Of a DNA stretch of 24,423 nt, positions 1 to 24,423 are shown piece after piece. Location: positions 70,183 through 94,605 of IMG/VR virus record IMGVR_UViG_2029527005_000001. One strand, 5' to 3'. Source of the DNA: a virus. Position 1 is the first letter of the stretch. Each line of letters starts with the position of its first letter. The position numbers were made by a program, and so were the translations under genes. Below the pieces are notes generated by a model that worked only from the letters and a program-made list of their open reading frames with translations, was not told the origin of the DNA and searched no databases.

Positions 1-679
1 CTTCAAGCCCCTGCAGCATGGTGGCAAAGTGATCGAGCTGCTCTGTGCCTTCTACTTCATCCGGTTCAAAGCTTTCAGTGTGATCGGTGTCTTTGGCAGA
101 GAGATCTGTAGGAACCTCTTTGACGTTGCAGCCAAAATGTTCACCAACACCCACTTCACTTCCGTACTTGGAGATCATGAAGGTGCAGACGATTTGTGCC
201 AGCGTAGCCAAGAACACTAAGCGGTCAGCAGCCTCATTCAGCGCGTTGTAGTCTTTGCCCTCATTGACAAACAAACAGTACATGTCTTTGAGTTCAACCA
301 GTGCCGACTTCAACACATCCAGCCCTAAACGTTCAGTGTAGGTAAGATCAGCATTCCCCAGTGCACAGATCGTTGCCGAAGCTTTGATCGGATCAATGAG
401 CTTGTTTGACTCAATGATGTTCTGAAGATAATTGCTAATACCTTTGTTGGTGTGTTGTAATCCTGTTAAATAATCCAGTGCATTATCAGCGGTAATACAG
501 ATCAGTGAAGTGAGTTGTTGCTTACACACCTTCTCATCTTCTACGTTGATATAATCTGCATCTTTCTTGATAATATCACGAACATTATTAAACATCTCAT
601 GAGTACCAATAATGGCTCTCTCATCATTACTTAAACTAATAACTAAATTAAGTAATTTAAATATAGTAACCCCTTCCAT
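1..679 (-). CDS. Partial CDS (runs off the left edge), hypothetical, probably a virion head protein with a propeptide
   Basis: Missing from the ORF track because its stop lies outside the window. Hand translation from ATG 679 (GGAGG upstream) gives MEGVTIFKLLNLVISLSNDERAIIGTHEMF...EPDEVEGTEQLDHFATMLQGLE, open for 226 codons. It has an acidic stretch with G-x-E motifs (GTE, GLE) like the neighbouring head proteins. Confidence 0.8.
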   Translation of the reverse strand, partial: MEGVTIFKLLNLVISLSNDERAIIGTHEMFNNVRDIIKKDADYINVEDEKVCKQQLTSLICITADNALDYLTGLQHTNKGISNYLQNIIESNKLIDPIKASATICALGNADLTYTERLGLDVLKSALVELKDMYCLFVNEGKDYNALNEAADRLVFLATLAQIVCTFMISKYGSEVGVGEHFGCNVKEVPTDLSAKDTDHTESFEPDEVEGTEQLDHFATMLQGLE

Positions 680-743
680 CCCCCGGCCTCCACCAGTATT
701 GACATTAAGTTCATATTGCAGTTAAAAAACAATTCACACAGAA

Positions 744-776
744 TACCAAGCTGCAGGGTTTCCCCTGCAGCTGGTA
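744..776 (-). terminator. Stem-loop, probable terminator after the 865-1749 gene and micro-ORF
   Basis: AGCTGCAGGG (749-758) pairs with CCCTGCAGCT (763-772); the loop reads GAAA on the minus strand; TACCA/TGGTA extends the stem with a bulge. U-tract is weak. Confidence 0.7.
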
Positions 777-778
777 AT

Positions 779-865
779 TTAACGGAGCTTACGACGATAA
801 CCCCCACCTGTGCTGTAATTGGGTTCTACAGCAATACGCGACGTATCGTAATCAGGCCCAGGCAT
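779..865 (-). CDS. 28-aa micro-ORF (MPGPDYDTSRIAVEPNYSTGGGYRRKLR), or -1 frameshift extension of the upstream gene
   Basis: The ATG overlaps the upstream stop (TAATG at 863-867). The ORF fills the gap exactly up to the hairpin. Confidence 0.4.
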   Translation of the reverse strand: MPGPDYDTSRIAVEPNYSTGGGYRRKLR

Positions 866-1749
866 TATGCCTTTTTTGCGAAGTAGCTCGGAGTGAGTTT
901 ATCCACAACGCCGGTCACGAATGAACGGAAAGAGGACTTCAGCTGCTGAATGGAAGTATAGGACTTCATAACTTCTTTCAGCGACGCCAGTTTCTCTTTG
1001 ATTTCCGCAGACGCGTTTTCACCCGCAGATTTCACTTTGCTTTCCAGCTTCTCGATCTCGGCCATGGTTTTAGAAGCCAGAGCTTTAACCTGAGAAGACA
1101 TCACGCTACGGAAATCACGGAAGTACATGGCCCACAGCGTCATTTTGATTGACACAGCCAGCGCGATGCCGCGACCCTGTTTCTTGGCCGCTTCAACGCC
1201 TTTCTCGGTGATCTCAACCATTTTCTCCAGCGCAGCATCCAGCTTCTCTTTCAGCTGTTTGTCTTCCGCATAGATCTTGGCTGCCTGCACACCCTGTTCA
1301 ACCTTGGCTTTGATGCTCTTGCCAATGTTAGCCGCTTTATCAGCTGCGCTGTCGATAGCACCGCGCGCCGCTTCAGTCAGCTCAGCAGTAGAAGGAAGCT
1401 TGGCCAGCAGCGCCTTGTCTTTTTCCACCGCACTGTTTTTCTCAGTATCTTTCTCTTCAGATTCTTTCCCGAAGAAAAAGTTCCAAATGCCTTTAAAGAC
1501 ATTTTTAACGTAGGTGATGGACTTCGCGAAGCCAGCCTTCACCGAGGTCCACACAGATTCGTTACCGTGGATAGCGTACGGTGACAGCATGTCTGCACCA
1601 CACATTGCGCCAGCCAGGTATTTCACTGCGTAGCTTTCAGTTCCGTCGATGGCGTCGATGCTGCCCTGAATGATAAGTGACTCGTGGGTGTCATCCAGGT
1701 CTGCCGGGGATTCGTCCAACACCAGGTCGATAACGTCGTCGTCTTGCAT
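865..1749 (-). CDS. Putative inner-head/ejection protein, about 294 aa, with acidic propeptide and coiled coil
   Basis: Start re-called at ATG 1749 (MQDDDVID...); the ORF-track start 1866 overlaps the upstream gene. Acidic N-terminus, GTE-38 and GNE-64, then amphipathic SVWTSVKAGFAKSITYVKNVFKGIWNFFFG and a Lys/Ala/Glu-rich helical body. Confidence 0.75.
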   Translation of the reverse strand: MQDDDVIDLVLDESPADLDDTHESLIIQGSIDAIDGTESYAVKYLAGAMCGADMLSPYAIHGNESVWTSVKAGFAKSITYVKNVFKGIWNFFFGKESEEKDTEKNSAVEKDKALLAKLPSTAELTEAARGAIDSAADKAANIGKSIKAKVEQGVQAAKIYAEDKQLKEKLDAALEKMVEITEKGVEAAKKQGRGIALAVSIKMTLWAMYFRDFRSVMSSQVKALASKTMAEIEKLESKVKSAGENASAEIKEKLASLKEVMKSYTSIQQLKSSFRSFVTGVVDKLTPSYFAKKA

Positions 1750-1788
1750 AATTTTTTTCCATGTGAAAGTTAATAGGTGGGGTGTAAA

Positions 1789-1797
1789 CATAAAATC
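1789..1797 (-). promoter_or_regulatory. Candidate late promoter GATTTTATG
   Basis: Exact 9-mer also at 7582-7590 and 20248-20256. Lies 40 nt upstream of ATG 1749 and contains the TATG core of phiKZ late promoters. Confidence 0.55.
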
Positions 1798-2260
1798 AGC
1801 AAATAACCGAAAACGCACCTTTGAAGTACGGACAGTCGGTGAATTCGACGTGAAGCTTGTTATCAACCTTGGACAAAGTGACTTCGGTGTTGGTCACCAT
1901 AGGAAGACCTAAGACACTCATGAGAACATCAAAACTTTCCAGTAAGTTGTCTGACGTCAGCATGTCGTTTTGATCCGGCACAAGCACCGAGTCATCTTCA
2001 AACACGGTGTCACCCAACTCTTGCAGGGTCACGTCCTCAACAATACTGCCACGCAGATAACTCAGATCAATATCTAAGGTATCCAGGAAGCTCAGGTCGA
2101 TTTTGTCCCCGCGGATAAAACGAGAGCGACATGCCGTGTCTACCACAACGTAGCTTTCACTGGTGAGGTTGTGCAGCGTAGGGGCAACAAAACTTTGCTC
2201 GTTACTGGCCTTTAACACGCAGCGCGTGAACTGACCAGGCGTTACGCGTATGATCTTCAT
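1796..2260 (-). CDS. Hypothetical protein, 154 aa, possibly a small beta-rich virion protein
   Basis: The ATG lies in the last codons of the upstream gene. Acidic, with a beta-strand-like C-terminus (KLHVEFTDCPYFKGAFSVIC). No recognisable family. Confidence 0.7.
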   Translation of the reverse strand: MKIIRVTPGQFTRCVLKASNEQSFVAPTLHNLTSESYVVVDTACRSRFIRGDKIDLSFLDTLDIDLSYLRGSIVEDVTLQELGDTVFEDDSVLVPDQNDMLTSDNLLESFDVLMSVLGLPMVTNTEVTLSKVDNKLHVEFTDCPYFKGAFSVIC

Positions 2261-3330
2261 TTAAATGCTTTCCCCATGATGTCATGCGCCGCGGTATCCG
2301 CCTGCTGAATCGCCGTCATAACGTGTTTAATAAACGCAATGAAGTTAACCAGGCTGCGGAATGCTGCTGCCATTGCGTACGCCTCTGCCTTGCCAATGCC
2401 CTGGAGATCTTTCTCTTCCTTAATCTTGACATTAAACAGCGAGCCTTCGTTTTTGGAGATTTCAGCCAGACGAACCAGGTTGTTAGAAGTTTTCTCCAGC
2501 TTGTCAACCAAGCCATCGAATTTCCCTTCTGACACCATGAACTTGCTTTCGCCGGTAACTTCGGTTTGCTTCACAGGATTAAGCGTAAACGTGATGGCGT
2601 TATCTTTGTCTTTGGCAACAACTGCCCACAACGCCCCAACAATGCGGAATTCGCCGCTACCGAGCTTACCTCCCAAGTGTGTCGCGACAGCCGCACCAAA
2701 ACGCTCTACATCACTCACAGCGACCTTTTTATCCTGCACTTTGGCAAAGAGGTCTTTAGCAGCGGTAAAGGTCTTAATGGTGCCGTCTGTGCGGTTTACC
2801 AGGTTGTCCAGTTCTTTGCCCAACCAGTCCAGGTTAGCAGGGAACGACTTAAAGCGTTTGCTGTCAATCAAGCTTTTGGCATTGGACGGATATTTCAATT
2901 CAGTATCGTAATTGATCTCTCCGGCTTTTACTTTTGCTTCCAGCTTGTTGAAATCTGTTTTAGAACGCGTACCAAAACCAAAGAAGGTTTCCGCCAGCCA
3001 CTTGAAGAAGTTACCGATCATGCTGAGGAAACGTTTGATCAATGACCATACCGTGCTGAACAGTCCTTCACTGCCGTTTACTTCAGCCGGTGCATCAGGA
3101 AGCAGGGAAGCAACACGCAAGTAGAGCTGTTCAGTGCCGTCACGCTCTTCCTCAGGCTTTTGTTCAATCTCTGCAGCCTTGTCCTTGATACTTTTACTGT
3201 CACCGTCCAGGAACGCATCTACAGCCTTCTTGTCGGTTTGATAGAGCAGTTCAACGGTAGGTGTGTTTACGTAACGCGTAATCGCAGCCTTTTGAGTACC
3301 CTTATCGAAGTCTTTAAAAATAGAAGTCAT
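2257..3330 (-). CDS. Putative inner-head/ejection protein, 357 aa (phiKZ internal head protein family-like)
   Basis: GAGG upstream. GTE-67 and GSE-88 are followed by amphipathic GLFSTVWSLIKRFLSMIGNFFKWLAETFFG, the same architecture as 3427-4674. Confidence 0.75.
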   Translation of the reverse strand: MTSIFKDFDKGTQKAAITRYVNTPTVELLYQTDKKAVDAFLDGDSKSIKDKAAEIEQKPEEERDGTEQLYLRVASLLPDAPAEVNGSEGLFSTVWSLIKRFLSMIGNFFKWLAETFFGFGTRSKTDFNKLEAKVKAGEINYDTELKYPSNAKSLIDSKRFKSFPANLDWLGKELDNLVNRTDGTIKTFTAAKDLFAKVQDKKVAVSDVERFGAAVATHLGGKLGSGEFRIVGALWAVVAKDKDNAITFTLNPVKQTEVTGESKFMVSEGKFDGLVDKLEKTSNNLVRLAEISKNEGSLFNVKIKEEKDLQGIGKAEAYAMAAAFRSLVNFIAFIKHVMTAIQQADTAAHDIMGKAFK

Positions 3331-3351
3331 AAATAAAAAAACCTCAAGTCA

Positions 3352-3381
3352 ATACTAACCCGGGTTGCCCCGGGTTAGTAT
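3352..3381. terminator. 13-bp perfect stem-loop between the 415-aa and 357-aa genes
   Basis: ATACTAACCCGGG / CCCGGGTTAGTAT; the loop reads GCAA (GNRA) on the minus strand. The adjacent T-run (3383-3388) is on the plus strand. Confidence 0.7.
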
Positions 3382-3426
3382 CTTTTTTCAAAGCACGGTC
3401 ACGAAGACCCGCGCGGTCGACACAGC

Positions 3427-4674
3427 TTAGATGTGCGCAGCAACGCCGTCGATCAGAGCTTCCAGGACGTTAGACGCCAGAGAAGTTGCAGAACGAGTCA
3501 GAGATGCAGAAGACGCAGCAACGGCTTTAACCAGTGCAACTTTGTCAGCGGTATCTTTGTCGTCTTTGCTCGCAGCAGCGTTGATGTAGCCAACCAGTTT
3601 GTCACGCTTAGCAGCGGCGAACTTCTGATCAACTTTGCCGTTTTCCAGCTTGGTGATCTGGTTGCCGATACCGGTCAGAACGGTTTTCAGCGCGCCAGCG
3701 TTGGTGATTTTCGGAGCAGCTTCGCCAGAGGTCAGTTTGCTGAAGTTGTCAGCTTTGACAGTCTTCATGCTCAGAGCACGCGCCAGGCCAGCAGCTTTCT
3801 TCAGATCAGACGCTTCGCCTTCGCCAGTGTGCAGAACCACACGGATACCAGCGATCTGTGCAACCAGCTGACCTTTCTCGTCTTTGCTCGCGCCAGCAGC
3901 AGCGATTTTAGATTTCAGGCCGTTGGTCAGAGCTTTGTATGCGGTAGCGAATTCAGCCAGGGTGATTTCACCGTCCAGCAGGTTAGCGTACGCGCCCAGC
4001 GGTGCAGAAACTTCAGCCAGCTCAGAAGCTTTACCGGTCAGACCTTTGGCTTCGTAATCAACGTAGCCGTTCCAGCCGCCCAGCTTGACTTTCTCTTTCA
4101 GCTTCAGGCCTTCTTTGCTCAGATCAGCCTGCAGACCTTCGATGCGACGTTTCATGGCTTTGTTCTTGTTGAACAGGCCGATGAAGAAGTTCACAACGGT
4201 GTTGAAGATCTTCTTGATGAAAGCGATAACTGCAGCGCCAGCGCCTTTCACTTTATCCATGAAGCCTTCCATGCCGTCGCGCGCCAGAGAAGAGGCAGTA
4301 GAGGCATCGTACAGATCTTCTGCGCCCATACGCGGAGCAGCAGTTTCCGGTGCGCCGCCCAGACGACGATCGGTGATTTTGTACGCCTGGTTGTACAGAG
4401 AAGCAAACGCGCGGCCGTCGAAGTTGCCGGAAGCCAGCATGGACTCCATACCTTCAACCAGGTCCTGAACTTCTTCAGTCGCTTCCTGGATGTCGCAAAC
4501 CTGCTCAGAGACTTCTTCCAGAACTTCGCCCTGCTCCTGGATTTCGGCGTTCGCTTCAGCGACTTCAGCACGGATTTCAGAAACGGTTTCTGCTACTGCT
4601 TCCAGAGTACCCTGTGCGCCTTCTTCGTTCAGGCCCAGATCTTCAGTACCCGCATACAGTGATGGATTAAACAT
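3427..4674 (-). CDS. Major inner-head/ejection protein, phiKZ gp93 / SPN3US gp53-like internal head protein family, 415 aa
   Basis: Strong AAGGAG RBS and marked codon bias suggest high expression. Glu-rich ~136-aa propeptide with GTE-11, GME-77, GAE-119 and GME-136, then GFMDKVKGAGAAVIAFIKKIFNTVVNFFIGLF. This architecture is typical of the family. Confidence 0.8.
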   Translation of the reverse strand: MFNPSLYAGTEDLGLNEEGAQGTLEAVAETVSEIRAEVAEANAEIQEQGEVLEEVSEQVCDIQEATEEVQDLVEGMESMLASGNFDGRAFASLYNQAYKITDRRLGGAPETAAPRMGAEDLYDASTASSLARDGMEGFMDKVKGAGAAVIAFIKKIFNTVVNFFIGLFNKNKAMKRRIEGLQADLSKEGLKLKEKVKLGGWNGYVDYEAKGLTGKASELAEVSAPLGAYANLLDGEITLAEFATAYKALTNGLKSKIAAAGASKDEKGQLVAQIAGIRVVLHTGEGEASDLKKAAGLARALSMKTVKADNFSKLTSGEAAPKITNAGALKTVLTGIGNQITKLENGKVDQKFAAAKRDKLVGYINAAASKDDKDTADKVALVKAVAASSASLTRSATSLASNVLEALIDGVAAHI

Positions 4675-4719
4675 GTAAAACTCCTTGGAGATTTTTTACT
4701 TAAGTAAAAGTTTATTTAA

Positions 4720-5712
4720 TTAAATAACTTTCGATAACACACCTAAGACGTCTTGGATGTATTTATCGACGTAGCTCACCACGCGTGGAGTGAAACCACT
4801 ATAAAATGCTAATGCGTGAGCATTGCCTTTTAAGATGGACTCGGCTTCAGAGATAATCTGAGAACCTACGTTAGTTGTTTCACTTAAACCTTTGCTAGCT
4901 TCTTCTACAACAGAAGACCAGCTTTTAACAAAATCAAGATAATCAGCATAAGATCCTTTAACCTGCAAATGCAGATCATTGAGCTTGGCAACTTTTGCCA
5001 GGACCGACTGAACATCAGACTTAGAAGCTTCGAGGGTGTGAGACTCACCAGCGGGCTTGTCTCCAGACATAGAATATACTACGTCTTTGTCTGTAAACTT
5101 ACACTTGACGACCTTTCCACCCGGCAAGACCTCTGACAGCATCCATTCACCGTTCTTGTGAGGAAGCTTGTATTCAGGGTAATGAAGCCCTTCAAACTCC
5201 CGCACGACGTTCATGACGTCATTGGTGCTCTTTACGCCTTTGAGCTTACGTGCCACAACCAATTCACGACTGAGGTGATCTTTGACATCGTTGGCGTGCT
5301 TCTTAAAGCCTTCCAACGTTTTGATCAACTCATCCAGGTCGGAGCCAAAGTCGTCCCACTGACCAGTGCTGGTCAACGCTGCAACCTGTGCGCCTGAAAA
5401 AGTAAAGCTATATGATTCTTCACCTTTCATCGCGCTGGGGATTTTGGCAATCAGAGACTTGTTGCTGTCAAACGTTTTCGACAGTTGAGCACCCGCACCA
5501 CGAATGCCTTTGTCCAACAGATCCAACGCCTGCCCACCTACCCACTTAGCCACTGACAACGTACCCGCTCCCAGTGACTTCATGGATTCACCGAAGTCTT
5601 CGTTGCCGTTGCGCACGCTTAAAGAGTACGCACCCTGAAGAGGCTGCAGTGAATCAAGCAGCTCAAGGTGTTGTTGACGACAGGCGACATACAACTCTTT
5701 AAGCTTGGCCAT
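4720..5712 (-). CDS. Putative inner-head protein, 330 aa (internal head protein paralog)
   Basis: TAATG-coupled to the upstream gene. GNE-38 is followed by an amphipathic helix. The SEVLPGGK motif resembles SVELMGGR in the upstream paralog. Confidence 0.75.
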   Translation of the reverse strand: MAKLKELYVACRQQHLELLDSLQPLQGAYSLSVRNGNEDFGESMKSLGAGTLSVAKWVGGQALDLLDKGIRGAGAQLSKTFDSNKSLIAKIPSAMKGEESYSFTFSGAQVAALTSTGQWDDFGSDLDELIKTLEGFKKHANDVKDHLSRELVVARKLKGVKSTNDVMNVVREFEGLHYPEYKLPHKNGEWMLSEVLPGGKVVKCKFTDKDVVYSMSGDKPAGESHTLEASKSDVQSVLAKVAKLNDLHLQVKGSYADYLDFVKSWSSVVEEASKGLSETTNVGSQIISEAESILKGNAHALAFYSGFTPRVVSYVDKYIQDVLGVLSKVI

Positions 5713-7028
5713 TAGCTCACCGATTTCGCGAAGTTGATGGAGTCATTGCACAGGCTGGCAATGGCGTTCAGGGTAATCACCAGGTAACGCGTGAAGTCCG
5801 CATTGAGGTCCAGCAGGTCTTGCTGGTTCTTGCGCACAATCATCGAGTACATCGCCATGATACGGTGCTTGTCCGTTTCATTGATCGGCATCTTGGTGAG
5901 GTTGCTACCGATGATCTCGTAGTCACGCTCAGAGATACGGTGTTTGATGGCTTTGTTGCAGATAGCCAGCCAGTTCTCCAGGATCTTGATAGAGATCGCG
6001 CAGACGTGGCGAATGGTTTCGGCGCCAAAGGTATTGATTTCTTGCTCACGGTCGATGAAATCAATGGATTCACGCTTGTTGAAACGCACGCCCAGATCCT
6101 GTACGCGAGAATCAAACCAGTCGTCGATGGTTTTCACATCTTTGACTTTGATTGGATCTTTCCAGCGGGTATCAATCAGGAAGCGACCGCCCATGAGTTC
6201 CACAGAGCGCAGCTTACGCAGCCACGGCACGGCTTTATCAGAGATATCGATCTTGCACTCGCGGAATGCCGGCACGTTCAGCAGAGGCCCTACCTGCATC
6301 AGAATCTGCACAGCTTCTTCATCAGTACTTACGCCTTCAAAGCGAGAGAAGAACGCCATGATCTGCGTCAGCTCTTTCTCAGAGTAGTCGTAGTAGTTGT
6401 TGGTCAGGGCCGACGTGGTTTTAAACAGATTCAGAATCTGGTTGTACCAATCTTCTTTGACTTCACCCTGAACCTTTAACAGGTTAAACAGACGGGCAGA
6501 AAGGTTGAACTGCTCCAGGCCATCTTTGAAGTCGCCGAGATCTTTACTGGCGCGCTCAATCATCTTGAAACGCGTGATCAAGGACTCGGTGTCTTCCACA
6601 GCCAGCGTATACGCGTCGTGGAAGTTCTGTCCCAGGCGTTTGGTAAAGACCTTGGCGGTTTCCAGTGTGTCGCTCAGGAAGCCCTCACAGGCCGCAATAC
6701 GGCTCAGACGATACTGGCTAGGGCGCAGCGTACGACCGAAGTGTTCAGCGCCGGCAACGCGGTGTGCGTTATAGGTAACTTCGCCGTCATCGATCTCCAC
6801 GACTTTCAGATCACTGAGCTGGCCGTCGATAGTGATGGCATCTTCAGGAGAGATCTCATGGTCCGGGGTGTTTTCCAGAAGACTTTTGATTTCCTGTACG
6901 CGGTTAGTAGCACCCAACACCTGGTTCGTGATGTTGTTGAGGTCACGGCTGTCTTTTACCGTTTCCATCAGCTCCAGTGATTTCACGACAGAAATAGCAG
7001 CCATCTGTTCGTCAAGCTCAGTTGTCAT
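5712..7028 (-). CDS. Putative inner-head protein, about 438 aa (internal head protein paralog)
   Basis: Start re-called at ATG 7028 (MTTELDEQ; GGGAGA upstream). Acidic N-terminus with GAE-95 and ACE-115, then GFLSDTLETAKVFTKRLGQNF. Confidence 0.75.
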   Translation of the reverse strand: MTTELDEQMAAISVVKSLELMETVKDSRDLNNITNQVLGATNRVQEIKSLLENTPDHEISPEDAITIDGQLSDLKVVEIDDGEVTYNAHRVAGAEHFGRTLRPSQYRLSRIAACEGFLSDTLETAKVFTKRLGQNFHDAYTLAVEDTESLITRFKMIERASKDLGDFKDGLEQFNLSARLFNLLKVQGEVKEDWYNQILNLFKTTSALTNNYYDYSEKELTQIMAFFSRFEGVSTDEEAVQILMQVGPLLNVPAFRECKIDISDKAVPWLRKLRSVELMGGRFLIDTRWKDPIKVKDVKTIDDWFDSRVQDLGVRFNKRESIDFIDREQEINTFGAETIRHVCAISIKILENWLAICNKAIKHRISERDYEIIGSNLTKMPINETDKHRIMAMYSMIVRKNQQDLLDLNADFTRYLVITLNAIASLCNDSINFAKSVS

Positions 7029-7539
7029 AGCGGGTTTCTCCCAGAAGTGCCAGCAGAATACGTGACATGTTTTCCATGCCAATCCCGCGCAGCAGGCGAT
7101 AATAATCGAAGTTGGTGATGTTATCAGTCAACGCCATGGAGTTACGAGCAGAGCTCTGCGTGCTGGTGATAAAGCGACGCTCCCACGCTCCCGTGGTATT
7201 GTTGTTGTGGTGAACGATCTCTTCAGCACAACGAATGTCACTGCCGATAGCACGAGCAGAACACTTGTTGTTGAGGTAGAGAACAATCGAACCCACAATA
7301 GAAGCCAGCGGACCGATACCGTTTTTGTAGTTGGCTTCCAGGAAGTCCTGGAAGTTTTCACCGATCAAGCAACGCGCTGCACGCAGCACTTCCTGATAGA
7401 TGATGGGATTGGTTTTCTGGGCGTAGTCCTGCGTAGTACTGTTCAGGAAAGCACGAATCACTTCCTTGGCGGCACTGACATCAGCATTGGTTACGGCACC
7501 ATTAACAAACCCATTTTTAGCGCGTACAAACGTACTCAT
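7018..7539 (-). CDS. Putative virion head protein, 173 aa
   Basis: GAGG RBS; overlaps the next start; lies within the head-protein cluster. Function inferred from synteny only. Confidence 0.7.
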   Translation of the reverse strand: MSTFVRAKNGFVNGAVTNADVSAAKEVIRAFLNSTTQDYAQKTNPIIYQEVLRAARCLIGENFQDFLEANYKNGIGPLASIVGSIVLYLNNKCSARAIGSDIRCAEEIVHHNNNTTGAWERRFITSTQSSARNSMALTDNITNFDYYRLLRGIGMENMSRILLALLGETRYDN

Positions 7540-7581
7540 AGGACAATAACCTCATTAAGAAGGAGGGATGGCGAAAATCAT

Positions 7582-7590
7582 CATAAAATC
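7582..7590 (-). promoter_or_regulatory. Candidate late promoter GATTTTATG
   Basis: Directly after the 7592-7623 hairpin and 43 nt upstream of ATG 7539. Exact repeat of the motif at 1789 and 20248. Confidence 0.55.
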
Positions 7591-7591
7591 A

Positions 7592-7623
7592 CTATTACTG
7601 AGGGAGTGACCCCTCAGTAATAG
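7592..7623 (-). terminator. 13-bp stem-loop after the 297-aa gene
   Basis: CTATTACTGAGGG / CCCTCAGTAATAG, 8 nt after the stop at 7632, followed by TGATTTT on the minus strand. Confidence 0.75.
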
Positions 7624-7631
7624 ATAAACAG

Positions 7632-8525
7632 TTACTGATAGCTCTCAACGATCTTGTTGATGGTACCGGTGTTCTTCACGATCTTCTCGCGGTAAACTTC
7701 GATACGGTGGTCCAGTGACGCGTCGTTGGTGCCGTTTTTCTGGTTGATGGCCTGATTGATCTTCATCGCCAGGAACTCATTGTGCTCCTGTGCGCTGCGG
7801 ATACGCATGAGATCAATCTCGCGCATCAGACTGTCATACCAGTATTTCGGGTTGAGGTAGTGAATACCAAAGCCGCGTGCCAGCTCAGGTTTCTTGCCAC
7901 CCATGCCCAGCATGATGTCCATGCTGTTCTCATCATCCGCATCCAGCTCAGGAATCGCATCGATCTCTTTGATCAGTGCGGTTTTACCTTTCAGCAGGGA
8001 AACGGTGATGTTGCTGTAGTACAGCGCAGAACCGTTCAGGAACATCAGTTCGTTTTTGGTGAGGTACTTATCCACCACGAACCCAGACTTCACCGACATG
8101 CTCAGCAGTACGTCGAGCAGCTTGCTGGAGTAGCGAGCCCAGAAATCCAGCTGTTCAATAGTAGACAGCAGGTAGACCTGACGCACGCTCATGGTTTCCC
8201 CTGCCCAGAGCTCGTCTTTATAAGCCGAGACTTCTTTCTTGAGATAAGCCGTGAGGTTGGTTACAACTTCTGCCACCATCTTCATCGTAGTCAGGGTCGG
8301 GGTAGAGGCGTTGAAGTTAGGGGTAGCTTTCGCGACGTTGTTGGCAATGGACTTGGTGACGGCCCAGCCGGCGCTTTCACTGACCAGCGTTAACCCTTCG
8401 CTTTCCAAACGGTTTACGTTATCGATCAGATCGTGTGCAGAAACATCAACCGTGGAGATCAGGGTCAGGATGTTTTTGCGGCTTACGTTTTTTACGCTTG
8501 AAGCGTATTCACGAATATCAGACAT
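7632..8525 (-). CDS. Putative inner-body protein, phiKZ gp90-like, 297 aa
   Basis: Helical protein with a C-terminal coiled coil (...DASLDHRIEVYREKIVKNTGTINKIVESY). Follows the gp89-like gene, matching phiKZ-like gene order as recalled. Confidence 0.65.
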   Translation of the reverse strand: MSDIREYASSVKNVSRKNILTLISTVDVSAHDLIDNVNRLESEGLTLVSESAGWAVTKSIANNVAKATPNFNASTPTLTTMKMVAEVVTNLTAYLKKEVSAYKDELWAGETMSVRQVYLLSTIEQLDFWARYSSKLLDVLLSMSVKSGFVVDKYLTKNELMFLNGSALYYSNITVSLLKGKTALIKEIDAIPELDADDENSMDIMLGMGGKKPELARGFGIHYLNPKYWYDSLMREIDLMRIRSAQEHNEFLAMKINQAINQKNGTNDASLDHRIEVYREKIVKNTGTINKIVESYQ

Positions 8526-8527
8526 AA

Positions 8528-9658
8528 TTATTTCCCTGCCAGAATACGGGCCAGTGATTCCAGAGAATCGGCGCTGTCAGATTTCTTGCCTTTAGCTTCG
8601 AGTTCTTTCAGCGTATAGGTTTCAATCAGGCTGTCGCCGTTGGTGATGAATTCAAACACACCGTTGCGCTCATCGCAGATAACGATGCGAGACGCGTCTA
8701 CCGCACGGAAGATCGCATCCAGGTTACGGCCGTTGGAGAAACGTTTACCAATGGTCAGTTCGATCTGCTTAGCAGTGTCAGAGCTCATGATAAAGGTGTT
8801 CGCCATGGTGTTCATGGAAACCACACCGGTACGAAGCGCCTGCGCCTTGTTGATGCGCTCACGTTTCGCCATCTCTTCGAAGTAGCCGGTGTTATCTTTG
8901 TACTTGGTATTGAACTTCTCTTTGTTGATGTCGCTACCAGAGAAGAACTGTGGCCCAGTGATTTCACCACCGCCCCACATGGCCAGACGTGCAAACAAAC
9001 CGTCTTCAGGTTTTGCCGCAGAGAACACGTTAAGGATCTGTGCAGGCATCATGGGCATGGGGATTTCACGGAAGGTCAGAGGAAGTTCTACCTTTCCGCC
9101 ATTTGGGCCGTGCGCTGTTGCAACGACAACACGTCCAATTGCCAGAGGAGTGAACTCTGCGATCTCTGAATAAGACTTGCCGCCAATAGTAACAGTATCA
9201 CCATCGCTGCCCATTTCGGGTGCTTCGGAACCATCTTTACCGCCTTTGAATTTGTTCGGGTTCGGACCATTGCCGTTCATGGCTTCACAGCCAGCCAGCG
9301 ATACCAGACCCGCGCGACGCGGCTGAACACCACCGATGATCTCATCGATTTTGATGCCCATGCGTTCTGCGTTCTTGATAGAAATGTGAGCAAGTACCGC
9401 GTGCATGTCGCGCGCCATGACAACTTGCATAACTGCCTGCATGTAGTTGGCGTGCAGAATTGTCTTATCGATACCTACGATCGGCGAAACTAACGTGCGG
9501 TTCCCGCTATGTACAACGCTGTGCTTAGTCAGCAAATTGTATGTATTGCCGGCCTTATCCGCCACGTTGGAGGCCGCAGCCACTTCTCCATTCTCAGGAA
9601 AAATCATTTTTGCTGTGTCAAGCAGCAATCGACTAACGCCGATAATAGACCCTATCAT
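8528..9658 (-). CDS. Putative inner-body protein, phiKZ gp89-like, 376 aa
   Basis: AGAGG RBS. Central Gly-rich linker flanked by GCE-125 and GSE-145; PLAIGRVV motif. Divergent from the baseplate pair, as recalled for phiKZ-like phages. Confidence 0.65.
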   Translation of the reverse strand: MIGSIIGVSRLLLDTAKMIFPENGEVAAASNVADKAGNTYNLLTKHSVVHSGNRTLVSPIVGIDKTILHANYMQAVMQVVMARDMHAVLAHISIKNAERMGIKIDEIIGGVQPRRAGLVSLAGCEAMNGNGPNPNKFKGGKDGSEAPEMGSDGDTVTIGGKSYSEIAEFTPLAIGRVVVATAHGPNGGKVELPLTFREIPMPMMPAQILNVFSAAKPEDGLFARLAMWGGGEITGPQFFSGSDINKEKFNTKYKDNTGYFEEMAKRERINKAQALRTGVVSMNTMANTFIMSSDTAKQIELTIGKRFSNGRNLDAIFRAVDASRIVICDERNGVFEFITNGDSLIETYTLKELEAKGKKSDSADSLESLARILAGK

Positions 9659-9680
9659 ACTAACCTCTTATGGCTAAATT

Positions 9681-10796
9681 ATGAGTGAAAAATTTGATAT
9701 AAACGATCTCGCCGGGTTAATGAAAACACCAGGTCTAGCTCGCCCCGAATTTCTAAAAGAAAATGTTGAACAAACGAAAGCACAATCACCCATAACACCA
9801 GAGCAATTGGTGTCTATGATGGATTATGCTTTTTCTGAGCAAGGTGGACCTGGTTCACAGAGTCCGGTTATTAAATCATTGTCCGGCTTAAGGATCCTTG
9901 GTCCGGGCCACCAATTCATCCCCATAGCCGACGATGCCATAGGATTGCCTTTTGTATCACGCCCCCTTTTAAACCTCTCAGATGAGAACGTCTCACGTTA
10001 TCCTGGGTTATTTCCTCTGTATCGCAGTAAACCCAACAGCGTGATGAGCTATGTGCGAGGGCTGATGGATAAGCAGTGGGGCGCGGCGAACAGTGGAGCG
10101 ATTAAGTTCTTAGATCCTCTAACTGCCTGGATGACACCGTTAACCAACTACTGTAAAACCAGTAATGGCTTCCCTGATCTTTCGCTGAACGTCTCAACCA
10201 GCTCACCGGGTTTCCGTCAGGAAGTCTACCGCCACATCAGCGGGATCCTGCAGCACAACGGTGCTTACCCGATGCGTCAGAGTTTCCACATGTCACAACC
10301 TAAGTTCTTGCCTTATATCTTTGAGGTTTGGCTGAACTATATAAATGAAGTGACATTAGGGGATCATGGCCTTGAGCCTTACCCGGAAGCGTTGAAGCAG
10401 AACTATCAGGATTATGACTGCCGCATCTACCACATCATCCTGAACCGCAACATGCGTAACATCGAGTGGATCTTCTGTAACGCCAGCTGCGTACCCACCA
10501 CCTACCCATCAGGTGCGTTCTCAGCAATTGATCGCACAACAAACACGTTGCGTGGTCAAGGTCAGGACGAGTTCGATGTGCAGTTCGATGCCATTGCGTT
10601 TCGTTACGGCAACGTTACTGTGGCGCGTATGTTTAACGCCACCACTGAATACTTCAATAATGATCTGCGTGATGAAACCCGCGCATCCAAATATCGTCGG
10701 TTGGAATTCGATCAGTATTATGGCAACAACTACGAGCGTGTGTATCCTTATATCAATCTGGATAACATGACGCTGGAATATTGGGTGAAGAAATGA
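9681..10796 (+). CDS. Putative baseplate hub / tail-tube-like structural protein, phiKZ gp88-like, 371 aa
   Basis: Motif pattern GFPD...FEVWLNYI...DYDCRIY...CVPTTYP...EFDVQF resembles tail-tube-fold proteins. ATGA-coupled to the next gene. Function is inference. Confidence 0.6.
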   Translation: MSEKFDINDLAGLMKTPGLARPEFLKENVEQTKAQSPITPEQLVSMMDYAFSEQGGPGSQSPVIKSLSGLRILGPGHQFIPIADDAIGLPFVSRPLLNLSDENVSRYPGLFPLYRSKPNSVMSYVRGLMDKQWGAANSGAIKFLDPLTAWMTPLTNYCKTSNGFPDLSLNVSTSSPGFRQEVYRHISGILQHNGAYPMRQSFHMSQPKFLPYIFEVWLNYINEVTLGDHGLEPYPEALKQNYQDYDCRIYHIILNRNMRNIEWIFCNASCVPTTYPSGAFSAIDRTTNTLRGQGQDEFDVQFDAIAFRYGNVTVARMFNATTEYFNNDLRDETRASKYRRLEFDQYYGNNYERVYPYINLDNMTLEYWVKK

Positions 10797-13711
10797 CCAT
10801 TGAAATTACGTCGATTACCAAGCTCGCCAACAACCCGTACCGTGGTTTGAACTACGTCGTGGACAATCTGGAAAAGGCTTGGTTTGATCAAAAGGTAAAC
10901 ATCAACTCTGGTACACATCCAGTGGTGTTCTGTGCCGACCTCACCATTGGGGTGGGTTTTGGTTTCTTGAGTTCGCTCAGTGACGCCATCAGTCAAGTGT
11001 TCCCAGCGCATGCACGCTCTGTCGCTGAACTGTCGCGTAACATGAACGACATCGAGTACTATGGTTTGTTTGGTACGCCAAGTACCAGCACTATTAACCT
11101 CATCATCGCCATGGATAACCTGAAGGCCTTTGCACCTACAGCAACCAGCACGGTGAACGGGGTTAACCTTAGCTACCAAAAGATGCTGATTCCAAAAGAT
11201 ACCGAGGTCGATGTGGCAGGTTATACCTTTGCCATTGAGAACGGAATCGAGATCCGTTACAACGAGCGTACTGGCGTGCAGGTGGTGTATGACTCAACCA
11301 CCAATAACCCGTTCAATGCCATTGCGGGTAACGTACTGAAACGTAAAGTGCGCCCTATTAGCGGCAAGGATTATCTGGTTATTGAAGTGCCAGTCCGTCA
11401 GCTCGCCTGTTCATTTGATAGCAACATTCCGTCAACGGAAGGTGCGGGCTGTTCGGGACGTCGTGCTTATTCTGACTACCTGTATGGCATTCGTGCCTAC
11501 ATCACCGGCACTGACGGCGTGAAGCGTGAAATGGTCGTTGCCTATGACAAGGCAGTGTTTGACCCGGGCACGCTGACCATGACCATCGATCTGGATACTT
11601 CAGAGAGTGCGTTTGATTTCGCCATTCCTGATATCTATATTGAAAACGGTCTGGGCATCGGTACGGTATCGCTGTATGTCTACACCACCAAGGGTACAGT
11701 AGATAAAGACTTTACCGCCACTGACCTGAATGACTACAAGCCGGCTTACCGTGATTTCCGTTATGCCAATAACGATCTCAACGCCTATTCGGACTTCCTG
11801 CCAAACATGGGTGGTGTGCTGTGGAAATTCCATACACCTATCTCAGGTGGTACGATTCCAACGTCGTTCAGCAAGATCAAGTACGGTGTGGTTAACGGTC
11901 GTCGCATGCGCAGTTTGCCAATCACGGAAAACAACCTGATTGGATCGGTAGAAGACTACGGTTATTCTGCGGTGAAGAGCATTGACTTTGTGACCTCACG
12001 TCTGTTCTCCTTAACCAAAGAGTTGCCGCTGCAAAGCAACAAAGACTTCTACTCAGGCGTCAACTGCTTTGTGGGCACTAACTTGATCTCGGCTAAACAG
12101 CTGGTGAACTCTGGGGTAGCACTGGATAACGGTGCACGAGTAACGGTACCGGCAGGAACGATGTTTGACGTGACCAGTCAAGTTCCGACCCTGGTGAGTG
12201 CTTCGCAGCGTGCTGACATTGCGGCCATGACTCACAACGGTTTAATCGCCTACATGGAAAGCACCAGCTTGGCGTATCTGCCGTTCCACTATGTGTTCGA
12301 TACCACCCAGAATCAGGCCGCTATCCGCATGTATTACCTGGATAAGCCAAAGTTCGGCATTCAGAGCTTCCAGGATGAGAACACCAACCTGGGTATCGAA
12401 GTGGGTATTGATGCCGTGACCGTGACCTACGAGAACAACGGCTACACCATTATGGCACAGACCAGTTCCGGTCAGAGCTACAAGGTGCTGACGGATGAAC
12501 AAGTAGGCATGCAGCTCTCGGTGATGATTGCAGGCAGTAACCAACCGGCAAGCTTGAAAGGCGAGTTGGCGTACAAAACTGCAGGTGGTGAACGCGTGTA
12601 TCGTTTCCGCATGGAGAGTAATCTCGATGTTGATGAAAGCGATCAGCTCCACATCACTAACTTCAGTCAGTACGGTAGTGTCCAGCCGGATACACCTATT
12701 GCGCTGGATCTGGAAGTGTCGTTTATCGTGGTGCGTCGTGTAGGTACGTGGCAAACCGTTATCAGTGCCGACAGTGAGATCGACCAATCGCTGTTCAAAG
12801 ATCCGGTTCAGGCTATCATCAAAACCAATCTGGAACTGGTGCTGGGTAAACGTCTTGATCGCATCTATAACCGTGTGCGTCCTCTGGTGGGTGAAGGTCA
12901 ATACCAACAGTATGACTTCAACGTACCGGATGTCTATGATGAAGATGTCTACAAGAAAGAGAACGGTCAACTGGTGCTGGGTTCTGACAACCTGCCTATT
13001 CTGTTGCACAGCAAAGGCGAACCGATGCTGACAGATGCGGGTTACCCGATCTACAAGCATCAGAAAGGTGACTGGGTTAAAGATGCCCAGGGTAACTACG
13101 TTGAGCTGGCTCCGCGCGAACTCAACTACCACTGGGACTTTGTGGGCTTCGACGGTGTCTATGCGCTGAGTAAAGATGATTACGATATCGTGTTTGCTCA
13201 AACCATCAAAGACATGCTGGCGGATACCATCAGTCTTGACCTTGACCTGTTCAGTCAGCAGATCATTGACAAAACCCGTCTGCTCTATCAGCCGAAAAGC
13301 AAGCTGGGCTGGCGTAAAGTGGTGGTGAACTCCAACTACTACTCTGTGCTGAAACAAGATCTGTCGTTTGAAGTTACCTACTACCTGACTCGCTCTGGCT
13401 ATCAGAACTCTAACCTGAAGACGTCACTGAAGAACAACACGCCGAAAGTATTGAACAACTTCCTGTTCAACAACATTACGGTGGGCGTCTCGTCTCTGGT
13501 GAAAGCGCTGATGGAGAACTTGCCGTCTGATGTTGTGGATGTCAAGATCAATGCCGTGAGCGGTGACAGCACAGTAGACGTTATCTCGGCCGTGGATGAA
13601 CTCAGTGGCTTCAGTGTCCGTAAGAAACTGGTACTGGGTGATAACAAACTGCCTAGCGTCCAGGAAGATGTCAAGGTTGACTTCTTGCAGCACGATGTAA
13701 CCAGTCTATAA
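10793..13711 (+). CDS. Large virion tail/baseplate protein, phiKZ gp87-like, about 972 aa
   Basis: Start re-called at ATG 10793 (ATGA overlap with the upstream stop). Beta-rich; the N-terminal FPAHARSVAELSRNM...GLFGTPS segment is reminiscent of baseplate wedge proteins. Size and synteny fit. Confidence 0.65.
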   Translation: MTIEITSITKLANNPYRGLNYVVDNLEKAWFDQKVNINSGTHPVVFCADLTIGVGFGFLSSLSDAISQVFPAHARSVAELSRNMNDIEYYGLFGTPSTSTINLIIAMDNLKAFAPTATSTVNGVNLSYQKMLIPKDTEVDVAGYTFAIENGIEIRYNERTGVQVVYDSTTNNPFNAIAGNVLKRKVRPISGKDYLVIEVPVRQLACSFDSNIPSTEGAGCSGRRAYSDYLYGIRAYITGTDGVKREMVVAYDKAVFDPGTLTMTIDLDTSESAFDFAIPDIYIENGLGIGTVSLYVYTTKGTVDKDFTATDLNDYKPAYRDFRYANNDLNAYSDFLPNMGGVLWKFHTPISGGTIPTSFSKIKYGVVNGRRMRSLPITENNLIGSVEDYGYSAVKSIDFVTSRLFSLTKELPLQSNKDFYSGVNCFVGTNLISAKQLVNSGVALDNGARVTVPAGTMFDVTSQVPTLVSASQRADIAAMTHNGLIAYMESTSLAYLPFHYVFDTTQNQAAIRMYYLDKPKFGIQSFQDENTNLGIEVGIDAVTVTYENNGYTIMAQTSSGQSYKVLTDEQVGMQLSVMIAGSNQPASLKGELAYKTAGGERVYRFRMESNLDVDESDQLHITNFSQYGSVQPDTPIALDLEVSFIVVRRVGTWQTVISADSEIDQSLFKDPVQAIIKTNLELVLGKRLDRIYNRVRPLVGEGQYQQYDFNVPDVYDEDVYKKENGQLVLGSDNLPILLHSKGEPMLTDAGYPIYKHQKGDWVKDAQGNYVELAPRELNYHWDFVGFDGVYALSKDDYDIVFAQTIKDMLADTISLDLDLFSQQIIDKTRLLYQPKSKLGWRKVVVNSNYYSVLKQDLSFEVTYYLTRSGYQNSNLKTSLKNNTPKVLNNFLFNNITVGVSSLVKALMENLPSDVVDVKINAVSGDSTVDVISAVDELSGFSVRKKLVLGDNKLPSVQEDVKVDFLQHDVTSL

Positions 13712-13714
13712 CAG

Positions 13715-13746
13715 TAAACTACTGCGCCCGAGGGCGCAGTAGTTTA
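13715..13746. terminator. Bidirectional terminator between convergent genes
   Basis: TAAACTACTGCGCC-CGAG-GGCGCAGTAGTTTA, a 14-bp stem filling the gap between the stops at 13711 (+) and 13751 (-). Confidence 0.85.
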
Positions 13747-13750
13747 TTTA

Positions 13751-14458
13751 TTAAAAGTCATCCAGCAGTTCATTGAACACACGAATCAGGTAGAGGCGCA
13801 TCTGAAGGTGGGTTTTCAGATCCTGCAGATCATCATTGGTGCCGATCCAGGCAAGGCGATCAACCAGACGTGGCAAGCTACTGTAGCTGTTGTGCACTTC
13901 CAGACAGTACTCTTTAGCGACGCGAGTAATGAGTTCGCTGATGCCAGCAAATTCACTACTGGTGCCGTAGTAACGCTTGAGCTGGGTGTCGTCCAGCACA
14001 ATGAAGTTCTGCTTGTTGACAAACTTCAGGCGTTGAGAATCGTAGTCACGGAAACCACACACAAAACCCGCCACAATACCTTTCAGATAACCGTAGCGCG
14101 TAGGAGGAACACGACCCGGATTCTGCAGCAGCTCATACACGCGATCAGCTGTTTGCGTCAAGGCTTCGTAAAACTCCTTGCACACTTCCTGCCCAACTTC
14201 ACGCATGCCGCCAAAGCGCACACCGAAACGCACCACAACGTTCAGCACGGTCCAGCGCAGATCGCTTTCGTTCATGGCAAAGTTGCGGGTCATCAAACGC
14301 TCTTTGATCTGAGTGCGCAACGGATCCTGCATAGAGGTGATCAGCGTCAGAGCCTCATCAAACGTGAGTTCATCCGGCAGTTCAAATCCCAGCGTACGGG
14401 TCAGTGCGTTTTCAATATCATCAGTCAGCGTCTGGATATTTTCGAGATTAACGATCAT
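13751..14458 (-). CDS. Hypothetical protein, about 235 aa
   Basis: Start re-called at ATG 14458 (MIVNLE; TAAGGA upstream, 13 nt after the previous stop). Helical; no recognised motif. Confidence 0.75.
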   Translation of the reverse strand: MIVNLENIQTLTDDIENALTRTLGFELPDELTFDEALTLITSMQDPLRTQIKERLMTRNFAMNESDLRWTVLNVVVRFGVRFGGMREVGQEVCKEFYEALTQTADRVYELLQNPGRVPPTRYGYLKGIVAGFVCGFRDYDSQRLKFVNKQNFIVLDDTQLKRYYGTSSEFAGISELITRVAKEYCLEVHNSYSSLPRLVDRLAWIGTNDDLQDLKTHLQMRLYLIRVFNELLDDF

Positions 14459-14471
14459 GGTAGGCGCGTCC

Positions 14472-15989
14472 TTACAAGAGCTTGCCCATGCCGACATCTT
14501 TACCGAAGTTGTTTACCGCGGTACGGATATTGAGCAGGTTGTTTTCGATAACCAGGCTAGAGACGTCAGCTGCTTTCTCCAGGAAGGTTTGTGCTTCGGC
14601 TTCAGGAACCGCCACCAGTTTCGGTACGCCGTTCGGGTACATGTCTACCGTAAACGGACGCCCTTCTTTCAGCGCTTTCTGCTGAGCAGCCAGCATCATC
14701 TTGCTGATGGTGTCAACGTCGTTCGCTACCGCAGCCAGCATAAAGGCATTGGCTTTACTGTACCAGTTACCCAGGTCAGAGAAAGTTGTACCCGCCATAC
14801 GCAAGATCTCAACCGTGACTTTGGTGAAGTTGGTATAGACGTTAACCGCACCCGCCATCTGCTGATAGAAGCCCAGATAGCGACCGTCATTGCTGAGGTT
14901 ACTGATCATGGCAACCTGTGTAAGCTCTTCGGTACCGGCAAAGCCAAACAGATCTTTCATGGCTTCGGAAAGATCGTTCTTTTGCTCGTCCAGCTTTTCG
15001 AAGTTCTCGACAGTGGTCTTGGCAAGAATCTGCTCGATCTTGCGAACGAACTCCACGTCGGCAGACTGCTGGGCAGTGATCAGCGAAGCCGTGATCTTTT
15101 GCGCAATCTCAATAGAGTGTTTGGCAAAGTCATCTTCCGTGTAGGTCTGCTGCATCACGACTTCGAGCAGCTTGCTGAGCTGTGGCGTGATGTCTTTGTA
15201 ATTCAGCGACTGAATCACTTCCAACATCGCTTCGCGCAGTGCACCGCCTTCGTAATCGAAATTGAAGTTACGCTCTTTGCTTTTCCGCACGATATACTCG
15301 AGCTTGTCAGAGAAACGTTTCTTCGCCAGCTTGGCTTTCTTCACGCCTTTGGAGATGGTGGCGCAAACACCCTGAATCAGTCCCGGAATCTGCGTGAAGT
15401 TTTCCAGGTAGTGCTCTTTGCTCACCAGCTTAGAAGACAGGTACTTGATGGATTTGTTAAAGCGACCGTCCGGTACGTCTTCCAGGAACTTATCCAGATC
15501 CACCAGGTGAGCCGGGAAGCCCATGGCCAGCAGATAAGCGCCGAGTTGCTGTTTAATTTCCGGCATTTTCTCTTTCACGGCAGCAGCCTGACGATCAGAG
15601 GGCTTCAGACCAAACACGACTTTGATTTTATCAACGACCCACAGCACGATCTTCTTGATAAAACGAATTACCGCAACAATACCGGTTTCCAGCGCCTTCA
15701 ACGTGCTCTGGAAGAAACCTTCTCCGCCAAAGCGCGTGTTGTAGGTAGATCCCAGCGGGTCCATACTGCCTGGCTTGGCTTTTACACCCAGATAGAGCGC
15801 AGTAGCGGCGTCCAGCTGACCGGTACTGATAAAGCTCTCCACACCGCTCACAACCTTGGTGACCTTTAACTGCTTGTCGTAGTTAATGATCTCGGTCATG
15901 TCGATAGTGGCTTCATCCGCCTCGTCGAAACGAATGGTATCGATGGGATCAGACTTCCCCAGACCTTCAACGGTGACGGTGTTATTCAT
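14472..15989 (-). CDS. Putative head/ejection protein, phiKZ gp86 / SPN3US gp47-like, 505 aa
   Basis: GAGG upstream; overlaps the previous stop. GVE-51 and GGE-90 are followed by amphipathic GFFQSTLKALETGIVAVIRFIKKIVLWVVDKIKVVFG. Confidence 0.7.
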   Translation of the reverse strand: MNNTVTVEGLGKSDPIDTIRFDEADEATIDMTEIINYDKQLKVTKVVSGVESFISTGQLDAATALYLGVKAKPGSMDPLGSTYNTRFGGEGFFQSTLKALETGIVAVIRFIKKIVLWVVDKIKVVFGLKPSDRQAAAVKEKMPEIKQQLGAYLLAMGFPAHLVDLDKFLEDVPDGRFNKSIKYLSSKLVSKEHYLENFTQIPGLIQGVCATISKGVKKAKLAKKRFSDKLEYIVRKSKERNFNFDYEGGALREAMLEVIQSLNYKDITPQLSKLLEVVMQQTYTEDDFAKHSIEIAQKITASLITAQQSADVEFVRKIEQILAKTTVENFEKLDEQKNDLSEAMKDLFGFAGTEELTQVAMISNLSNDGRYLGFYQQMAGAVNVYTNFTKVTVEILRMAGTTFSDLGNWYSKANAFMLAAVANDVDTISKMMLAAQQKALKEGRPFTVDMYPNGVPKLVAVPEAEAQTFLEKAADVSSLVIENNLLNIRTAVNNFGKDVGMGKLL

Positions 15990-16392
15990 GTGCCTTTTTC
16001 ACCTCTTGAACAAGGTAAGACACCAGGTCCTTGTAGGACTGCTCGCTTTCCAGCGGCGTGGCGATCTCTGTTTCCAGTTCCAAGTTAATAGAGCTAGAAG
16101 AGACGCGGCCGGTAGAACGCAGTGAGCCATACATCAGGTTCAGGGTAGCAATCACGCCAGAGTAGATCGCTTCGTAGCCCACCGGAGAAACGTTGTTCCA
16201 GCGATCGAGCTGCGTGCGATAAACATCGCGTTCTTTGTCGGTCAGACTGAACGTCGGGTTCACGGCAAAGTGGTGCGCAACCAGTGCGTCTTTAAACGCG
16301 TTATCAATGATACCGCGCTGTTTGAAAGGACAGGTGATGCCTAACTCAGCGAGCTTTTGTTTAACGCGGACAATGTGATCTAAGTGTGACAT
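15982..16392 (-). CDS. Small putative head protein, phiKZ gp85-like, 136 aa
   Basis: TAAGGA RBS; lies between the gp84-like and gp86-like genes. Assignment by synteny and size. Confidence 0.65.
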   Translation of the reverse strand: MSHLDHIVRVKQKLAELGITCPFKQRGIIDNAFKDALVAHHFAVNPTFSLTDKERDVYRTQLDRWNNVSPVGYEAIYSGVIATLNLMYGSLRSTGRVSSSSINLELETEIATPLESEQSYKDLVSYLVQEVKKAHE

Positions 16393-16401
16393 AATGGTTC
16401 C

Positions 16402-17751
16402 TTATGCGGACAAGTTAGCAATTTTGACGTTCAGGATTTCCATCTCGTTGTTCGCGATGACCTGAGTGAAATGTTCGAACTCCTGGTATTTGAAGTCGCT
16501 GCCCTGAATGATACGACCCAGCAGACGATCAAACACAGTACCAGAAATCAGTGGACGAAATTCTGCGCACTGTTTTAACAGTACGGCGGCACGCTCGGCA
16601 AATTCCAGACGTTCTTTAGCCGGCATATCAACTTCTTTCAGCTTGGCGATCATCTGACGCACAGCATCTTCAAAGCGACGGAACGGGCTGTTGTAGTCAC
16701 CGGAGTAATTCATCACCCCGTAAACAAATACAAACGTCCCCAGGAAACTTGCCGCCATAATAGCCAGGTAGAGTGCCGGAGCAATCACCAACACTTGCAG
16801 GAACGCCATGGCAATTACCAGGCAAATCACTGCGGTGCTCTGAGCGATACTGGGTACACGGCTCTGTGCAAACACTTTCAGCGTTGCAGTAATGCCGCGG
16901 TCAAAGCCCATGCGGATCGCATACATATCAGCCAGAACTTCAGACGACATCTGATCTACACCCAGGCTCAATGCACGACGCGTATTGCGACGGGAAATCA
17001 AGGCGTTGAAATAGATTACGATATCGTTAACGCGGTCAGCATCTTCGGCCATGGCTTCCACGGCATCACGAGTTTCTACGCTGCTGTTTAACAGCACAGC
17101 GGTATTGCGGATGACAGCCACACGTTTCTCTTTGGTGTTAGCAGCACCCAGCGCAGAAAGCGCGCCACGCATAACGAAGTTGTCGTTAGCGGCAGTGTCA
17201 ACAGTAGAACACGCAGAGAAGCAATGACCCATCTCGTGAGCAATACAACCGGCGATCATTTCAGAGATGCTGATCTTCAGCTTCTGCACTTCTTCTTTCT
17301 TGAAGATGTCACCAACCGGACGACCCAGATAAAGCTTGATAGGCATCTCGGCATAAGCCCCACCCACCTTGCCGGTGCGGTAGTCGATGGTTCCTTTGAA
17401 CATCTTTCCTTTGTTCTTGGCGTACCACTGACTAAGCGTACTTTCAGTGACGTCAAGCCAGTTTTCAATATTTTTAATATTGAGAATATTGCCAGGTGAG
17501 AGATAACCCACGTCAACCATGAAGTTGGCAAAATCCATCATCTCTACGGTGATGTTGTTGAACCCGCAGTACTTTTCGATCACTGGCAGGATCGCTTCTT
17601 TTACCGAACCATTTAGCAAAGCACTGCCATCACGTTCGGTAACATGGGGTTCAATTGCTGCGGTTAATTCTTCGGCGAAATTGCTGGTCACGAAGTCCAT
17701 GAACTCTAACCCCGACAATTTCCCCTGTCGTAAAAATTCGATACCGAACAT
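16402..17751 (-). CDS. Virion-associated zincin-like metallopeptidase with a hydrophobic hairpin, phiKZ gp84-like, 449 aa
   Basis: HEMGH (17224-17238), downstream EVLAD (16927-16941), a ~42-aa hydrophobic stretch TAVICLVIAMAF...FVFVYGVM, and N-terminal GIE-5/GLE-16. TAAGGA RBS. Confidence 0.7.
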   Translation of the reverse strand: MFGIEFLRQGKLSGLEFMDFVTSNFAEELTAAIEPHVTERDGSALLNGSVKEAILPVIEKYCGFNNITVEMMDFANFMVDVGYLSPGNILNIKNIENWLDVTESTLSQWYAKNKGKMFKGTIDYRTGKVGGAYAEMPIKLYLGRPVGDIFKKEEVQKLKISISEMIAGCIAHEMGHCFSACSTVDTAANDNFVMRGALSALGAANTKEKRVAVIRNTAVLLNSSVETRDAVEAMAEDADRVNDIVIYFNALISRRNTRRALSLGVDQMSSEVLADMYAIRMGFDRGITATLKVFAQSRVPSIAQSTAVICLVIAMAFLQVLVIAPALYLAIMAASFLGTFVFVYGVMNYSGDYNSPFRRFEDAVRQMIAKLKEVDMPAKERLEFAERAAVLLKQCAEFRPLISGTVFDRLLGRIIQGSDFKYQEFEHFTQVIANNEMEILNVKIANLSA

Positions 17752-17804
17752 GGAGAGTTTCCTTATTTTATTACTGAGAAGGATATTACATAGTTTGAAT
17801 TGAA

Positions 17805-17812
17805 CATAAAAT
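17805..17812 (-). promoter_or_regulatory. Candidate late promoter ATTTTATG
   Basis: 8/9 match to the GATTTTATG motif, 54 nt upstream of ATG 17751 in the divergent intergenic region. Confidence 0.5.
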
Positions 17813-17828
17813 GTCGAGGCTATAGCAG

Positions 17829-19595
17829 ATGGCAGAGAAAGTTAAATCACCCATCGTGGGGCGTGTATGTAAACACGTTCACCAGGGTTTCAGTAAAGCC
17901 GAGCGCTTCGACGACCTAACCGCAATTAAAATAACCAACGTACACGCGGACGGTAGTCGCAGTGAAGATTACTCGCTAATTAAGAATTTCCAACAGCCGT
18001 TCTGGATTGTTAAACCAGAGCACCGTAAGTTTAAACAGCAAAAAGATTACATCGAAGCCAAGAAGTGTAAGCAGTTCAAAAGTAATACCGCCAAGCTCGC
18101 TTACATGATCACCAAAGTTCTGCACGGTTCTCCGGATCCTAAAGCTAACCTGCGTCAGGTATTAACCAACCCCTATGTGTTTGGTTGTGACCAGTCAGCA
18201 CCGGTGTTTATCAAGCAGCGTTTCTTTGATAAGTATGAAGAGTACCAGCAAACCGAGCGTTACAGCGTAGCCGCATACGACGTTGAAACCGACATGGAGA
18301 AGAAAGGCGAGCCAGTAATGATGGCCTCGGTTACCATGCGTGACAAGGTCTACTTTGCAACGGTGCGTTCATGGTGGAACGGGTTAACTGATGAAGAGAT
18401 CTTAACCGGCTTAGCTGAGGAAGAAGAGAAGCGATTCAAAGAAGAAAAGATGGCTCGTAAGATCACGGTGTTTGAGTACGGTATCTTCGACACACCGGGT
18501 CAAGTCATTGAGAACTGCATTAAGCGTTTCCATGAATGGAGTCCTGACTTAGTGGCTTCGTGGAACGCCACGTACGATATGGAGAAAAACGAACAGGGCT
18601 TAAACGCAGATGGTCGTCCTCTGGAACGTATCTACTGTGACCCAAGCATTCCTGATGAGTTTACGCACTATCGTCTGGATCGTGGTCGCACGCACAAGAT
18701 CAAGGAGAATGGTGACAAGACACCGTTAGAGCCGCAAGAGAAGTTCCCAACGATTCGCTCAATGGCGAAATGGCAGTGGCTTGACTTCATGAGCTTCTAT
18801 GCCATTAAACGCGCACCAGGCGGTAAGCTGGACTCTTATGGTTTGAACGAATGTGCCAAGCGTGAAGGGGTTGACGGTAAACTTTATACCGATGAGGGCA
18901 GTCACCTTATCGAGGGTAAAGCTGACTGGCACCGTTACATGCAGAAGAACCACAAGTTTATCTATGCGATGTACAACATCAAGGATAACTGGGTTATTGA
19001 AGATCTGAATGACAAGACGCTGGATCTGTCTATGTCGTTCCCGCTGTTGACCAAAGCCTCGGAGTACTTTAACTATCCGAGTCAACCACGTATCATCTCC
19101 GATGCACTGGCGTACATTGCGCGTGACAACGGTTATGTGTGGGGTTGTGCGGGTGGTGGCAAGAACGAGTTCAATGACATGTTGCCGACATTGGGTGACT
19201 GGATTGCCTTGTTGGAAACCGAGAAGAACGCCAGTAAAGGTTATATTCTGTTTGATGGTCTGTACGACGTTTACAGTAATGGTCGTTCTGCGGTATCGGA
19301 CGTCGACGTAGCAGGGGCATATCCGTATGCAACGGTAACAGAGAACGTATCGAACTACACCACACAGATTGAAGTCTGTCGTATCCAGGGCAAGGATCCG
19401 TTGAAGCAGCGTGAGATTGCGGTGAACTATGCCAGCAGTCCAGAAGCGAATGCGGTGATGTTGTGTGAAGAGCTCTTTAACTTCCCGAGCTACGATACCG
19501 TGGTTGAGAAGTTTGAAGAAATCTTAGTGAAGCAGGAACTGATGCCGAAGTTCATGAAATCACTGGAAGAAGAAGACATGGAAATCGGAGAATAA
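17829..19595 (+). CDS. Split family-B DNA polymerase subunit: DEDD 3'-5' exonuclease plus polymerase motif A (phiKZ gp82-like), 588 aa
   Basis: ExoI AAYDVETD, ExoII SWNATYD, ExoIII YNIKD, and motif-A-like DVDVAGAYP. No KxxxNxxYG or YGDTD motif. GAGG RBS. Confidence 0.85.
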   Translation: MAEKVKSPIVGRVCKHVHQGFSKAERFDDLTAIKITNVHADGSRSEDYSLIKNFQQPFWIVKPEHRKFKQQKDYIEAKKCKQFKSNTAKLAYMITKVLHGSPDPKANLRQVLTNPYVFGCDQSAPVFIKQRFFDKYEEYQQTERYSVAAYDVETDMEKKGEPVMMASVTMRDKVYFATVRSWWNGLTDEEILTGLAEEEEKRFKEEKMARKITVFEYGIFDTPGQVIENCIKRFHEWSPDLVASWNATYDMEKNEQGLNADGRPLERIYCDPSIPDEFTHYRLDRGRTHKIKENGDKTPLEPQEKFPTIRSMAKWQWLDFMSFYAIKRAPGGKLDSYGLNECAKREGVDGKLYTDEGSHLIEGKADWHRYMQKNHKFIYAMYNIKDNWVIEDLNDKTLDLSMSFPLLTKASEYFNYPSQPRIISDALAYIARDNGYVWGCAGGGKNEFNDMLPTLGDWIALLETEKNASKGYILFDGLYDVYSNGRSAVSDVDVAGAYPYATVTENVSNYTTQIEVCRIQGKDPLKQREIAVNYASSPEANAVMLCEELFNFPSYDTVVEKFEEILVKQELMPKFMKSLEEEDMEIGE

Positions 19596-19607
19596 AAGAA
19601 AGCATTA

Positions 19608-19637
19608 CCTACCTCTACCCGCAGGGGTAGAGGTAGG
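19608..19637. terminator. Bidirectional terminator between convergent genes
   Basis: CCTACCTCTACCC-GCAG-GGGTAGAGGTAGG, a 13-bp stem between the stops at 19595 (+) and 19653 (-). Confidence 0.85.
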
Positions 19638-19652
19638 GTTTATGCACGTTAC

Positions 19653-20219
19653 TTATTGGATAGCGTAGTTGGCCATTTTGCGGACAAACATTTCCAGGTT
19701 GTCTTTGGCTTCAGCACGCATACCGGCGATCATGCTCTGAATATCCGTTGCGCGCGCCAGCTTGACGCGAGTCGGCCAGCAGCGAGCAATCTTGATACAG
19801 AAGCTCATGAGCATACGGTACTGTCCCAGCGCAGCGTGGGAATAGGAGAGCTCACAGTTCTCCAGATAGCGGAAGAAACGTCCATCAGCAGTGGCTGTGG
19901 GTTCGTTACGCATCTTCTGAATCAGGTACAGCATGCAGTCTTCAAACTCCGGATAAGAGTAGGACAGCATGGTACCCGTGCGCTGCATAAAGGCGATGTT
20001 GTCTTTGATGCGCTCTGCGTCGTTCTTGTAGCCACGCTCGCCGGCCAGGTAGCGGAAGTATTTATCCACTTCACCACGCCAGAAAGATTCGTTGCTGGTT
20101 TTATCTACATCTTGCGCAATGGCTTTGATTACCACAGGCGTCTGGACGGGCTCGACTTCAGGAGTCTGTGCCTGAGCCAACTCCTCGATAACCGGCGCGT
20201 TATAGGTATCGCTCTTCAT
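19653..20219 (-). CDS. Conserved hypothetical protein, phiKZ gp81-like by position, about 188 aa
   Basis: Start re-called at ATG 20219 (MKSDTY; GAGG upstream). Pro/Glu-rich N-terminus then a helical domain (GRFFRY). Convergent with the polymerase subunit. Confidence 0.7.
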   Translation of the reverse strand: MKSDTYNAPVIEELAQAQTPEVEPVQTPVVIKAIAQDVDKTSNESFWRGEVDKYFRYLAGERGYKNDAERIKDNIAFMQRTGTMLSYSYPEFEDCMLYLIQKMRNEPTATADGRFFRYLENCELSYSHAALGQYRMLMSFCIKIARCWPTRVKLARATDIQSMIAGMRAEAKDNLEMFVRKMANYAIQ

Positions 20220-20247
20220 ATAAACCTCATTAGGGGGGAAAACGTGA

Positions 20248-20256
20248 CATAAAATC
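20248..20256 (-). promoter_or_regulatory. Candidate late promoter GATTTTATG
   Basis: Overlaps the base and U-tract of the upstream hairpin; 29 nt upstream of ATG 20219. Exact repeat of the motif at 1789 and 7582. Confidence 0.55.
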
Positions 20257-20280
20257 AATGAGGGCCGAAGCCCTCACTGA
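20255..20280 (-). terminator. Intrinsic terminator with cUUCGg tetraloop
   Basis: Minus strand UCAGUGAGGGC-UUCG-GCCCUCAUUGA followed by UUUU; contains the stop of the 138-aa ORF. Confidence 0.8.
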
Positions 20281-20690
20281 TTGGTGTTTTGTTCGTGGAT
20301 ATCGTTGAAACCTTGGGCGGCTTTTTGCTTGCTGAGTTCTTCCTGACGGTTGTGTTCTTCCGCGGCGGCTTTTTCCAACTCAACGCGCTCCTCTTCTCCC
20401 ATCATCATTCCCTCTAATAACTGCTCAGAGTGACCGTGTGGGAGTTTGAGGTAAAGCTCCAAAGGCATGTGGTCTTTGATTTTCTTAACCGCAAAACCAC
20501 GACCTATCGAGCGGATAGACAAGTCGTGGTCATACACATGCTCTTCGGGAGAATAGGCAATCGACTGAAACGCAGTGGGTTTCTCCAGATCGATATATCC
20601 CATACGGACTTGGTACATCAACCGCATGTTAAGGATCATCTTATCTCGAGAAACGTGGCGGGTGTCTTTCCCCACCAAACCACGTATCAT
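20274..20690 (-). CDS. Chaperone partner ORF (gpT-like), probably expressed as the -1 frameshift extension of 20711-22438
   Basis: The frame is open from 20834, 48 codons before its first ATG. No convincing RBS. MPLELYLKLP followed by a charged helix resembles the C-terminal extensions of tail chaperone fusions. Confidence 0.7.
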   Translation of the reverse strand: MIRGLVGKDTRHVSRDKMILNMRLMYQVRMGYIDLEKPTAFQSIAYSPEEHVYDHDLSIRSIGRGFAVKKIKDHMPLELYLKLPHGHSEQLLEGMMMGEEERVELEKAAAEEHNRQEELSKQKAAQGFNDIHEQNTNQ

Positions 20691-20710
20691 TGCTCGGTAC
20701 TGATCAGTCT

Positions 20711-22438
20711 CTATTGAGAAAGTGCCGAGAGGGCTTCTTGCCTTGCATTCTCGCCAACCTTCGACCGTCCAGTATACGTCAGGTTGGCCAGGGTAAAAAA
20801 CGCCGACATGATGTTGATAGGCGTATAACCCAGGTCATCGTACGCATCCGAATGACTACCACATTTCTCACACGCGTAGTTCGCCAGACCCACAAACGTT
20901 TTGGACATGAACGGATAGTGCTTGATCACGGCCTGTACCAGGTTGGTCGCCATCACGTCGTTATCCATGATGATGTCCATAATACCCTGGTTAAACTGCG
21001 TAGGGTCTTGTTCACGACGACGAATGATCACCGGCTGACCATCGGTGTTTGCCGGCGGCATGATGCGGTATTCAGCCACATAGTGCAGGTAGTCCGTCCC
21101 CACCAGACCGTTCAGGAACTCTTCGCGTTTACCGAAATACTCTTCTTCGGTCATCGCCTGTTCACGGATCTTGTTCAGCTCTTTCTGCACCACATCACTG
21201 AAGAAGGCTTCTGCTTCAAAGCTTTCTGTCAGCGACGGTACGCCAAGGATGAAGCAAGCGCTACGGTTTTCGTTCCACACCGGTTCGATCTCGTGCTTGA
21301 AGTCCGCCTTGTCAATGAACTCCAGCGACTCTTCGCGAGAATACTTGCGAGAGAAGTTCATCATGTTGGCGTAAGCCGCAGACTCTTCCGGTGTATCCAG
21401 CCATTTACGGTCAATCACCAACAGGGTTGGGTCAATGACGTCCTGACGGGTCCAGTCGCAGCTTTCTGAACCCAGGCAGCGCAGGTTGAAGTTAACCCCG
21501 TGCGGGTAGAACAGTTCCAGCAGCGAACACGCCATGGTGTTGATGTCCGTGATGCGAATCACGTCTGCCAGCTCGTCGAAGTCAGAAGTGTCTTTGACGC
21601 TGCACATAATGATTTTGTCACGGATGAACTGCCACACCACACGAATGGCGGCGATGTTGGCCAGCGCAGGCAGGTTCTGGGAAACCGTACGCACGTGGCC
21701 ACGCACTGAACGTGCAATTTTGTCAATCAGCTCACCAGCTTCCAGACGACCAGGCTTGGCATAGCGGAACGCCATGTAGGAGTTGCGCAGCAGCAGATCG
21801 TAGTTGTACGGGTCATTACTGACGCTCAGCGAAGTACGGCGCATGTATTCACTGAGTTTAAAAGTACCACGATCACGACTCGGCACCAGACCGTTGATGT
21901 CACCGGTGGCGATATCAGTGGTGCGTTGCATCTGGTTGGTCAGACCCGGCTCGCGCACAACCGGATAGTGCAGCAGCAGAGGATCACCCAGATTGGTAAT
22001 AAAGGAATAGATGGTCATCTGACGCGCGTCGGCTTCTTTGAGATCGATGTCCGGCATGCGTTCTGCAACGTACTCTTCCCAGGCGGCGATCTGCGCCTGA
22101 ATCTGACTGCGAGTAATGCCTTCTTTCTGCAACTGCTTGTCATTCATCTGAGCCATCTGCTTGGCGGCGGTGTAATTCTGCCACAGCTCTTGCTCATTAC
22201 CCACACGTTCGTAGGATTCTTTGTTCAGACCGATAAAACCATTGACCCAGGTCTGGTTAGGATCGTTCATGTCGAACTGACCTTGAGCCTGCGACTTCGG
22301 CTTCAGGATTTCATGCGCCAGCGTGGTATCCGCAGTTTGCACGTCTTGCGGCGTTACCGGCTTTTTCGGTGCAGGCGCGGGTGTGTTCTGGTGCTCGGCT
22401 GCAGCAGCTGCCATGCGCTCTTCCAGGTTGTCAGACAT
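20711..22438 (-). CDS. Putative tail-assembly / baseplate-hub chaperone-like protein with Cys motifs, 575 aa
   Basis: TAATG-coupled, GAGG RBS. Contains C-x5-C (RCLGSESC), CxxC (CEKCG) and C-terminal PINIMSAFF, a layout like T4 gp26/gp51-type and myophage tail chaperones. Function is inference. Confidence 0.6.
   Translation of the reverse strand: MSDNLEERMAAAAAEHQNTPAPAPKKPVTPQDVQTADTTLAHEILKPKSQAQGQFDMNDPNQTWVNGFIGLNKESYERVGNEQELWQNYTAAKQMAQMNDKQLQKEGITRSQIQAQIAAWEEYVAERMPDIDLKEADARQMTIYSFITNLGDPLLLHYPVVREPGLTNQMQRTTDIATGDINGLVPSRDRGTFKLSEYMRRTSLSVSNDPYNYDLLLRNSYMAFRYAKPGRLEAGELIDKIARSVRGHVRTVSQNLPALANIAAIRVVWQFIRDKIIMCSVKDTSDFDELADVIRITDINTMACSLLELFYPHGVNFNLRCLGSESCDWTRQDVIDPTLLVIDRKWLDTPEESAAYANMMNFSRKYSREESLEFIDKADFKHEIEPVWNENRSACFILGVPSLTESFEAEAFFSDVVQKELNKIREQAMTEEEYFGKREEFLNGLVGTDYLHYVAEYRIMPPANTDGQPVIIRRREQDPTQFNQGIMDIIMDNDVMATNLVQAVIKHYPFMSKTFVGLANYACEKCGSHSDAYDDLGYTPINIMSAFFTLANLTYTGRSKVGENARQEALSALSQ
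20753..20801 (-). promoter_or_regulatory. Candidate -1 programmed ribosomal frameshift signal
   Basis: GCG UUU UUU (U6 at 20795-20800), spacer ACCCUG (6 nt), then stem GCCAACCU/AGGUUGGC (20788-20781 pairs with 20760-20753) with an inner GAC-GU/AC-G-GUC extension. The -1 frame is open into the downstream ORF. Confidence 0.65.
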
Positions 22439-23142
22439 TATGCTTCCTCTTTATCGTTCAGTACAGCGTGCGCTTCAGCAGCTTCGTCACCCAGTACTTC
22501 TTCTGCGTCGACGTTAGCCGGCGTAGCGTACTTAGGCGTGATGCGCGCCAGGCGAGTAAGGGCAACGTTGAACATTACCTTGCGGTAGTTCTGTTGCGGA
22601 TAGTGTTCTTTCTGGTAGGTGTTTACCAGTTCGGTGAACGGTGTGGCTTCTGCCATGATTTTCGGACAGATTTCAGTGATCAGACGTTCAGAGCGGAAGC
22701 CGGTATCCATCAACAGTTCCGGCGGCAGCCCCAGCAGGTTGTTTTCGCCTTGCAGCACAATGCTGATGGTTTGGGCGTTTTCGTTGAACTTCACCACGTC
22801 TTCATCAAACTGGTCGATGGTAGCGCGCAGCTCTTCGGAGATCACCAACTTGCCTTCGCGCTCCAGGATCTCCATGGTTTCAACCACAGACCCAACACCG
22901 GCGTCAACTTCGATGGTGTGATTAATCATTTTCATGACTTCATCAATCGAGAGTTCACGACCATTAATCACCTGTCCGCGCGCCAGCAGACCAGCTACGG
23001 CGCCATTGGTATAGCGTTCAAGACGTTCGCGACGAATACGTGCCTGAGCTGTTTCGGTTTTCGGTGCGCTTTTCTTGGCGGCACGTTCGCTACGTTTCTT
23101 TAAGTGCTTGGCCTGCATTTTGCTGCTTAATTTCTTGGTCAT
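22438..23142 (-). CDS. Hypothetical protein, about 234 aa, with a very basic N-terminus and acidic remainder
   Basis: Start re-called at ATG 23142 (MTKKLSSK; AAGAGAG upstream). The ORF-track start 23199 overlaps the divergent gene. Confidence 0.75.
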   Translation of the reverse strand: MTKKLSSKMQAKHLKKRSERAAKKSAPKTETAQARIRRERLERYTNGAVAGLLARGQVINGRELSIDEVMKMINHTIEVDAGVGSVVETMEILEREGKLVISEELRATIDQFDEDVVKFNENAQTISIVLQGENNLLGLPPELLMDTGFRSERLITEICPKIMAEATPFTELVNTYQKEHYPQQNYRKVMFNVALTRLARITPKYATPANVDAEEVLGDEAAEAHAVLNDKEEA

Positions 23143-23176
23143 GTTATGACTCTCTTTAAATAAAAAGGTTAACTGT

Positions 23177-24085
23177 ATGACAGTGGTGAACAATACCATT
23201 CTGGTAAACAGAGAATTGGTAATCGATCATTGCGGTAACGTTTGGAACGAGTTCATGGAAACTATTCCCGAACCGCACGTTGAACTCTTTGAAGAAGGAC
23301 TCGCGATTATCTTTCGCGCGTTTCCTGAATCTCTGGTTAGTACGCAAATCGTTGAGCTTGTGGTAGATGAGCAGCTCGATGCCGGCATGCGCAGTATGGC
23401 CTTACGTAAAATTATTTACGACAACATAAGGGACATCATCAATAAGATGGGCGTCACGCTAAATAATGATTATTTAGAACTTGACCATCTCAAGCTGCTG
23501 TGTGAAATTGCGGACTTCTTTTTTGTGGCGCCTTTAATCGAAGACAGCCTCTCAACCATCTATCCTCAGCTGCAGGCCACGGACTCTCACCCCAAGTATC
23601 GCTTTATCAATGCGTTTACCAAAGCCATGCGTGATGAAGAAGAACCTGACATCTCTGAACTGGAATGCGTGATTGACGACGTATCAGAAGTGACGCTGAA
23701 TGCGATCTCTGATTCACTCACCGGACAGGATAACCAGGATGTTCCGCCAGACGCCATTATCAAGCGTGTAGTAGGTGCTAAGGCACTACTGGATGGTTCA
23801 CTGGGCTATCAGCACGTGCGCAACGGCGGTGGCTTAGGTTCGCCTGTAGAGACGTACCTGAACTTCTTTGCACCAGAACTCAACAAGCTGCTTAACCAGG
23901 ATACGCTGGACAGCTTCCTGGAATACGGCCGTGATGTTATTTCGCTGCACCTTATCAGTGAGATCAACGATGACCGTATTAAGGAAACGTTGCTGCGTTA
24001 CTTCGAGGGACGTGTTGATGACCTCACCGCACAGATCCGCATCGAGTCCATGGTCAAAGCCCTTAACTTACCCAACGGGAGCTAA
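23177..24085 (+). CDS. Putative virion protein, phiKZ gp79-like, 302 aa
   Basis: AAAGG RBS; acidic helical protein immediately upstream of the RNAP-subunit-like gene. Assignment by synteny. Confidence 0.6.
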   Translation: MTVVNNTILVNRELVIDHCGNVWNEFMETIPEPHVELFEEGLAIIFRAFPESLVSTQIVELVVDEQLDAGMRSMALRKIIYDNIRDIINKMGVTLNNDYLELDHLKLLCEIADFFFVAPLIEDSLSTIYPQLQATDSHPKYRFINAFTKAMRDEEEPDISELECVIDDVSEVTLNAISDSLTGQDNQDVPPDAIIKRVVGAKALLDGSLGYQHVRNGGGLGSPVETYLNFFAPELNKLLNQDTLDSFLEYGRDVISLHLISEINDDRIKETLLRYFEGRVDDLTAQIRIESMVKALNLPNGS

Positions 24086-24087
24086 GC

Positions 24088-24423
24088 GTGAATAAGTTTG
24101 ATTTCTTACGGGAAGCCTTTGCTCATCGTGCTTACAAGCGCAAAGAGTGGTTGCTTTCTGTTTGTACTATTGGCTTTGAAGACGAAGAGTCGAAAGCCAT
24201 TCTCTCTCCACACCCCTATGCGGTATGGATTGAGGGCAACAGCTTTAAGTTCCACGATCATGAAGGTAACGTTCAAACGTTGGAAGGCGATGTGTTGGAA
24301 CCGGTGTTTAACATGGCCGACACCATTGACCTCACTGCTGACTTCCATCCTGTGTTACAGGGGCAGGCGGTGAAAAGTACGTTTGGCATCTTCCTGTTTA
24401 ACGTGGTGATGTTCTATGAAGCT
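24088..24423 (+). CDS. Partial CDS (runs off the right edge), probable virion RNA polymerase beta' middle subunit (phiKZ gp80-like)
   Basis: Missing from the ORF track. GTG 24088 with GGGAG RBS is open for 112 codons: MNKFDFLREAFAHRAYKRKEWLLSV...VKSTFGIFLFNVVMFYEA. This resembles my recollection of gp80-family N-termini, and the position fits. No catalytic motif is within the window. Confidence 0.6.
   Translation, partial: MNKFDFLREAFAHRAYKRKEWLLSVCTIGFEDEESKAILSPHPYAVWIEGNSFKFHDHEGNVQTLEGDVLEPVFNMADTIDLTADFHPVLQGQAVKSTFGIFLFNVVMFYEA

Follow-up and report, generated by a model that had tools for sequence, protein, structure and literature searches.

A jumbo phage of the phiKZ-like group very probably makes two proteins, of 575 and 721 aa, from one gene through a programmed −1 shift that, judged by sequence comparison, is ribosomal rather than transcriptional. 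The first-pass annotation had proposed such a shift for the window, the 24,423-nucleotide stretch of viral DNA analyzed here, and comparison of homologous loci, all 47 of which have the arrangement, lends that proposal strong support; the arrangement is far beyond chance. The frame-0 gene (20711..22438; this and all other features described here lie on the minus strand) is a gp77-type ORF encoding the 575-aa protein P0001, with homologues in phiKZ (gp77), EL (gp47), and 201phi2-1 (gp136) and membership in PHROG family phrog_4585, and its start codon overlaps the stop codon of an upstream 253-aa gene (TAATG). The family spans the phiKZ-like (Chimalliviridae) jumbo phages, with 725 protein clusters matched, and the gene is paired with a small downstream ORF (for example, phiKZ gp77+gp76.4, 201phi2-1 gp136+gp135, SPN3US gp39+gp40, and RAY gp267+gp266) in at least 226 deposited phage genomes. 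The PHROG families of the pair carry no function, and a nucleotide search of a phage collection returned no close relative of the window. Among core genes of nucleus-forming jumbo phages, this would be the first with a recoding event assigned to it, and the annotation of the pair would be corrected in all of these genomes; literature searches on frameshifting in Chimalliviridae, phiKZ, or jumbo phages, and on gp77, PHIKZ077, and SPN3US gp39/gp40, returned nothing on this gene.

The probable shift site and the −1 reading frame

Codons 546 to 549 of P0001 read GCG UUU UUU ACC, with an in-frame run of six U's at 20800-20795 within the putative shift site G_UUU_UUU (20795..20801). The heptamer matches X_XXY_YYZ at six of seven positions, with the initial G breaking the perfect pattern, and slippage in the P site on U_UUU is possible. 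The last −1-frame stop before the run is a TGA at 20837-20835, and the −1 frame opens 34 nt upstream of the run; it then stays open to a TGA at 20276-20274, with no ATG, GTG, or TTG ahead of the ATG at 20690. These features, together with the 721-aa reading and the stem 6 nt downstream, had been described in the first-pass annotation, and all of its sequence statements hold. No Shine-Dalgarno (SD)-like element was seen upstream of the shift site in the window sequence.

We envisage that most ribosomes would stay in frame 0 and stop at the TAG (20711..20713), 27 codons past the shift site, to yield the 575-aa protein, and that a fraction would slip back one base at the UUU UUU Phe-Phe codons (20800-20795), either by the P-site tRNA-Phe re-pairing alone or by both tRNAs moving with one mismatch at the G. 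Slipped ribosomes would read 173 −1-frame codons (YPGQPDVYWTVEGWREC...; 20277..20795), the first 27 of which overlap the frame-0 tail, and make a protein of 548 + 173 = 721 aa, with the first 548 residues common to both forms and 146 residues gained by the shift. The predicted junction is ...INIMSAFF-YPGQPDVYWTVEGWR in the window phage and ...IDMLSTFF-YFGGLEVKPDGVVNDLR in phiKZ. Because slipped ribosomes would read straight through it, the 138-aa ORF that a gene caller sees (20274..20690) would be mainly the tail of the long form, as its C-terminal part, and not an independent gene. We infer the ribosomal nature of the shift, its efficiency, and the functionality of both products.

A putative stimulatory stem-loop (20753..20788) begins 6 nt past the shift site and probably aids the slip. 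The stem GCCAACCU/AGGUUGGC at 20788-20753 comprises an 8-bp outer stem and three inner pairs, with a minimum free energy of −19.3 kcal/mol (z = −3.2); one of 200 shuffles folds as well. Covariation had been suggested as a check on this stem, and the outcome is divided: the 6-bp core is kept in all 11 distinct members of the window clade, with A-U, G-U, and G-C exchanges, but covariation is not above the shuffle control (143/500 shuffles reach the score), because the sequence here is coding in both frames and shows scarcely any variation. The stem matched no Rfam family.

Conservation of the arrangement among relatives

The 47 homologous loci examined range from 99% to ∼20% identity, fall into 16 clusters at <40% identity, and include phiKZ gp77/gp76.4, EL, 201phi2-1, SPN3US, RAY, and OBP. 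In every one of them, the aligned Phe-Phe codons are covered by a U run in frame. The perfect heptamer U_UUU_UU(U/C/G) is present at 35 of the 47 loci, so that the imperfect pattern pointed out in the first-pass annotation holds for the window while most relatives have the canonical form; G/A_UUU_UUU is found at 10 loci, all in the window's own subclade, and reduced U runs (U5 and U4) at two. The run is present even where the genome avoids TTT: none of the 18 other Phe codons of RSL2 is TTT, and the TTT share of other Phe codons is 4% at loci L018 and L020 and 12% in OBP. The joint probability of the U runs arising from codon usage is ∼1e-13 over the 16 clusters, which bears out the predicted U bias of the Phe-Phe codons. 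The slip site is thus under synonymous-site constraint, with the U run kept against codon usage across relatives.

The second comparative prediction, a constant −1 frame for the downstream ORF, is likewise borne out at 47 of 47 loci, for which the chance expectation is (1/3)^16 = 2e-8 when the 16 clusters are counted. The distance from the frame-0 stop to the annotated start ranges from −136 to +236 nt, and the phase is constant throughout. At none of the 47 loci is the −1 frame interrupted between a point ahead of the site and the stop of the small ORF, and the resulting extensions are steady in length, at 149 to 187 aa, whereas the small ORFs as annotated vary from 69 to 182 aa. Past the site, 25 to 140 codons precede the first ATG (86 in phiKZ, 115 in RAY, 124 in Wellington, and 140 in JM-2012), and many lineages have 50 to 140 codons of conserved −1 sequence containing no ATG, GTG, or TTG. 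Conservation of the −1 peptide begins at its very start: Y1, P2, S21, P22, and Y33 do not vary among 13 sequences with identities as low as 25%, and all five residues are encoded upstream of the window's ATG.

These observations bear on a rival explanation, that the pair is two separate genes, with the small ORF translated alone through coupling, reinitiation, or a weak start, and with the phase and the U run as by-products of Phe-Phe conservation and compact gene packing. This is how the pair is annotated in all 27 named-phage records among the 47 loci, none of which marks a frameshift, and the Phe-Phe pair is retained at the protein level even in T4 gp26, although it is encoded there as TTC TTT. 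In the window, as at loci L004, L007, and L008, the ATG sits 20 nt past the frame-0 stop, and termination-reinitiation could yield a free 138-aa protein in the window. The first-pass annotation had noted that the ATG of the 138-aa ORF has no convincing ribosome binding site. There is indeed no SD-like motif before the ATG at 20690, but this is a weak point, because the same crude test finds one in just 12 of the 21 long ORFs of the window. Against two genes, the ATG is not conserved among relatives and is preceded in many lineages by the long start-less stretches of conserved −1 codons; the phase never alters over the whole range of stop-start gaps; U-rich codons are held against a strong TTC preference; and invariant −1 residues precede every possible start. 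We therefore regard two independent genes as highly improbable. A single-ORF fusion of the two parts was found neither among the 150 best of the 725 matches in 1.84 billion protein representatives nor among 15 matches of 316 to 1,007 aa, and the proteins listed with a single matched stretch end within ∼45 residues of the Phe-Phe region.

The same 721-aa protein could also arise by transcriptional slippage, in which the phage RNA polymerase stutters on template A's and adds a U in some mRNAs. Runs of seven or eight U's in some relatives (eight in RSL2, RAY, and JM-2012) would allow stuttering, and no shared downstream RNA structure was seen across clades or within the clades other than that of the window. 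The phiKZ-like phages, moreover, transcribe with multisubunit RNA polymerases of their own. Against this, the window clade has just six U's and two lineages have four or five, and runs of six or fewer U's are short for efficient stuttering by bacterial polymerases. The placement of the run within the codon frame (U_UUU_UUN) is also kept, which matters for tRNA re-pairing and not for a polymerase, and in the window clade a stable stem lies at the classical 6-nt spacing. We consider transcriptional slippage unlikely, and the ribosomal shift is the reading followed below.

Predicted fold, gene setting, and function

Residues 205 to 554 of P0001 (20777..21826) look like PF12322, the family of the T4 gp26/gp51 hub-assembly chaperones, on which they superpose in predicted models. 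An ESM-Atlas structure search aligned this part of P0001 with a PF12322 cluster over 255 of 260 residues (TM 0.75 by match, rmsd 4.0 Å), with predicted models on both sides, and a search of BFVD, also composed of predicted models, returned more than 10 named matches to baseplate hub assembly proteins or chaperones with probabilities of 0.95 to 1.0. A language-model feature search gave a PF12322-type protein as a weak lead (rank 27; score 0.89, below the tool's 0.9 line). The comparison with T4 gp26/gp51 that the first-pass annotation had suggested was in this respect well chosen. The gp77 and gp26 families also have in common a CPxCG...FF motif at the C terminus: the residues are C82, C84, C187, C190, and GLKEFF in the gp26 family and C321, C327, C523, C526, F547, and F548 in the gp77 family, where Cys321, Cys327, Cys523-x2-Cys526, and Phe547-Phe548 are the family-wide residues of the 205-554 domain.

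Sequence profiles register little of this likeness. In hhalign, the gp77-family alignment matched 44 gp26 homologues at the CxxCG motif only (E 0.003, probability 10%), and comparison with T4 gp26/gp51 alone gave nothing beyond that motif. Pfam HMMs had no match in P0001 or 25 family members (15 + 10), with PF12322 not above its gathering threshold, and PF12322 appeared below threshold in two of 10 distant gp77 members (E ∼0.3). No canonical PF12322 gene was found in the window's own record or in those of phiKZ, EL, SPN3US, and OBP; T4 scores 215 and 178 bits. Foldseek returned no match in the PDB at E ≤0.001, and VIA-align against 48,161 PDB chains returned only helical-bundle matches to residues 70 to 155 (Z ≤6.8). 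Neither gp26 nor gp51 has, to our knowledge, a solved structure, and this would account for the lack of a match of that type in the PDB searches.

The fold match of residues 205 to 554 makes a two-isoform tail-assembly chaperone plausible, and with moderate confidence we favor this model-based reading of the gene. Both forms would probably act in baseplate or tail assembly, a function suggested by the fold, and the extension would provide a further surface for binding, comparable to the T portion of lambda gpGT. This would provide a first functional handle, as a predicted baseplate-hub assembly chaperone, for a conserved protein that is annotated as hypothetical or "ZipA-like." We rejected the latter label, which appears to rest on the low-complexity N terminus.

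It is also conceivable, although we find it rather doubtful, that the frameshift is real and the protein is no baseplate chaperone, acting instead in replication, transcription, or phage-nucleus biology. The gene neighbors are a 253-aa gene of unknown function, a homologue of the virion protein family phrog_5038, an RNA polymerase subunit gene, a 201-aa gene of unknown function, and a DNA polymerase gene, and synteny with the DNA polymerase and RNA polymerase genes, and with a helicase gene in phiKZ, would fit such a role. The neighboring RNA polymerase subunit and the product of the 300-aa gene are, however, virion (head) proteins in phiKZ, and the neighborhood is therefore mixed. The absence of a Pfam match also speaks for a different role, as does the lack of an assigned fold for the extension and for the N-terminal part (residues 1 to 204; 21827..22438), which lies outside the PF12322-like match and consists of a low-complexity head, a helical bundle (residues 70 to 155), and a disordered stretch (residues 170 to 210). 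On the other side stand the extent of the PF12322 structural match, its recurrence in BFVD, and the weak lead in the language-model search. In the 201phi2-1 record, gp138 is marked as found by mass spectrometry and gp136 is not, and a term search of the text of the phiKZ virion cryo-EM atlas (PMC13250141) returned no passage naming gp77.

Neither the extension nor P0002 matched a Pfam family, and an AlphaFold model of the extension alone is poor (pLDDT 58, pTM 0.26). In a language-model feature search, the extension resembled short portal-protein fragments (score 0.95, 162 to 171 features), a candidate likeness that is probably driven by the long charged helix.

Relation to known two-product genes

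Tail assembly chaperones of long-tailed phages reportedly share a conserved −1 frameshift, as in lambda gpG/gpGT and P2 gpE/gpE+E'. The gp77-type gene resembles these in its predicted short and long forms with a common N terminus, a putative −1 slip toward the 3' end of the gene at a heptamer rich in U or A (a T-rich run in P2) with the frame-0 stop soon after, conservation of the arrangement where sequence diverges, and a likely tail-assembly role for a protein not known in the virion. We found no relation in sequence or fold between the gp77 family and either system. Unlike its lambda counterpart, the short form has 575 aa as against ∼140 aa for gpG, the gene does not lie between tail-tube and tape-measure genes, and the extension has no gpT family match. 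The G/GT-type label of the first-pass annotation, taken as family membership, consequently fails on position, on size (four times gpG), and on homology (no tail-chaperone Pfam match); "tail/baseplate assembly chaperone in two frameshift forms" is a fair functional analogy.

T4 gp26 and gp51 are alike in the predicted fold of residues 205 to 554 and in a pattern of two Cys pairs, one of them within CPxCG, ahead of a conserved Phe-Phe at the extreme C terminus, and T4 gene 26 also has two nested products (26 and 26'). They differ in that the PF12322 HMM does not reach the gp77 family and in lacking the insertions and the additional N-terminal part (204 residues) of the jumbo-phage protein; the second product of gene 26 comes from an internal in-frame start with no shift, and its Phe-Phe codons are not a U run. 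We know of no such frameshift in T4-kind myoviruses, and the present case would extend the two-form frameshift rule of tail-assembly chaperones to them and to a different fold. We tentatively suggest, as a possibility that we would not yet favor, that in jumbo phages the gp77 family corresponds to the T4 hub chaperones and to lambda G/GT alike, and that the short form would chaperone hub/tape-measure assembly and the extension of 150 to 190 residues in the long form would recruit a structural partner, at a ratio set by slip efficiency. If so, two-isoform −1 logic would have arisen independently in an unrelated chaperone fold and be universal in Chimalliviridae, with a hint that T4 gene 26/26' achieves the same end by different means.

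In Escherichia coli, translation of dnaX (tau/gamma) shifts to the −1 frame at A_AAA_AAG, with a stem-loop on the 3' side. The window gene resembles it as a candidate −1 cassette of the bacterial type, with a U run close to a homopolymeric heptamer, a stable hairpin after a spacer of 6 nt, two predicted isoforms from a single gene, and proximity to replication genes. In dnaX, however, shifting gives the shorter product and is assisted by an SD-like element upstream, whereas here the shift would lengthen the protein. A promoter and terminator scan of the window gave nothing above shuffles; directly 3' of the −1 ORF, a GAGGGC-UUCG-GCCCUC hairpin (20260..20275) followed by a U-rich tract was read from the sequence, although the simple scan did not call it, and the transcription unit probably ends there.

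Conservation of the reading frames and the U run

The window belongs to a 94.6-kb fragment of an uncultured virus, and the minus strand of its positions 20274-22438 carries both the long gene P0001 (575 aa; 22438..20711) and the small ORF P0002 (138 aa; 20690..20274). Codons 546-549 of P0001 read GCG UUU UUU ACC, placing a run of six U's (20800-20795, minus) in phase with the reading frame. The last upstream stop in the -1 frame is at 20837-20835 (minus), after which this frame stays open through the U run, past the frame-0 TAG (20713-20711, minus), and into P0002; a -1 shift is predicted to yield 548 + 173 = 721 residues. The first-pass annotation had read these ORFs, the in-frame U6, the open -1 frame, the 721-residue product, and a downstream stem correctly.

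We compared 47 loci: the window, 13 metagenomic contigs gathered by exact protein look-up, seven IMG/VR contigs, and 26 loci of named phages. Those phages comprise EL, RisingSun (which doubles as one of the IMG/VR contigs), Miami, PDCC-1, Vibrio 2 TSL-2019, pTD1, AH04, VP4B, AerS_266, Yubaba, pEt-SU, OBP, PS1, D9, Eowyn, pEa_SNUABM_54, FishSpeaker, phiKZ, 201phi2-1, RSL2, SPN3US, RAY, Moabite, Wellington, JM-2012, Yong MS31, and KpLz-2_45. The homologue alignment that the first-pass annotation had proposed bears out the shift: at all 47 loci the small ORF occupies the -1 frame relative to the long gene, with its annotated start lying -136 to +236 nt from the frame-0 stop, and at least six U's fall on the aligned Phe-Phe codons at 45/47. 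Over 16 clusters at <40% identity (a tally of 45 loci, with L048 and L049 left out), the chance of a constant -1 frame is (1/3)^16 = 2e-8. The site is a perfect U_UUU_UU(U/C/G) at 35/47 loci and G/A_UUU_UUU at 10, all in the window's own subclade, to which the earlier caveat of an imperfect X_XXY_YYZ heptamer (G as first base) applies. The run is kept against codon preference, TTT accounting for 0/18 of the other Phe codons in the RSL2 gene, 4% in L018 and L020, and 12% in OBP; the probability of the U run given Phe-Phe is ~1e-13 (codon usage, one member per cluster). Two lineages that have lost one Phe retain GUU UUU A in one case and CUU UUC in the other, which leaves U_UUU or U_UUC.

We note that these two distant loci, L048 (V-F-T, GTT TTT ACA; 2700-2760) and L049 (L-F-D, CTT TTC GAT; 2040-2087), keep the -1 ORF with a run of only U5 or U4. 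A -1-frame stop lies immediately 5' of the run in L048, so the shift window there is just a few codons wide.

Counted from the slip site, the -1 extension is 149-187 aa at every locus, whereas the small ORFs as annotated, for want of a conserved start, spread from 69 to 182 aa. An ATG first occurs 25 to 140 codons past the slip site (phiKZ, 86; RAY, 115; Wellington, 124; JM-2012, 140), and several lineages run >50 codons without any ATG, GTG, or TTG. Conservation of the -1 peptide begins at its first residues ([YRH]-P-x-P-x-D ... R-S-P-L), and the residues invariant among 13 sequences down to 25% identity (Y1, P2, S21, P22, and Y33) all precede the window's ATG. The frame-0 tail after the slip site is also conserved (FFTLxxL...EALS), and therefore both products are probably used. 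No lineage examined has a single-ORF fusion of the two frames. The 15 word-index matches (size range searched, 316-1007 aa) are 538-593 aa long, and a profile run against 1.84 billion representatives gave 725 matches; among the best 150, single-stretch proteins all end within ~45 residues of the Phe-Phe region, and FF is within the last 60 residues in 128/142 such representatives.

Probable mechanism of the proposed shift

The constant frame, the U run maintained against codon usage, and the conserved linker make the claimed 721-aa form very probably real as a product of -1 ribosomal frameshifting; that slippage of one kind or another yields the fusion is nearly certain. The shift would occur on tRNA-Phe at UUU codons, by classical tandem slippage on U_UUU_UUN in most lineages. 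At G_UUU_UUU in the window's subclade, either the P-site tRNA would accept a first-position mismatch or the tRNA on the second UUU would slip alone, with an identical product. Polymerase stuttering on the run could conceivably make the fusion, most plausibly where the run reaches eight U's, but three features argue for the ribosomal shift instead: the codon phase in which the run is conserved, its shortness (4-6 U's) in several lineages, and the downstream hairpin.

This hairpin, with stem GCCAACCU/AGGUUGGC and three inner pairs (20788-20753, minus), starts six bases 3' of the U run and has an MFE of -19.3 kcal/mol (z = -3.2; an equally good fold in 1/200 shuffles). At the same 6-nt spacing this putative stimulatory stem is present in 11/11 distinct sequences of the window's clade, its core CCARCC/GGYUGG pairing in each and one position exchanging A-U, G-U, and G-C, but covariation does not exceed the shuffle control, because this two-frame coding region hardly varies. 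Outside the clade, differing hairpins, or none obvious, lie downstream of the slip site.

Predicted fold and relationship to tail chaperones

As in lambda G/GT and P2 E/E+E', one gene would give two forms of a tail-assembly chaperone through a -1 shift close to its 3' end, here judged from sequence. The G/GT-type label of the first-pass annotation is apt as analogy but wrong as homology, since the locus departs from that family in gene position, size, and homology. A giant gp26/gp51-like gene with a conserved, probable -1 frameshift describes the locus best.

The structural comparison with T4 gp26/gp51 that the first-pass annotation had suggested was productive. The P0001 AlphaFold model (pLDDT 76, pTM 0.74) has no match in the PDB; in BFVD its own family comes first, followed (probability 0.95-1.0, E 3e-3 to 7e-2) by a series of baseplate hub proteins named as subunits, assembly proteins, or chaperones. 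In the ESM Atlas, residues 205-554 match a cluster with PF12322 in 84% of its members (255/260 residues, TM 0.75, rmsd 4.0 A). PF12322 is assigned to both T4 gp26 and gp51; the T4 record labels gp51 a chaperone, and the NCBI family name is 'gp26 family baseplate hub assembly chaperone'. Unlike the T4 proteins, P0001 and its relatives give no hit to the PF12322 HMM, with two sub-threshold matches among relatives (E 0.3), and hhalign of the two families aligns the CxxCG motif alone (E 0.003). The motifs of the gp26 family (C82, C84, C187-x2-C190, and C-terminal GLKEFF) and the gp77 family (C321, C327, C523-x2-C526, and F547-F548) do agree, which would therefore put the slip site on an ancestral Phe-Phe at the extreme end of the domain. 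No canonical PF12322 gene is found in phiKZ, EL, SPN3US, or OBP, and searching the text of the phiKZ virion atlas by term (PMC13250141) turned up no passage that names gp77. From the model, P0001 is plausibly, on balance, a PF12322-like baseplate-hub assembly chaperone.

In T4 gene 26 (L047, NC_000866: 115802-116428), the conserved terminal GLKEFF corresponds to the jumbo-phage Phe-Phe slip site. Its Phe-Phe is TTC TTT with the stop three codons further on, and gene 25 begins in the -1 phase via a TAATG overlap.

Pfam, AlphaFold, and language-model analyses gave no assignable fold for the -1 extension. Its language-model look-alikes (20277-20795, minus) are short portal-protein fragments (PF05133, PF07230; score 0.95), which may merely reflect a long charged C-terminal helix.

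Annotation and gene neighborhood

P0001 and P0002 are phrog_4585 and phrog_19747, neither with a function attached, and Pfam has no family for either. By tblastn, P0001 has phiKZ-like jumbo-phage relatives at up to ~33% identity (EL gp47, RisingSun gp53, Miami gp9), and metagenomic relatives span 99% to 30%. In phiKZ the homologue is gp77 (phrog_4585, E 1e-197), and gp77 itself matches 226 phage records. None of 27 named-phage records joins the two ORFs, and those of RAY and Wellington carry them as overlapping. Searches of full-text literature that includes few subscription journals yielded no paper on a frameshift in the gp77 family, which does not establish novelty.

In phiKZ (L037, NC_004629), gp77 is at 71903-73504 and PHIKZ076.4 (annotated 80 aa) at 71442-71684; starting at T_TTT_TTT in gp77, the -1 ORF containing the latter runs 165 codons without a stop, the first 86 lacking ATG. 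The deposited annotation thus probably misses half of the PHIKZ076.4 coding sequence.

The conserved gene order begins with a virion RNAP subunit (phiKZ gp80) and a virion protein of ~300 aa (gp79). On the opposite strand follow a gene of 160-290 aa (gp78), the long gene, the small ORF, and a gene of ~200 aa; a DNA polymerase gene is nearby. This neighborhood is not a tube/tape-measure module. In the window, the upstream 253-aa gene (gp78 homologue, phrog_28183) overlaps the start of P0001 by TAATG (22436-22440, minus), so that the three reading frames form one tightly coupled unit. A perfect GAGGGC-UUCG-GCCCUC hairpin (20260-20275, minus) lies immediately 3' of the -1 ORF stop and continues into the motif GATTTTATG (20248-20256, minus).
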